Assembly: GCA_963753435.1 (NCBI GenBank)
Contig: CAVWCF010000002.1
Coordinates: 96,001-160,000, forward strand
Reading direction: 5' to 3'
DNA: 64,000 nt
DNA from: an uncultured Actinomycetota bacterium
GTDB taxonomy: Bacteria > Actinomycetota > Actinomycetes > CAVWCF01
Positions 1-64,000 of the stretch are shown one piece after another. The position numbers were made by a program, and so were the translations under genes. Numbering within the stretch: the first letter of the stretch is position 1; every line of letters starts with the position of its first letter. The notes under the pieces are model-generated. The model was not told the origin of the DNA, searched no databases, and worked only from the letters and a program-made list of their open reading frames with translations.

Positions 1-1
1 C

Positions 2-1858
2 AGAGACCTGACCCGCGTCCGGGACCGCCGCGTCAGGGAGCAGTCCCAGATCGCTGCGGCTGCGCACATTCCAGCGTGCGGGATCGATCGCAGACCCCTC
101 GAACTCGTCGCTCCAGACCGGCGCTCCCCAGTACTCGAGGCTGCCCGGGGCGACAGGGGCGACAGGGGCCTCAGCACTTGTAGCCACACTGACTACGCCC
201 GCGGGTGAGACCTGACCTGAGGCAGAAATGCCGACGACTGAGTATTCGTACGTCGTTGCGGGTTGCAGGCCGCTGTCGCTGTACGTGTAGGGAGTCTGCC
301 CGGCGGGGACGGTCGCGACCACGGTGCCATCGCGACTCAACCTGTACTGCGCAGCAATCGAATCCGGTGCGTCGCTCCAACTGAGTTCGGCAGTCGTCTG
401 CCCAGTTGACTGACCCGAAATCTCCGGGGCCGCAAGTGGCTCGGACACGATCGTGTCGTAGGTGAGGTCGAAACTGACGTCGCGGGTGGCGCGGTAGTTG
501 AGGTGGGTTTCGGCTGCGACGACGTTGCGTCCGGGACGGAGCAACTTGGTCGGGACGTCGAAAACGCTCCAGTTCGCGTCGGCGTACGTTGCAGTCGGTG
601 CCGGGTAGGCGTAGGTGTTGGCGGTTACTTCACCGTCGGGGAGGTTGGTGCGTCCCACCTCGGTTCCGTTGACGAAGACGATCACCCCGTCATTCGCGAT
701 CACGCTGATTGCGCCGGTGGCGACGGCGGCGGGGTCGGCGATCTGGAAGTCCCGACGGAACTGGATCGCCAGGGGGCGCTTGCTCGGGGCTCCGACGCTG
801 ACGTCGGTGCCGACGGAGGTTCCCCAGCCCAGCACGGCGTTGCCCTGCCGCCAGGAGGAGTCGTCGAATCCGGTGGTCCGCCAGTCAGCTGGCGGTGCGG
901 CCGAGTCGTACCTCCACTGCCACGAGGCGCCGGCCGAGACCGGCTGGGCAGCGGTGATACCTGCAGGGTCGGCTGTGGTCGCTTGCGCCTCGCCAGACCC
1001 TGACTTGCGCCCCAGCGAGTCAACACCGACCACGGAGTAGTTGTAGGTGGTTCCAGCGTTGAGCGAGGTGTCCGAGAACTGTCGAGTGGTGACCGGGACG
1101 GTCGCGAGGGGCGCATCGTCCCGGGTCACCTGGTACTGCGTTGCTGTCGTCGCTTCAGCGTCCGTCCACGTCAAGTCAACCCGGTCTGCCCCTTGGGCGG
1201 TGGCGGCAACCACCGGGGTGGGCGGCGGCATTGTCTCCAAGATGTCGTAGGTGAGGTCGAAACTGACGTCGCGGGTGGCGCGGTAGTTGAGGTGGGTTTC
1301 GGCTGCGACGACGTTGCGTCCGGGACGGAGCAACTTGGTCGGGACGTCGAAAACGCTCCAGTTCGCGTCGGCGTACGTTGCAGTCGGTGCCGGGTAGGCG
1401 TAGGTGTTGGCGGTTACTTCACCGTCGGGGAGGTTGGTGCGTCCCACCTCGGTTCCGTTGACGAAGACGATCACCCCGTCATTCGCGATCACGCTGATTG
1501 CGCCGGTGGCGACGGCGGCGGGGTCGGCGATCTGGAAGTCCCGACGGAACTGGATCGCCAGGGGGCGCTTGCTCGGGGCTCCGACGCTGACGTCGGTGCC
1601 GACGGAGGTTCCCCAGCCCAGCACGGCGTTGCCCTGCCGCCAGGAGGAGTCGTCGAATCCGGTGGTCCGCCAGTCAGCTGGCGGTGCGGCCGAGTCGTAC
1701 CTCCACTGCCACGAGGCGCCGGCCGAGACCGGCTGGGAGACCCGATACGGCTCAAAGGCCGGTGCGTCGTCTGCATCTGCCACGCTGCTCACGACAGCGA
1801 CGGACCCCACGAGCGCCACTGCCGTGGCGAGAGCGGTCGTCTTCCGAGTGTGGCGCAT
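2..1858 (-). CDS. Secreted multidomain protein, 3' end outside window: signal peptide, 2x (jelly-roll-like domain + FN3), start of GH16-like glycoside hydrolase domain
   Basis: Not in ORF track because there is no stop in the window. Manual translation from ATG 1858 (GGAG upstream): MRHTRKTTALATAVALVGSVAVVSSVADA signal; WQWRYDSAAPPADW...ETHLNYRATRDVSFDL twice; FN3-like LTWTD..YQVTRD..YNYSVVG; ends WGAPVWSDEFEGSAIDPARWN, a typical GH16 N-terminus. The catalytic ExDxxE motif is not visible. Confidence 0.8.
   Translation of the reverse strand, partial: MRHTRKTTALATAVALVGSVAVVSSVADADDAPAFEPYRVSQPVSAGASWQWRYDSAAPPADWRTTGFDDSSWRQGNAVLGWGTSVGTDVSVGAPSKRPLAIQFRRDFQIADPAAVATGAISVIANDGVIVFVNGTEVGRTNLPDGEVTANTYAYPAPTATYADANWSVFDVPTKLLRPGRNVVAAETHLNYRATRDVSFDLTYDILETMPPPTPVVAATAQGADRVDLTWTDAEATTATQYQVTRDDAPLATVPVTTRQFSDTSLNAGTTYNYSVVGVDSLGRKSGSGEAQATTADPAGITAAQPVSAGASWQWRYDSAAPPADWRTTGFDDSSWRQGNAVLGWGTSVGTDVSVGAPSKRPLAIQFRRDFQIADPAAVATGAISVIANDGVIVFVNGTEVGRTNLPDGEVTANTYAYPAPTATYADANWSVFDVPTKLLRPGRNVVAAETHLNYRATRDVSFDLTYDTIVSEPLAAPEISGQSTGQTTAELSWSDAPDSIAAQYRLSRDGTVVATVPAGQTPYTYSDSGLQPATTYEYSVVGISASGQVSPAGVVSVATSAEAPVAPVAPGSLEYWGAPVWSDEFEGSAIDPARWNVRSRSDLGLLPDAAVPDAGQVS
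454..1737. repeat. Exact 495-bp direct repeat (454-948 and 1243-1737, offset 789 bp)
   Basis: Copies read identical by eye and give identical shadow-ORF translations; the flanking FN3-coding segments differ. Confidence 0.95.
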
Positions 1859-2191
1859 ATTGGTGCTCCTGCCCTCTGATCTCGCGGCAACCCGCCCTAA
1901 CTTGGACCCTTTCGGCCAATTCGGGGTTGGTCTTGAGCGTCCGACCGATTGCGAACGGCCTCCGGCACGCTGCCGCCTTCGCTGCCGACCCTGCTCTAGG
2001 CGCGATGGGGGGGAACAATGCGTGGGGGCGCAGCAAAGGTCAAGTTGATCACCCGCAGTTCTGCGAAGGCCTGAAACCGGTGTGACGAGTCGTGGTGGTG
2101 TGCTGCCGCGCGGAATGTGAGATCGCAAGCGAGGGAGATGGCACTTCATCGCGAGGGGCCGCGGCCCATGGCCAATTCGAACTAGGCGGCG

Positions 2192-2749
2192 TCACCGCTG
2201 TGTCAGGTGCAGCAAGGTGCGCCAGGCGCGGGCCGCCATGGTCCGTCTGTCAAGTCTTGGTGGCAACTGAGCAAGCGCCGTCTGCGCGTTGTGGGCGCCG
2301 GGAGTCGGCGGAGTGCCGTCAGATCGGGTCGGCAATCGACCCGCAACCGCGTCCGTGAGGGCTTCGTGAAGCGTCGCCGCCGTTTCCACCGTGTGCGCGG
2401 CCCCCAGGATCGCCAACTCACGAGCGAACTCGAGTTGATGGCGATCGACCACCTCACCGAGATCAGGTCGTCTGGGCACGAGAATGGGGATGCGAGACCG
2501 GCTTCGTGCGTCCATGACGCCACCGGCCCCGCCCTGGAGGACGATGGCGTCTGCCTCGTCGTAGAGACGCATGAGGTCTCCGTGGGGGACCATGGTGACG
2601 TTGCGTGCGCCGGGTACCGGGGATGACGTTCCGTGTTGCACGACCACATCAATGTCGGGATGACGTGCGATCCAGGGTTCCATCCACTGGCCAAGGCGCT
2701 CGAACGGAAGGTGGTAGGTGCCGGCGCTGACCAGAACGAGGCCCCTCAC
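2192..2749 (-). CDS. PssE/Cps14G (Alg13-like) glycosyltransferase subunit
   Basis: VLVSAGTYHLPFERL, VVQHG, QGGAG, VPRRPDLGEVVDRHQ motifs; GTG start overlaps the upstream TGA (GTGA). Confidence 0.85.
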   Translation of the reverse strand: MRGLVLVSAGTYHLPFERLGQWMEPWIARHPDIDVVVQHGTSSPVPGARNVTMVPHGDLMRLYDEADAIVLQGGAGGVMDARSRSRIPILVPRRPDLGEVVDRHQLEFARELAILGAAHTVETAATLHEALTDAVAGRLPTRSDGTPPTPGAHNAQTALAQLPPRLDRRTMAARAWRTLLHLTQR

Positions 2750-3195
2750 AGAACCATGCCAACCTCGTGTGCGTCGCGGAACCATCGTCCCAGCGCGGGC
2801 CATTGGATCATGAAGAGATCAGCGAATGGGTATACCAAGCGCCCGCTGAGCGAGGGGCTGGCGATCCGATCAACCGGCTCCAAGTGCGCCGTCCTTGCGC
2901 CGAACCGTCGCGCTTGGGCGAAGAAGGGCAGTGCGATCGCAGCACCCGTGCTGAGGATGAGGTCGGGTCGTTCGCGGGCAAGGACCTGCCGAGCGAGTCG
3001 GGTATTCCGGAGGAGGTTCGGCAGGTTCCGAACGGTCGGGTAATGGGCCTCCACAACCGTCTCGCCTTTCAGGCGATGGCGGGCGTCCTCAGTGGGAAGC
3101 GTCACCCAAGTCCGCTCGTGCTGCTCCCACCACGGTCGCAGAGCCCATGCCTGTGCGAGGTGTCCGCCGGAGGAGCACACAATCAAGACACGCAT
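2746..3195 (-). CDS. PssD/Cps14F (Alg14-like) glycosyltransferase subunit
   Basis: VCSSGGHLAQ, RPDLILSTGAAIALPF, SLSGRLVYPFADLFMIQW. Confidence 0.9.
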   Translation of the reverse strand: MRVLIVCSSGGHLAQAWALRPWWEQHERTWVTLPTEDARHRLKGETVVEAHYPTVRNLPNLLRNTRLARQVLARERPDLILSTGAAIALPFFAQARRFGARTAHLEPVDRIASPSLSGRLVYPFADLFMIQWPALGRWFRDAHEVGMVL

Positions 3196-3230
3196 GGTCC
3201 CTCATCGAAGCTTCTAGTGGGTGTAGGCAA

Positions 3231-4241
3231 TCAGATCCCCTTGCCGACACGTCGCGCAGCCTTCACGACGGTTTCCTTTTGGACCAGGCCGGTCGTGATC
3301 CCCAGAGCTAGGTAGGCCCGAATACGTGTCGGGTCGTGCTTGAGCGCGCTGCGTGCCCACCGTCGGGCGTCTCCGGTCTGACCCGCCGACGCGCGTGCGA
3401 AAGCGATCTGGGACTCGATGCGACCGATGGCTCGGCGGTCCTCCCCGAACTCCGGGTGCGTTCGGAGCAGGTACTCCAATGCCGTCGCGTACTGGTCCCA
3501 CTGGCCGAAGAAGTACGACTGGCCCTGCCACATCACTCTGACCAGTGGCCGGTTCACTACTTCGATCGGCGCGACTCTGGCGGTTCTCAGCAACAGGTCG
3601 TAGTCCTCGCCATAGCTTCCGGGGAGTTGCTCGTCGAGCATGCCGACGGGTCCGATGAGGGCCTGTCGGCGGAACAAGAAACTGCTGGAGTGAAGCCCGG
3701 CGAGTCGGTCGCGCAGCAGTGCACCGTGAGTAATCCGTGAAGTGGGAAGCAGGCGGTCGTGTTGACGACCTTCGCCCTCGACGGTCATGGCAGTGCCGAT
3801 GAGAACAGCCTCCGGGCACTCCCGTGCCCTTTGGACTTGTAGGGCAAGTTTGTCGGGAAGCCAGTAGTCGTCGTCGTCCAGGAAGGCCACCCAATCGTGG
3901 GAGGACGCAAGGATTCCTGTGTTCCGCGCCCCGGCGAGTCCACGAGTCCGGGTGTTGGACAGCGGTCGGATAACCCGATTGGGTGGTAGTGCGATCTGGG
4001 GTAGCTCGGGCTCGCAGGCGTCGAATACGACGATTACCTCGATGTCACCCTCATACGTTTGAGCAAGCACGCTGCTCAGGGCGCGCCTCATTAGTTGTGG
4101 GCGGTTGTGCGTCGGGATGATCACCGTAACAGGCGGAATGGACACTGCGCTCCCGTTCCCTTGATGGGTGACCGCCACACGGTCACTGGGCTTGATGAAC
4201 GGTAACCTGGGAGTTTCCGTGGGCGTGCTATCGACGATCAT
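3231..4241 (-). CDS. GT2 family glycosyltransferase
   Basis: VTVIIPTHNR, GLAGARNTG, AFLDDDDYW, EDYDL; start position uncertain. Confidence 0.9.
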   Translation of the reverse strand: MIVDSTPTETPRLPFIKPSDRVAVTHQGNGSAVSIPPVTVIIPTHNRPQLMRRALSSVLAQTYEGDIEVIVVFDACEPELPQIALPPNRVIRPLSNTRTRGLAGARNTGILASSHDWVAFLDDDDYWLPDKLALQVQRARECPEAVLIGTAMTVEGEGRQHDRLLPTSRITHGALLRDRLAGLHSSSFLFRRQALIGPVGMLDEQLPGSYGEDYDLLLRTARVAPIEVVNRPLVRVMWQGQSYFFGQWDQYATALEYLLRTHPEFGEDRRAIGRIESQIAFARASAGQTGDARRWARSALKHDPTRIRAYLALGITTGLVQKETVVKAARRVGKGI

Positions 4242-5760
4242 GCGATGCCGATTCTTTGGTGATCCGGTTGCGCAAGAGTTGCCACAACTTCCCAATGCCT
4301 AGCGGCTCTCGTAAGAACCAGAGCGCCACGAGGTAGAGCGAACCCGCCGCGATGAGCATGACCAAGAGCGCAGCGAATGTCGAACCCAGTGTCAGCCGTA
4401 CGAGGGAACCGACGACTCCGAACACGACTAGTGGGAGGGCCATTGCCGGCAGCAGGGAGCGCAGGCTCAACCTGACGCCGATCGAATGATGCACCTGCAC
4501 GGACGCAAGGAGTGTGTCCACCAGGACCACGACCACCCAGGCAACTGCGGCGCCGATCGTGCCCCAAAGCGGCACGAGCAGCAGCGACAGCCCGATGCTC
4601 AGGCCGAGAGCCAGTCCTTTGTTCCCCATCTGCCAACTGGGACGTCCGCCCTGGATGAGGATGCTCTGGAGCATTCCGGCGGCGGCGGCGACCATCATCA
4701 CAGTGGCCAGCAGCGCCAACACCGGTGCGCCTCGCTCGAAGCCGGCCCCAAATATGCTCATTACTGCAGGACCCATGATGGCGAGGGTCAGGTAGTAGGG
4801 CCAGGTGAGAAGGACGATCGTTCGCGCGGCTGAGGTGTGCAACTGGGTGGCCGCAGGCCGCTCGTCTCGAGCGAGCATCGCTGAGATTGTGGGGCTGGCT
4901 GCGATCCGTGCAGCGCGGTCAACCACCTGGCCAGCTCTAACTGCACGTGTCGCCACCGCGTACACGCCGGCATCGGCGGCGGACGTCAGCGCTCCCACGA
5001 TGATGACGTCCGCCCACTGCAACCCAACCTCAGCTGCGCTGCCGAATGCACGGGCGGTACAGAATGCCCAGAAGGATCGTGCGCCGTCCCGCCAGCGATT
5101 CGAAGGAGGCCGAAGCCTGAGGTCGGCTAGCACCGGGCGGACAAGCAGCCCGATCGTCACGGCGAGCCAGAACGGCAGGGGCGCCGCCCATGCCAGCGTC
5201 GTTCCTTCGACACCGACGCCGAGGACGACAGTGAAGAGCACGACCAGCGCGAGCCGGCTTGCGGGCTGGCCGATGCTCTGAACCAAGGAAAACGGCGCTA
5301 TGCCGCGGACCATGCGTAGTTGGCTCTGCAGCACGCCAAGCACGGGTGCTATGGCCAGGAAGGGGGCCAGGATGCGGATCAAGGTTGCGAGATCCTCTGC
5401 CTCTCCGGTGGCGCCAAAGAGATCACCTAGCGGCCCCGCTAGCGCGAACGCAAGCGCCGCAACAAGGCAGGAGGCTATGGACACGGGGGTTGCCGCCTGA
5501 GCAAGAGTCTGGGTCTGCAGCCCGCTACGTCCGAAGGCGTCTTGCTCGGCGAGGTACTTGACGATCCCGCTTCCAGTCCCGAGCTTCAGAACCTCAGTCG
5601 CGATCATGAACAGCGCGATCGCCTGGAAGAGCGATCCGGTGTCGCTAGTGCCCAGGTTGCGCGCAACGATCGTGGTGAGAAGCAGCGCGGCGACTGCCGA
5701 GAAAGCTGATGCCATGAGGCTTAGCGCCCCGGCATGGGCCAACCGCTCCGGCCGCGTCAC
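4228..5760 (-). CDS. Wzx-like polysaccharide flippase
   Basis: Many hydrophobic helices; ARNLG..DTG, WADVIIVG, AGVYAVATR, LVPLWGTIGAA; GTG at 5760 overlaps the upstream stop. Confidence 0.85.
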   Translation of the reverse strand: MTRPERLAHAGALSLMASAFSAVAALLLTTIVARNLGTSDTGSLFQAIALFMIATEVLKLGTGSGIVKYLAEQDAFGRSGLQTQTLAQAATPVSIASCLVAALAFALAGPLGDLFGATGEAEDLATLIRILAPFLAIAPVLGVLQSQLRMVRGIAPFSLVQSIGQPASRLALVVLFTVVLGVGVEGTTLAWAAPLPFWLAVTIGLLVRPVLADLRLRPPSNRWRDGARSFWAFCTARAFGSAAEVGLQWADVIIVGALTSAADAGVYAVATRAVRAGQVVDRAARIAASPTISAMLARDERPAATQLHTSAARTIVLLTWPYYLTLAIMGPAVMSIFGAGFERGAPVLALLATVMMVAAAAGMLQSILIQGGRPSWQMGNKGLALGLSIGLSLLLVPLWGTIGAAVAWVVVVLVDTLLASVQVHHSIGVRLSLRSLLPAMALPLVVFGVVGSLVRLTLGSTFAALLVMLIAAGSLYLVALWFLREPLGIGKLWQLLRNRITKESASHDRR

Positions 5761-7071
5761 GGCGGCTTGGGGGTGGGCCAGAGTCGGGAACGGCCTGTCT
5801 CGCGTTCCCGAAGCAGCAGCGCGGTTACGAAGGCGAAGGGCAATAGCAGTCGGTCGAGCCCGTAGTAGAGGCTCATCACGACTGCTGTGACCAAGGCGGT
5901 GTGCAGCCACAAGCCCGCCAGAGTTGGCACTCTGGCGGTCCTGATCGCGGCGCCGACGATGAAGATGAGGAAGAGGGCAAGCCCAACGAATCCGAAACTG
6001 AACATCGCGTTCCAGACGGCGCCTTGGGTCCCGGCCGCGATCTCGCTGGTGAGAGCCGGGCGTGGAGCCCCGTAGCCCAATACCGGTGAGTCCAGGGTCC
6101 GTTCCAGCGTCTCCCGATACAGGTTTGCGCGGCCCGCGCTCGTGTCGACCACATCCTGCCTGGCCGCGATCTGGTTGTTGAACCCAAGCGCGACGAGCAG
6201 GGCCAGGATTCCGGCGGCTCCGAGTCCGACGGATGCAACGAGTCGCCAGTGTCCCCTCATCAACAGCCGCAGCAGCAGGTAGGAAGTGCCGACGACGAGT
6301 GCGATGTACATGCCTCGGTTCGACGTGACCACCGCCGGTGGAAGCGCCGCGGCCAGTGCGAGCAGGGTCAGCATGAGTGATTGTCGAGTCCCACGGTAGA
6401 GGGCGGCGCCGATCGCTACGGGCGTGAGGAATGCCATTGCCGCCCCCCACCCGTTCGCATACGCGAAAGGTGCCGATGGGCGCAGGAACGGCTCGATTGC
6501 TCCGAAAGGAGTCTGCACTTCAGCAAACGGTGGGAAGGCGAGGTCGCTGATGTAGTCGTTGGCCAGCAACTGCGCGGGGAGGAGACGCCCAACGGTTGCG
6601 GTCAGTCGGGTGTCGGGCCACAACATTCCGAGGTATCCACCGACGATCACGAACACCCAATATGCGGTCAGCGCGTCGAGGATCTTCCGCGCGGTGAGGC
6701 TGCGTGCGTTCACGATGTAGATCATCAGTAGGGCGATTGCCGCGTACTGCCCGAAGCGAAGCCCGTAGCCGACGAGTCGGCCTGGGGTATCGATCATGAC
6801 CGCACAGGCCATCGTCCACATAAGGAATGCCACAAACGGCAGGATCCCCGGAACGAGTACGAGGGATTGCTGCCTGAGCAGGAGCGCCCCTAGTAGTAGC
6901 GCAGCGACGGGCAAGTAGAACGACGCAAGGCCAAGTGCCCAGAAGGCGGGTATCCCGGCAGAGCAGTACGAGCGCGGGCCAGGCGCGGAGTGGCGGCGCG
7001 AGTGCCGGCTGGGTGGCGACTGCTGGCGGCGATTCCTCTCTCCCTTCTAGTCGCCTTCTAGCGACGCTCAC
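5757..7071 (-). CDS. O-antigen ligase/Wzy polymerase-like membrane protein, frameshifted near 6957
   Basis: RPSAPFAYANGWG, TSNRGM, DSPVLGYG motifs. The N-terminus (GTG 7071 ...WPALVLL) continues as GIPAFWALGLASFYLP in another frame; length is 3n+1. Confidence 0.75.
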
Positions 7072-7817
7072 GGCGCTCTGGATGAAGTCGAGTCGCCGGC
7101 CTGGCGACCGAGGGCTCGGTATTTGCGGCTCAATGAAGGCACGGCTATGCACAGGGTGATAGCGAAGATCGCGGTGTACCCAGTAGCGAAGACGGCAGTC
7201 AGTGGTAGCAGCGCGACCACGAGGTACAACGTACCGACGTCGTAGGGCAGTTTCATGAAGGACACCCATATCGCCGAGCCGGCGCCGGGCTGCTCGTTCG
7301 GACTGTCGAGCATCTTCTCCGCAAGGATCTGCCCGAAGAACCAGACCGACGAAACCAACATGTAGGCCAGGGCGACCCCGACCAGCCACGAGGGGCTGTT
7401 CCACACTCGCGCGACGTGGACGGCGATTGCCAGATGGACCCCCGGCAGCCGGAAGGCGTCGACCAGATGATCCAGCCATTCACCAGCTGCCGTGCTCGCT
7501 TGCGTGAGGCGAGCCAGTTGACCGTCGGCTGAGTCCAATGCGTAGCCGATCAGGAGGAGCAGTGATCCGCTGAGTGCGACAGCCCAGCTCCCCGTGCCCA
7601 GCGCGATGACGACGAGGGCCGCCAGGGACGACGCACCGCTGAGCAGTGTGACCTGTGTGGGGCTCCAGCCGAATGAGTAGGCGGCCGCAGCTGCCCGGCG
7701 CCCTAGGCCTCGATTGACCCACCGAAGGTAGGCGGGTACGCCGTTGCCGGGCTTCTGTGCAGCTGCGAGCCGACTGGCCGCCTCGGCGTACCGCCGTTTT
7801 GTGTCTCCTCCGGACAT
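7068..7817 (-). CDS. CDP-alcohol phosphatidyltransferase family protein
   Basis: Signature DSADGQLARLTQASTAAGEWLDHLVD and SPTQVT. Confidence 0.9.
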   Translation of the reverse strand: MSGGDTKRRYAEAASRLAAAQKPGNGVPAYLRWVNRGLGRRAAAAAYSFGWSPTQVTLLSGASSLAALVVIALGTGSWAVALSGSLLLLIGYALDSADGQLARLTQASTAAGEWLDHLVDAFRLPGVHLAIAVHVARVWNSPSWLVGVALAYMLVSSVWFFGQILAEKMLDSPNEQPGAGSAIWVSFMKLPYDVGTLYLVVALLPLTAVFATGYTAIFAITLCIAVPSLSRKYRALGRQAGDSTSSRAP

Positions 7818-7887
7818 CGACCAAACCCCCCGAGTGCTCGTCGCCCTAACTAGGCCGCTGACATGCCGAGATAATCAACCTCACGCA

Positions 7888-10800
7888 TCAGGTAGTAATG
7901 ATGCTTAGGTCAAAACTCGCATCTCTGGTGTTCCGGTAGTTGAGGTGGGTCTCGGCTGTGATCACGTTTGGTCCCGCCACGAAGGCGGAGACAGGGATTG
8001 TGAAGGTGACCCGGTCCGCCTCGGCCGTGCGGGTTCGAGGCGCCGCTGTGGCCCAGGTGGAGGCCGTGATCGGACCCGAAGGCAGGTTCGCACGGCCGAT
8101 CTCGATGCCGTTGAGGTAGACGATCACACCGTCATCCGCGATTGCAGTGACCATCGCGGACGCAAAGGCGGCCGGGTCTTCGATGTCGAACACATGACGG
8201 AACTGGGCTGCCAGCGGGCGGGGGCTGGGCGCGCCCTCGCTGATGTCAGTGGCGATGTCATTGGATCCGAAACCCAGAAGAGCTGAACCCGACGCCCAGT
8301 CGCCGTCGTCGTAGCCCACCGCAGTCCATCCCGGGTCCGGCTCGCTGTCGGCGTATCTCCAAGACCAAGTCGAAAGGTTGCTCACCAGGGGCGGCGGCGG
8401 CGGCTGAGGCTGCGTGGTCACCGTTGTCGATCCGGGTGTTGAGACGCGACCTAGTGCATCCACTCCGATCACTGAGTACGCGTACGTGGTGTTCGCCTCC
8501 AGATCGACGTCGGTGTACTCGTGATCCGGCGCCGGCACGGAAGCTATCAGCGACCCGTCTCGGCTGATCCGATACTCAACTGCGGTGGTGGTCGGCGGAT
8601 CTGTCCAGGTCAGATTAACCGTGTCGAAAGACAGAGACTCGCCTGCAACAGAGGGTGCGACCGGCGGCGGCGGGGTCCCAAGCACGCCCTCCAACCTCAG
8701 GTCGAAACTCGCATCTCTGGTGCTCCGGTAGTTGAGGTGGGTCTCGGCTGTGATCACGTTTGGTCCCGCCACGAAGGCGGAGACAGGGATTGTGAAGGTG
8801 ACCCGGTCCGCCTCGGCCGTGCGGGTTCGAGGCGCCGCTGTGGCCCAGGTGGAGGCCGTGATCGGACCCGAAGGCAGGTTCGCACGGCCGATCTCGATGC
8901 CGTTGAGGTAGACGATCACACCGTCATCCGCGATTGCAGTGACCATCGCGGACGCAAAGGCGGCCGGGTCTTCGATGTCGAACACATGACGGAACTGGGC
9001 TGCCAGCGGGCGGGGGCTGGGCGCGCCCTCGCTGATGTCAGTGGCGATGTCATTGGATCCGAAACCCAGAAGAGCTGAACCCGACGCCCAGTCGCCGTCG
9101 TCGTAGCCCACCGCAGTCCATCCCGGGTCCGGCTCGCTGTCGGCGTATCTCCAAGACCAAGTCGAAAGGTTGCTCACCAGGGGCGGCGGCGGCGGCTGAG
9201 GCTGCGTGGTCACCGTTGTCGATCCGGGTGTTGAGACGCGACCTAGTGCATCCACTCCGATCACTGAGTACGCGTACGTGGTGTTCGCCTCCAGATCGAC
9301 GTCGGTGTACTCGTGATCCGGCGCCGGCACGGAAGCTATCAGCGACCCGTCTCGGCTGATCCGATACTCAACTGCGGTGGTGGTCGGCGGATCTGTCCAG
9401 GTCAGATTAACCGTGTCGAAAGACAGAGACTCGCCTGCAACAGAGGGTGCGACCGGCGGCGGCGGGGTCCCAAGCACGCCCTCCAACCTCAGGTCGAAAC
9501 TCGCATCTCTGGTGCTCCGGTAGTTGAGGTGGGTCTCGGCGGCAACCACATTCGTTCCGGTGTTAAGCAGGCCGCCTGGCACGACGAACACGGCCGGAGA
9601 GTTGGCTGCAGTGAATGCCGTCGGAGCGGCAGTTGCGTAGGTGGACGACGAGATCGGGCCTGTCGGCAGGTTGCTTCGCCCGACCTCCGTGCCGTTTACG
9701 TAGACGACCACACCGTCGTCGGCTATCACTGTGACACCCCCTTCGGCTATGGCCGACGCGTCGTCGATATTGAACTCTTGACGGAACTGGGCCGCCAGCG
9801 GGCGGGGGCTGGGCGCGCCTACGCCGATGTCAGTCGACAGGTCTGGCGTCCCGAAGCCAAGGACCGCGCTACCTGTAGGCCATTCACTGTCGTCGAACTC
9901 CGGGTCACGCCAATCGGCCGGGGGTGCAGTGGCATCGAACCGCCAATTCCAGGCCGAGCCTTCTGAGATCAGTGTGGCGGTTTCGGGTGCCGCGGACACC
10001 ACCAGAACATGCGTGCTAGCCGAGCGGTTCCCGGCCCCGTCCACAGCTCTCACGAAGTACCGAGCAGATGTCGTCTGGGCCGGCAGGACCGCCTCGGTAG
10101 CAGACGTGACGGCGACGACCCGATCGTCCCTTAGGACTTCGTAGGACACAGAACCGCTGTTGTCTGTGCTCCCGCTCCAACTCAATCTGAGGTCGCTAGC
10201 GACAACCTCCTCGGTGAGACTGGTTGGAGTAGTGGGCGCGGTCGAGTCTCGCAGCGGGAACCGAGCGAAGCCGCCTGACCATTGGCGCGATGACTCTGCC
10301 TTCTCGGAGGTGTCCAGGTCGCCACCAACCCAGAGAGCGCCGCTGCTATCGATGAATGTGGCCCAAACCCCATATCCCCGGCGTGCGGTCAAGACTGGTC
10401 CGAAGTCGGGTAGGACGTCGCCGGTGGCGGCATCCCACGCGCCGACGAGTGTGATCTTGTCCGCGTGAGTCCAGGCGTTGCCGACATTGCTCCACGTGTA
10501 GGCGTCCTCATACACCCAGTCTCCACAGTGACAACCTGCGTAGACGGTGTCGTTGGACGCGTTGACGGTCTGGAAATCGCCGCCGACTTTGGTAATGCTT
10601 CCGGAGACAAGCGAGAAGTCGTCGCGCTGGTAACCGAACAGACTGTGCTCGGAGCCGGCAACGTAGACGCGACCAGCGACTTCCTTGATCCCTAGCTGCC
10701 AAACGTTTCCGGTGATTTCACCGTCTCCGTTGACGCCCGACTTGCTGAATGTGGGGCTCCAGACGGGTGTGACGACCTGAGCTGTGTCCTTGACAAGCGC

Positions 10801-12360
10801 AGTCATGCTGGGGGTTGACAGACTTCCCGAATGCTTGAAGTAGCCGGAGAAGTAGACACGATCGTTGGCTGCAGAGGCATCGACGCCAACGGTCACGCCG
10901 TTGATCAACGGTTGCCAAGAACGATCTACAGCCCCAGTGGCCCAGTCGACTTTCGCGCCATTCCACGACGATGCGGTGAGCCCATTGTCCCCAGTCAAGT
11001 GAGTGAATTCACCTGCGATATACAAATGTCCGGATTGAGTGTCGAAACCCCGGACTTGTACCGCGCCGCCGATTATGCGATTCTCGATGTCAATTTGCCA
11101 GCCCGCTACCTGCCCCGAGGCAGCGTCAAGCTGAACGAAGCCCAGGTGCGGGCTGCCGTTGACAGTTGTGAATTCCCCTCCAACAGCGAGGCGGTTTCCA
11201 GGCAAACTGACCAGCGCCTTTACCTGGCCGTCGAGGGCTGGTCGGAAGGTCTGGATCAACTCGCCGCTGTTCACATCGAATCCGGCCAGGTACGGCTGGT
11301 CGACCTGATCTGCCCCGGTTGAAGTCCGGTCGCGCTGCACGTATCGGAAGTTGCCGCCCACGAATACGGTGTCCCCAACCTGCGCGAAGGCCTGCACCTC
11401 TGAGTCCAATTCGCCCGAGTCCCCATTTGCAAGTCCGGTGACACCCCAAACCCTGGGCTCGGCATAACTTGATACCTGCGAGCGCTGTTCTTGCTTGGCG
11501 GTCCCGCTGTCGGGAATTGGCGCGAAATTCATCCCCGCCACGGTCACCTGCGGGCGGATCCACATCTGCGTAAATGGCCGGGCGCCCCCCCAACCGTCGT
11601 TGTACGACCAGAGGTATGCGTCAGAATCAGTGGAGCCGACGACGCCTGACCCGTACGCGAAGCCTGCTCGATAACCTTGGTTGCTTGGAGTGTCGACCAC
11701 GACTCGGTTGAATCCGCTTCCGCTTCCGAAACTCGCCGTGGTACCGCCGGAACCGTTGGTGCCATCAATAGTCCATGCGCCGACCCGGTTCTCCGCGCCG
11801 AATGTCCACGTCCAGCGGTCTGCCTTGGTTAGCTTGAAGCGGACCTCTTGGAAGTCTGTTCCTTGGGCGTCGGTGGCACGGCGTAGCCGAATCCCGTCGG
11901 CCAACTGGTCGGGTCTGGAGCCATTCAGCAGTCCATCGACGGTGCTGCTCGAGAGTTGCGCTGGAGGAAAAGCGTCTATGCCATCGACAGGCGTGTGAAC
12001 CTGATTGGGTCGAAGGCCCTGGTAGTAGCCCTTCCAGGACTCTCGACCGCGGCCGATGAGAACCCACCCGCCGCCATCTGTGGTCATGTCGCAATAGAAC
12101 AACTGCGGCGCTTGCAGCGTCGGCGTAATCAGCCAGTAGGTGCCATCGGTGGAATCCGGGTAGTTCTTCTTGACTTCCCAGCACGACCCGGCCGCGGTCG
12201 AGGCCGACACCCCATCGGGAGGTGTTGGCTCGGCGGCGGCGGCGGCGCTTGGAAACGCAAGCAAGCCCGCCACCATCGCCGTCGAGCCGGCTATCGCCAA
12301 CCATTGGCGGCCCAAGAGACCTGACGGCATGTCATCAGACAGCCAGCGCATACCCGCCAT
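7888..12360 (-). CDS. Large secreted protein: fibrinogen-like (YCDMTTDGGGW) domain, beta-propeller-like region, FN3 domains and three jelly-roll-like repeats
   Basis: Signal-like N-terminus; SCWEVKK..DGTYWL..FYCDMTTDGGGWVLIG; repeated VGGxF/AGxF blades; DSTAPTTP...FN3; DDGVxVYxNGxExGRxNLP repeats. ATG 12360 has an AAGGGGG SD. Confidence 0.85.
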   Translation of the reverse strand: MAGMRWLSDDMPSGLLGRQWLAIAGSTAMVAGLLAFPSAAAAAEPTPPDGVSASTAAGSCWEVKKNYPDSTDGTYWLITPTLQAPQLFYCDMTTDGGGWVLIGRGRESWKGYYQGLRPNQVHTPVDGIDAFPPAQLSSSTVDGLLNGSRPDQLADGIRLRRATDAQGTDFQEVRFKLTKADRWTWTFGAENRVGAWTIDGTNGSGGTTASFGSGSGFNRVVVDTPSNQGYRAGFAYGSGVVGSTDSDAYLWSYNDGWGGARPFTQMWIRPQVTVAGMNFAPIPDSGTAKQEQRSQVSSYAEPRVWGVTGLANGDSGELDSEVQAFAQVGDTVFVGGNFRYVQRDRTSTGADQVDQPYLAGFDVNSGELIQTFRPALDGQVKALVSLPGNRLAVGGEFTTVNGSPHLGFVQLDAASGQVAGWQIDIENRIIGGAVQVRGFDTQSGHLYIAGEFTHLTGDNGLTASSWNGAKVDWATGAVDRSWQPLINGVTVGVDASAANDRVYFSGYFKHSGSLSTPSMTALVKDTAQVVTPVWSPTFSKSGVNGDGEITGNVWQLGIKEVAGRVYVAGSEHSLFGYQRDDFSLVSGSITKVGGDFQTVNASNDTVYAGCHCGDWVYEDAYTWSNVGNAWTHADKITLVGAWDAATGDVLPDFGPVLTARRGYGVWATFIDSSGALWVGGDLDTSEKAESSRQWSGGFARFPLRDSTAPTTPTSLTEEVVASDLRLSWSGSTDNSGSVSYEVLRDDRVVAVTSATEAVLPAQTTSARYFVRAVDGAGNRSASTHVLVVSAAPETATLISEGSAWNWRFDATAPPADWRDPEFDDSEWPTGSAVLGFGTPDLSTDIGVGAPSPRPLAAQFRQEFNIDDASAIAEGGVTVIADDGVVVYVNGTEVGRSNLPTGPISSSTYATAAPTAFTAANSPAVFVVPGGLLNTGTNVVAAETHLNYRSTRDASFDLRLEGVLGTPPPPVAPSVAGESLSFDTVNLTWTDPPTTTAVEYRISRDGSLIASVPAPDHEYTDVDLEANTTYAYSVIGVDALGRVSTPGSTTVTTQPQPPPPPLVSNLSTWSWRYADSEPDPGWTAVGYDDGDWASGSALLGFGSNDIATDISEGAPSPRPLAAQFRHVFDIEDPAAFASAMVTAIADDGVIVYLNGIEIGRANLPSGPITASTWATAAPRTRTAEADRVTFTIPVSAFVAGPNVITAETHLNYRSTRDASFDLRLEGVLGTPPPPVAPSVAGESLSFDTVNLTWTDPPTTTAVEYRISRDGSLIASVPAPDHEYTDVDLEANTTYAYSVIGVDALGRVSTPGSTTVTTQPQPPPPPLVSNLSTWSWRYADSEPDPGWTAVGYDDGDWASGSALLGFGSNDIATDISEGAPSPRPLAAQFRHVFDIEDPAAFASAMVTAIADDGVIVYLNGIEIGRANLPSGPITASTWATAAPRTRTAEADRVTFTIPVSAFVAGPNVITAETHLNYRNTRDASFDLSIITT
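7907..9540. repeat. Tandem 792-bp (264-aa) near-exact duplication, about 2.06 units
   Basis: atctctggtg recurs at 7921, 8713 and 9505; units are identical except for a couple of changes at the gene 3' end. Confidence 0.95.
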
Positions 12361-12374
12361 GGCGGTTGCCCCCT

Positions 12375-13044
12375 TTAGGTCCCGCAACGATCATCAGTCG
12401 GGACGATGTGTTCCGACACTCTCCAGCCCGCACCTCTCATCTCTACGACGTATTGATGAGACACGGGCCTATTAGGACGGTACAAGCGGGGACCCAGAGA
12501 CGCACCCGAATTATCAAGAACATCAATCTCGGTCGCATCCAGGCATGCCTCAAGCCGAACCGAGTCTGTCTCAGGAGTCTCTACCTCCACTTGCGTCACA
12601 TCAATCACACGGATCGAACCCACCTGCCGCAGACCCTCAGCGTTGAATTGGGCGAGGCGGGCTTCCACTTCGCCCAGTGCCGACCCGGTTGCCAGTCTTG
12701 CGAGGTCCGAAGGCGCTTCGCGTGCACGCCTCAGCAGAAGGTCCGATGTCCTCGAGGAATTCGCGCAGAGTCGACTCTGCGCTGACGTCTGCCACAGAAC
12801 CGGCGCCTGGGGACGCCGATGGTGAGACGGTTTGACTCGTCGGCGGATCGCTGGCTCGGTTTGCCATGGGTGGTGAAGCTGTCGACGGCCGCACTGAGGG
12901 TGTAGCTCCTGCATCCGGAGTCGCGGGTCCTGGACCCCCACCCGCTAGCCACGCGACTATTCCAGTCAGGGTGACAGCAGAGGCGACGATGAGTAGGACA
13001 GTTCGTAGAACTCCCCACGGCTTGCCGGTCGCTGGCTCATTCAT
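12375..13044 (-). CDS. Membrane-anchored hypothetical protein, frameshifted near 12750
   Basis: ORF 12637-13044 gives a TM helix, a Pro/Ser linker and TLREFLE. The frame ending at 12375 continues TSDLLL..LATGSAL..RLEACLD..GWRV. Length is 3n+1; SD GGAGG precedes ATG 13044. Confidence 0.7.
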
Positions 13045-13196
13045 CTCTAGGTTCCTCCAGCCGCATTGAGGCAGTAGGAGCTGTGGCCCTCTCTGTGGTT
13101 CGATCTCTCAGGTGAGATTATGCGGCACTGCCAAACACGCGTGGCACCGCCGAAAAAGGGAAAGCCCATTACGAGTACGGCTGGGAGCATAAGCAG

Positions 13197-13218
13197 ATCA
13201 GTCGTTAGGGTGACTGAT
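13197..13218. terminator. Hairpin downstream of the CW_binding_2 gene
   Basis: ATCAGTC-N8-GACTGAT inverted repeat ending ~12 bp after the stop codon. Confidence 0.35.
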
Positions 13219-13230
13219 GCCTGTCTGCGT

Positions 13231-15052
13231 TCAGGGGCTGATATCGCAGGAGGTGGCCCCAACGCCCGCTGCCCCGCAGATGACATCTGCGGTAGTCGTC
13301 GACACCACACCCGTGCCGCCCAACACCAACCCGGTGAGCGCATCCTCCGCTGCTCTGAGGTTGCCGATGTACGACAGGGACGTGGACGGCATCGCAGTCG
13401 CCGCGGATAGCAGCAACGGGTGACTTGCTCGGCCTAGTATTGCGGATCCGGCGAGCGCGTCCGGGAAGTTCAGGCCGGTCGCCACCCCGAAACCGGTGAC
13501 CCCACTTCCGGCGGGGAATTCGAACTTGGCCAGATTCAATGCCGTCTCGAACCGGTTCGCGCCAGTGATGCAGTAGATGTCGGAGTCATCGTCACAGCCG
13601 GCGAGGTTGTCGATTGCGGTGACCGCGGGGCCGCCGACGGCAATGATCTCGCTGTCATAAGAGGCGATGAAGGCGTCTTGCAGGTAGTCCATGACCGGAT
13701 CGGTCAGCACTGTGCCTTTGCTGAGCAGGACCACGCCCGGGCTGGTCGACCCGCGGTAGTTGTACGCGGAAGCCGCAGTCGCCGCCGCCAATCCATCGGG
13801 AAAGTCTGTCCCAGTCGCGACGAACAGATGCTTTGCAGACTCACCCAACTCGACCTGCACGCGGTCCCCGATCGCCAACGCCGTGGCGTACCGATCCGCA
13901 CCTGCCACCCGGACTGCATCGAAACCAGCCCCTGCCAGCGCCAATTCGACCGCGGCAGACAGGGCCCCCTTGCCCCCCAACAAGTAGACGGTGCCGCCAC
14001 CCGGCAGCACCCGCTGAATCTCGGCCAACGTGTCAGCACGCAACGCCGTCGGCGCAGTCAACAACATGGGACCATCAACCGTCGTCGCCAACGCACCCCC
14101 CGGCAGCGCATCGGCGAATCCATCTCCACGCGCCAAGACCACCGCGCCAGCATCTTCATCGGCGAATGTGAATTGCGACCCGGCGATCGCCGTTTCGTAG
14201 CGACTCGCACCCGCCAACCGGAACAAAGCAGAAGACTTCGCGGCGGTGATCGTCACCTGCCCGTCACCAGACTGCACACCGGCGGTGAGCGACACGCCTG
14301 TTGCGTCGGCGCGGGCGTGGCCAGAGCCGCCGCCACCGCCGCCGGCTTCAACGACCCCGCCGCCGCCGCCACCGCCGTACCAGCCGCCACCGCCGCCACC
14401 AGCACCATCGAGGTCACCGCTGCCCATGCCGCCCACGCCGAAAGCACCCGAAGCCCCACCTGAAGAGGGGGTTCCAGCCGCGCCGCCGGTGGTCTGCGTC
14501 CCCCCCACCGCCACTGGCGCCAGCACCACCGCCGTCGCCCAGCTCGCCATCCAGACCGCCGCCATCGCCGCCGGCCCCGACACCGGCAAAGTTGCCGCCG
14601 CCGCCACCACCACCACCGGCGACGACAACCCGGTCATCCAGGGTGGTGCCATTTAGACGCACGTCAGAAGCGCCACCACCGCCACCACCGTGGAAATCAG
14701 AGGAGGGGCCGGCATAGCCGCCGCCGTTGGTGCCGCCTGCGCCACCGCCACCGTCCTCGCCAGCTCCGCCGACGAACACGTACAACGCTTCACCGGGAGT
14801 CACCTCAATGGTGGCCGTCGCCGATCCCCCTAGTCCGCCGGTACCGCCTGGGGCTCCGTCGCCACCTTGCGCACCCAACGCTTCGATCGTCACCGACGTC
14901 ACGCCCTCCGGCACCACATACGAACCGTTAGTGGTGAACACCACAGGATCCGAGTCCGCGGCGACTGCAGGTGTACCACCCGTGGCCACGACAGAAATGC
15001 TCAACACGCCAGCCCCGGCGGCGGCACCCAAACGGTTCACAACAGTACGCAC
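13231..15052 (-). CDS. Glycine-rich secreted protein with three cell-wall-binding repeat 2 (CW_binding_2) modules; frameshift in G7 run at 14500-14506
   Basis: Signal peptide; YVVPEGVTSVTIEALGAQGG..GGGGGASDVR..RVVVAGGGGG Gly-rich domain; RLAGASRYETA/RVAGADRYATA/GANRFETA and DGFADAL/TDFPDGL/LNFPDAL repeats. Two track ORFs join across the G7 run. Confidence 0.8.
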
Positions 15053-15168
15053 GACAAGTTCCCCTCTGACAGCGGCCCGAGTCGAGCCTAGTCGCTTACA
15101 CGGCTGAGCTACGGGGCTCTTGCGCATGCTGCGCCGATAGATTGGGGAACACGCCTGCGCCCAAGCCG

Positions 15169-15630
15169 CTATTCCGATTGCACCTCTTCCAGGTGCTCGG
15201 CCACCTTGGCGCAGGCCCGACCGAGGGCGGTGAACTCTGCCGCTGAGAGTGGATCCAGCAGGTGGGTTCGCACGCCCTCCACGTGATCAGGCGCGGCTGC
15301 CACCAAGGCGTCCCAACCGTGGTCGGTAAGGACCGCCCACTGCCCACGCTTGTCGTCGGCACAAGGCTGTCGGCTGACCAGGTCGAGGCTCTCCATCCGG
15401 CTGATCTGGTGTGACAGCCGACTGCGCGAGGACAAAGCCTTCCGGGCGAGTTCGCTCATGCGCAGGCGACGATCCGGGGATTCCGACAGCCGAACGAGGA
15501 TCTCGTAGTCCGCAAGCGACAGGCCGTGCGCCTCCTGGAGTTCCCGCTGCAACTGCTCGGCCAGCAGGGCATTGGCGGTCAACCAGGCGCGCCAGTGCTG
15601 CTGCTCCGTTGCGGACAACCAGCGGGTCAT
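15169..15630 (-). CDS. MarR family transcriptional regulator
   Basis: LRMSELA..SRSRLSHQISRME, DDKRG; TAGACT -10 box 6 nt before ATG. Confidence 0.9.
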   Translation of the reverse strand: MTRWLSATEQQHWRAWLTANALLAEQLQRELQEAHGLSLADYEILVRLSESPDRRLRMSELARKALSSRSRLSHQISRMESLDLVSRQPCADDKRGQWAVLTDHGWDALVAAAPDHVEGVRTHLLDPLSAAEFTALGRACAKVAEHLEEVQSE

Positions 15631-15699
15631 GTGATCAGTCTAGGGGATTGTTGAACTCCGTACTACTTGTCTGCGGCTGCGGCCGATGCGCGGCTGGAG

Positions 15700-16548
15700 T
15701 CAGGGCAGGGTCAGCACGTCGGCGCCGGCGGCGGTGACCACGATCGTGTGCTCGAACTGCGCCGACCGCTTGCGGTCCTTGGTCACCACTGTCCAACCGT
15801 CGTCCCAGATGTCGTAGTCGATAGTCCCCAGTGTGAGCATCGGCTCGATCGTGAACGTCATACCTTCGCGTATCAGCTCGGTCGCGTTCGGGTCGTCGTA
15901 GTGGGGGATGATCAAGCCCGAATGGAACGCCTCGCCGATGCCGTGCCCGGTGAAGTCGCGAACGACGCCGTAGTCGAAGCGTTTGGCATAGGACTCGATC
16001 ACGCGGCCGATGACGTTGATGGGCCGCCCGGGTGCGACGGCCTTGATCGCCCGCAGCAGCGCTTCCTCGGTGCGTTCCACTAGCAACCTGGACTCTTCGT
16101 CCACATCGCCGACCAGATAGGTGGCGTCCGTGTCCCCATGCACGCCATCGATGTATGCAGTGATGTCGATGTTGACGATGTCACCATCGCGCAGTTCATA
16201 CGAGTCGGGGATGCCATGGCAGATCACTTCGTTGACGGAAGTGCACAGCGACTTAGGGAAGCCCCGGTAGCCCAAGGTCGAAGGGTAGGCGCCGTGGTCG
16301 AGGAGGAACTCGTGCCCAATTCGGTCCAGCTCGTCGGTAGTCACCCCGGGGGCGATGGCGGCGGCCGCCGCCCCCATTGCACGTGCCGCGATGCGGCCGG
16401 CCACGCGCATCCGCTCAATCGTTTCGGCGTCCTTGACGTCCGAACCACGAAACGGCGAGGGGCCGCGCTTGCCCACGTACTCGGGTCGCGCTATCTCGCC
16501 GGGCACCGATCTCAACGGGCCCACGACACCGGGGCGCAGTAGCGACAT
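15700..16548 (-). CDS. map: Type I methionine aminopeptidase
   Basis: [39 protein letters not shown]. True start is MSLLRPG, with TACACT 7 nt upstream. Confidence 0.95.
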
Positions 16549-16585
16549 GATGTGGAGTGTAAGTCGCGACCAAGATGGAGGACCG

Positions 16586-16792
16586 ATGTCCGGATCCTGG
16601 TGGTGGTGCACCACACACGAGGCCGTTGAGCCCAACGATGGTTGTCCCAACGCGGTGCGGCTGGGTCCGTACGAATCAGCGAAGGAAGCTGAGCATGCGG
16701 TGGAGCTGGCCCACGAGCGCACAGAAGCGTGGGATGCGGAGGATCGGGCCTGGGAGCGGGGTGGCCCGGCTACTGAGCCCGGCGACGACTGA
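16586..16792 (+). CDS. Small conserved actinobacterial protein (WC..H..VE...C....RLGPY)
   Basis: GGAGG SD; divergent from map, as is common in actinobacteria. Confidence 0.7.
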
Positions 16793-16820
16793 CTTCGCCC
16801 GCACCTGGAGCACCCCAAAC

Positions 16821-16855
16821 TGAAGGGGGCCGCCCGCATCGGACGGCCCCCTTCA
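16821..16855. terminator. Bidirectional terminator-like hairpin
   Basis: TGAAGGGGGCCG...CGGCCCCCTTCA 12-bp stem between convergent genes. Confidence 0.75.
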
Positions 16856-16865
16856 ACGGTCCTAT

Positions 16866-17361
16866 CTAGCGACGACGAGTCGCCTTCTTTGCCGGCGCGC
16901 GCTTGGTTCGCCCTCTTTGCTGGCGCGCGCTTGGTGGTCTTCTTGGCGGCCTTCTTTGCTGGCGCGCGCTTGGTGGTCTTCTTGGCGGCCTTCTTTGCTG
17001 GCGCGCGCTTGGTGGTCTTCTTGGCGGCCTTCTTTGCTGGCGCGCGCTTGGTGGTCTTCTTGGCGGCCTTCTTTGCTGGCGCGCGCTTGGTGGTCTTCTT
17101 GGCGGCCTTCTTTGCTGGCGCGCGCTTGGTGGTCTTCTTGGCGGCCTTCTTTGCTGGCGCGCGCTTGGTGGTCTTCTTGGCGGTGCGCTTGGTCGCCTTC
17201 TTTGCCGGCGCCCGCTTGGTGGTCTTCTTGGCGGTGCGCTTGGTCGCCTTCTTTGCCGGCGCCCGCTTGGTGGTCTTCTTGGCCGCAGTGCGCTTCGCGG
17301 TCGTGCGCTTGCGCGTCGACTTCTTTGCAGCCGACTTCTTGGCCGTGGTCCTTGCCGCCAC
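16866..17361 (-). CDS. Lys/Ala/Arg-rich histone H1-like repeat protein (~164 aa), one extra base near 16907
   Basis: GGAGG SD then GTG 17361; [12 protein letters not shown] repeats; ends [13 protein letters not shown]-stop at 16866 in the shifted frame, followed by a hairpin. Confidence 0.75.
16884..17283. repeat. Coding tandem repeat: 39-bp units (core seen 7 times) plus two 51-bp variants
   Basis: tggcgcgcgcttggtggtcttcttggcggccttctttgc with period 39 from ~16921 to ~17180, then two 51-bp units. Confidence 0.95.
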
Positions 17362-17475
17362 GTCATCCTCCAAAACTCGTGTGTCCGCAATCCACGGACC
17401 GGTCATGCCGAAGCGTGGCAAAGATGGAGCGATCTCGCACGTACAACGCAAGCAATAGTTGGGTGCGTGTCGAAT

Positions 17476-18075
17476 TCAACGATTGTGCGCGGGACCCGAA
17501 ATCGCATCGAGCATTCGGGACAAACGGTCACGGAAGCCACCGTTGCGCGTGCGCGCAACCTCACCAGCAGCACTGCTAACGAAGTGCTGAACGGTGTCGA
17601 AAGACAAGTCCGGAACAACCAAGTCGGCCTCGCACAGCGACAGTGATTCGTGCGCTAGTCCGTTTAACTCGCTGTCGCCAGTGTCCAACGCAAGCACTGT
17701 TGCACCGCGACGACGCGCGTCTGCTGTTCGTTCCAGCAACGGCACGTTCCCCATTTCATCGCTCACCACAAACACCGCTTCACCGCGGCTGACTGCCTCC
17801 AGTCGTGCCAGCGATACCGACAAGTGTTGTGGTGCACCCGCTGGCACAACCCAACGCACCAACGTCGGAGCGAGTTCGGGGGCGTCGGCCCATCGGGCCT
17901 CGTCGGTCAGGTGAGCTGCCAGGTGCCAAGGCTCCTCTTGCGGGGTGCCGATTAGCAGCAGGGACTCACGAACGCGGGCGGCGTCGCGGACTGAGCGGGC
18001 GAAGGATCGGGTTCGATCCACCCAGCCAGTCCCGGCCAAGGCCTCCCGCAGGAACTCGACCTGCTGCGCATCCAT
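17476..18075 (-). CDS. Conserved actinobacterial hypothetical protein
   Basis: LLLIGTPQEEPWHLAAHL, LLERTADARRRGATVLAL; lies next to npdG. Confidence 0.7.
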   Translation of the reverse strand: MDAQQVEFLREALAGTGWVDRTRSFARSVRDAARVRESLLLIGTPQEEPWHLAAHLTDEARWADAPELAPTLVRWVVPAGAPQHLSVSLARLEAVSRGEAVFVVSDEMGNVPLLERTADARRRGATVLALDTGDSELNGLAHESLSLCEADLVVPDLSFDTVQHFVSSAAGEVARTRNGGFRDRLSRMLDAISGPAHNR

Positions 18076-18121
18076 GCTGGCCATGTAATCAGTCGGTTGG
18101 GGTGACTGACAGGATTGACAC

Positions 18122-18802
18122 ATGAGTACTACGGATGCAGGCGCGCAGTCGGTCGACGTGGACGCGTTGGTAGTAGGCGTGTTGGGCGGCACGGGGGAGC
18201 AGGGCCGTGGCCTGGCGCACCGGCTGAGCGCGGCGGGCCTGCGCATCGTGATCGGATCTCGGTCCGCGGAGCGGGCCATGGCCGCGGCCGCGGAACTGGG
18301 CAACGGCGTCGAAGGCGCTGGCAACGACGAGTGCGCGGCACGCAGCGACGTGGTCATAGTCGCCGTGCCTTGGGACGGACATCAGGAACTCCTCGGCCAA
18401 CTCCGGGAGACGTTGTCGGGCAAAGTGGTAATCGACTGTGTAAACCCGCTCGGCTTCGACAAGTCCGGTCCGTTCGCGCTGGCGGTGCCGGAGGGGTCGG
18501 CGGCGCAGCAGGCCGCCGCGTTGCTGCCGGATTCGACCGTCGTAGGCGCCTTCCACCACGTTTCGGCGGTGCTGCTGCTGGACCCGGAGGTCGCCACCAT
18601 CGACACCGACGTGCTGGTTGTTGGGGACTCCCGGCAGGCAACGGACCTGGCGCAGGCGCTTGCCGAACGCATCCCCGGCATGCGCGGTGTGTACGCGGGT
18701 CGGCTACGAAACGCGCACCAGATCGAGGCAATGACGGCCAACTTGATCGCGATCAATCGGCGATACAAGGCGCACGCCGGGTTGCGCGTAACCGACGTCT
18801 GA
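18122..18802 (+). CDS. npdG: NADPH-dependent F420 reductase
   Basis: GVLGGTGEQGRGLA, IGSRS, VAVPW, DCVNPL, GAFHHVSA. Confidence 0.9.
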   Translation: MSTTDAGAQSVDVDALVVGVLGGTGEQGRGLAHRLSAAGLRIVIGSRSAERAMAAAAELGNGVEGAGNDECAARSDVVIVAVPWDGHQELLGQLRETLSGKVVIDCVNPLGFDKSGPFALAVPEGSAAQQAAALLPDSTVVGAFHHVSAVLLLDPEVATIDTDVLVVGDSRQATDLAQALAERIPGMRGVYAGRLRNAHQIEAMTANLIAINRRYKAHAGLRVTDV

Positions 18803-18804
18803 CG

Positions 18805-19635
18805 TCAGTCGTACTGGTGCTCTGGTCCGGGGTAATCCCCGGCAACCACATCGCCAGCCCAACGTTGGGCCGCGTCGCTGAGGACGCCTCGCACGTCGGC
18901 GTACCTCTTGACGAACCGGGGGACTCGTTCGGTGAGTCCGGCCAAGTCCTGCCAGACGAGCACCTGGGCATCGCAATGCGGGCCGGCGCCGATACCGATT
19001 GTGGCGATGTCCACCGATGCCGTCACTTGGCCGGCCAAGTCGGCGGGGACCACCTCAAGAACCACTGAGAACGCCCCGGCCTGCTGCAAGGCCTTGGCGT
19101 CTGCCAGCAGCTGTTCGCCGGATGCTCCGCGCCCCTGCACCCGATATCCGCCGAACACGTTGACGGACTGCGGCGTCAGACCCAAGTGGGCCATGACCGG
19201 GATCCCCGCACCCACCAAGGCCTCGACTTGGGGGAGTACCCGGGCCCCGCCCTCGAGCTTCACTGCGTGCGCGCCGGCCTCCTTGATGAATCGAGCCGCG
19301 GTCGCCAAGGCCTGCGCCGGTCCGGCTTGGTAGGAGCCGAACGGAAGGTCGGCGACGACCATGGCCCGTTTCGTTCCACGTGTCACGGCAGCGACCAAGG
19401 GCAGCATCTCGTCCACCGTCACGGGCAGTGTCTGCTCGTGTCCGTAGACCACCATCGCCGCCGAGTCTCCAACCAGCAGCACCGGGATGCCCGCTTCGTC
19501 AAAGACGCCGGCGGTCATGGCGTCGTAGGCGGTGAGCATCGGCCACTTCTCGCCGCTTTGTTTGGCGGAGGCGATGTCCAGAACGCTGATGCGCCGCTGC
19601 TGATGACCGCCGTACAGGGGCTCGGACGCACTCAC
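18805..19635 (-). CDS. panB: 3-methyl-2-oxobutanoate hydroxymethyltransferase
   Basis: [39 protein letters not shown]. Confidence 0.95.
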
Positions 19636-19703
19636 GTGGTCATTGTGACACCCGAGCCCTACGCTTTCGCCACCGCAGCGACCAGCGGGCTGGAGGCCCA
19701 ACA

Positions 19704-21302
19704 TTGAGCAAGCCCGCCGATTTCGAAGACGTGAACGCGGCTGATCTGAACCCGCGCCGCTGGGCGATCCTGGGCGTCTTGGTCATCAGCCTGCTGGTCG
19801 TCGTACTCGACAACACCGTTCTGAACGTTGCGTTGCCGACGATCCAGCGCGATCTTGGGGCCACCCAGGAGCAACTGGTCTGGGCGGTCAACGCCTATGT
19901 GTGCACGTTCGCGGCGTTCTTGTTCACCTGGGGCGTTCTGGGGGACAGGTACGGGCGCAAGCGCATCCTCATCACGGGCTTGGCGCTGTTCGGCGCGGCT
20001 TCCGCTCTGACGGCGTGGGCTTCCTCCCCGCTTGAACTGATCTTCTTCCGCGGGCTGATGGGCCTTGGTGCGGCGAGCGTCCTGCCGGTCACGTTGGCGA
20101 TCATCACGGTCATCTTCCCGCCGGCAGAACGCGGCAAGGCCATCGGAATCTGGGCTGCTGCTGTCGGCGGTGCCGTCGCGCTGGGCCCGGTTGTGGGCGG
20201 CCTCCTGGTCGAGAACTTCTGGTGGGGTTCGGTGTTCCTCATCAACGTCCCCATCGTCATCCTGGGCGTGGTGTTGATGCGGGTCCTGGTCCCGGAAAGC
20301 CGCAACCCGCAGCCGGGACGGCTGGACCCCGGCGGTGTCGTGCTGAGCGTTCTGGGCTTGCTTCTGCTCACCTACGGCATCCTGCACGGTGGCGACACTC
20401 AGGAGTGGTCCGCGCCGGACGTATGGATTCCGCTGGTCGCCGGTGTGGCACTGCTGGTCACATTCGTCATCTTCGAGTACCGAAGCGAACACCCCTCACT
20501 TGATACCGAACTGTTCGGCATCCGGTCTTTCTCCACGGCATTGGCGACCACGACGTTGGCCTTCGCCGCCCTCAACGGCACGCTGCTCTTCTTGACTTTC
20601 TACTTGCAGATCGTTCGCGGGTTCTCGCCGTTGCAGGCCGGGTTGTGCATCCTCCCGGTCGCTGTGGGCCAACTGATCGCGGCACCGCGAAGCAACGCGA
20701 ACGTGCGACGCTTCGGCGCGCGGCGGGTGGTCTCAGCCGGTCTGCTCATAGCCGGTACTGCATTCACGCTCATTGGAGTTCTGGAGAAGACGACTCCGCT
20801 GTGGATCATTCTGGTCGTGTTCTTCTTCGTCGGACTTGGCATGGGCAACGTGATCGCGCCTTGCACCACACGAATGACGCTGGTCACGCCGGCGGCGCGC
20901 TCCGGGGTGGGGTCGGCGATGCAGAACACAGTCCGTCAGGTGGGCGCCGCCCTCGGGATCGCTGTCATCTCCTCACTTGTCGCGATCACCTACACCAACG
21001 CGTTGACGCCCAAGTTGGTCGACGCTGCAGACCTACCTCCGACTGTTGCTGACTCGGTTGGTGCCACCTACGAGATCGCCCGTCAGGGGGTTGCAGACGG
21101 AACGCTGACGACCGACGCAGCCGAATCGCTGTTGGCTGCAGCGGACCAGTCGTTCCTAACCGCACTCGGCGTGGCCGCTGTGTCCAGCGGGGTGCTGCTG
21201 GGGCTGGCGCTCATGGTCGTTCTGCTTTGGTTGCCGGCGCGGCCCGAGACAGTCGCCTGGGGCAGCGGCGGAGTCACCCCTGCTCGCGCCAGCGATTCGT
21301 AA
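19704..21302 (+). CDS. DHA2 (EmrB/QacA-like) MFS drug efflux transporter
   Basis: [33 protein letters not shown]; about 14 TM helices. Confidence 0.9.
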
Positions 21303-22992
21303 TCGGCAATCGGCGGTCGCGCCCGAAAGCCCGACTGGTCACCTTGGGTCCGGGCGGGTACTGGCGGCGCTTGTACTCCGCGTGATCGACCATTGCCAGC
21401 ACCCGGTTGACGGTTTCGGCATCGAAGCCCTCAGCCACCAGATCCGTGGCTGAACGGTCCGCTTCGACGTAGTCATCGAGGATGTCATCGAGGGTGTCGT
21501 AGGGCGGAAGGGAGTCGGTGTCGAGTTGGCCGGGGCGCAGTTCAGCCGACGGCGGCTTCTCGATGGAACTGGCCGGAATCGGCTCGACCGCGCCGGCGTT
21601 GCGGGCGGCCTCGTTTCGCCATGTGGCCAACTCCCACACCAAAGTCTTGGGCACATCCTTCAGCGGTGCGAAACCGCCGACGGCGTCGCCGTACAGCGTC
21701 GAGTACCCGACGGCCAACTCGCTCTTGTTCCCGGTCGCCAGCACCAGGTGGCCCTCGGAGTTGGACAGCGCCATCAAGGTCAGGCCGCGGGCGCGCGCCT
21801 GCAGGTTCTCCTCGGCGAGGCCGGACACGGGGACCTGCCCCTGTACCGCGTCGACGATGGGGCCGATCGGCACGTTTCGGTAGTTGAGTCCGGTCCGGCG
21901 TGCCAAGTCCTCAGCGTCGGCGATGGAGTGCGGTGAGGAGTACTCACTTGGCATCGAGATTCCGTGGACCCGCTCCGCGCCCAACGCATCGCAGGCGAGT
22001 GCGGCGGTTAGGGCCGAGTCGATGCCCCCGGACAGGCCCAGCACCACCGAACCGAACCCGTTCTTGAGTACGTAGTCCTTCAGTCCGGTCACGATGGCGC
22101 CGTACACCTCGGCCAGCTCGTCCAGCCTGGGCGCCACCGCAGGTGCCAAACCCTCGTACGGGGGCAATTGGCCCGAGCCCACCTCCAGCGTCGCACCGGC
22201 CCCGGACGCCGAAGGCAGCTCCGCATCCAGCAGCAGCAGGCCCTCCTCGAACTGCGGTGCGCGCGCCAACAGCGCACCGCTGGAGTCGACAACCAGCGAA
22301 TCGCCGTCGAAGACCAACTCGTCCTGGCCGCCGACCATGTTCACGTACGCGAGTGCGGCACCGGCATGGCGGGCGCGCTGAGACACCAGTTGCAGTCGCA
22401 GATCGTCCTTGTTGCGCTCATAAGGGGAGCCGTTGATGACCAGCAGCAGGCCGGCCTGGGCCTCTCGTGCCCACTGCTCCGGGCCGCCTCGCTGCCAGAG
22501 GTCCTCACAAATGGCCAGGGTCACGTCGACCCCGTGTAGCCGCAGCGTGCAGGGCTCGTTGCCGGCCACGAAGTAGCGGGCCTCGTCGAAGACCCCGTAG
22601 TTGGGCAGGTGGTGCTTGGCGTAGTGCATGAGCACCTCGCCGTTGTAGATCACCGCCGCGCAGTTCTGCGGGCTGGACCGGGGCGTGCCCAACGACTCCG
22701 CCGCGCCGGAGCGGCGATCCAGGTATCCGACGACGACAACCTGTCGTTCACAGCCTTCCGCCGCCAACTGCACGGCCAAGGCCTCCACGGTCGCCCGGCT
22801 GGCGTCCACGAAGGATGGCCGCAAGGCGAGGTCCTCAACCGGGTAGCCGGTCAGGAACAGTTCAGGGAAGGCAACCAGGTGGGCCCCCTGTGCCGCGGCG
22901 TGCTTGGTCCAGCGCACGACCAATTCGGCATTGCCGGAGAGGTCGCCCACCGTGGGGTTGGCCTGGGCCAACGCAACGCGAAGCTGAGGCAC
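21274..22992 (-). CDS. nadE: Glutamine-dependent NAD+ synthase
   Basis: Nitrilase domain (FPEL, KHHLPNYGVFDE, ICEDLW) plus GLSGGIDS, ENLQAR, TGNKSE, PSAELRPGQ. Confidence 0.95.
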   Translation of the reverse strand: MPQLRVALAQANPTVGDLSGNAELVVRWTKHAAAQGAHLVAFPELFLTGYPVEDLALRPSFVDASRATVEALAVQLAAEGCERQVVVVGYLDRRSGAAESLGTPRSSPQNCAAVIYNGEVLMHYAKHHLPNYGVFDEARYFVAGNEPCTLRLHGVDVTLAICEDLWQRGGPEQWAREAQAGLLLVINGSPYERNKDDLRLQLVSQRARHAGAALAYVNMVGGQDELVFDGDSLVVDSSGALLARAPQFEEGLLLLDAELPSASGAGATLEVGSGQLPPYEGLAPAVAPRLDELAEVYGAIVTGLKDYVLKNGFGSVVLGLSGGIDSALTAALACDALGAERVHGISMPSEYSSPHSIADAEDLARRTGLNYRNVPIGPIVDAVQGQVPVSGLAEENLQARARGLTLMALSNSEGHLVLATGNKSELAVGYSTLYGDAVGGFAPLKDVPKTLVWELATWRNEAARNAGAVEPIPASSIEKPPSAELRPGQLDTDSLPPYDTLDDILDDYVEADRSATDLVAEGFDAETVNRVLAMVDHAEYKRRQYPPGPKVTSRAFGRDRRLPITNRWREQG

Positions 22993-23039
22993 CCGCGCAC
23001 CCTATGGGTTTAGCCCCGGCGCCGTTTGGCAGGCGTGCC

Positions 23040-23055
23040 GTAACCGCGGTGAAAC
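23040..23055 (+). promoter_or_regulatory. GlnR box upstream of glnA2
   Basis: GTAAC-N6-GAAAC matches the GlnR half-site pair. Confidence 0.7.
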
Positions 23056-23077
23056 ACAACGACGGCACGATGGGCTC

Positions 23078-24415
23078 GTGGATAAGCAGCAGGAGTTCGT
23101 CCTCCGCACGCTGGAGGAACGCGACATTCGCTTCGTGCGCCTCTGGTTCACCGACGTGCTCGGGTTCTTGAAGTCGGTCGCGGTCGCGCCGGCTGAGCTT
23201 GAAGGTGCTTTCGCTGAGGGCATGGGCTTCGACGGCTCGGCGATCCAGGGGTTCGCGCGGACCAATGAGGCCGACATGCTGGCCAAGCCGGACCCGTCGA
23301 CCTTCGCGGTACTGCCGTGGCGGGCCGAAGCGGCTGGGGCCGCGCGCATGTTCTGCGACATCCTGATGCCGGACGGGTCGCCGTCCTACGCCGACCCGCG
23401 ACACGTGCTCAAACGTGCGCTCAACAAGGCGGGCGAGTTGGGCTTCACCTTCTACACGCATCCGGAGATCGAGTTCTTCCTCTTCTCCGACGTCCCGGGC
23501 GGAGGAGCCGAGCCGGTTCCGGTGGACTCCGGCGGCTACTTCGACCACGTACCGCACAGCCAGGGACAGGACTTCCGCCGCGCGGCGATCACCATGCTGG
23601 AGTCGATGGGCATCTCGGTGGAGTTCTCCCATCACGAAGGCGCCCCCGGGCAAAACGAGATTGACCTGCGCTACGCGGACGCGCTCACAACCGCCGACAA
23701 CATCATGACCTTCCGCCACGTGGTCAAAGAGGTGGCTCTGGAGCAGGGCATCTACGCGTCCTTCATGCCCAAGCCGTTCGCGCAGCACCCCGGGTCGGGC
23801 ATGCACACGCACGTCTCCTTGTTCAGCGGCGACCAGAACGCGTTCTTCGAAGGTGGGGCTGAGTACCAGCTCAGCAAGGTGGCCAGGTCGTTCATCGCGG
23901 GCCTGCTGCGCCACGCCCCGGAGATCACCGCTGTCACCAACCAGTGGGTCAACTCCTACAAGCGGCTGTACGGCGGCGGCGAAGCCCCCGCTTACGTCTG
24001 CTGGGGCCACAACAACCGCTCGGCCATGGTGCGCGTGCCCATGTACAAGCCGAGCAAGGGCCAGTCGACACGCATCGAGGTGCGTTCCCTGGATTCTGCG
24101 GCCAACCCGTACCTGGCTTTGGCGCTGATCCTGGCGGCGGGGCTGAAGGGCGTCGAGGAGGGCTATCCGCTGCCGGCGGAAGCCGAGGACGACGTCTGGG
24201 CCTTGTCCGAAGGTGAGCGCCGCGCCCTCGGCATCGAGCCGCTGCCGCAGAATCTGGCGGAGGCGATCGCGGTGATGGAGCAATCGGAGTTGGCCGCGGA
24301 GACGCTGGGCGAGCACGTGTTCGACTTCTTCCTGCGGAACAAGCGGGCGGAGTGGGCCGACTACCGAGCCCAGGTCACGCCGTTTGAGCGGGAGCGGTAC
24401 CTGCCGGTCCTGTGA
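23078..24415 (+). CDS. glnA2: Glutamine synthetase family (GlnA2 type)
   Basis: RLWFTDVLG, FDGSAI, HHEGAPGQNEI, FMPKP..GSGMH, NNRSA; lies directly upstream of glnE. Confidence 0.92.
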   Translation: MDKQQEFVLRTLEERDIRFVRLWFTDVLGFLKSVAVAPAELEGAFAEGMGFDGSAIQGFARTNEADMLAKPDPSTFAVLPWRAEAAGAARMFCDILMPDGSPSYADPRHVLKRALNKAGELGFTFYTHPEIEFFLFSDVPGGGAEPVPVDSGGYFDHVPHSQGQDFRRAAITMLESMGISVEFSHHEGAPGQNEIDLRYADALTTADNIMTFRHVVKEVALEQGIYASFMPKPFAQHPGSGMHTHVSLFSGDQNAFFEGGAEYQLSKVARSFIAGLLRHAPEITAVTNQWVNSYKRLYGGGEAPAYVCWGHNNRSAMVRVPMYKPSKGQSTRIEVRSLDSAANPYLALALILAAGLKGVEEGYPLPAEAEDDVWALSEGERRALGIEPLPQNLAEAIAVMEQSELAAETLGEHVFDFFLRNKRAEWADYRAQVTPFERERYLPVL

Positions 24416-24440
24416 CCTGGCACTGACTACCCTCCCGGGG

Positions 24441-27404
24441 GTGGCTGAGGACCGGGCGAAAACACTGCGCGCCCGTTTGATCCGTCTTGGATTCGCCGAT
24501 GCCGCCGTTGCCGAGGCCGAACTGCAGGCGGATCCGCTCGACGATGAAGTACTTGTCGCATTGGGTGCCACCGCAGACCCCGACCAGGCATTGGCCGGGC
24601 TGCTGCGATTGCGGTCCGCCGATGAGCGGGTGGGCGAGTTCCTGGCAGATGAGCAGCAACGAACTCGGTTGCTGGCGGTACTTGGGGTCAGCAGCGCCCT
24701 GACCGACTTCGTGGTTCGCCACCCCGACGAGTTGGCCTGGGTCGGCCGGGGATCCGAATTGCCGGATGCAGCCGGCATGCGCGCCTACCTGTCCGCTTGT
24801 GTGGGCTTGGGTCCCGGCAATGAAGCCACGCCTGGCCTCTCGAATCCCGCCGTCTCGGCGGGTGCCGATCGCTTGGACGCCCTCCGCGTCGGATACCGCG
24901 CGCTGGTGCTCGGTATCGCGGCCCGCGACCTGGTGGGTGAGCTGCAGTTCGACGATGTCGGTGCGGCATTGGCCAACGCCGCCGACGCCGTCTTGGACAC
25001 CGCGCTGCGAATTGCTGCGGCGGAGTCCCCCGAGGACGCCGATGCGTGCCGGCTGGCGGTTATCGCCATGGGCAAGACCGGTGGATCGGAGTTGAACTAC
25101 ATCTCCGACGTCGATGTCATCTACGTCGCCGAACCGGCTACCGGGGTGGACGAAACGGCCGCACTGGCTGCGGCCACGAGGCTGGCGACGCGACTGCAGC
25201 AGATCTGCTCCGCACCTACCGGTGAGGGGGCCATTTGGGAGGTCGATGCGGCGCTGCGACCGGAGGGCAAGGCCGGCGCGCTGGTGCGGACCCTGGCCAG
25301 TCACGCGGCCTACTACGAGCGGTGGGCCAAGACCTGGGAGTTCCAGGCCCTGCTGAAGGCCCGCCCGGCAGCCGGCGATCAGGCCTTGGGTGTCGCCTAC
25401 TGCGACGCGGCCGCCGAACGGGTGTGGACCGCCGCCAATCGGGACGGCTTCGTCGCCGACGTTCAGGCGATGCGACGGCGCGTTGAGGAACACATCCCGG
25501 TGCGCGAGGCGCAGCGTCAACTCAAACTAGGCCGCGGCGGGCTGCGGGACGTGGAGTTCGCGGTGCAGTTGCTGCAACTGGTGCACGGCAAGTCGGATGT
25601 CTACGTGCGTAGCCGAACCACGCTGCAGGCGTTGGAGGCGCTGGCGACGTGGGGGTACGTGGCCCGCGAGGACGCTGCGGGGTTTGCGGCGTCGTACCGG
25701 TGGCTGCGGTCGCTGGAACACCGGATCCAGTTGCAGCGGCTGCGGCGAACGCACCTGTTGCCTACTGACGATGCAGCCCTGCGGCGCCTCGCCCGGTCAA
25801 TGGGCCTGCGCGACGCTGCGCAACTGGACGACGAGTTGGCCGGGCACCGGCGTCGGGTCCGGCAGATCCACGAGAAGCTCTTCTACCGTCCCCTGCTGGA
25901 CGCGGTTGCCCGGTTGGAGCCCGGGGTAGCCAGGCTGAGCCCGGAGGCGGCCCGGGATCGGCTGGAGGCACTTGGGTATCAGGACCCGCAAGGGGCGTTG
26001 CGCCATCTGGAGGCGCTGACGACGGGACTGAGCCGGCGGGCGCAAATCCAGCGCACGCTCCTGCCGGTCCTGCTTGGCTGGTTCGCCGACTACCCGGACC
26101 CGGACGCCGGGCTGTTGGGTTTTCGGCAGGTATCCGATTCGTTGGGATCGACGCCTTGGTATCTGCGCCTGCTGCGCGACGCCGGCGCGGCCGAGCGTCT
26201 CGTCCGGGTGCTTTCCACCTCTCGCTACGCGACCGATCTGCTACTGCGTGCGCCGGACGCTGTCGCGCTGCTCGACGGTGACGCGGAACTGCAGCCTCGG
26301 GATCAGTCCGTCTTGGTTGCGGAGATGGGCAATGCGGCCAGCCTGCATGAGGACCCGGAGTCCGCGATCGCGTCGGTCCGCGCGATCCGGCGACGAGAGT
26401 TGTTTCGCATCTCGGTGGCGGACCTGCTGCGACGCCTGACCGCGGAGCAGGTTGGGCAGGCGTTGACCGACGTGGCTACGGCCACGATCCAGGCGGGGCT
26501 GACCGTGGCGACGGCGGCGATCGAATCCAAGCGTGGCTCCGTGCCGACCCGGTTCGCCGTCATCGGCATGGGCCGGTTGGGCGGGGCGGAGATGTCCTAC
26601 TCATCCGATGCCGATGTGCTGTTCGTCCACGACCCGCTTCCCGGCGCAGATGAGCGTGAAGCGAGCGATGCTGCGCACGCAGTCGCAAATGAACTGCGGC
26701 GCCTCCTTTCGCTACCCAGTGAGGACCCACCACTGGGAATCGACGCGGACCTGCGACCGGAAGGCCGACAAGGTCCCCTGGTCAGGTCGCTGGCGTCATA
26801 CGCCGCCTACTACGAGCGGTGGTCGCTGGTCTGGGAGGCGCAGGCTTTGCTTCGGGCAGTACCCATCGCCGGGGACGGGGACCTAGGTGCGCAGTTCGTT
26901 GAACTGATCGATCCGGTTCGTTATCCCGACAACGGTCTAGACGATGCGCACTTGCGTGAGATCCGGCGGATAAAGGCGCGGGTGGAGACCGAACGGATGC
27001 CACGGGGGACGGACCCGCACCGCAACTTGAAGCTTGGTCCTGGTGGTCTGGCCGACGTGGAGTGGACCGCACAGTTGCTGCAGTTGCGGCACGGCCATGC
27101 CGAACCGGGCCTGCGGACGCCGCGGACGCGGGCGGCACTGCAGGCAGCAGTGGACGCTGGGTTGTTGGCAAGCGCGGACCGGGACACGTTGATCGAGGCG
27201 TGGCGCTTCGCAATGAGTGTGCGCAATGCCACGACCTTGGTGCGTGGCAAAGCCTCCGACACGCTGCCGGGCCCGGGCCGCGACCTCGCCGGAACTGCCC
27301 TTGTTGCCGGTTACGATCCAACGAACGCGGGCCAGTTGGAGGATGACTACCGACGGGCAGCGCGGCACGCACGCTCCGTGGTGGAGAGGGAGTTCTACCG
27401 GTGA
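24441..27404 (+). CDS. glnE: Bifunctional glutamine synthetase adenylyltransferase/deadenylase
   Basis: Two nucleotidyltransferase halves: MGKTGGSELNYISDVD / MGRLGGAEMSYSSDAD, DAALRPEG / DADLRPEG, LKLGxGGL. Confidence 0.95.
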   Translation: MAEDRAKTLRARLIRLGFADAAVAEAELQADPLDDEVLVALGATADPDQALAGLLRLRSADERVGEFLADEQQRTRLLAVLGVSSALTDFVVRHPDELAWVGRGSELPDAAGMRAYLSACVGLGPGNEATPGLSNPAVSAGADRLDALRVGYRALVLGIAARDLVGELQFDDVGAALANAADAVLDTALRIAAAESPEDADACRLAVIAMGKTGGSELNYISDVDVIYVAEPATGVDETAALAAATRLATRLQQICSAPTGEGAIWEVDAALRPEGKAGALVRTLASHAAYYERWAKTWEFQALLKARPAAGDQALGVAYCDAAAERVWTAANRDGFVADVQAMRRRVEEHIPVREAQRQLKLGRGGLRDVEFAVQLLQLVHGKSDVYVRSRTTLQALEALATWGYVAREDAAGFAASYRWLRSLEHRIQLQRLRRTHLLPTDDAALRRLARSMGLRDAAQLDDELAGHRRRVRQIHEKLFYRPLLDAVARLEPGVARLSPEAARDRLEALGYQDPQGALRHLEALTTGLSRRAQIQRTLLPVLLGWFADYPDPDAGLLGFRQVSDSLGSTPWYLRLLRDAGAAERLVRVLSTSRYATDLLLRAPDAVALLDGDAELQPRDQSVLVAEMGNAASLHEDPESAIASVRAIRRRELFRISVADLLRRLTAEQVGQALTDVATATIQAGLTVATAAIESKRGSVPTRFAVIGMGRLGGAEMSYSSDADVLFVHDPLPGADEREASDAAHAVANELRRLLSLPSEDPPLGIDADLRPEGRQGPLVRSLASYAAYYERWSLVWEAQALLRAVPIAGDGDLGAQFVELIDPVRYPDNGLDDAHLREIRRIKARVETERMPRGTDPHRNLKLGPGGLADVEWTAQLLQLRHGHAEPGLRTPRTRAALQAAVDAGLLASADRDTLIEAWRFAMSVRNATTLVRGKASDTLPGPGRDLAGTALVAGYDPTNAGQLEDDYRRAARHARSVVEREFYR

Positions 27405-29275
27405 CAACCGCGCAGAGTTCTCGTATTCGCGAGGTGTTGTCCAACGGGGAGGCCCGTGCGCTGCTGGTGGCGCAGATGGTCAGCGAAATCGGCGATCAGG
27501 TTGCTCGCGTTGCGGTGGCCTACTTCGTGCTGGACCGAACTGACAGCCTGCTGTACGGCGCGCTGACGCTTGCCATCGCCTACGTGCCGGGCATCTTCGG
27601 CACCGCGTTCCTGGGAACCCTGGCTGATCGGATTCCCCGCCGCGCGCTGATGCTGTGGTGCGATCTCATCCGGGTCTTCCTGGTCGTGCTGCTGGCCTTC
27701 GTCATCGCCAGCGGGCTGCCGCTCATCTTGGTGTTTGCGCTCTTGCTGGTTGGCGAGACGGTCGCGGCACCCTTCGGAATCGCCCGGTCGGCCCTGTGGC
27801 CGGACGTGATGCCCCAGCGAGACCTGTTCGTCGCCGCGCACGCGCTGTCGCGGGCGATGTTCCTGGCAGCTCAGGTGATCGGCTTCGTGGCCGGCGGCCT
27901 GCTGACCCAAGCCATCGGCGTGGAGTTGGCCCTCCTGCTGGACGGTCTCACCTTTGTCGTCTCGTATGTCTTGATCCGCGCCCGGGTGAGCAGTCGTCCG
28001 GTCGCTGCCGAAGCCGGCACTTCGGCTTCGCGGATGGCCGGGGACGTGGCACAGGGCTGGCGGGAGGTAACGCAGGACCCGTTGCGGCGCTGGCTGATCC
28101 TGCTGGGCTGGTTCTCGGCGTTCGCGCTGATCGCCCCGGAGGCGGTTGCGCTGGGCTGGCGCCCCGACCTGAATGCCGCGATCGGCGGCATGCTCCTGGC
28201 CGCAGTACCGGCGGGGGCCGCCGTCGGATTCCTGCTTATCGCCCGACTGAGTCTGCCCAGGCAAACGGAGATGATCCTGCCGCTGGCGGCACTGTCATGT
28301 CTTCCGCTGTTCGCTGCGTCGATCAATCCGCCACCGGTTACGGCTGCGGCGCTGTTCTTCGTGGCCGGTGTCCTGCAGGCCTGGGTGCTGACGATTATGG
28401 CGGCGGCCACGGCGTTGACCGAGGCTCCGCTTCGGGGCCGGGTTCTGGGTGTCGCGTCGGCGGGGTTCAGCGCGGCGACGGCTTTGTCGTTTGCGGTCAT
28501 CGGAGCATTGGGTGACGCGATCGGCCCGGCCCGAGCGGTGAGCCTCGCCGGGCTGTTCGGACTTCTGGTGGTCGGGATCTTCTGGCGCGCTTCTCCCGGC
28601 GGTGCCCTCACCGATGCGGTCGCTGACACGGAACTGCTGTCTCTGGACCAGGAGGCCGTCGGTGACCTGATGGAAACCGTCGTGCCGGTCCTGCCGCCGG
28701 ATGACGCGACAGTGGACCTCGAGCACGCGATGGCCGGATTCACCTTGTCCGAACGGAACTCATGGAACCCGGCGACACAAAGCCCGGAGAGCCGCAGCGG
28801 TGACGCTCTTGGTCAGGACCCGGCCGGGGACATTGCCGTGACCCCGGAGACCGTGGCGGCGGCCGCTCCGCCGGCGCATGTCACCGAGCCGATTGGCACC
28901 CGAGTACCGCACTTGGATGACGCGCCGGTCGTGGGTCGGCTCGCGCCGATTCCCCGCACTGAGGTGACCGACCCGGTCTCGGCCCCGTTGCCCGAACCGG
29001 ATCTGCGATTCGCCGAGACCGCGTCCCTGGTGGTGGATGTCCCGGAGCCTGGCATCGAGCCGTCGGCGCCACCCGAAGTTGCCGTCGAGCCGACGGCGCC
29101 ACCCGAAGTTGCCGTCGAGCCGTCGGAGCCACCCGAAGTTGCCGTCGAGCCACCTGCCCGGGAGCCAGCGATGGCAGATCCGGCGATTGACATCCTGCCC
29201 GGCCGAGCAGCGCCGCTGCCCGAATGGCCCAGCGTTGACAAGGATGCGACCCAGCCCGTCCCGCGCATCGACTGA
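27401..29275 (+). CDS. MFS transporter with long acidic Pro-rich C-terminal extension
   Basis: VSEIGD, GTLADRIPRRALM, LRGRVLG; about 12 TM helices then a ~210-aa low-complexity tail. Confidence 0.85.
   Translation: MTTAQSSRIREVLSNGEARALLVAQMVSEIGDQVARVAVAYFVLDRTDSLLYGALTLAIAYVPGIFGTAFLGTLADRIPRRALMLWCDLIRVFLVVLLAFVIASGLPLILVFALLLVGETVAAPFGIARSALWPDVMPQRDLFVAAHALSRAMFLAAQVIGFVAGGLLTQAIGVELALLLDGLTFVVSYVLIRARVSSRPVAAEAGTSASRMAGDVAQGWREVTQDPLRRWLILLGWFSAFALIAPEAVALGWRPDLNAAIGGMLLAAVPAGAAVGFLLIARLSLPRQTEMILPLAALSCLPLFAASINPPPVTAAALFFVAGVLQAWVLTIMAAATALTEAPLRGRVLGVASAGFSAATALSFAVIGALGDAIGPARAVSLAGLFGLLVVGIFWRASPGGALTDAVADTELLSLDQEAVGDLMETVVPVLPPDDATVDLEHAMAGFTLSERNSWNPATQSPESRSGDALGQDPAGDIAVTPETVAAAAPPAHVTEPIGTRVPHLDDAPVVGRLAPIPRTEVTDPVSAPLPEPDLRFAETASLVVDVPEPGIEPSAPPEVAVEPTAPPEVAVEPSEPPEVAVEPPAREPAMADPAIDILPGRAAPLPEWPSVDKDATQPVPRID
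29055..29151 (+). repeat. 30-bp tandem repeat x3 (EPSAPPEVAV)
   Basis: tcgagccg(t/a)cgg(c/a)gccacccgaagttgccg three times. Confidence 0.9.
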
Positions 29276-29299
29276 GGAGGACAGGGGAGCGCCAGCGAG

Positions 29300-29329
29300 T
29301 TGTCTCAGATATACCCCTGGGGGTATGCT
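29300..29329 (+). promoter_or_regulatory. Promoter TTGTCT-N18-TATGCT with CsoR/RicR-type palindrome ATACCCC-TG-GGGGTAT (29311-29326)
   Basis: Perfect inverted repeat lying in the spacer and overlapping the -10; ATG 7 nt after the -10. Confidence 0.65.
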
Positions 29330-29336
29330 GGAGGGC

Positions 29337-29723
29337 ATGGAATCAGGCAGTCACGACGGCCACGGTCATGCCGTCCTCAACGAACTCTCGCCGCTGACCC
29401 GCGAACTTCGCCGCAAGATCCCGGACGTCTACGAGGGTTTCCGGGCGTTGCACTCAGCGGCGTTCGCCCCCGGGGCGCTTGACACGAAGACCAAGGAGTT
29501 GATGGCGCTGGCCATCGCGGTGGCGGACGGGTGCGACGGATGCATCGCCAGCCATGCCCGCGCTGCGGTCACCGCCGGCGCCAGCGAGCAGGAGGCCGCC
29601 GAGACGATCGGCGTTGCGATTCTCATGTCGGGCGGCCCCGGCACCATCTACGGACCCCGCGCCATGGCCGCCGTGGCGGAGTTCCGCACCGAGCAGACCC
29701 AACGAACTGGAGCGACCGTATGA
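29337..29723 (+). CDS. Carboxymuconolactone decarboxylase/AhpD family protein
   Basis: GALDTKTKELMALAIAV..CDGCIASH..GAS..E. Confidence 0.88.
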   Translation: MESGSHDGHGHAVLNELSPLTRELRRKIPDVYEGFRALHSAAFAPGALDTKTKELMALAIAVADGCDGCIASHARAAVTAGASEQEAAETIGVAILMSGGPGTIYGPRAMAAVAEFRTEQTQRTGATV

Positions 29724-30070
29724 AGCGCCTGCTAGCTGTCCTGTTGTTGTCGGTGTTGGCCGTAGCAGGCTGCTCCACTTCGGAGACGCCATCGGCGGAC
29801 ACCGCGTCATACACCGCGATCATCGACGTGCGCACGCCGGCTGAGTTCGCCACCGAGCACGTCGTCGACGCGGTGAACATTGACGTGCAGAGCGCCGATT
29901 TCGCCCAACAGATCGCCCAGCTGGACCCCAACGGGTCCTACCTCGTCTACTGCCGTAGCGGCAATCGTTCCGCCGCGGCGGCCACGCAGATGTCCGGCGC
30001 CGGGCTCACCGTCACTGACGGTGGGGGTCTCGGCGACATGAAGGGCGCCGGCTGGACCTTCACCAGTTGA
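29720..30070 (+). CDS. Rhodanese-domain lipoprotein
   Basis: Lipobox AVAGC; IIDVRTPAEF..H, VYCRSGNRS; ATGA overlap with the CMD gene. Confidence 0.88.
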   Translation: MKRLLAVLLLSVLAVAGCSTSETPSADTASYTAIIDVRTPAEFATEHVVDAVNIDVQSADFAQQIAQLDPNGSYLVYCRSGNRSAAAATQMSGAGLTVTDGGGLGDMKGAGWTFTS

Positions 30071-30098
30071 CACCTGCCGCGGCCCGCGATCGGCGACG

Positions 30099-30920
30099 AT
30101 GGCTCACGTGGACGGCGCGGACATGAGTGCTGTTGCAGCGGGCAGCGCGGCCACCCGCTGGCGAGAGCAACTGGCCGAGTGGGCGATTCCGCCAGCAATC
30201 TTGGAGCAGGCGGCGCAATCGCCGTGGTCCTTGCCGAAGGAGCTCTTCCGCGTAGAGGCCCCGGCTGAGGTGGACAGTCCCGCCACGGCGGCGGCTCGGG
30301 CGGCCCTGCCGGCAGGCGGCAGCGTGCTGGACGTCGGCTGCGGGGGAGGGGCTGCGGGCCTGGCGCTGGCCGACCGGGCCGGCGAGATCGTGGGCGTGGA
30401 TTCGCGGGCCGACATGTTGGCTGAGTTCGGTGCCGCCGCCCGTCGGCTCGGAGTGGCCTTCCAGAGCGTCCAAGGGAACTGGCCGGAAGTCGCCGATGAG
30501 GTTGCGACCGCCGATGTAGTCGTGTGCCACCACGTGTTCTACAACGTGGCTGAACTGGTCCCGTTCGTCCAGGCGTTGACGGATCACGCCCGGTTGCGGG
30601 TGGTGGTGGAGTTGCCTAGAACGCACCCGACCAGCCGCATGGCCGCCTTGTGGGAGCACTTCTGGGGGGTGATCCGGCCCTCCGGGCCGACTGCGGACGA
30701 TGCGGTGAGCGTCTTGCAGGAGATGGGCATAGCGCCGGAAGTGTCCACGTTCACTGCCCCCGCGCGGCGATTGGCCGACTTCACTGCCGAGGTGGAGCAG
30801 GCTCGAATCCATCTGTGCCTGCCACCGGAGCGAACCGGCGAAGTGGCAGCGTTGTTGGAGCGCATGGGGCCACCGGTGGCCCGGGAGTTGTACGCGCTGT
30901 CCTGGCCTGGCGGCGGCTAG
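30099..30920 (+). CDS. Class I SAM-dependent methyltransferase
   Basis: VLDVGCGGG, GVD, ADVVVCHHVFYN; start may be 30123. Confidence 0.85.
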   Translation: MAHVDGADMSAVAAGSAATRWREQLAEWAIPPAILEQAAQSPWSLPKELFRVEAPAEVDSPATAAARAALPAGGSVLDVGCGGGAAGLALADRAGEIVGVDSRADMLAEFGAAARRLGVAFQSVQGNWPEVADEVATADVVVCHHVFYNVAELVPFVQALTDHARLRVVVELPRTHPTSRMAALWEHFWGVIRPSGPTADDAVSVLQEMGIAPEVSTFTAPARRLADFTAEVEQARIHLCLPPERTGEVAALLERMGPPVARELYALSWPGGG

Positions 30921-31774
30921 AAGGGCGAGATGTCCGGCCAGTCCGTGCCCAGGCCGGCGGCCTGGCGTGCGGCGACGATCTGGTCGTGGCCGTAACGGAC
31001 CTTGAGCATCTGGTCGACCCGCTCGTTGCCGATCGCCTTGCGGCTGATCACGTTCATCGGGTCGAGGATGTAGCCGTAGGTGCGGATGCGGTGGTCGCGA
31101 TCCATCATCGCCAATCGCTCATCCTGCGGCACCTCGGTCGCGTCGTCCAACCAGCTCAGCCAACGCTCCACGCGCTTGGTGACTGCACCGCGCAGCAACT
31201 CGACGGTCTCCTTGGACCGCTCGGCGGTGTAGGAGTGGGCGACGGGAGAGTTGAACGCGCGCATGTAGGTGCCGTGGGAGACCGACCAGGTGAAATGCGT
31301 GTCGCCACGGAGCTTGAGGAAGTCGGGGTCCTCTTGGGCGTAGTACTTCTGCAAGTACTCCGCGTCCACCATGAGATCGCGACGGGGGACCAAGTCGGAG
31401 TAGTAGAAGATGTCCGGGATCGTGCCGAAGACGAAGACCAGGTGCGGCACGTCGATGCTCTGATCCAGCCACACCTGCAAGTTCATGTCGAGGATCGAGG
31501 CCTTGCGGTTGCCGATCCAGGAATGCGCCATGTGGTCAACGCCGGGTCCGGTGTAGGTCTGCATCGAGCCCTCGAACGAGTCGTCCTCGGTGGACCAGTA
31601 CTCCAGGCCGGCGCAGGAGGCTTGCACCTGCAGGTCCGGGAACCGGGCCACTACCTTTTCTTTGACGTCGGTGAGGATCCCGAAAAGGTCGCGGTGCGTC
31701 TCGGTGACGTCGACGTCCGGGTTCTCCGCGAGGTACTCGTGGATGGTCTTGGTCTGCGGCACGGCTTCAGTCAT
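30917..31774 (-). CDS. Red chlorophyll catabolite reductase-like (ferredoxin-dependent bilin reductase fold) protein
   Basis: HSWIGNRKASILDMNLQVWL..DVPHLVFVFGT, DLVPRRDL..D.EYLQKYY and RDHRIR resemble the RCC reductase family from memory; TAAGGT -10 box 6 nt before ATG. Confidence 0.65.
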   Translation of the reverse strand: MTEAVPQTKTIHEYLAENPDVDVTETHRDLFGILTDVKEKVVARFPDLQVQASCAGLEYWSTEDDSFEGSMQTYTGPGVDHMAHSWIGNRKASILDMNLQVWLDQSIDVPHLVFVFGTIPDIFYYSDLVPRRDLMVDAEYLQKYYAQEDPDFLKLRGDTHFTWSVSHGTYMRAFNSPVAHSYTAERSKETVELLRGAVTKRVERWLSWLDDATEVPQDERLAMMDRDHRIRTYGYILDPMNVISRKAIGNERVDQMLKVRYGHDQIVAARQAAGLGTDWPDISPF

Positions 31775-31859
31775 GCGGGGACCTTAGTCGGACCCAATTT
31801 CGGCCCACGACCGACCTAGGTCCCTTCTTGGCCGACGTAGCCCAGGCCCGCCAACGAAC

Positions 31860-31894
31860 GACGGAGGCCCCTGGGGAACCCAGGGGCCTCCGTC
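31860..31894 (-). terminator. glnA terminator hairpin
   Basis: 16-bp stem GACGGAGGCCCCTGGG/CCCAGGGGCCTCCGTC about 35 bp after the glnA stop. Confidence 0.85.
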
Positions 31895-31929
31895 CCGAAC
31901 AACTCACTGGTGAGCCGGTCGGCAATCGA

Positions 31930-33354
31930 TCAGATGTCGTAGTACAGCTCGAACTCGTGCGGGTGCGGACGCAGACGGATCGGGTCGACCTCGTTGGTGC
32001 GCTTGTAGTCGATCCAGGTCTCGATCAGGTCCGGCGTGAACACGTCGCCCTCGGTGAGGAACTCGTGGTCGCCCTCGAGTGCGTCCAGCACCGCAGGCAG
32101 CGAGCCCGGCACGGTGCCGATGGCGTCGTGCTCCTCCGGCGGCAGCTCGTACAGGTCCTTGTCGACGGGCTCCGGCGGCTCGATCTTGTTCTTGATGCCG
32201 TCGAGCCCAGCCATCAGCATCGCCGAGAAGGCCAGGTACGGGTTGCTGGACGGGTCCGGCACCCGGAACTCGATCCGCTTGGCCTTCGGCGAGGTGCCGG
32301 TGACCGGGATGCGCACGGCTGCGGACCGGTTGCGCTGGCTGTAGACCAGGTTCACCGGGGCCTCGAAGCCTGGCACCAGGCGGTGGTAGGAGTTCACCGT
32401 CGGGTTGGTGAAGGCCAGCAGGCTCGGCGCGTGCTTGAGCAGACCGCCGATGTACCAGCGGGCGGTGTCGGACAGGCCGGCATAGCCGAGCTCGTCGTAG
32501 AACAGCGGCTCGCCGTTCTTCCAGATGCTCTGGTGGGCGTGCATGCCGGAGCCGTTGTCGCCGAATAGCGGCTTCGGCATGAAGGTCGCCGATTTGCCAG
32601 CAGCCCAGGCGACGTTCTTGATGATGTACTTGAACTTCATCAGGTCGTCGGCGGAGTGCAGCAGGCTGTTGAACTGGTAGTTGATCTCGGCCTGTCCGGC
32701 GGTGCCGACCTCGTGGTGGGCTCGCTCGACCTTCAGGCCGACCTCGATCAGCGTCTTGGACATGACGTCACGCAGGTCGGCGTAGTGGTCGACCGGCGGG
32801 ACCGGGAAGTAGCCGCCCTTGTAGCGGGTCTTGTAACCGCGGTTGCCGCCCTCTTCCTCGCGGCCGGTGTTCCACGCGCCCTCGATGGAGTCGATGTAGT
32901 AGTACCCGGCGTTGGTCTTGGTCTCGAAGCGGACGTCGTCGAAGACGTAGAACTCCGCTTCCGGACCGAAGTAGGCGGTGTCACCGATCCCGGTGCTGTT
33001 CAGGTAGGCCTCCGCCTTCGCGGCGATGTTGCGCGGGTCGCGGCTGTAGGCCTCGTCCGTGAACGGGTCCCGGATGGAGAAGTTCAGCGCAAGCGTCTTC
33101 TCCGTCCGGAACGGGTCCACGAACGCGGTGGCCGCATCCGGAACCAGCTTCATGTCGGACTCGTGGATGGCCTGGAAACCACGGATCGACGACCCGTCGA
33201 ACATCAGACCTTCGTTGAACGTGTCCGCGGAGAACGACTCGACCGGAACGTTGAAGTGCTGCATGACACCCGGCAAGTCGCAGAACCGGACGTCGATGAA
33301 CTGCACTCCCTCGTCCTTGACGAACTTCAGGAGCTCATCGGCGTTGGAGAACAT
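31930..33354 (-). CDS. glnA: Glutamine synthetase type I (GSI-beta)
   Basis: [41 protein letters not shown]; adenylylation motif DKDLYELPP. Confidence 0.97.
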
Positions 33355-33421
33355 TCACCCTCCCTTTATGCAACGGCCCGGTTGGACCGCTGAGTGAATG
33401 CCGTGACCGTAGGTAGCGGCG

Positions 33422-33459
33422 GTTTCCCGTCGGTGTCCCGTTTGTTTCGCTGGCGTTAC
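33422..33459 (-). promoter_or_regulatory. Double GlnR box upstream of glnA
   Basis: Minus strand reads GTAAC-N6-GAAAC-N6-GACAC-N6-GAAAC. Confidence 0.85.
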
Positions 33460-33516
33460 GCGCCCACCAGCCACCCCCGAAGTGCCACCTTTGCGCGTGG
33501 GAGTCAGACTGGAGTC

Positions 33517-34068
33517 GTGGCCAATGACCCGGATTCCGGTAACGGCGCCGCTGGCGAATCCGGCCGAGGCCGGGGCTTTAGCCGTGCTGACATCGCGTCG
33601 TGGCTGGAGGGGCCGGGTGCGGCCGCCCGGGCCGCCGGCGTCGAGTTCGGCTACCGCGGCCAGCGACTGGGCCTGCCCGAGACGGGTCCGGGATCGGTTG
33701 GCGGCGTGGGGCGTCGGGTCGGGGCGCTGTTCCTCGACTGGTTCGCGGCGCTGTTCGTGACCCTGCTCGTGGCCTCGCCGCTGCGGTTGGACGCGAACTC
33801 AGATACCGCAACGGCCATCACCCGGGAATGGGCGACGCTGATCGTCTTTGCGGTAACCGTCTGGCTCGGGCTGACCTTGGCGTCCACGACCCTGGGCAAG
33901 CGGCTGCTGCGACTTCAGGTGGTGCGTGTTGACGGCACCCGGATCGGCGCCGGTCGCGCCGCCATCCGAACGCTGTTGCTGTGTCTGGTGATCCCGGCAC
34001 TGATCTGGGACCGCGATGGTCGCGGCCTGCACGACAAGGCCGTGGGCTCCGTCGTTGTGCGTACCTAG
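33517..34068 (+). CDS. RDD family membrane protein
   Basis: GRRVGALFLDW, TLGKRLLRLQVV, DRDGRGLHDKA. Confidence 0.88.
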   Translation: MANDPDSGNGAAGESGRGRGFSRADIASWLEGPGAAARAAGVEFGYRGQRLGLPETGPGSVGGVGRRVGALFLDWFAALFVTLLVASPLRLDANSDTATAITREWATLIVFAVTVWLGLTLASTTLGKRLLRLQVVRVDGTRIGAGRAAIRTLLLCLVIPALIWDRDGRGLHDKAVGSVVVRT

Positions 34069-34071
34069 CGG

Positions 34072-34752
34072 TCAGCCGCGGGGCGGGCGGGGCATGCGTG
34101 CCCCCTTCGGGAGCGGACCCTTGGGCATGGACACCGGCTGCTGCATGGAAGCCATCGCCTTGAGCCGCTGGTTGACGTCAGTGACCTGACCTGGCCGCAG
34201 CGCCTTCGGCAACTTGATGACGGCGCGGTTCAGTTTGCGCAAGGTCACCTGGCCGTCGGTGTCGCCGACGACGATCTCGTGGATCGGTACCTCGCCGACC
34301 ACGCGAGCCGTGCGGCGAGACTCACTGCGCAGCAGGTTGCTGACCCGGCCGGGGGAGCCTTCGGCGATGAGCACCACCCCCGGACGGCCCACCACGCGGT
34401 GCACCACGTCGTACTGCCGTGTCGCCGCTACCGCCGGTGTCACAGTCCAGCCCCGGCGCAGGGTCCCCAGCACCGCAGCTGCGGCTCCGGGCTTGCCTTC
34501 GATCTGGCTCAGCGCCGCCTTCTCCGCCCGGCGCCCGAACACGAAGGTGGCGAGCAGCAGGCCGATTCCCAGCCCGAACAGCCCCCAGAGCACCGGTCCA
34601 CCGATGAGCAGGCCGAACCCCACCCCGGCCAGGATCGGCAGGAGCAGGCAGGCCAGCAGGACCCAACCAATGCGTGGGTCGGCCTGACGGGTGAGGGTGT
34701 AGGCGGTGCGGAGTTGCCGAATTCGGCCCGGCTTCTGTTCTGGGGTGCTCAC
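34072..34752 (-). CDS. DUF4191 family membrane protein
   Basis: Two TM helices; GRRAEKA..QIEGKPGAA, VHRVVGRPGVVL, MPKGPLP; typical position between lipA and RDD. Confidence 0.85.
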   Translation of the reverse strand: MSTPEQKPGRIRQLRTAYTLTRQADPRIGWVLLACLLLPILAGVGFGLLIGGPVLWGLFGLGIGLLLATFVFGRRAEKAALSQIEGKPGAAAAVLGTLRRGWTVTPAVAATRQYDVVHRVVGRPGVVLIAEGSPGRVSNLLRSESRRTARVVGEVPIHEIVVGDTDGQVTLRKLNRAVIKLPKALRPGQVTDVNQRLKAMASMQQPVSMPKGPLPKGARMPRPPRG

Positions 34753-34761
34753 GCGCCCAGA

Positions 34762-35739
34762 CTACGTGGCCGACCGCGCCGGACCGGTTGGGGCAGCGAC
34801 CCCGTCAGCGGCCCCGACGCTGGCCGACCGCGCCGCGGCCGCCTCGCGGTAGAGGCGTCCGGCGCGGTAGGAGGAGCGCACCAGCGGCCCGCTCATCACC
34901 CCGGCGAAGCCCAGGTCCGCGGCAACGGCGGCCCAATGGTCGAACTCGGCCGGTTCCACCCAGCGGGAGATCGGGTGGTGCCGAGCCGACGGCCGCAAGT
35001 ACTGCGTGATGGTGATCAGGTCGCAACCGGCCGCCCGCAAGTCCCGCAGCGCCGTTTCCACCTCCGCGGCCTCCTCGCCCATGCCGAGGATCAGGTTGGA
35101 CTTCGTCAGCATCCCGGCCGCCCGGGCGAGCGTGATGACGGAAAGGGAAAGGTCGTAGCTGAACGCCGGGCGGATCCTCTTGAAGACCCGCGGCACCGTC
35201 TCCAAGTTGTGTGCGAAGACCTGCGGTGCCGCATCGAAGACCTGCTGCAGCAGTTCCGGTTTGCCGCTGAAGTCCGGGGTCAGAATCTCCACGCCGGTTT
35301 CGGGGTTGAGACCGTGCACGGCGCGCACCGTCTCGGCGTACAGCCAGGCCCCCTCATCGGGAAGGTCATCGCGCGTGACGCCGGTGATGGTCGCGTATCG
35401 CAGCCCCATTGACCGCACCGATTCGGCGACGCGACGCGGCTCGTCGACGTCCAGCGGCTGCGGTTTGCCGGTGTCGATCTGGCAGAAGTCGCAGCGTCGG
35501 GTGCACTGGTCCCCGCCGATGAGGAACGTCGCCTCCCGGTCCTCCCAGCATTCGTAGATGTTGGGGCAACCAGCCTCCTGGCAGACGGTGTGCAGCCCCT
35601 CGGTCTGCACCAGTTCCCGGATCGCGGTGTACTCCGGGCCCATGCGCGCCCGGGTCTTGATCCACTCGGGCTTGCGCTCGATCGGGGTCTGCGCGTTGCG
35701 GACCTCAAGTCGCAGCATGCGCCGTGGTTGATCGGTCAT
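34762..35739 (-). CDS. lipA: Lipoyl synthase
   Basis: [31 protein letters not shown]. Confidence 0.96.
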
Positions 35740-36434
35740 GAGCCGACCGCCTGCGCCGCCACCGGCTCTGGTCGCTGCGACCTGCCAGCGCGTTCGGCCA
35801 GGAAGGACTCCCACCCCTCGTGCAAGTGGGACTCAACTATCGGCAGCGCGTCTGCGACCGCGACGGTTCGCCCCAACTCGGCGGTGAGCGACGTCACGCC
35901 GGCATCGGCGATGCCGCAGGGGACGATCCGTTCGAACGCCGTCAGGTCGCAATCACAGTTCAAGGCGAAGCCATGCATCGTGACCCCACTGGCCACGCGC
36001 ACGCCGATCGCGGCCACCTTCCGTGCCGGACCGCGGGAGTCGGCATCTACCCAAACCCCGCTGCGGCCGACCACCCGGACGGTAGGAAGCCCGAAGTCGG
36101 CGCAGGATCGAATCAGCACGTCCTCCAGGAACCGCACGTAGGCGACGACGTCCACCGGGTCGGGCAACCGCACGATGGGGTAGCCGACCAACTGGCCTGG
36201 TCCATGCCAGGTGATCTTGCCGCCGCGGTCCACATCTACCACGGGGGTGCCGTCGGTTGGCCGCTCCAACGGGTGCGTGCGCTTGCCGGCGGTGTAGACG
36301 GGCTGGTGCTCCAGCAGCAGCAGTTGATTCTCCGCACCGTCGGCAACCTCAGCGTGGGTGCGCCGCTGCTGCGCCCACGCCTCCGGATAGGCCACGGCCT
36401 CGTGAGCCAGACCTAGGACGGTGGTGCGCATCAC
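35736..36434 (-). CDS. lipB: Octanoyltransferase
   Basis: [43 protein letters not shown]. Confidence 0.95.
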
Positions 36435-36440
36435 CCCACC

Positions 36441-37178
36441 CTAAGCGCTGTCGCGCACCCGCCCTGGACGCAGCCGGGTCTCCACCACCTGGCCGCCGAC
36501 CAGGTCCACGCGGTAGGCGGCCGGGCCCGTCTCAGGGTCGTATTCCTCGTCGGTGAACACGGCAACCGCCTCGGTGCCTTCGTAGAGCACGCCGACCCGA
36601 TCGTCGGTGGCATAACTGGTGGGCAGCGTTCCGTCCGCCACGAGGGAGTGCAGCAGTGGGCGGCGCTGCTTCTCGGAGTCGTAGTGAACCCCGTTGCCGT
36701 ACGGCAGCAGCCCTAGACCGTTGGTCACCGGCTGCAACTTCGGTCCGAAGGAGTCGGTCGGACCACCCACATGCCAGCAGATCGACCCGGCGCTCACCCC
36801 GCCGAGCACGGTGCCTCCTTGCCAGGCCTCGGCCAGCAACTGTGGCAGCCCGTGCACCGACCACACCGCCAACAGGTTCGCGACCGAGCCGCCGCCGACC
36901 CAGATGAGGTCAGCCCCGAGCAGTTGTTCGGCGGGATCGGCGTTCGGCTGGGGGAACAGTTCCAAGTGGGTCACTTCAGCAAGCGGGGCCAACGCGGCAT
37001 AGCGACGGTGGTAGGTCGGTCGGTCATCGCCCCCGGCGGTCTCCAGCAGGCACACCCGGGGTCGGTCCTTGCCGGTGAGTCGCAGGGCTTCCAGGACGAG
37101 CCCGCCCGGTCGGGACACGAGCCAGCGCTCGGTGGGCAGGAACCCGCCGGAGGTCGCCAGGATGCGCGGAGTGGGCAT
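36441..37178 (-). CDS. Peptidase E (S51) family
   Basis: WVGGGS, GVSAGS, GVHYD. Confidence 0.88.
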   Translation of the reverse strand: MPTPRILATSGGFLPTERWLVSRPGGLVLEALRLTGKDRPRVCLLETAGGDDRPTYHRRYAALAPLAEVTHLELFPQPNADPAEQLLGADLIWVGGGSVANLLAVWSVHGLPQLLAEAWQGGTVLGGVSAGSICWHVGGPTDSFGPKLQPVTNGLGLLPYGNGVHYDSEKQRRPLLHSLVADGTLPTSYATDDRVGVLYEGTEAVAVFTDEEYDPETGPAAYRVDLVGGQVVETRLRPGRVRDSA

Positions 37179-37183
37179 CCGCC

Positions 37184-38482
37184 TCAGCCCTGGACTCGGT
37201 GCGGCAGCGGCTCGGGGTTCGGGAGTCGAATCGGCGCCTGGAGCACCGCTTCGGCGGCCCGGCGGCCCGAAACCATCGCCCCCTGAAGCGAACCGGAGTC
37301 GCGGTGGTCGCCGGCGATGAAGATCCCGTCACCCAACGCCACCGGCAGCTGGAAATCGTGCGGCGGCGGCATCGCGGGTAGGGCGTAGTCGATGGCGTAG
37401 GTGCCGACCAGGTCCCAGGAGGACGCGTCAGCACCCAGCAGGCGGCGCAGGTGCCGCCGCACTGATTCGATCGTGGCGGCATCGGTCTTCGTCCCCAGCA
37501 GCGTCGCGGCGACCAGGCTGCGGCTGCTTGGTGAGTAGCCGGGGGCGGCGTTGCTGATGACCACAGCGTTGATCAAAGGGCCGCGTCGGTGCCCGTCAAC
37601 TACGAGGATCGGCTCGCCGCCGGTCAGGGGGCCGGCAGCGGACAAGAAGTACAGCGTCGTGCAAGCGCGTCCTTCGGGTACAGCGAGCCCGGGCAGCAGC
37701 ACGGCCGCCTGCGTGGGATCCGTGGCCACCACCACTGCGGCGGCGCGCACTGAACCGTCGTCGGTGTGGACCGTCGTGCCATCAAGTCGCCGAACCGGAC
37801 TGTTCAGCCGCACGTCCGCGCAGCCGGCGGCCAGTTGCTCGGGAATCCGCTGCATGCCGCGTTCGGGCACGCCCGGGGTCGCCCGAAGGAACGTCCTGAG
37901 GACGAAGTCGGCGAAGCGCCTGGACGTATCCAGTTCGGATTCCAGGAACACGCCGGCAAAGAACGGGCGCAGCAGCCGCTCGATCGCGCCTTCGGACACC
38001 CCCATTTCCGCCAAAGCCGCGGCCGTCGAAGCGTCCGGCTCGGCCGCGAGCTGCGACCCCTCCGATTGCAGCGCTCGAGTGGCCCAACGAAGCAGGATGG
38101 CAGCGTCCCGCGGGCCAAGGACCCCGCTGAGCGCGGACTCAAGGAGTCGGCGCTGATCCCGGCGGGGATCAAGGAGCCGATAGCGGCGAGTTCGCCCATT
38201 GGCGTCGTCCAGGGCCACCGCAATGCCGGGCGCCAGCGGCTGCAGCCGGAGAGCGTCCAGGTCCAGCACGCGCCGCCCCTCGGGGTAGGCGGGGTTGTAG
38301 ACCTGAAAGCCGCGGTCCAACAACAGCCCGTCGACCTCATCGGTGCGCACGCGTCCGCCCACGGCGTCGCCGGCCTCCAGGACGAGGACTTCGCGGCCGG
38401 CACGAGTCAGATGCCCGGCTGCGGCCAGCCCGGAGATGCCCGCGCCGATCACGACGGTGTCGACGAACGCAGGAAGCGGCAT
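37184..38482 (-). CDS. FAD-dependent oxidoreductase (amine oxidase-like)
   Basis: VIGAGISGL, GGRVRT, LDRGFQV, AGDH..SLQGAMVSG. Confidence 0.88.
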   Translation of the reverse strand: MPLPAFVDTVVIGAGISGLAAAGHLTRAGREVLVLEAGDAVGGRVRTDEVDGLLLDRGFQVYNPAYPEGRRVLDLDALRLQPLAPGIAVALDDANGRTRRYRLLDPRRDQRRLLESALSGVLGPRDAAILLRWATRALQSEGSQLAAEPDASTAAALAEMGVSEGAIERLLRPFFAGVFLESELDTSRRFADFVLRTFLRATPGVPERGMQRIPEQLAAGCADVRLNSPVRRLDGTTVHTDDGSVRAAAVVVATDPTQAAVLLPGLAVPEGRACTTLYFLSAAGPLTGGEPILVVDGHRRGPLINAVVISNAAPGYSPSSRSLVAATLLGTKTDAATIESVRRHLRRLLGADASSWDLVGTYAIDYALPAMPPPHDFQLPVALGDGIFIAGDHRDSGSLQGAMVSGRRAAEAVLQAPIRLPNPEPLPHRVQG

Positions 38483-38567
38483 GCCGTGACGCTACTGCGG
38501 CCACCGACTGCTCGCCCTGTGGATGGCGTCCCACGGCCTTCACCCGATCGGGGCATGCTCCGCGGCC

Positions 38568-39169
38568 ATGTCCACTCTGACGCGTCCGCAACGCTCGGCC
38601 ACAACTACTGGAGGATGGCGGCGCCGAGTTGTGGGTGCGCTGCTGGTCGGTGCCGTGATCAGCGCCGGGGTGGCCGTCGGCGTCGGTTTGTCAGCGTCGC
38701 CCGGATCCCCGGAGGCGCTGCCCGTTGCCGCGCCCGGATCCGATGGGCCGGTTTCGATGCGGGCGGAGCCACCTCCGTCGACTGGGCCGAGGTGGTGGCC
38801 GACCTGGACCTGGCTCGAGATCTGGCCCTACGCAACGGCAACCCAGCGGCCATCGCCAACTACGCCGCCGCCGGCTCACCTGCCGCGGCCGCGGACGAGG
38901 CGCTGCTGCAGCAGGTCCGGTCCGCATCCTTGCGTCCGTCGCCGGTCCTTCCGGAGTTGAGCGATGTTGAAGCACTGGAAGTCGCTGCCGAGGAAGTGCG
39001 ATTGCGCGTGAGTGACCGGCTCCCGGCCGTGTCGTGGATCGGCGCGGATGGAGTGGCGGCGGCAACGCAGGAGGTAAGGGAGCTGAGCACCTGGTTGGTC
39101 AGTCTGCGCTGGGTTGAGGGGCGCTGGCTGCTCTGGGACGTGAGCGCGGAAGCAGCAGGTGCTCGCTAG
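38568..39169 (+). CDS. Membrane-anchored hypothetical protein, frameshifted near 38775
   Basis: TM segment in the frame of ATG 38568; continues VDWAEVVADLD..GSPAAAAD..GRWLLWDV in another frame; length is 3n+2. Confidence 0.6.
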
Positions 39170-40074
39170 GCGTTGCTGAGTGCCTGGTCTATGACGGCCG
39201 TCGCGTCCTTGTCGGCGAATGCGAACCCGGCGTCGGTGAGCCGCTTCGGAACTACTTCGAATGAACCCAGGACGTCGTCGGCGAAGTCGCCCAGGACGAG
39301 CCGAAGCGCGAACTTCGGTACTGGGGCGATGGTTGGCCTGTGGATCGCTTTCCCCAAAAGGCGCGTGAACTCGCCGTTGGTGGTCGGCTCGGGGGCGGAG
39401 ACGTTGTATGGGCCGTTGGCGTCCTCTTGCTCCAGGAGGAAGCGCAGGGCGCGGACAACGTCGCGGAGGGAGACGACGCTCCAGACAGACTTCCCGCCGG
39501 CGAGAGGGCCCAGGAGGCCGGCCTTGCCCAGCGGCAGTAGGCGCCGACCGAAGGTGCTGCCGGAGGCGTCCATCACCAGTGCAAGGCGGGGGAGTACGAC
39601 TCGGACCCCGGCCGCGGCCGCTGCCTGTGCGGCCGCCTCCTTGTCGACGATGATGCCGGCGGCGAAGTCGGAACCGGCGGGTGATTCCTCGGTGAGCTGC
39701 CCGCCGCCGTTGTCGAGTCCGTAGTAGCCCATGGCCCCGACGCTGATGAGGACCGCGGGCCTGGGGTCGGCAGCGACAGCGAGTTCGGCTGTCGCGCGAG
39801 CCGCAGCAACGTGGCTGTCGTGCAAGGTGCGCTTGTATGAATCGGTCCACCGCTTGTCGCCGATGCCGGCGCCGGCGAGGTTGACGATGGCGTCAACGGG
39901 GCCAAGCGACTGCGGGTCTACACCTCCGGCCGGCTGGTGCACGTCCCAGGACACCTCGTCCGGTGCGCTTGCGGGTCGGCGCACCAGCCGAACGACTTGA
40001 TGCCCATCGGCGGTCAGCGAATCGACCAGCGCCGACCCGACGAAGCCGCTGGAACCAGCGATGGCAATGCGCAT
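39166..40074 (-). CDS. TIGR01777-like NAD-dependent epimerase/oxidoreductase
   Basis: IAGSSGFVG, VNLAGAGIGDKRWT, GPYN..P, VVPKRL..GF.F. Confidence 0.9.
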   Translation of the reverse strand: MRIAIAGSSGFVGSALVDSLTADGHQVVRLVRRPASAPDEVSWDVHQPAGGVDPQSLGPVDAIVNLAGAGIGDKRWTDSYKRTLHDSHVAAARATAELAVAADPRPAVLISVGAMGYYGLDNGGGQLTEESPAGSDFAAGIIVDKEAAAQAAAAAGVRVVLPRLALVMDASGSTFGRRLLPLGKAGLLGPLAGGKSVWSVVSLRDVVRALRFLLEQEDANGPYNVSAPEPTTNGEFTRLLGKAIHRPTIAPVPKFALRLVLGDFADDVLGSFEVVPKRLTDAGFAFADKDATAVIDQALSNA

Positions 40075-40120
40075 ACGACGAGTCTTGCGGAAGCGGGCGC
40101 TTTCGGCACTGCGAAGGTGC

Positions 40121-42010
40121 CTAGTAGCCGAGCTCCGCCTCGAAACGGCCTTCCTCGAGGCGCTTCTGAACAGTTACCAGGAAGCGTGCGGCGTCGGCAC
40201 CGTCAACGAGGCGGTGGTCGTACGTCAACGCGAGGAATGCCATCGACCGAATTGCGATCGAGTCGGTTCCGGTGTCGTCGGTGACAACCACCGGACGCTT
40301 GACGACGGCCCCGGTCCCAAGGATGCCGACCTGAGGCTGATTGAGGATGGGGGTGTCGAACAGCGCGCCGCGCGAACCCGTGTTGGTCAGGGTGAACGTG
40401 CCGCCGGACAGTTCATCCGGGGACACCTGGCCGGTGCGAGTTCGCTCGGCCAGGTCGGCGATACGCCGCGCCAGTCCCGCAATGTTCAGTTCGCCGGCGT
40501 TCTGGATGACGGGAACCAGCAGTCCGCGCTCGGTGTCGACGGCGATGCCCAGGTGCTCTGCTGCGTGGTACGTCACCGTCCCGTTGTCAGCGTCCAGCGT
40601 TGAGTTCAACTTCGGATGGGCCTTGAGGGCCTCCGCAGTGGCCTTCGCGAAGAACGGCAGGAAGGAGAGCTTGACGCCTTCCTGCTGCAGGAACTGAGCC
40701 TTGACGCGGTCACGCAACCGCGCGATCTTCGTCACGTCCACTTCGACCACAGTGGTTAGTTGCGCCGAGGTCTGCAGCGACTCGACCATGCGCTGCGCGA
40801 TGACCTTGCGCAGACGGCTGACCTGCTCGGTGGTGCCGCGGACCCGGGCCGCTTCGGCCGGAACGGGGATCGCCGCTGCTGGGGCCGCTGCCGGAGCGGC
40901 AGCCGGCGTCGCGGCCGGCGGTGCTGCTGCCTGCAACGCCTTTGCCGCGTCCAGAACGTCCTGCTTGCGAACGCGCCCGCCGACGCCGGTGCCGACGATG
41001 GTCGCCAGGTCCACGCCGTTCTCGGCGGCCAGCTTGCGCACCAACGGTGTCACGTAGGTGCCGCCGTCGACGCCGCCACTGGCGGCCGCAACTGCCGGCG
41101 CCGCGGTAACCGGGGATGCCGGCGCTGGAGCTGGTGCTGCCGGTGGTGCCGGGGGTGCTGCGGCCGGAGCCGGTGCTGGGGGTGCCGGGGGAGCCGGGGC
41201 AGGGGCGGCCGGCGGGGTCAAGAGCGAGGGAGCCGGTCGCGATGCCGGGGGCTCCACCGGTGGTGCGGGGGCTTCCGGTGCCGGCGGAGCCGCTGGGGCT
41301 GCCGCCACTGCGGGCGCCGCGGATCCGACGGCGATGAGGCCCAACTGACCGCCGACGACGACAACGCCATCGGGCTCAACGGTGATCTCCGCGAGAACCC
41401 CCGCAACCGGCGACGGAATCTCGGTGTCGACCTTGTCGGTGGACACCTCCAGCAGCGGCTCATCGGCAGCGACGGTGTCACCGATCGACTTCAGCCACCG
41501 GGTGACGGTGCCTTCGGTGACCGACTCGCCCAGCGGCGGCAGCAGCACCGGTGTCGACGCGGCCCCGCCGCCAGCGGATGGCGCCGGCGCAGCGACAGGT
41601 TCTGCCGCGGGCGCCACAGCCGGTGGCGCGGCGGGTGCCGGTGGCGACTCGGCCAGAGCCGAGAGCGCAGCCGAGGCGTCCTGAGCCAGGGACTCTGCGG
41701 TGGGAGGAGCGGGCGCGGGCGGCTCCGGTGCGACCGGGGCGGCCGGGGTCGCCGGGGCAGCCCCTGCTTCGCTCGCATCGCCGATCAGGGCCAACTCCTC
41801 ACCGACCTGAACCACCTGGTCCTCCGCAGCGACGATGCGCAACAGCACGCCGGCGGCGGGGGACGGGATCTCGGTGTCGACCTTGTCGGTGGACACCTCC
41901 AGCAGCGGTTCGTCCGCGGCGACGGTGTCGCCCTCGGACTTCAGCCACCGGGTCACTGTTCCCTCGGTGACGCTCTCGCCCAGTTGGGGCATGGGCACGG
42001 AGATGGCCAT
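40121..42010 (-). CDS. sucB: 2-oxoacid dehydrogenase E2 (DlaT/SucB) with two lipoyl domains
   Basis: Two [10 protein letters not shown] lipoyl motifs; TPLVRKLA E3-binding domain; YDHRLVDG. Confidence 0.93.
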
Positions 42011-42036
42011 CAGCGCTGCGCTTCCTTTCGCCTGGG

Positions 42037-43422
42037 TCAGCCGTGGACGTGCAGAGGCTTGCCGGCGAGCGCCAGGTGCGCCTCGCCCATTGCCTCGGAC
42101 ATTGTGGGGTGGGCGTGCACCAGCGGCGCGACGTCGTCGGCGTGGGCCTCCCAGTTGTAGATGAGCTGCCCTTCGGCGAGCAGCTCGCCGACACGAGCGC
42201 CGACCATGTGCACACCGAGGACCGGCCCATCGGTGCGGGCCACCAGCTTCACGGCTCCGGTCGTCTTGAGGATTTGGCTCTTGCCGTTGCCGGCCAGGTC
42301 GTAAGTCAACGTGGTGACGTCGCCGTAGCGCTCGCGGGCAGCTGCTTCGGTGAGGCCGACCGACGCCACCTCGGGATCTGAGTAGGTCACCCGCGGCACG
42401 CCGTCGTAGTCGATCGGGCGGGGCGACTGGCCGGCGATTTGCTCGGCCACCAGGATGCCTTCGGCGAACCCAACGTGCGCCAATTGCAGTGTGGGAATGA
42501 GGTCGCCCACGGCGAACACTCCCGGTACCGAAGTCCGGCAGTACTCGTCGACGACGACGTAGCCGCGATCCATGGCCACGCCCACTTCTTCGTACCCGAG
42601 TCCGGCAGATACCGGACCACGACCGACCGCGACCAGCAGCAACTCCGCGTCGATCGTCTTGCCGCTCTCCAAGGCCACCTGAACCCCGGTGGCCGTCTGC
42701 TGTACCCCGGCGAACCTGGCGCCCAGTTCGAATGCGATGCCGCGGCGGCGGAATGCCCGCTCCAGGAGCTTGGAGGAGGCCTCATCCTCGGCGGGGACCA
42801 GGTGTGGCAGCGCCTCGACGATGGTCACGTCCGCACCGAAAGAGCGCCACACACTGGCGAACTCGACGCCGATCACGCCGCCACCGAGGACCACGACGCT
42901 GGCCGGAACACGGTCCAGTTGCAGCGCCTGGTCAGAGGTGATGACCCGGACGCCGTCGATGTCGAGACCTGGCAGCGAACGCGGTACCGACCCGGTGGCC
43001 AGCAGCACGTTGCGCCCGGTGAAGTCGGAGCCATTGACCCGGACCGTGTTGGCCGAAACCAGCCGGCCCTCACCCTCGACGTAGGTGATCCCGCGGCTCT
43101 TGACCAGGCCCTGCAGGCCCTTGTACAGCTTGCCGACGACGCCGTCCTTGTATTCGTTGACGGTCTTCATGTCGATGCCGAGCAGTGACGCCTGCACACC
43201 GAACTGAGCACTCTCGCGGGCCGAGTCGGCGACCTCGCCGGCGTGCAGGAGGGCCTTCGTCGGGATACAGCCACGGTGCAGGCACGTGCCGCCCAGTTTG
43301 TCCTTCTCGATCAGCGCGACCGACAGCCCCAGGTAGGCGCCGCGCAGCGCAGCCGCGTAGCCGCCGCTGCCCCCGCCAAGAATGACCAGGTCAAAGGCAG
43401 AGCCGGTGGGCGCCTCGGTCAC
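42037..43422 (-). CDS. lpdA: Dihydrolipoyl dehydrogenase
   Basis: [35 protein letters not shown]. Confidence 0.96.
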
Positions 43423-43508
43423 GTTTCTTCCTCCAGGGTTGGGCGTCTCATCCTGTCACCTCCACCGCACAACGGGTAAGTCAGGTCGTGCTTGCGTACC
43501 GTTAGCGC

Positions 43509-43835
43509 ATGGGCTTGTTCCGTCGGCGCCGCGGGTCCACCCCGACCAAGCCGGGGCGTGAGGACCGAAAGCACCTTGAGGAGTTCGCCGCGACGCGTCG
43601 CGGCGTCGAGGCATACGTGGAACCGCGCACGACCTTGACCGAGACGACCGTGGTGCTAGTGGCCTACGACGGCGAATGGACGCGCCGCCGCGTCCCCAGC
43701 CCGCAGGTCCTGCACGAGTGGGCCAATGAGCGGGGAATCCCCTCGTATGACGCCGGGGTGGTCGGCTATCCGCAGCGCATGCGGGACTACTCGTCCCGCA
43801 AGGCGGCCGAGCGTCGGCGGCTGCTGGGGTCCTGA
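43509..43835 (+). CDS. Conserved actinobacterial hypothetical protein
   Basis: GVEAYVEP, DGEWTRRR, VGYPQRMR; TACCGT -10 box 6 nt before ATG. Confidence 0.75.
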   Translation: MGLFRRRRGSTPTKPGREDRKHLEEFAATRRGVEAYVEPRTTLTETTVVLVAYDGEWTRRRVPSPQVLHEWANERGIPSYDAGVVGYPQRMRDYSSRKAAERRRLLGS

Positions 43836-43860
43836 ACTACCGGCGAAGCCGGCGTCTGGA

Positions 43861-45339
43861 TCAGTCGTCGGCCGCCAGCGAACGGGCCGCCTCGACCAGC
43901 GTGCGTACCGCCGCCCCGGTTCCGCCCTTGGGGTTGACCCCGTACGGTTCGCTGCCGTTCCAGGCCGGCCCGGCGATGTCCAGGTGCGCCCAGGCCTGAC
44001 CGGATGCGATGAACTCCTGCAGGAAGATGCCCGCCTGCAGCATGCCGCCGTTGCGATCGCCGATGTTGGCGATGTCAGCCACCTGCGAGTCCAGCCGCTT
44101 GCGCAGGTAGGCCGGCAGATCCATGTGCCACATCGATTCACCGGCGGTCGCCGCAGCCTGACCGAGCCGCTCGGTGAGGTCTGCGTCGTTGCTCATGAGC
44201 CCCGCGGTCCGCGGGCCGAGGGCCACTAGCGCGGCACCGGTCAGGGTCGCCACGTCGACGATGGCGTCGGGCTGCTCCTCCTGAGCCCGGACCAGAGCGT
44301 CGGCAAGGACCAGGCGACCTTCCGCGTCGGTGTTGAGGACCTCGACGGTGCGCCCGCCGTACGTGGTGAGGACGTCGCCGGGCCGCTGCGCGGTGTCCGA
44401 CGGCATGTTCTCCGCCATCGCGGCGAAGGTGGTCACGTTGACTGGCAGCCCTAGTCGCGCAACGGCCAAGGTGGCGGCGATGACCGCGGCGGCGCCGGCC
44501 ATGTCCGACTTCATCTCGTGCATGTTCGCGCCTGGCTTCAGCGAGATCCCGCCGGAGTCGAACGTGATCCCCTTGCCGACCAGGGCCAGGTGGCGCTTTG
44601 CGTCGGGGTGGCGGTAGGCCAGGCGCAGCAACCGAGGCGGCCGACTGGACCCTTGGCCGACGCCGAGGATTCCCCCGTAGCCGCCACCAGCAAGCTTCTT
44701 CTCATCGGTGATCTCCGCGGTCACCCCCGCGTCGACGGCCTGAGCGGCAGCGGAGTCGGCAAAGACCGCTGGCGGCAGATCGTTCGGCGGTGTGTTCACG
44801 AAGTCCCTTGCCGCCATCACGGCTTCGGCTACGACGCGTGCCTCGGCGAGTGCGTGCCGGGCGGCTGCGTCCTTGGCCAGCGACGTCCAGATCGTCACCG
44901 CGCCCAGGCCGGCCTTGTGCGCGCGCGCCGTGGACGACCGGTAGGCGCGAAACGTGTACGCACCAAGGACCGCGCCGGTCGCGATCGCGGCGACCGATTC
45001 CGGAGATTCCGCACCCAGTGCGAAGACGGCCCGTCGCCGCCCGGCCAGGGCCCGCGCAGCAGCAGCAGCGGCCCGGCGAAGAGAGTCGTCATCGGAGTCG
45101 GTGCCTACGCCGACGCAGACAACCACCGGCGCGGTCACCCCGGCACCGGATGGCAACTGCACAACCTCCTCGGCCTTGCCGGTCGCCTTCAGGGCGGCTG
45201 CCGCCTCGGCGATGGCCTTGCCGGTCCGGCCCAGGGCTGCGACCGGTTCGACACCGCCACGGGTGGGGCGCAGTGCGACGACTAGTGCGTCCGCCTTGGC
45301 GCGCAGGGGCGAATCGGCAGACAAGGAGATCGTGGTCAT
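43861..45339 (-). CDS. pepA: Leucyl aminopeptidase (M17)
   Basis: VGKGITFDSGG, MKSDMAG, NTDAEGRL, ATLTGA, HLDIAG. Confidence 0.95.
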   Translation of the reverse strand: MTTISLSADSPLRAKADALVVALRPTRGGVEPVAALGRTGKAIAEAAAALKATGKAEEVVQLPSGAGVTAPVVVCVGVGTDSDDDSLRRAAAAAARALAGRRRAVFALGAESPESVAAIATGAVLGAYTFRAYRSSTARAHKAGLGAVTIWTSLAKDAAARHALAEARVVAEAVMAARDFVNTPPNDLPPAVFADSAAAQAVDAGVTAEITDEKKLAGGGYGGILGVGQGSSRPPRLLRLAYRHPDAKRHLALVGKGITFDSGGISLKPGANMHEMKSDMAGAAAVIAATLAVARLGLPVNVTTFAAMAENMPSDTAQRPGDVLTTYGGRTVEVLNTDAEGRLVLADALVRAQEEQPDAIVDVATLTGAALVALGPRTAGLMSNDADLTERLGQAAATAGESMWHMDLPAYLRKRLDSQVADIANIGDRNGGMLQAGIFLQEFIASGQAWAHLDIAGPAWNGSEPYGVNPKGGTGAAVRTLVEAARSLAADD

Positions 45340-45380
45340 GATCGTCACCCTAGCCACGGCTGCGGGCTAGCGTCTTGGTC

Positions 45381-46526
45381 ATGACGAGCAGCGGCGATGA
45401 CACCGGTGCCCCGGCAACTGAGTCCGGCGGAGCCGCCCTGCGCAGCCCGATCCACCAGCAGCACGTGGACTCCGGGGCCAAGTTCGCGCCCTTCGCCGGT
45501 TGGGAGATGCCGCTTGAGTACGCCGGCGGCGGCGTATTGGCCGAGCACGCGGCTGTTCGCGAGTCGGTCGGCCTGTTCGACGTTTCCCACCTCGGCACCT
45601 TGGACGTGCGCGGAGCCGGCGCGCGGGCCTTCCTGGACACGCAACTGACCAACGACCTGAGCCGGCTGCAGCCGGGAGCCGCGCAGTACACGCTCATCTG
45701 CACCGAGGACGGTGGGGTTATCGATGACCTGATCGCCTACGTGTCGGCCGACTCCGAGGTGCGACTGGTGCCGAACGCCGCCAACTGCGCGGAGGTGCGG
45801 GATCGGCTGCGGCAGGCGGCGCCGAGCGGTGTGGAGGTGCTCGACCGGCACACCGAAACCGCGATCCTGGCGGTGCAGGGACCGGCATCGGCGCAGGTCC
45901 TACTGGCACTGGGTCTGGATCCGGACTTGGCCTACATGCGCTTCAACCAGCAGCAGTTCGGCGATGCGACGGTGAGCGTCTGCCGGTCCGGGTACACGGG
46001 GGAGCCGGGGTTCGAACTGATCGCCCCAACTGATGCAGCCGCCGGGCTGTGGGAAGCGCTTCTGCGCGCGGCGGCGAACGTCGGGGGGCGCCCTGCCGGC
46101 CTCGGTGCTCGCGACACCTTGCGCACCGAGATGGGGTACCCGCTGCATGGACAGGACCTGTCGCTGGAAATCTCCCCGGTGCAGGCCGGGTTGTCGTGGG
46201 CGGTCGGTTGGGACAAGCCTGAGTTCGTAGGGCGGGCGGCGCTTGTCGCGGAGCGCGCGGCCGGCCCGCGGCGCCGCTTGCGCGGGATCCGGCTCACCGA
46301 CTCCGGGGTTCCGCGGCCGGGAATGGCGGTGCTGGCGGCCGACGGCGGTCGCGAAGTCGGCGTGCTGACCAGTGGCACGTTTTCGCCGACCCTGCGGGCC
46401 GGGATCGGGTTGGCCCTGTGCGACGCGGGAGTGGACGTAGGCGACCAGGTCCTGGTCAGCGCGCGAGGACGACAACTGGCCGCGGCGGTGGTGAAGCCCC
46501 CGTTCGTGAAGACGTCGCCGCGCTGA
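45381..46526 (+). CDS. gcvT: Glycine cleavage system aminomethyltransferase T
   Basis: FAGWEMPLEY, GLFDVSHLG, RSGYTGEPGFE, GLGARDTLRTEMG. Confidence 0.95.
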   Translation: MTSSGDDTGAPATESGGAALRSPIHQQHVDSGAKFAPFAGWEMPLEYAGGGVLAEHAAVRESVGLFDVSHLGTLDVRGAGARAFLDTQLTNDLSRLQPGAAQYTLICTEDGGVIDDLIAYVSADSEVRLVPNAANCAEVRDRLRQAAPSGVEVLDRHTETAILAVQGPASAQVLLALGLDPDLAYMRFNQQQFGDATVSVCRSGYTGEPGFELIAPTDAAAGLWEALLRAAANVGGRPAGLGARDTLRTEMGYPLHGQDLSLEISPVQAGLSWAVGWDKPEFVGRAALVAERAAGPRRRLRGIRLTDSGVPRPGMAVLAADGGREVGVLTSGTFSPTLRAGIGLALCDAGVDVGDQVLVSARGRQLAAAVVKPPFVKTSPR

Positions 46527-46594
46527 GCACTGACTACGGCCGAGCCCCCGAGGCCAGCGGGATCGCGGACGCACCCGCCACCTGGGCCGCCTGA

Positions 46595-47665
46595 TCAGCG
46601 GTCACTGACCCCCGCCTCGTCGAAGGTCGCCATGTCGGCCAACGTCGCGGCTGCCGCTCGCAGAATCGGCACCGCCAGCAACGCTCCGGTGCCTGCACCC
46701 AGGTTCAGGCGCAGGTCCGTGAGCGGCTCCAGCCGAAGCCGCTGCAGGGCCACGGAGTGCGCGGGTTCGGTCGAACGGTGTCCAGCGGCCCACCAGTGCC
46801 TGGCCCGGAAGGACACTCGGTCCGCGAGCAGAGCAGCGGCACCGGACACGACCCCGTCCAGCAGTACCGGGGTGCGGCGGACAGCGGCCTGCAGCAGGAA
46901 GCCGGTCATGGCGGCGATATCGGCGCCGCCGACGGTGGCCAGCAGTTGCAGCGGGTCGCCGCGGTGCGGACGGCCCCGACGGGCCGCGTCTCGTACCGCT
47001 GCAGCCTTGCGCATCCAACCCGCGTCGTCGATGCCCGTTCCGCGGCCGATCAGGTCCGGCAACTCGCCCCCACCGAGCAGGAATATGAGTGTGGTGGCCG
47101 GGGTGGTGTTGCCGATGCCCATGTCTCCGATCAGCAGCAGATCTGCGCCCGCGTCGATCAGTTCGTCGGCGATGCTGATGCCGTGGCTGACCGCTAGTTC
47201 GGCCTCGGCCGAGCTCATCGCATCAGTGGACCGGATGTCGCCGCTGCCCTTGCGGACCCGCCATCTGGTCACGTCGTCCGGAACGGACTTGCCGACGTAG
47301 TCGGTATCCACCGCGAGGTCGCGGACGTTGACATTGACACCGGCTACCGCAGCGAGCACGTTGGCGGCGGCCCCGCCGGCCAGGAAGTTGCCCACCATCT
47401 GGGCCGTTACCTCCGGCGGATAGGCCGAGACGCCGCCGGCGGCGACCCCGTGATCCCCGGCGAAGATGACGAGTTCGGCCCGCTGCGGGGGCGGCGCCGG
47501 GCACTGGCCGCGAACACCGCACCACCATGCGGCGAGGTCCTCCAAGCGGCCCAGCGCACCGGCGGGCTTGGCCAACTGTTGCTGGCGCACGAGGGCCTGC
47601 TCCGCGAAGCGCTCATCCGGCGCGACTATTGCGTCGAAGGCGTTCAGGTCCAAGGGTGCGCTCAC
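46595..47665 (-). CDS. cobT: Nicotinate-nucleotide--dimethylbenzimidazole phosphoribosyltransferase
   Basis: KPAGALGRLE, FAGDHGV, GDMGIGNTT, GRGTG, LLDG; LGAGTGA replaces the usual LGEGTGA. Confidence 0.9.
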   Translation of the reverse strand: MSAPLDLNAFDAIVAPDERFAEQALVRQQQLAKPAGALGRLEDLAAWWCGVRGQCPAPPPQRAELVIFAGDHGVAAGGVSAYPPEVTAQMVGNFLAGGAAANVLAAVAGVNVNVRDLAVDTDYVGKSVPDDVTRWRVRKGSGDIRSTDAMSSAEAELAVSHGISIADELIDAGADLLLIGDMGIGNTTPATTLIFLLGGGELPDLIGRGTGIDDAGWMRKAAAVRDAARRGRPHRGDPLQLLATVGGADIAAMTGFLLQAAVRRTPVLLDGVVSGAAALLADRVSFRARHWWAAGHRSTEPAHSVALQRLRLEPLTDLRLNLGAGTGALLAVPILRAAAATLADMATFDEAGVSDR

Positions 47666-47702
47666 TGCCCCGATCCTCTCGTCAGATCGCGAGTCTGGGG
47701 CA

Positions 47703-48494
47703 TCACCGCACCGCGACGAACTCAGGCCGCGCATCGAACGCGGCGCGGCGCGCCGTTCGCCGCAGCGTCCGCAGGACCGGACCGGTCAGGAACGCCAGCA
47801 GGATGGCGTTACCGAGTGCGCGTGGGATGTCGAAGCCGAGGGAGGTGACCAAGCAGAACGCGATGAACCGGGCGAGGTTTTCCGTGACCGGGTCGCCCGC
47901 CACGAAACTGATGCCGGAGTCCGCGCCCGCGATGAACGGCCAGAACCAGAGGTTGAGCAGGAACCCGTAGGCAAGTCCGGCGATGAGCCCGTACGACACC
48001 AGCAGCCACGTCTCCGTCCGGCCCCGGGCCGGTGGCAGCAGTCCGGCGAACAGGCCGATCCAGGCCGCGCCCAGCATTTGAAACGGCAGCCAAGGGCCGA
48101 TGCCGCCGGTGATCAGTGCCGAGGCGAACATGCCGAGCGCGCCGAGCAGGAATCCAAAGCCGGGGCCGAGCGCGCGCCCACCGAGGATGACCACAACGAA
48201 CATGGGCTGAAAGCCGGTCGCCCCGCCGCCCAGCGGGCGCAACGCTGCGGCGACGGCCGCGAGGACGCCGAGCAGGGCGACCGCCTTGGCATCCAACGAG
48301 CCCTCACTCAGGTGGGCGATGAGCACGGCAAGCAGCAACGGGAGCAGCAGGGCGAACAGCAAGGGTGCATCGGTCGAGTGCGCGAGGTCACTGCCCGGCT
48401 CGGCCAAGAAGGGCCAGCCGAACGCGAGCAGTCCGATGGAACTGACCAGGATCAGGGTGCCGACGCTGCGCGAGGGCATCCGCAGAGCGTTCAT
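47703..48494 (-). CDS. ECF transporter S component
   Basis: ALLGVL, LGGRALGPGFGF, GGIGPWLPFQM, GFDIPRA. Confidence 0.88.
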   Translation of the reverse strand: MNALRMPSRSVGTLILVSSIGLLAFGWPFLAEPGSDLAHSTDAPLLFALLLPLLLAVLIAHLSEGSLDAKAVALLGVLAAVAAALRPLGGGATGFQPMFVVVILGGRALGPGFGFLLGALGMFASALITGGIGPWLPFQMLGAAWIGLFAGLLPPARGRTETWLLVSYGLIAGLAYGFLLNLWFWPFIAGADSGISFVAGDPVTENLARFIAFCLVTSLGFDIPRALGNAILLAFLTGPVLRTLRRTARRAAFDARPEFVAVR

Positions 48495-50104
48495 GTCGCC
48501 GGCTCCAGCGCCCGCTGCACCTCAAGCGGAGTCAGCCATCGCCCGGGGTGCAGCACCTTGGCGGTCTGCGGCGCGTACGCGGGGGATGCCAGCACCACGT
48601 CGCGGGCCGCCCCGTCCGTGACCACTTCGCCATCGGCGAGGATCACCACGCGGTCGACTGCTTCGGCTACCAACTCGACGTCATGCGTCGACAACAGCAC
48701 CGCGGTTCCCTTGTCAGCCCGTTCGCGCAACACCGACACCAGGCGCGACTTGGTCGAGTAGTCCAACCCACGGGTCGGCTCGTCGAGCAGCAACAGGGAT
48801 GGCTCGGCGACCAGGACCACGGCTAGGGCCACGGCCAGCCGCTGCCCTTCGGAGAGGTCGCGCGGGTGTTGCTGCAGGTCGATGTCCGGCGCCAACTCTT
48901 GCAGCAGTCGCAGCGTGGCACCCGCCGCCACGGCCGCGTCGGAATCGGCGGCGGCACACTCGTTCGCCACCGTTTCGGCCCAGAGCAGCACCGCAGGGTC
49001 CTGCGGGATCAGCCCAACGTGTGACAACAGCTGACGGCCGCGCAGTTGCCTCGGGTCTTGGTTGTCGACCCGGGCTGAACCCGCTGAAGGCGAGACCAGC
49101 CCGGTCAGCAGATTCAGCAGAGTGGATTTGCCGGCGCCGTTTCTTCCCATCAACGCCACAACCTCGCCGGGGAAGAGCGACAGGTCCACATCGCGCAGTG
49201 CGACCAGGTGCCCGTAGCGGACCGAGGCCCGGTTCAGTTGAGCGGCCGGGGGACCGTCGGCCAACGCCTTGGTCGGTGGATCGACGGTCTGCGTCAGGCG
49301 CTGGCGCAGATCGGCCGAGAAGCGGCGGGCGTCCCGCACCGAAACCGGGACGGGTGACCAGCCGGCCACCTGAGCCAAGCGCACTACTGGCGGGGCCACT
49401 GGGGACTGCGCCAACACGTCCGCCGTGGCGCCGATGACCGGCGCCAGCCCGGCGCCGGGCAGGAGGATGACGCGGTCGGCGAACTGGGCGACGCGCTCCA
49501 GGCGATGCTCCGCCACCAGGACCGTCAGCCCAAGGTCGCTGACCAGGCGCTGCAGCGCCGCGAGCACCTCTTCGGCCGCACCCGGGTCCAGTGCGCTGGT
49601 TGGCTCATCCAGAACCAGCACGGACGGATGCGCGGCAAGCACGGCAGCGATGGCCACTCGTTGCCGCTGCCCGCCGGACAACCCCCGCAGGGGGCGGGCC
49701 CGGAGGTCCGCCAGGCCGAGTAGGTCGAGGTTCTCCTCAACCCGCCTGCGCATGGTCGCCGGGTCCACGCCGAGCGATTCCATGCCGTAGGCGATCTCGT
49801 CTTCGACCGTGTCCGTGACGAAGGCGGCGGCGGGGTCCTGGGGTACGACGCCGACGACGTCGGCCAGATCCCGCGGCCGGTGCTTGGCCGTGTCCCGTCC
49901 GGCGACCAGGACGCGACCGCTGAGGCGGCCACCGGTGAAGTGCGGCACATGACCGTTCACGGCACCGAGCAGGGTTGACTTGCCGGCCCCGGTAGGACCG
50001 ATGACCAGGCACAACTCGCCTTCGGCGATCACGAAGTCGGCGTGGGCCAGGGCCGGCGCCGAACTGTCGGAGTAGGTCACGGAGACGTCTTCGAATCGGA
50101 TCAC
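48491..50104 (-). CDS. ECF transporter fused double ATPase
   Basis: GPTGAGKS/LSGGQ/LDEPT and GRNGAGKS/LSEGQ/LDEPT; GTG start overlaps the upstream stop. Confidence 0.92.
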   Translation of the reverse strand: MIRFEDVSVTYSDSSAPALAHADFVIAEGELCLVIGPTGAGKSTLLGAVNGHVPHFTGGRLSGRVLVAGRDTAKHRPRDLADVVGVVPQDPAAAFVTDTVEDEIAYGMESLGVDPATMRRRVEENLDLLGLADLRARPLRGLSGGQRQRVAIAAVLAAHPSVLVLDEPTSALDPGAAEEVLAALQRLVSDLGLTVLVAEHRLERVAQFADRVILLPGAGLAPVIGATADVLAQSPVAPPVVRLAQVAGWSPVPVSVRDARRFSADLRQRLTQTVDPPTKALADGPPAAQLNRASVRYGHLVALRDVDLSLFPGEVVALMGRNGAGKSTLLNLLTGLVSPSAGSARVDNQDPRQLRGRQLLSHVGLIPQDPAVLLWAETVANECAAADSDAAVAAGATLRLLQELAPDIDLQQHPRDLSEGQRLAVALAVVLVAEPSLLLLDEPTRGLDYSTKSRLVSVLRERADKGTAVLLSTHDVELVAEAVDRVVILADGEVVTDGAARDVVLASPAYAPQTAKVLHPGRWLTPLEVQRALEPAT

Positions 50105-51207
50105 ACCGGCACCTCCTCTCGGCGTTCCACTGCCAGGGGGAGGTTCTGGGGTCGCGGTGGCGCCAGCCAAACCGGTAGTAGCCCGAGGAGGAGACCGAAA
50201 GCTGCGACCGGCGGCAACGTCGGCCACGTCGGCGGGTCCGTGATCGGCGTCAGCCCGGGGGTCGCAGCCACCGCCAAGGCGGTCATGGTGATGGCGGCGG
50301 CGGCTCCGCTGGCTGTCACACCCCACTCCGGCCACGACCAGGGATCTGGCCGGTACCGGGTCCGCAGTTGCCGCGTCCGGCCAAGGCCGAGCCCGGCTAC
50401 CGCTGTTGCGGCCCCGAGCGCGAGCAGCGGGAGTCCGAGCGGGCCGGGGGATCCGGCGTCCAGCAGGCCGTAGATGCCGACCAGAACGCCCACGAGGCCG
50501 ACCAGTGTCAGCACTGCCGCCACCCGATTGGCGCGCGGTGAGTCCGCCCTGGTGCGTCCGTACCCGCGGGAGTCCATCGCCGCGGCCAGCGCCAGGGACC
50601 GTTCCAGTGCGGCGGTCAGCACCGGCAATGCCGCCGCGGCGGCACCGCGTAGCCCGCGGTCGTTGCGTCCGCGCAGCCGGCGGGCCTTGCGCACCTCCCC
50701 AAGTTCCATGATCAGCAGGGGAGTGACGGAGAGAGCGACGACGACAGCAACGCCGACCTCGTACAGCGATGCCGGCAGGCTCTTGAGCAGCCGCCGTGGG
50801 TCGGCCAACGAATTCGCTGCTCCGACGCATGCCAGGACTGCGAACAGACGCAGACCGTCGTAGACGGCGGCCAGCAACTGTGGGGCGGTTACCGGTCCGC
50901 CAAGTCGCACACCGGCGGCCCAGTCCGGAAGCGGGATCTCCGGCAATTCCAGGAGCACGGAGCCGACGGCCGACGCCCCGAAGACAACTTCGAAGACCAC
51001 GCGCAGGACGACGACCACCACGCCTAGTCGTAGGAAGGCTCCGAAGGATCGACCCCAGGCGGCTGGGCTGCGGTGTACGGAGACCACGACCGCGACGACT
51101 CCTACGGCCAGCGCCAGCAGCAGCGGGTTCGTCGTTCGGCTAACTGCTGCGGCCATGCCGATGGCCCACAGCCACCAGGCGCCGGCGTGCAGCGGTCGTG
51201 GGTTCAC
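50101..51207 (-). CDS. ECF transporter transmembrane T component
   Basis: LHAGAWWLWA, ARRLRG, AMDSRGYG motifs. Confidence 0.88.
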   Translation of the reverse strand: MNPRPLHAGAWWLWAIGMAAAVSRTTNPLLLALAVGVVAVVVSVHRSPAAWGRSFGAFLRLGVVVVVLRVVFEVVFGASAVGSVLLELPEIPLPDWAAGVRLGGPVTAPQLLAAVYDGLRLFAVLACVGAANSLADPRRLLKSLPASLYEVGVAVVVALSVTPLLIMELGEVRKARRLRGRNDRGLRGAAAAALPVLTAALERSLALAAAMDSRGYGRTRADSPRANRVAAVLTLVGLVGVLVGIYGLLDAGSPGPLGLPLLALGAATAVAGLGLGRTRQLRTRYRPDPWSWPEWGVTASGAAAAITMTALAVAATPGLTPITDPPTWPTLPPVAAFGLLLGLLPVWLAPPRPQNLPLAVERREEVPV

Positions 51208-51220
51208 CAGGTGCGTCGCT

Positions 51221-52138
51221 TCATCGGGCGCGCCTGCGCGCATAGGCGGCGCCGCCGAGCAGCGCGGTCAGCAGCGCCACGGTCACCAGCAGTCCGGCCG
51301 GGGAGCCGGTGTCGGCTGGTGCCCGCGATGCCGTTGGGTAGGCACCGAGCGCCTCGGCTGCGTCGACCTGCTCGTCCGTTGCGCGACCGGCGGCGGAATC
51401 GGTCGGTGCGGTCGGCGCCGAAGCGGCGGCACTGCTAGTCGGCGTCCCTGGGGTCGCCGCGCCGGGCTCCTGCACCGCCGGATCGCCGGTGCTCGCGGGC
51501 GTGCTCGGCGAGTTTCGGCCCGAACTGGAATCCGCCGCCTCGCTGTTCGCGGCGGTGCGGTTGTTGGGTTGCGCCCCGGCGGCGGGGGAGGTCGGCTTGG
51601 GGGTAGGGCTGGGTTGCGACTGGACCACGACGTCGCCGCATTCTCTGCTCGGGTAGCCGTTGAGGCCACCGATCAGACCGCTGGAGCAGGCGCGCACCGT
51701 GGCGACCTTGCTGAGGACGTCCAAGCCGGTGGCGCTGGTGGCGGCGGTCACGCAGGCTTTGACCGGGGTGTCTGGGGTGCCCGGGGGAGTCTCTCCCGGT
51801 GGCGCGTCAGAGGTGGAGCCGTAGTCGATGACTACCGCGACCCGCTTCTGGCCCTCGAGGGCCTGTTCACCCCGGCAGATCTGGCTGAACAGCCCGGACG
51901 CGGTCAGACGCGGCGGGTCATCCCCGCCATTCGTCGAGACTCCGAATCGCCACCCCTCGACGGAACCATCCGCTGGGCGGCTGGACGGTCCCACTGGCGC
52001 GAAGGACCAGCTGTCGGCTCCCGGCGTCACCTTCCAGTACTGCCAGTACCGGTACGCCGTCGCGGCCTCCGCCGCAGGGGTCGCCCATACGGCAACTGCC
52101 GTCGCGAAGGCGGCGGTGGCAGCCAACAGCCGCTTCAC
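51221..52138 (-). CDS. SCO2322-like secreted protein with C-terminal membrane anchor
   Basis: Signal peptide; AYRYWQYW, FAPVG..DGSVEGWRF, KRVAVVIDYG, GYP..EC; Pro/Thr linker; TM followed by RRRAR. Confidence 0.8.
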   Translation of the reverse strand: MKRLLAATAAFATAVAVWATPAAEAATAYRYWQYWKVTPGADSWSFAPVGPSSRPADGSVEGWRFGVSTNGGDDPPRLTASGLFSQICRGEQALEGQKRVAVVIDYGSTSDAPPGETPPGTPDTPVKACVTAATSATGLDVLSKVATVRACSSGLIGGLNGYPSRECGDVVVQSQPSPTPKPTSPAAGAQPNNRTAANSEAADSSSGRNSPSTPASTGDPAVQEPGAATPGTPTSSAAASAPTAPTDSAAGRATDEQVDAAEALGAYPTASRAPADTGSPAGLLVTVALLTALLGGAAYARRRAR

Positions 52139-53379
52139 TGCCGCGAACTCCAGCGCCGGGAGATCAGCACCAGCGCCACCCCGATGACCAGAAGGGCCAG
52201 TGCCACCCAGATCTGTTCGAGCACGGCCCCCGGCAGACCCGAGTCAGCCAGCTCGGTCGGAGTGGCCGCACCGGCGGTTGGGGTGGCATCCGTTGATGTG
52301 TCGGGAGTCGTCGGTGACGCGCCGGGTGGCGTCGGCGCAGCCGTGTTCAACGTTGCCTGAAGTTGGGCAGTGAGGTCGGCGCCCGCGTCCGGGTCGGACA
52401 CGCCGAGGGCGACGCCGGCCAGCAGGTAAAGCGCAGCCGCTCCGGGCCGGACCTGGCCGGAACTGTCGGTGATCGCACCGGGAAGGTCCGCGAGCATTGC
52501 CGCGTAGATCTCGGTGGCCTTGGTCTTGCCGGCGTTGGCGGCAGCGAAAGACATGACGGCGAAGGCGCGCTGGTCGACAGAACTGAAGTTGGCCAGTGGC
52601 TGGTTCTCCAGCCAGTCCGCGGCGGCGAGCGCCGGGTCGGCGAACGGGCCCGGGCACGTGAGGTCCGCAACAGTGTCCGCAAAGGCGACCGGCGCCGGCA
52701 CGGGATACCCGCTGCCAGCCGCGGCCGGCAATGCCTGCACGGTTGCCAGCAGGTCGGCCTGGCCGGAGTACGGGGCGATGAACCCGCCGATGTCCAGCGG
52801 GTCCGCTGAGCAGTCGGCCTGCTGTGCGATCAGACCGGAAGCCGTGTCCTGGCCGCTGAACGAGGTCGGATCGAGTCCCAGCGAGATCAATGCGCTGACA
52901 GCGAGACCGGAGGAGTTGGGGTCGGCACCGAAGCCGGGTTGGTACTGGAAGCCACCGGCCCCGTCCAGGACGGTGGCGAGGAAACCGGCTGCGTCGCTGG
53001 CCGCGTCGGTCTCGCCGACCGCCGCCAATGCCATGGCCGCAAGTGCGGTCAAGTTGGAGTCCTCGGCGGTGAACAGCGCGGGGTCGGGGGTGCACGCCGC
53101 GTCCAGCGCGAATCCCATGAATCCGCCGTCGGGGCACTGCTGCTCCAGCAGCCACGCAACTGCCGCGGGATCAACGCTGCCGCCGACGGCATCCAGCGCC
53201 AAGATGGAAAGGGACTGCCGGAACGTGCCGTCGTAGGTGGGGTCCTGGACCCCGTACATACCCACCTTGGCCGGGTCCTCGGTGGTCGCCGACAGCGCGG
53301 GCGCTGCTAGGGCGAATGCTGCGGTGATGCCGGCGGTGACTCCGATCGCGATTCCTCGCGCGATCACTGGAGCGGACAA
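52135..53379 (-). CDS. Prenyltransferase/squalene-oxidase-repeat (alpha/alpha barrel) surface protein with sortase-like tail
   Basis: Signal peptide; WLLEQQCPDGGF, DSNLTA, GGFQY..DPNSSG; LADSG + TM + RR tail. Confidence 0.75.
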   Translation of the reverse strand: MSAPVIARGIAIGVTAGITAAFALAAPALSATTEDPAKVGMYGVQDPTYDGTFRQSLSILALDAVGGSVDPAAVAWLLEQQCPDGGFMGFALDAACTPDPALFTAEDSNLTALAAMALAAVGETDAASDAAGFLATVLDGAGGFQYQPGFGADPNSSGLAVSALISLGLDPTSFSGQDTASGLIAQQADCSADPLDIGGFIAPYSGQADLLATVQALPAAAGSGYPVPAPVAFADTVADLTCPGPFADPALAAADWLENQPLANFSSVDQRAFAVMSFAAANAGKTKATEIYAAMLADLPGAITDSSGQVRPGAAALYLLAGVALGVSDPDAGADLTAQLQATLNTAAPTPPGASPTTPDTSTDATPTAGAATPTELADSGLPGAVLEQIWVALALLVIGVALVLISRRWSSRQ

Positions 53380-53438
53380 ACTTCCCCCTCAAGGAAACGG
53401 GCTGCGGTTTCGCCGAGCGCCCGTTGCCACACGACAAA

Positions 53439-53463
53439 CCCTCGATGCCACAGGCATCGAGGG
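53439..53463 (-). terminator. Intrinsic terminator in riboswitch leader
   Basis: CCCTCGATGCC-3nt-GGCATCGAGGG followed by TTTGT on the minus strand, ~60 nt before the first start codon. Confidence 0.65.
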
Positions 53464-53524
53464 CGGGGTGTGGGTCTGTTGACCCGGCTCCCCCCGCAGT
53501 CCTCGACGGAATTACAGGAGCCAC

Positions 53525-53640
53525 TGATGCGCTCGGTTGGTATCCCGGCTTGCCGCGTGGCACCCAAGGGTGCGCGGCCTACGGTTGCGGGTCAGCGCCG
53601 GATTCCGACCGGCTTCCCCAACTCCGAGCATCTGTAGTTG
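53525..53640 (-). ncRNA. Cobalamin riboswitch
   Basis: Minus strand GGGGAAGCCGGTCGGAATCCGGCGCTGACCCGCAACCGTA ... AAGCCGGGATACC (B12 box); upstream of the ECF operon and cobT. Ends approximate. Confidence 0.9.
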
Positions 53641-53702
53641 TGGCGCGAACTGTCCCACACGGGTTGTTGGGGGGTCAAAGCACCGACACCTAGGCTGATG
53701 GC

Positions 53703-53912
53703 ATGTCTTGGTCTTGGCGGTATGAGAAGTCGGACGGCTCGGAAGTGACCGAAGCGGCTTTGGGCCGGTTCACCTTTCCGGCGCAGGCTGATGCCGAGAC
53801 CTGGATCGGGGAGAACTGGCAGGACCTCTTGGCTCAAGGCGTGGACGCCGTGGTGCTGCTGGAGGGTGACCGGGTCGTCTACGGGCCGATGAGCCTGCAC
53901 CCGGCGCAGTAG
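53703..53912 (+). CDS. Small conserved actinobacterial protein
   Basis: WSWRYE..F..QADAETWIGE.W..VYGPMSL; TAGGCT 6 nt before ATG. Confidence 0.75.
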   Translation: MSWSWRYEKSDGSEVTEAALGRFTFPAQADAETWIGENWQDLLAQGVDAVVLLEGDRVVYGPMSLHPAQ

Positions 53913-53913
53913 C

Positions 53914-54912
53914 TCACCAGCGCGGACTCATCTCCTCGGTCCGGGCCGGGTCGGCCTCGATGACGTCGGCCAGCACCGCGTCGATCTGCGCGCACAACTC
54001 ATCGGACAACTCCACCTCGGTCGCGGCGACGTTGTCGGTCACCTGTTCCGGGCGTGTGGCGCCGATGATCGCCGCGGACACGTTGTCGTTGCGCAACACC
54101 CAGGCCAGGGCCAACTGGGCCATGCTCGCCCCGGCGGCTTCGGCGATAGGTCGGAGGCGGTCCACCGCCACGAGCACCTCGTCGCGCAGCATGCCCCTGA
54201 TGAAGGTGCCGCCGGTCTCGTCGGTGGCCCGCGATCCCGGGGGGGCCGGTTCGCCCGGTCGGTATTTGCCGGTGAGGATCCCCTGGGCCAGTGGGCTCCA
54301 GACGATCTGACCGACGCCCAGTTCGCGGCAAGTCGGGACCACTTCGCCCTCGATGACCCGATACAGCATCGAGTACTGCGGCTGGTTGCTGATGAGCCGG
54401 TCGAAACCCATCTCGTCGGCGATCCGGTGGGCTTCCCGGATCTGCGCCGCGGTCCATTCGCTCACCCCGATGTACAGGACCTTGCCCGAACGCACCAGGT
54501 CTTCGAAGGCGCGCAGCGTCTCGACCAGCGGGGTGGAATGGTCGAAGCGATGTGCCTGGTAGAGGTCCAGGTAGTCGGTCTGCAGTCGCTTCAGCGAGGC
54601 ATTGCAGGACTCCACGATGTGCTTGCGGCCCAGCCCGCGGTCGTTGGGTCCCGGTCCGGTGGGCCAGAAGACCTTGGTGAAGATCTCCAGCCCTTCGCGG
54701 CGCTGACCGCTCAGCGCTCGGCCCAGCACTTCCTCGGCCTTGGTCGCGGCGTACACGTCGGCGGTGTCGAAGGTGGTGATGCCGGCGTCAAGGGCTGCGT
54801 GCACGCAGGCCTTCGCGGCGTCCTCTTCGACCTGCGAGCCGTGTGTGACCCAGTTGCCGAACGCGATCTCGGATACGGAAAGGCCGCTGCGGCCAAGACG
54901 GCGGTGCTTCAT
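53914..54912 (-). CDS. Aldo/keto reductase (Kv-beta-like)
   Basis: LGRSGL, FDTADVY, TKVF, DLYQAHR, WSPLAQG. Confidence 0.92.
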   Translation of the reverse strand: MKHRRLGRSGLSVSEIAFGNWVTHGSQVEEDAAKACVHAALDAGITTFDTADVYAATKAEEVLGRALSGQRREGLEIFTKVFWPTGPGPNDRGLGRKHIVESCNASLKRLQTDYLDLYQAHRFDHSTPLVETLRAFEDLVRSGKVLYIGVSEWTAAQIREAHRIADEMGFDRLISNQPQYSMLYRVIEGEVVPTCRELGVGQIVWSPLAQGILTGKYRPGEPAPPGSRATDETGGTFIRGMLRDEVLVAVDRLRPIAEAAGASMAQLALAWVLRNDNVSAAIIGATRPEQVTDNVAATEVELSDELCAQIDAVLADVIEADPARTEEMSPRW

Positions 54913-54980
54913 GCGGCGACGCTAGCGAAGCGCGGTGTCACCCGCGAACCGGCGCTGGCCAACCGCGGAGCGTCGCCGGT

Positions 54981-55565
54981 TCAGTCGGGGCGCTGTCCCC
55001 GCTTGACCTGCGGCTTGGGAACGCGCAGGGAGCGCATCTGCAGTCCACGCAAGACGGCGTAGGTGGTGGCTCCCTTGCGGTCGGCCTTCTCCGGCCAGCG
55101 GCGCTTCAGGTCCGACCGCAGTCGCAAGCCCAGGACGGTGGAGTCGACCACGACCAGCAAGGTCAACAGCAACCAGCCGTTGACGGTGAGAACTCGCAGC
55201 GCGGGGTTCGGGATCAGGCCAAGCAGGATGACGGCGATCGCTGCGGGCAGGAAGAACTCACCCATTGAGAAGCGGGAGTCCACCCAGTCGCGGGTGTAGC
55301 GACGTACCGGGCCCTGGTCTCGTCGCGGCAGGTACTTCTCTTCGCCGGCGAGCATCGCCTCGCGGGCTTTCGCCTGGGCGGCTCGAGCCTTGGCACGCTC
55401 GGCCTTACGGGCCTGCTTGGGGTCAGCGGCCACCTTCGCGCGCGCCTTGCGGGCGGCCTCGGCTTCTTTCCGGCTGGGCGTCGGGCGGCCTTTGCCCTGC
55501 GCTGGCCCGGACTCTTGTACTTCGCCGTTGGACACCGCTGTCGCCTTCTCCTGCGCTTCACTCAT
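54981..55565 (-). CDS. DUF3043 family membrane protein
   Basis: GKGRPTPSRKEA, RDQGPVR..RDWVDSR, R.PKPQV. Confidence 0.85.
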   Translation of the reverse strand: MSEAQEKATAVSNGEVQESGPAQGKGRPTPSRKEAEAARKARAKVAADPKQARKAERAKARAAQAKAREAMLAGEEKYLPRRDQGPVRRYTRDWVDSRFSMGEFFLPAAIAVILLGLIPNPALRVLTVNGWLLLTLLVVVDSTVLGLRLRSDLKRRWPEKADRKGATTYAVLRGLQMRSLRVPKPQVKRGQRPD

Positions 55566-55665
55566 CGCCGACAGCGTAACCGCGCCCCACCAGCGAGCCG
55601 ACCGAACGCATCCGGATTGACTAGGCTCGGTCTCACATAGTCGACGATGCCGGAAGGGGCCGACG

Positions 55666-56418
55666 ATGGGTCTTTGGCAGCGCTTCAAAATGATCTTCCA
55701 GTCGAAGACCAGCGCGGCGCTGGACCGCGCCGAGGACCCGCGACAGACCCTCGACTACTCCTATGAGAAGCAACTGGAGTTGTTGCAGCAGGTGCGCCGT
55801 GGTGTCGCCGACGTCGCTACCAGCCGCAAGCGTCTGGAGTTGCAGGTCGATTCGCTGGAGCAGAAGGCGGCCAAGTTGGAGGGCCAAGCGCGGCAGGCGT
55901 TGGCCATGGGACGTGAGGACCTGGCCCGGGAGGCGTTGGCGCGCCGTTCCGGCCTCAACCAGCAGATGACCGACCTGCACACCCAGTTGGCCGGGCTGCA
56001 GGCGGAGGAAGAACGTCTCACCCAGGCCGCGCAGCAACTCCAGGCCCGCGTGGAGCAGTTCCGCACCCGCAAGGAGACGCTGAAGGCGACGTATACGGCG
56101 GCCGAGGCGCAGACGAAGGTGTCCGAGGCGTTCGGCGGCCTGTCCAAAGAGCTTTCCGACGTGGGCATGGCCGTTCAGCGGGCGGAGGACAAGACCGCGC
56201 AGATGCAGGCCCGCGCCGGCGCGCTGGACGAGTTGTTCGCCAGTGGTGCGCTGGAGGATGTCAGCGGATCGAGCAAGGACGACCTGACCCTGGAACTGGA
56301 GCGGATGTCCAGCGCCGGCGAGGTCGAGAACGAGTTGGCACGGCTGCGCGGTGAGCTCCCGGCCGCCGAGGCGCCGAAGGCGGTTGAACCGGGCGAGGCG
56401 GATTCGCCGTCGAACTGA
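55666..56418 (+). CDS. pspA: PspA/IM30 family protein
   Basis: LDRAEDPRQTLDYSYE, REDLAREAL, ARAGALDEL; coiled coil. Confidence 0.9.
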   Translation: MGLWQRFKMIFQSKTSAALDRAEDPRQTLDYSYEKQLELLQQVRRGVADVATSRKRLELQVDSLEQKAAKLEGQARQALAMGREDLAREALARRSGLNQQMTDLHTQLAGLQAEEERLTQAAQQLQARVEQFRTRKETLKATYTAAEAQTKVSEAFGGLSKELSDVGMAVQRAEDKTAQMQARAGALDELFASGALEDVSGSSKDDLTLELERMSSAGEVENELARLRGELPAAEAPKAVEPGEADSPSN

Positions 56419-56419
56419 G

Positions 56420-57316
56420 GTGAAAACTCGCTTCGCCCCTGATCGGGGCCTCAGTGCCCGGATGGGCTTGACGCTATTCGTCCTCGGCCTGCTGTACGTC
56501 GTCGCGATGGCCGTGCTCATCTGGTTCGGCTTTCCGGCCGTCTTCGTTGTCGGAATCGCCGCGGTGGTGCTGGTCGGCCAGTGGTACTACTCAGACCGCA
56601 TCGCGCTCTATGCCATGCGCGCCCAGGACGTTACGCCGGAGCAGGCCCCGGAGCTGCACGCGGTAATCGACCGGTTGTGCGCGATGGCCGACATGCCTAA
56701 GCCACGCGTGACTATTGCCCAATCGGACGTCCCGAATGCGTTCGCAACCGGTCGCTCACCCGAGAATTCAGCCGTCTGCGTCACCACCGGTCTGCTGCGC
56801 CGGCTCAACCGGGACGAGGTGGAGGCGGTCTTGTCGCACGAGTTGTCGCACATCGCCCACCGGGACGTGACGGTGATGGCGGTGGCGTCGTTCGTAGGCG
56901 TCCTGGCCGGCGTGATGACCCGCTCGTTCCTCTGGGGTGGCATGTACCGACGCAGCGGCAACCAGAACACCGCGTTCGCGCTGCTAGCGGTGCTGGTTGT
57001 CAGCGTCATCGTCTACATCGCGAGCTTCCTGCTGATCCGTGCGCTGGGCCGTTACCGGGAGCTGGCCGCCGACCGTGCGGGCGCACTGCTTACAGGCCGG
57101 CCCTCGCATCTGGCCAGTGCCCTGCAGCGAATCCACGGGGAGATGGGCCAGATCCCCACCGAGGACTTGCGCCGTGCCGAGCCGGTCAACGCGTTCTTCT
57201 TCGCCCCCGCCTTGGCCGGTGGAGTCAGCCTGGCTTCGTTGCTGTCTACGCACCCGCCGTTGGATCGTCGGCTGGAGAACCTGGCCAAGGTGGCCGCGGA
57301 GTTGGGCCAGGCCTGA
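56420..57316 (+). CDS. htpX: HtpX zinc metalloprotease
   Basis: PNAFATG, HELSH, RELAAD, STHPP. Confidence 0.92.
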   Translation: MKTRFAPDRGLSARMGLTLFVLGLLYVVAMAVLIWFGFPAVFVVGIAAVVLVGQWYYSDRIALYAMRAQDVTPEQAPELHAVIDRLCAMADMPKPRVTIAQSDVPNAFATGRSPENSAVCVTTGLLRRLNRDEVEAVLSHELSHIAHRDVTVMAVASFVGVLAGVMTRSFLWGGMYRRSGNQNTAFALLAVLVVSVIVYIASFLLIRALGRYRELAADRAGALLTGRPSHLASALQRIHGEMGQIPTEDLRRAEPVNAFFFAPALAGGVSLASLLSTHPPLDRRLENLAKVAAELGQA

Positions 57317-57320
57317 CTAG

Positions 57321-57893
57321 ATGGGCTTCTGGGACGCGGTTCTGGGTCGACGCGCGCAACCGCGGCCCGACTTGGACGCCCTGTTCGCCCTACCGAGCGC
57401 TGCCATCGGGTTGGAGGTCGCCGGCTATCGGCCCACCGGGGTTGCCGCCGTCGGTTTCCGTGCCCCGACGGGGGAGGCGTTTCGGGCGCTGGAGGCCGAG
57501 GTGACCCAGTTGCTGGACGCCGACGGCGGTCCGGCGACCGAACGCACCAGCGACGAGTTCGGCTACACGTGGTTGCTGTGCCGCACCGAACCGCCGGACT
57601 TGGGCACGCTCGTGAGTGATCTGCACGCGGTGCACACCAGTCTCATCGACGACGGGTTCGGATCGTTCCTGTTGGCCGCAGTCGTCGCCTTCCGAGGCCC
57701 GGATGACCAACCGCTGCTCCTGATCTATCCGCACAAGTCCGGGCGCTTCTACCCGTTCGCCCCGCGTGCGGATAAACGCCGGGACAACGTGGTGGAACTG
57801 CAGGTTCGCGATCTGCTGCAGCACGAAATGCCGCTCGAGCCGGACCTGACCCGCTGGTTCGCCCTGTGGGGTGCGCCCGGAAGCGCGGCCTAG
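57321..57893 (+). CDS. PspA-associated protein B (PspAB)-like
   Basis: LDALFALPSAA, DEFGYTW, GRFYPFAP, EPDLTRWF.LWGAP; follows pspA-htpX. Confidence 0.75.
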   Translation: MGFWDAVLGRRAQPRPDLDALFALPSAAIGLEVAGYRPTGVAAVGFRAPTGEAFRALEAEVTQLLDADGGPATERTSDEFGYTWLLCRTEPPDLGTLVSDLHAVHTSLIDDGFGSFLLAAVVAFRGPDDQPLLLIYPHKSGRFYPFAPRADKRRDNVVELQVRDLLQHEMPLEPDLTRWFALWGAPGSAA

Positions 57894-57922
57894 AACGGCG
57901 CCACCTGGCCCCCGCAAGCACG

Positions 57923-59119
57923 TCAGTCCTTCGCGGCAGTGTCTCCAGGCAGGGCCAGCATCCGGTCCAGTGCGACCCGGGCCCAGTGCGCGGTGTCTTC
58001 GGCAACGGTGATGCGGTTGACCACTCGACCCTCGGCCAGGGACTCCAGCGCCCAGACCAGGTGCGGCAGGTCGATGCGGTTCATGGTCGAGCAGTAGCAG
58101 ACGGTGCGGTCCAGGAACACAACCTGCTTGTCCGGGTTGTCCTGGGCCAGCCGCTTGACGAGGTTCAGTTCGGTGCCGACCGCCCATGCGGTGCCGGGTT
58201 CGGACGCCGACACCGTCTTGATGATTTTCTCGGTGCTGCCGATGGCATCGGCCTTCAGGACGACCTCGTGACGGCACTCCGGGTGGGCGATGACGCGCAC
58301 CCCCGGGATGCGTTCGCGAACCTCGTCCACCGCGTCCGCAGTGAACCGGCCGTGAACTGAGCAGTGGCCGCGCCAGAGCAGCATCTTCGCCTGCCCCAGT
58401 TGATCGGCGGTTAGGCCGCCGTCCGGCTTGTGCGGGTTGTAGACGACGCAGTCGTCCAAACCCATGCCCAGTTCGAGCACGGCGGTGTTCCGGCCGAGGT
58501 GCTCATCGGGCAGGAACAGGACCCGCTCACCTTGTTCGAACGCCCATTCCAGCGCGCGCTGGGCGTTCGACGACGTGCAGATGGTGCCGCCGTTCCTGCC
58601 CGTGAAGGCTTTGATGTCCGCGGACGAATTCATGTACGTGACCGGAATCGTGGACTGCGCGAGGCCAGCGCGTTCCAGCACGGCCCAGGCGTCTTCGACC
58701 TGGTTGATCGCCGCCATGTCCGCCATGGAGCAGCCAGCCGCCAGGTCGGGCAGCACGACCTGCTGCCGGTCGCTGGTGAGGATGTCTGCGGACTCGGCCA
58801 TGAAGTGCACCCCACAGAAGACGATGAACTCCGCGTCGGGGCGTGCGGCGGCCTGCTGGGCCAATTTGAACGAGTCGCCGGTCACATCGGCGAACGCGAT
58901 GACCTCGTCACGTTGGTAGTGGTGCCCAAGCACGAAGACCCGGTCGCCAAGCGACTCCTTGGCCCGGCGGGCGCGTTCGACCAGATCCGGGTCGGACGGG
59001 GCCGGCAGGTCGCCGGGGCACTCGACGCCACGCTCGCTGTTGGGATCGGATTCTCGACCGAGCAGCAGCAAGGCCAACGGCGTCGCCTGGACACCGTCTG
59101 GGAGGTCGGTCTGGGTCAC
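57923..59119 (-). CDS. nadA: Quinolinate synthase
   Basis: GHHYQ, GDS, CGVHFMAE, AGCSMA, YMNS, CSVH, HPEC, C.TM. Confidence 0.95.
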   Translation of the reverse strand: MTQTDLPDGVQATPLALLLLGRESDPNSERGVECPGDLPAPSDPDLVERARRAKESLGDRVFVLGHHYQRDEVIAFADVTGDSFKLAQQAAARPDAEFIVFCGVHFMAESADILTSDRQQVVLPDLAAGCSMADMAAINQVEDAWAVLERAGLAQSTIPVTYMNSSADIKAFTGRNGGTICTSSNAQRALEWAFEQGERVLFLPDEHLGRNTAVLELGMGLDDCVVYNPHKPDGGLTADQLGQAKMLLWRGHCSVHGRFTADAVDEVRERIPGVRVIAHPECRHEVVLKADAIGSTEKIIKTVSASEPGTAWAVGTELNLVKRLAQDNPDKQVVFLDRTVCYCSTMNRIDLPHLVWALESLAEGRVVNRITVAEDTAHWARVALDRMLALPGDTAAKD

Positions 59120-59140
59120 CAGGCAATCGTTACACAGGGG

Positions 59141-59383
59141 TTAGTGCACGGTCCCCACGTAGGAGAGCACGTAGATCGGGGCCAGGGTCTCCACGATCAG
59201 CGATTCGGCCGCGGTCAAGCCGGCCTTCGGCGTGATCCGGTACAGATGCACGTAACCGTCTGCGTCCGGGAGGCTCACCTCGTGTCCGATACCGCCGTGG
59301 GCTGTGACGTCGAGTTCGAGGGTGTGCCCGTCCATGGGGCCGCCGACGAGGAGCAGCTTCTGGGTACGCCCTTCAGTGAACAT
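59141..59383 (-). CDS. Small hypothetical protein (GGPMDG motif)
   Basis: 80-aa ORF fills the gap; TACAGT 6 nt before ATG. Confidence 0.6.
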   Translation of the reverse strand: MFTEGRTQKLLLVGGPMDGHTLELDVTAHGGIGHEVSLPDADGYVHLYRITPKAGLTAAESLIVETLAPIYVLSYVGTVH

Positions 59384-59457
59384 ACGTTCACTGTAATGGG
59401 ATGGCTCGCGGCTGTCACCGACACGCCGAGGCGATTTGGGTAACTGTCAGTAACCGT

Positions 59458-59712
59458 TCATCCACCGTTTATCGAGCGATCGCGGACGAGCAGGGGGTAG
59501 TTGGTGCCGAAGTAGTCCACGACTGCGTCTGTCAACGCCCATTCGCCCTCGAACTCGGCGTCGGGGTCGTCGCCACGCGCCACGATGTAGCGGACGTCCT
59601 GGGGATGCGATCCCAGGCGCCGAGCCACTCGCTTGATCACCGCGCGCGAATGGTGCAGGTCGTAGAGGGTGATTACCGGTTCACCTTCGGCAAGTTCCGC
59701 TGCTTCGGTCAT
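59458..59712 (-). CDS. Small hypothetical protein (84 aa)
   Basis: MTEAAELAEGEPVITLYDL...; TAGGTT 7 nt before ATG; codon usage looks genic. Confidence 0.6.
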   Translation of the reverse strand: MTEAAELAEGEPVITLYDLHHSRAVIKRVARRLGSHPQDVRYIVARGDDPDAEFEGEWALTDAVVDYFGTNYPLLVRDRSINGG

Positions 59713-59789
59713 GACCTTGAACCTACTGACTGACCGCGGGCGCCCGGCCACGGTCCAACGTCCCGAACCGGCGTCCATAGGGTCCGCTT

Positions 59790-60806
59790 GTGGTGGCAAC
59801 GCGCATCCTCGTGGCGCCGGACAAGTTCGCCGGCACCCTTACTGCGGCGGCGGCCGCTGCTGCGATCGCGCAGGGCTGGCGGCGCCGGGTCCCGGAAGCG
59901 GTGTGCGACTTGGCACCGCTGGCAGACGGCGGCCCCGGTTTCGTGCGAACCATGCATGCCGCCTTGGGTGGTGAAGTCCGCCAATGCCCGACGACCGGGC
60001 CGACCGGCGACCCGGTGACGGCAGAGTGGCTGTGGACGCCCGACACCGCCTATGTAGAGGCGGCAGAGGCCGCGGGCCTGCATCTGACGGCCGAGCCGCG
60101 CAATGCCATGGCCGCCTCCTCCGCGGGTCTGGCCGCGGTTCTTGCGGCTGCCGCCGGGTCCGGAGTGACCGCGGTGGTGGTTGGGGTCGGCGGCACGGGC
60201 AGCACCGATGGCGGCAGGGACCTGGTGCTGGCACTACGACCGTGGCCGGAAACAGTTGAGCTGGTCGTCGCCACCGATGTCGACAATCCGCTCCTGGGGC
60301 CGGATGGGGCGGCAGCGGTGTTCGGACCGCAGAAGGGTGCGGATGCGGCTCAGGTACGTGCCCTGGAGGAGCGGCTGCGGTCATGGGCGGCGGAGTGCCG
60401 CGTTGATCCGGAGTTGCCCGGCGCCGGGGCCGGGGGCGGGCTTGGCTACGGCCTGATGGCCCTGGGGGCGCGGCGGGTGTCCGGCGCCCAGGTGGTGCTG
60501 GACGCGGTGCTGTCCGCAGATCGCCTCGCCGCCGCCGACATTGTCGTCACCGGTGAGGGTTCCTTCGACTTTCAGAGCCTGCGGGGCAAACTCATCAGCT
60601 CGGTGGCCGGGAGGGCCCAGGGCGCTGGACTGCCCTGCCTCGTGCTGGCCGGGCAGGTCAGCGTGGGCCGGCGCGAGGCAGCCGCTGCGGGCATCGAGGC
60701 CTGCTACTCGATGGCGGAAAGATTCGGACCCGCGGAAGCGTTGGCCAATGCCGAGGCGCGACTGGCGGACCTGGCTGCGGAGGTCGCAGGGTCCTGGAGT
60801 CGCTGA
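59790..60806 (+). CDS. Glycerate kinase
   Basis: VAPDKFAG, PLADGG, GGTGSTDGG, DVDNPL, FGPQKG, TGEG. Confidence 0.92.
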   Translation: MVATRILVAPDKFAGTLTAAAAAAAIAQGWRRRVPEAVCDLAPLADGGPGFVRTMHAALGGEVRQCPTTGPTGDPVTAEWLWTPDTAYVEAAEAAGLHLTAEPRNAMAASSAGLAAVLAAAAGSGVTAVVVGVGGTGSTDGGRDLVLALRPWPETVELVVATDVDNPLLGPDGAAAVFGPQKGADAAQVRALEERLRSWAAECRVDPELPGAGAGGGLGYGLMALGARRVSGAQVVLDAVLSADRLAAADIVVTGEGSFDFQSLRGKLISSVAGRAQGAGLPCLVLAGQVSVGRREAAAAGIEACYSMAERFGPAEALANAEARLADLAAEVAGSWSR

Positions 60807-60924
60807 GCGGCGAGTGTCGGGTGTCCGGGTTTGCTGCGGTGTGTCAGTATGGAATACCGCTGCTGGCACCTTGGTTGCCGACAGTGACAAGCCCAAGCCA
60901 GTGACGATCGAACAAGGAGTGCAA

Positions 60925-61272
60925 GTGACCGTCACCCCTGACACCACCACCGGCGTGGTGCTGACCGAGACCGCCGCCTCGAAGGTCAAGAACCTCTTGG
61001 AGCAGGAAGGTCGCAGCGACCTGGCTCTTCGAGTGGCCGTTCAGCCGGGTGGTTGCTCGGGCCTGCGATACCAGTTGTTCTTCGACGAGCGCACGCTCGA
61101 CGGTGACGCCACCCACGAGTACGACGGTTTCAGCGTGGTCGTGGACCGCATGAGCGTTCCGTACCTCAAGGGCGCATCCATCGATTTCGTGGACACCATT
61201 GAGAAGCAGGGCTTCACCATCGACAACCCCAACGCGACGGGTTCGTGCGCCTGTGGGGACTCCTTCCACTAA
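60925..61272 (+). CDS. erpA: A-type Fe-S carrier (HesB/IscA/ErpA)
   Basis: GGCSG, CACGDSF; AGGAG SD. Confidence 0.92.
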   Translation: MTVTPDTTTGVVLTETAASKVKNLLEQEGRSDLALRVAVQPGGCSGLRYQLFFDERTLDGDATHEYDGFSVVVDRMSVPYLKGASIDFVDTIEKQGFTIDNPNATGSCACGDSFH

Positions 61273-61354
61273 GCCAGATCCTTTCCCCTCCTCCAGTAGA
61301 CGAGGCGGTATCCCTTCCGGGATGCCGCCTCGTTGCGCGTCCTAGGGTCGACTC

Positions 61355-62005
61355 ATGGCCGCCGACCCGGACGACGAAGTCGTCGCCGTCGGCGGGGACC
61401 TCAGCCTCACCAGCCTGGAAACGGCTTATACGCATGGGGCGTTCCCGATGCGGCTCGGCGGCCTGTCCGGTCCACTTGGCTGGTGGTCCCCGGACCCCCG
61501 CGGGGTTATTCCGCTGAGCGGCTTGCGCGTTTCCCGATCGCTGCGCCGGTCCTTGCGCCGATACGAGGTAAGCGTCGACACGGCGTTTGCGGAAGTAATC
61601 GAGGCATGTGCAAGGCGCGCCGAGCCGGACGCCGGCTGGATCGGCCCGGACTTTCGCCGCGCCTACACCCTGGCGCACGAGCGGGGGATCGCCCACAGCG
61701 TGGAGGTCTGGTCCGAATCCGAACTCGTTGGCGGCCTCTATGGCGTCGGTTACGGCGGACTGTTCGCCGGGGAGTCGATGTTCAGTCGGGCGCCGGACGC
61801 GTCCAAAGTCGCCTTGGTAGCCCTGGTCCACCTGCTCAATGCCGACTCGGATGAACGCAGGCTCCTCGATGTCCAGTGGGTGACCCCGCACCTGAGTTCG
61901 CTCGGGGCGGTGGCGATGCCACGTGCCGAATACCTGCTCCGGCTACGTGCGGCGTTGCGGGCGCCAGAGCCGGAATGGGTGCTCCCGCCGACCTACCCGG
62001 GCTGA
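61355..62005 (+). CDS. aat: Leucyl/phenylalanyl-tRNA--protein transferase
   Basis: GGDL, WWSPDPR, HSVEVW, GGLYG, GESMFS, DASK. Confidence 0.93.
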   Translation: MAADPDDEVVAVGGDLSLTSLETAYTHGAFPMRLGGLSGPLGWWSPDPRGVIPLSGLRVSRSLRRSLRRYEVSVDTAFAEVIEACARRAEPDAGWIGPDFRRAYTLAHERGIAHSVEVWSESELVGGLYGVGYGGLFAGESMFSRAPDASKVALVALVHLLNADSDERRLLDVQWVTPHLSSLGAVAMPRAEYLLRLRAALRAPEPEWVLPPTYPG

Positions 62006-62249
62006 TTCGAACCAGGTAGGCGGGCGCATTGCTGCCGGCCAGGGTCAGCGGCCCACCCAGGAACTCGTGGTGCCGCATCCGGCACCACGCCGCTACGTCA
62101 GTGGCCGCGGCCGGATCCCGCGCCAGGACGGCCAACACCGATCCCGGTGCCGCGGTTGCAGCAGCCCTGGCCAGTTCGATGACTGGTCCCGGGCAGACCA
62201 GCCCGCTCGCGTCTACGACCAGGTCTGGTAGCGGGTGGCCGGAAGTCAC
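61836..62249 (-). CDS. TusA-family sulfur carrier (core ends ~62000; extended tail overlaps aat)
   Basis: VDASGLVCPGPV, DPAAATDVAAWC. Confidence 0.8.
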   Translation of the reverse strand: MTSGHPLPDLVVDASGLVCPGPVIELARAAATAAPGSVLAVLARDPAAATDVAAWCRMRHHEFLGGPLTLAGSNAPAYLVRISPGRSAGAPIPALAPATPHVAGAGIRHVASPPPRANSGAGSPTGHRGACVHPSRH

Positions 62250-63439
62250 AGGCCCGCCGCGTCGTTGCTGCCGCGCGCGCGTGCGACGGCAGTGGGCAGG
62301 TGGGCGAGCAAACGATCAATATCCGACTCCGGGCAACCCCGCGGTAGGGAGATCCGCAGGTTGCCCTGGGTCAGGGCGCCCATGGCCGCTAGCACGTGGG
62401 ACGGCCCGATGGTCTCGTTGTCGGCGGCACAGGCCGATCCGGAACTGCAGGAGAACCCGGCCCGGTCCAACTCGTCGAGCAGGGCGTCGCCGGCCACGTA
62501 GAGGAACGACACCGTGAGTACGTGGGGGAGTCGCTCGGTCGGATGACCCAGCACCACCGCGTCCGCGATGCGGGCTGGGATCTCCGCGCGCAGCCGATCG
62601 ATGAGCGCCGAGAGCCGGTGGTCTTCTTGCTGGGCATTCGCGGCAATCGCCTCGGCAGCGGCCGCGGCCGCAACGACCAAGGGCACCGGTACCGGCCCCG
62701 GCCAGGAACCCCGCTCGCTGCGATCCCCGACCAGCGGTGGGTCGAACCCTGTGCGCAGCCCCAGGCAGCCGACCCCGGGCGGTGCGCCCCACAGTCTCGG
62801 ATCAGCCCAGAACACCGTCCAATCCGGCGGGAGTGGGAGCCGCCCCGCGGACGTGCTGGCGTCCACCAGGAGTGGGACCCCGAGTGCCTGCGTGCCGGAC
62901 CCGACGGCCGCAACCGGTTGGCGGGTACCCACCTCGTGGTTGGCGATCTGCAGGACGGCCGCAGCGGTCCGGGCATTCACCCCCGCCAAGAACTCCTCGG
63001 CTGCAACCGCGCCGTGGCCGTCCACGGGCACCCGGCGCACCGGCAGGCCGGAGGCCGCGAGTCGATCCGCTTCGGCCAGAAGGCCGCTGTGTTCGACGGC
63101 GCTGATGACCAAGCCGGAACCTGCCGAGTCTCGGCCCAGCCGACGCAGCCGGGCGGACGTGACGCCGCGAATAGCGGCCTGGCCGGCGACCTGCGCGGAC
63201 GGCAGAAAGTGCAACTCCTCAGCTCGGCAGCCCAGGAAACCCGCGAGGGACTGCCTCGCGGTGTCCAGCAGCAGCCTCGATCGTCGTCCCAGCGAATACC
63301 GGCGACCCGGGTCGGCCCAGCCCCCGGATTCGATCGCCGCCAACGCCGCTGGGTGGATTGGTTCCGCGGTGGCTGCGTCCAGGTAGCCGGGTGGCGGCGG
63401 CGGGGTCCGCATGAGGTCAGCAGGGGGCGAATCCGGCAC
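62246..63439 (-). CDS. Cysteine desulfurase-like class V aminotransferase (lacks the PLP lysine)
   Basis: YLDAA, VEH, ANHEVGT, SSGSAC, SHVL.AM, LRIS; ADPRLWGAP replaces SAHKWGGP. Confidence 0.85.
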   Translation of the reverse strand: MPDSPPADLMRTPPPPPGYLDAATAEPIHPAALAAIESGGWADPGRRYSLGRRSRLLLDTARQSLAGFLGCRAEELHFLPSAQVAGQAAIRGVTSARLRRLGRDSAGSGLVISAVEHSGLLAEADRLAASGLPVRRVPVDGHGAVAAEEFLAGVNARTAAAVLQIANHEVGTRQPVAAVGSGTQALGVPLLVDASTSAGRLPLPPDWTVFWADPRLWGAPPGVGCLGLRTGFDPPLVGDRSERGSWPGPVPVPLVVAAAAAAEAIAANAQQEDHRLSALIDRLRAEIPARIADAVVLGHPTERLPHVLTVSFLYVAGDALLDELDRAGFSCSSGSACAADNETIGPSHVLAAMGALTQGNLRISLPRGCPESDIDRLLAHLPTAVARARGSNDAAGL

Positions 63440-63604
63440 GATCGTGACGCTAGTGCAGTAGGTCCGGGTGCCGGTGTCGGTCGCTGTGGGAGGGGCCTTC
63501 GCGCCGCGAGCGCGCCGAAGTGCCTGACTGCCTCCGTTCCCGATGTGGCCTGCGGTAGATTTTCGGCCGTTCCATCGGCAGTTGCGGTCCGAGAAAGGCG
63601 GCTT

Positions 63605-64000
63605 GTGAGTTCACAACCAACTGAGCGTGTTCCCAGTCGGGGACGGCGCCGGATCGGTCTGCTGTTGACCATGCCCTTGGTCGGGCTCCTGCTCGCGTCC
63701 TGCTCGAGCGAAGAGTTGCCCCGGCTGGGGTTCCCGGAGCCGGCGACGGACGAAGGGCCGACGATCCTCTGGCTTTGGCAGAGCTTCTGGGTGACCGCCT
63801 TCGTGGTCGGCGGCTTGACCCTGGCGCTGATCCTGTTCGCCGCTCTCTACTACCGGCGTCGCGGCGCGGATGCGCCCGAGCAGACCCGGTACAACATCCC
63901 GATCGAGATCCTGTACACGGTCGTGCCACTGATCATCGTCGCGGTGCTCTTCGTGTTCACCGCTCGCGACGAGTCCCGACTCACGGCTCTGAGCGATGAT
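63605..64000 (+). CDS. ctaC: Cytochrome c oxidase subunit II, 3' end outside window
   Basis: Manual translation from GTG 63605 (GAAAGG SD): LLASC lipobox, LWQ..W, PEQTRYNIPIEILYTVVP. Missed by the ORF track. Confidence 0.9.
   Translation, partial: MSSQPTERVPSRGRRRIGLLLTMPLVGLLLASCSSEELPRLGFPEPATDEGPTILWLWQSFWVTAFVVGGLTLALILFAALYYRRRGADAPEQTRYNIPIEILYTVVPLIIVAVLFVFTARDESRLTALSDD

Follow-up and report, generated by a model that had tools for sequence, protein, structure and literature searches.

Permuted, likely counterparts of the two transcobalamin halves encoded beside an ECF importer in a cobalamin-riboswitch operon of an uncultured actinobacterium

Here, we present an analysis of a cobalamin-riboswitch operon in the genome of an uncultured member of the Actinomycetota. 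The window is the whole stretch of DNA analysed, 64,000 nucleotides in length. In the ORF listing of the window, the riboswitch and all operon genes lie on the minus strand; from the riboswitch downstream, they are:

53518..53643, minus strand: cobalamin riboswitch aptamer RF00174 (45.1 bits, gathering score 31.5; E 4.2e-8)
52135..53379, minus strand: P1, SCO2321-type exported (alpha/alpha)6 barrel, 414 aa (ORF, family profile, model)
51221..52138, minus strand: P2, SCO2322 family, 305 aa (ORF, NF040672, PF28005, model)
50101..51243, minus strand: EcfT, CbiQ-like transmembrane component (CbiQ PF02361)
about 48491..50104, minus strand: EcfA-A' fused ATPase (best-scoring models are ECF ATPases)
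47703..48494, minus strand: ECF S component (PF12822; 46.6 bits, cut-off 30.7)
46595..47734, minus strand: cobT (TIGR03160, above cut-off)

The riboswitch is the sole RF00174 match genome-wide. At the P1/P2, T/A and A/S junctions, the stop codon of one gene overlaps the start codon of the next, and P2 and EcfT overlap by 23 nt, which is the pattern of a single operon; no promoter or terminator consensus was found in 46300-54000. S, T and two ATPase domains are encoded together, as in group I ECF transporters with a dedicated module, and phmmer found no solved-structure relative of the S component. An earlier note on this DNA had proposed a cobalamin riboswitch followed by ECF T, AA' and S genes, and the profile matches confirm this. 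The note had also placed cobT after the S gene, and cobT is present there, just outside the operon as the note had delimited it and with GTG at 47665 as its more likely start; however, only 5 of the 80 related loci have cobT after the S gene, and we reject it as a conserved operon member.

As the note had stated, the cluster occurs in other actinomycetes: besides the 80 related loci, 158 of the 301 genomes sampled from the class carry a relative of the beta gene, i.e., the gene for P2 (14/14 in the Streptomyces-type family f3). Of the 80 loci, 79 extend far enough to be scored, and 72 of these have the core motif of the cobalamin riboswitch upstream; the motif occurs at no other place in the 80 loci, and Rfam at gathering score detected the riboswitch in 12 of the 21 loci scanned. 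Thus, the suggested co-occurrence with cobalamin riboswitches holds, and the riboswitch, upstream here and conserved in relatives, marks a cobalamin-regulated operon. EcfT directly follows P2 in all 80 loci. P1 is missing from 28 of the 80 operons, the beta gene being constant, and no P1 orthologue was found elsewhere in 10/10 genomes searched that have P1-less operons. Therefore, the P1-P2 pair is not obligatory, and the barrel is optional.

The genome (98% complete) encodes MetH and methylmalonyl-CoA mutase-type proteins; it gave no match to CobN, CbiC, CobS or a BtuF-type protein, and lacks any binding protein of PF01497. Across the sampled genomes of the class, the beta gene is present in 129 of 186 CobN-negative and 29 of 115 CobN-positive genomes, a comparison that is descriptive because kin are not independent. 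Altogether, we conclude that the operon very probably functions in corrinoid import.

P2 is a member of SCO2322_fam NF040672 (137.2 bits, cut-off 85) and also matches PF28005. It holds the YWQYW...WSFAPVG...DGSVEGW segment and the C-terminal anchor that the earlier note had described, the latter consisting of a long Pro/Ser/Thr/Ala linker, a hydrophobic stretch at residues 281-299 (TM helix) and RRRAR; the signal peptides of P1 and P2 were assigned by eye. The single-protein structure predictions that the note had suggested gave pLDDT 94.6 for P2 and 95.7 for P1. Direct sequence searches of Pfam and the PDB with P1 and P2 gave no transcobalamin, the DUF4430 model PF14478 had no match in P2 or elsewhere in the genome, and Foldseek of the P2 model had no match at E<=0.001, transcobalamin (TC) entry 7qbe ranking 46 with E 7.4. 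Likely, Pfam and Foldseek miss P2 because its halves are swapped by circular permutation, as follows:

51866..52063, minus strand: P2 first half, YWQYW...DGSVEGW, equivalent to the C-terminal half of unpermuted/DUF4430-type domains (HH probability 98.9)
51626..51859, minus strand: P2 second half, RVAVVID...GLDVL...GLIGGLNG, equivalent to the N-terminal half of the transcobalamin beta domain (structure and profile)

The N-terminal half of the P2 profile matched the C-terminal half of the profile of unpermuted relatives (probability 98.9), that profile matched the DUF4430 alignment (91.6, 96 columns), and P2 residues 69-145 matched the N-terminal half of DUF4430 (80.5). The DUF4430 alignment, in turn, retrieved haptocorrin (E 3.6e-6), 3u7z (9e-5) and TC-beta (5e-3), while the unpermuted beta alignment by itself found neither DUF4430 nor transcobalamin in the PDB and Pfam. 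In the P2 model, residues 69-146 superpose on the N-terminal half of the beta domain of 4kkj, 2bb6, 2pmv and 5no0 (haptocorrin, two entries of TC and intrinsic factor). Of 48,161 chains searched, 10 gave matches that reached Z>=2, and 4 of these belong to the transcobalamin family (rmsd 2.2-2.9), at low Z (2.5-2.7) and with Cmr2 ranking above them (3.8). The model has the beta-grasp hairpin insert (E123-125/E131-134). By homology or fold together with this hairpin, P2 classes as a circular permutant of the transcobalamin-type SLBB (beta) domain, the structural Z by itself being weak. We conclude that P2 is very likely homologous to TC-beta, as a transcobalamin-beta/DUF4430 domain in which the two halves have traded places. 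A Cys shift in P2 is shared with P0042, and we reject sequencing error as its source.

P1 scores 128.3 bits against SCO2321_fam NF053823, under the cut-off of 300 (E 3e-37), and has the operon position of that family. The alpha/alpha barrel that the earlier note had recognized in P1 is an (alpha/alpha)6 barrel in the predicted structure, as confirmed by fold searches. Based on two segment profiles (uB and uA), this barrel is also circularly permuted relative to unpermuted relatives:

52714..53262, minus strand: P1 barrel segment B, N-terminal here and C-terminal in unpermuted relatives (profile uB, E 1.5e-50)
52348..52638, minus strand: P1 barrel segment A, C-terminal here and N-terminal in unpermuted relatives (profile uA, E 1.2e-10)

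Segment B has invariant D46, D50, R54, D107, N109 and S156 by column conservation. Terpene cyclases lead the relatives of P1 both in profile searches (E 1e-25 to 1e-33) and by fold (Z 21-22), the nearest solved relatives being of class II, while transcobalamin alpha is absent from the significant sequence matches and from the top 50 fold matches. Both of two unpermuted-barrel profiles retrieved cyclases, the second also complement TED domains, and neither TC alpha; intrinsic factor matched an unpermuted-barrel profile at E 0.68. PF01122 had no match in 201 genomes of the phylum, in which the controls were equally silent. P1 has D-S-N-L-T, and its profile D-S-N-S-T, where squalene-hopene cyclase 1gsz has D-V-D-D-T (DxDD), which we take to be the acid/catalytic motif of class II terpene cyclases. 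Because this motif is lost, we reject P1 as an active terpene cyclase.

The note had interpreted P1 and P2 as the alpha and beta halves of a split transcobalamin. For the beta half, this is well supported once the permutation is recognized, and structurally the half-domain of P2 lies on four family chains; for P1, the searches lead to terpene cyclases rather than to TC alpha. However, natural fusions of barrel and beta domain exist. The two form a single chain in P0263 and in L122 and L196, of which the last two follow cobalamin riboswitches confirmed by Rfam; the arrangement of a whole transcobalamin (alpha + beta), here divided over two genes, is thus found in one protein in these three. P0250 and P0296 are beta-beta-barrel fusions. 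The L122 fused protein searched by itself had no match; as leads from the Atlas, a transcobalamin-1 cluster is at rank 7 for this fusion (score 0.85), and another cluster has PF01497 in 100% of its members and PF28005 in 92%. Behind riboswitches, P1-like barrels are also found next to genuine DUF4430 genes (L207, L208 and L212), and unpermuted relatives of P1 and P2 occur in riboswitch-ECF operons of the same type. The two genes have a matching order state in every locus scored, and a quick-method EcfT tree (80 rows), its backbone unresolved, is compatible with a single or several origins of the permutation. Altogether, P1 and P2 are permuted, likely counterparts of the human transcobalamin halves and would probably capture extracellular B12 on behalf of the transporter, the specific kinship of the P1 barrel to TC alpha being putative.

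We consider it rather likely that membrane-tethered P2 binds cobalamin at the cell surface, with P1 as an optional lid, and that the vitamin is handed over to the ECF S component. As to the parts, P2 is predicted to bind corrinoid, which is probable, and P1 may well clamp the ligand together with it. Human TC-beta binds cobalamin alone, and the split human halves assemble only with cobalamin (PMC5599065). In our model, low B12 would de-repress the operon through the riboswitch. P1 and P2 would be exported, stabilized by disulfides and held on flexible linkers, as their tails suggest. By analogy to isolated human TC-beta, the beta domain would bind first; by analogy to the separated human halves, the barrel would associate only in the presence of ligand. 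Because the halves are unlinked, the sandwich could reopen and hand its vitamin to S; as expected from the ECF mechanism, S would then be flipped inward by the T-AA' module. More tentatively, we speculate that the two clamp halves, permuted together and separately tethered, form a clamp, widespread in actinobacteria, that assembles reversibly on its ligand, is an obligatory extracellular binding protein of the ECF importer, has shrunk to a lone unanchored beta domain in the abundant freshwater Planktophila (acI), and provides the main B12 uptake route of these bacteria.

Based on the available part of its description, ECF-CbrT of Lactobacillus delbrueckii, like the system proposed here, is of the ECF type and takes up cobalamin and cobinamide; however, it has a shared group II module, and the purified protein transports cobalamin by itself, arguing that extracellular helpers are no general need (PMC5997447). 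Its S component and the one here do not match by phmmer. S components bind substrate directly. P2, with or without P1, could instead hold corrinoids at the surface like a reservoir or sponge, so that B12 is locally enriched or kept from competitors, and not pass them directly to S. A role of this kind is claimed for BtuJ1 in the portion of the literature available, and some beta genes lie at a distance from ECF genes or belong to different fusions (L127, L130; the Atlas cluster with PF01497). However, the invariant position of P2 directly before EcfT and its retention even in streamlined Planktophila genomes make this unlikely.

Similarly, P2 could be the binder and P1 act independently: P1 might itself bind a different form of corrinoid, serve as a scaffold, or be an enzyme descended from terpene cyclases or prenyltransferases. 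The class II cyclases among its nearest solved relatives and its dispensability would be in line with this. We nevertheless find it improbable, because the P1 profile has lost DxDD, several genomes encode barrel and beta domain as a fusion, and both genes share the order state; moreover, 9 P1 orthologues are without any anchor and would need a partner to remain at the cell.

The general idea that bacteria encode transcobalamin-like scavengers next to ECF genes has been published before, and this limits the surprise. In the accessible part of their text, Burroughs et al. 2007 (PMC1796856) predicted that Firmicutes transcobalamin-like SLBB proteins scavenge B12; these proteins (DUF4430, PF14478) are exported, fused to or beside an alpha/alpha toroid, encoded in operons with CbiO/CbiQ-like genes and, as here, found in hosts without B12 synthesis. 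They come from low-GC Gram-positives, planctomycetes and euryarchaea rather than actinobacteria, and match PF14478, unlike P2; in that text 'permut' occurs 0 times and in the supplements 'SCO232' 0 times, although entries there are by gi number. Similarly, in the accessible part of their preprint, Verplaetse et al. (bioRxiv 10.1101/864751) proposed transcobalamin-like ligand scavenging for the S component of Latilactobacillus sakei Lsa1836-1840, which, like the operon here, encodes ECF S, AA' and T together with two separate exported proteins, Lsa1839 modelled as transcobalamin beta and Lsa1840 as alpha. Compared by description only, the L. sakei domains are found directly by HHpred, whereas both are permuted here; also, the alpha gene is often missing in the operons here, unlike in L. 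sakei. The L. sakei system, in that text the sole related operon tested by deletion, is argued to import haem, and the word 'riboswitch' is absent from the paper. Although the deletion cut haem uptake 5- to 8-fold at 5-40 uM and the present genome is without any PF01497 protein, haem or another tetrapyrrole is a highly improbable cargo here, given the cobalamin riboswitch at this and nearly all related loci, the B12 enzymes without biosynthesis genes, and the finding, in the available text, that hemin does not compete with L. delbrueckii CbrT (PMC5997447).

The animal proteins transcobalamin, haptocorrin and intrinsic factor share the beta-grasp beta domain and the (alpha/alpha)6 barrel partner, and animal transcobalamins have the alpha-then-beta order of the L122 and L196 fusions; however, they are single soluble chains taken up by receptors, in contrast to the two permuted and tethered chains encoded here next to an ECF importer. 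The actinobacterial branch, the permutation of both proteins and the beta-only systems are new here. The names of NCBIfam SCO2321_fam (NF053823), SCO2322_fam (NF040672) and Pfam PF28005 carry no function, and we found no literature on the function or permutation of SCO2321/SCO2322; the operon may be named in subscription papers or by Rodionov et al. 2009, reportedly a study of ECF transporters. This agrees with the note, which knew of no established function for these two proteins. For the acI version, the available text notes the ECF module as a putative cobalamin transporter, the beta gene being unmentioned there (PMC5301498). Our analysis provides a fold and a candidate function for two unannotated families, SCO2321 and SCO2322/PF28005, and points to B12 competition among soil and freshwater actinobacteria. 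Moreover, the clamp occurs naturally in fused, split, permuted and beta-only versions, with which one can examine if extracellular binding proteins are employed by ECF importers and by what means a tightly binding protein of the transcobalamin type lets go of its ligand.

The C-terminal tail of P1 consists of a Pro/Thr linker, LADSG (residues 377-381), a hydrophobic stretch at 389-407 (TM helix) and RR. The earlier note had called it sortase-like, and the features are there, as are two sortase genes in the genome; P1 scores 14.9 bits against NF058582, under the cut-off of 27. However, the motif is found in 0 of 52 P1 orthologues of related loci; we therefore reject sortase anchoring as a family trait and, judged from the sequences, the motif is lineage-specific.

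The operon in the window runs on the minus strand, and its gene junctions overlap, as in a single operon:

53518-53643, minus strand, cobalamin riboswitch, 5' of the P1 gene
52135-53379, minus strand, P1, exported barrel protein of 414 aa, SCO2321 match below the family cut-off
51221-52138, minus strand, P2, exported beta protein of 305 aa, SCO2322 family member
50101-51243, minus strand, EcfT
48491-50104, minus strand, fused AA' ATPase
47703-48494, minus strand, S component
46595-47734, minus strand, cobT

Because of these two family matches, the operon is, by sequence, of the Streptomyces SCO2321/SCO2322 type. At its C-terminus, P1 has LADSG followed by a hydrophobic helix and RR; the C-terminal part of P2 consists of a long low-complexity linker, then a hydrophobic helix and RRRAR. 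The region matches the description in the earlier note of a riboswitch, two exported and anchored proteins, ECF T/AA'/S and cobT, and the LADSG-TM-RR tail that it ascribed to P1 is present. The flanks (43861-46526 and 53914-59119) contain, by translation, leucyl aminopeptidase-, gcvT-, aldo/keto reductase-, PspA-, HtpX-, and quinolinate synthase-like genes, several of which recur next to the operon in relatives.

Profile comparisons and modelling indicate that P2 is a circularly permuted transcobalamin (TC) beta domain. The NCBIfam SCO2322 model matches proteins in many other Actinomycetota genomes over just one half, and these unpermuted relatives carry the two P2 halves in reverse order. The first half of the P2 profile matches the second half of the unpermuted relatives (probability 98.9); the profile of those relatives aligns over 96 columns with an alignment of 28 PF14478 (DUF4430) proteins (probability 91.6); and this alignment, the first half of which matches the second half of P2 (probability 80.5), retrieves haptocorrin (E 3.6e-6), 3u7z, and TC-beta. 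Independently of the profiles, residues 69-146 of the predicted P2 structure (pLDDT 94.6) superpose on the N-terminal half of the beta domain of haptocorrin, two TC entries, and intrinsic factor; of 48,161 chains, just 10 reached a Z score of at least 2, and these four are among them. These Z scores are low (2.5-2.7, below Cmr2) and on their own proof of little, as expected because a sequential aligner sees half of a small domain. The earlier note had proposed that P2 and P1 are the beta and alpha halves of a split TC; the profile chain and the superposition largely bear out the beta half. Foldseek, Pfam, and direct PDB searches found nothing. At 51743-51763 (P2 domain residues 126-132), P2 has Gly at domain position 132, where 78/78 aligned relatives have Cys, and a Cys six residues before it; this pattern, common to P0042, suggests a moved disulfide partner. 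The protein P0239 (483 aa) has three unpermuted beta-type repeats without a barrel match.

P1 is, according to its model (pLDDT 95.7) and the order of its halves, a permuted (alpha/alpha)6 barrel. It is matched best by terpene cyclases and by further barrel proteins. At the position of DxDD, the motif behind cyclase chemistry, P1 carries DSNLT, which speaks against such chemistry. TC-alpha was outside the top 50 in three fold searches and not significant in profile searches. Of the split-TC proposal, the underlying observation is real and the beta half largely as guessed; for the alpha half, P1 is a plausible but unproven counterpart of TC-alpha.

Using profiles built from unpermuted relatives, P1 sequences beside permuted beta genes had the permuted order in 53/53 cases. 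Beside unpermuted beta genes, the barrel was unpermuted in 16/20 loci (three without a barrel, one ambiguous) and, in a second set, in 27/30 (two cut by contig ends, one a repeat of locus L128), including one from the unpublished genome G339. No locus with only one gene permuted was present in the sets scored, which comprise the best scorers of their own type, so intermediates may be missed. The EcfT tree is compatible with both a single and a repeated origin of the permutation. L128 (G282:C1:3646500-3658700) is a second, unpermuted operon in a genome that also carries the permuted operon L009; its barrel gene follows S, and it has two divergent riboswitch motifs.

The two halves also occur in single chains. 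At L122, barrel, beta, and cell-wall-binding repeats are fused, with a second, free beta gene and T-AA'-S downstream, while the L196 chain comprises signal, barrel, and beta only; both fusions lie behind Rfam-confirmed cobalamin riboswitches. P0263 is barrel-beta-TM, and P0250 and P0296 are beta-beta-barrel; P0218, which resembles two merged genes, was left out of the count. P1-like barrels adjoin true DUF4430 genes at L160, L161, L207, L208, and L212. As leads only, an Atlas cluster joins PF01497 (BtuF-type) with PF28005 (the P2 family), and a transcobalamin-1 cluster ranks seventh (0.85) for the L122 fusion. L177 (G507:C1:677397-680780) has two riboswitch motifs: a barrel and a beta gene come after the first, and another barrel gene after the second, which lies further downstream.

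A GTDB genome scan gave 543 stretches related to P2. Among the best 80 of these 543, EcfT directly followed P2 in 80/80, the ATPase was present in 79/80 and S in 78/80 (the missing cases being contig ends), P1 was upstream of P2 in 52/80, and cobT followed S in only 5/80. Cobalamin riboswitches, whose co-occurrence the earlier note suggested surveying, accompany most of these loci: the core motif lies 5' of the first gene in 45/52 loci with P1 and 27/27 without (one further locus being too short), and nowhere else in the loci on either strand. Scans with Rfam confirmed the riboswitch in 5/9 and 7/12 loci, among them two of the seven that the motif had missed. In loci lacking P1, the riboswitch is immediately 5' of P2, and searches of 10 such genomes, several of which are incomplete MAGs, gave a P1 orthologue in none of the 10; therefore, the beta gene is the constant part and the barrel is optional. 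A plain membrane helix forms the C-terminus of most P1 orthologues; 9/52 have no anchor, and 0/52 have an LAxTG-like motif. In the Planktophila-type (acI) loci L043, L048, L052, and L068, P2 is a bare beta domain of ~180 aa that is encoded between the riboswitch and EcfT and lacks a C-terminal anchor. The 12-kb contig with L033, an operon typical of actinobacteria, is labelled Rubrivirga and is probably mis-binned.

The regulatory element, gene order, predicted folds, permutation, and fusions form the established part of our model. By analogy with human TC, in which the isolated beta domain binds cobalamin and the separated halves assemble only with cobalamin (PMC5599065), P2 probably binds corrinoid first, and P1 probably then closes over it; binding by P2 first would explain the persistence of beta-only operons. 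Going by gene linkage alone, the corrinoid would be passed on to the S component. ECF-CbrT operates without a helper (PMC5997447), so the surface proteins may, less probably, serve as a reservoir instead of handing the corrinoid over.

Systems of this kind are already published. Burroughs et al. 2007 (PMC1796856) predicted a B12-scavenging role for bacterial TC-like SLBB domains that are fused to alpha/alpha toroids and whose genes accompany CbiO/CbiQ-like ones; Verplaetse et al. (bioRxiv 10.1101/864751) modelled Lsa1839/Lsa1840 of L. sakei as split beta/alpha halves serving an ECF importer, deletion of the operon causing a haem-uptake defect; and Kang et al. 2017 (PMC5301498) described riboswitch-led ECF modules in acI genomes. 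Our literature searches gave no paper describing the permutation or what SCO2321/SCO2322 do; what is new is the doubly permuted actinobacterial variant.

The genome of the window (98% complete) encodes MetH and methylmalonyl-CoA mutase-type proteins and holds one cobalamin riboswitch; the operon is the sole B12 importer candidate found in it. Searches of this genome for CobN, PF01497, CbiC, and CobS gave no match. Because no CobS was found, the cell would, judged from its gene content, need complete cobamides. cobT (46595-47734) is present though cobS was not found; the gene may be a remnant, or its product may act in lower-ligand activation together with a partner not yet recognised. Across 301 genomes of the class, a few of them unpublished, beta genes were present in 129/186 CobN-negative versus 29/115 CobN-positive genomes, kin not being independent. 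At L169 (G000:C1:1074126-1074434), an ORF with a B12-binding-like domain and a weak CarH HTH match is possibly a B12 photoreceptor regulator.
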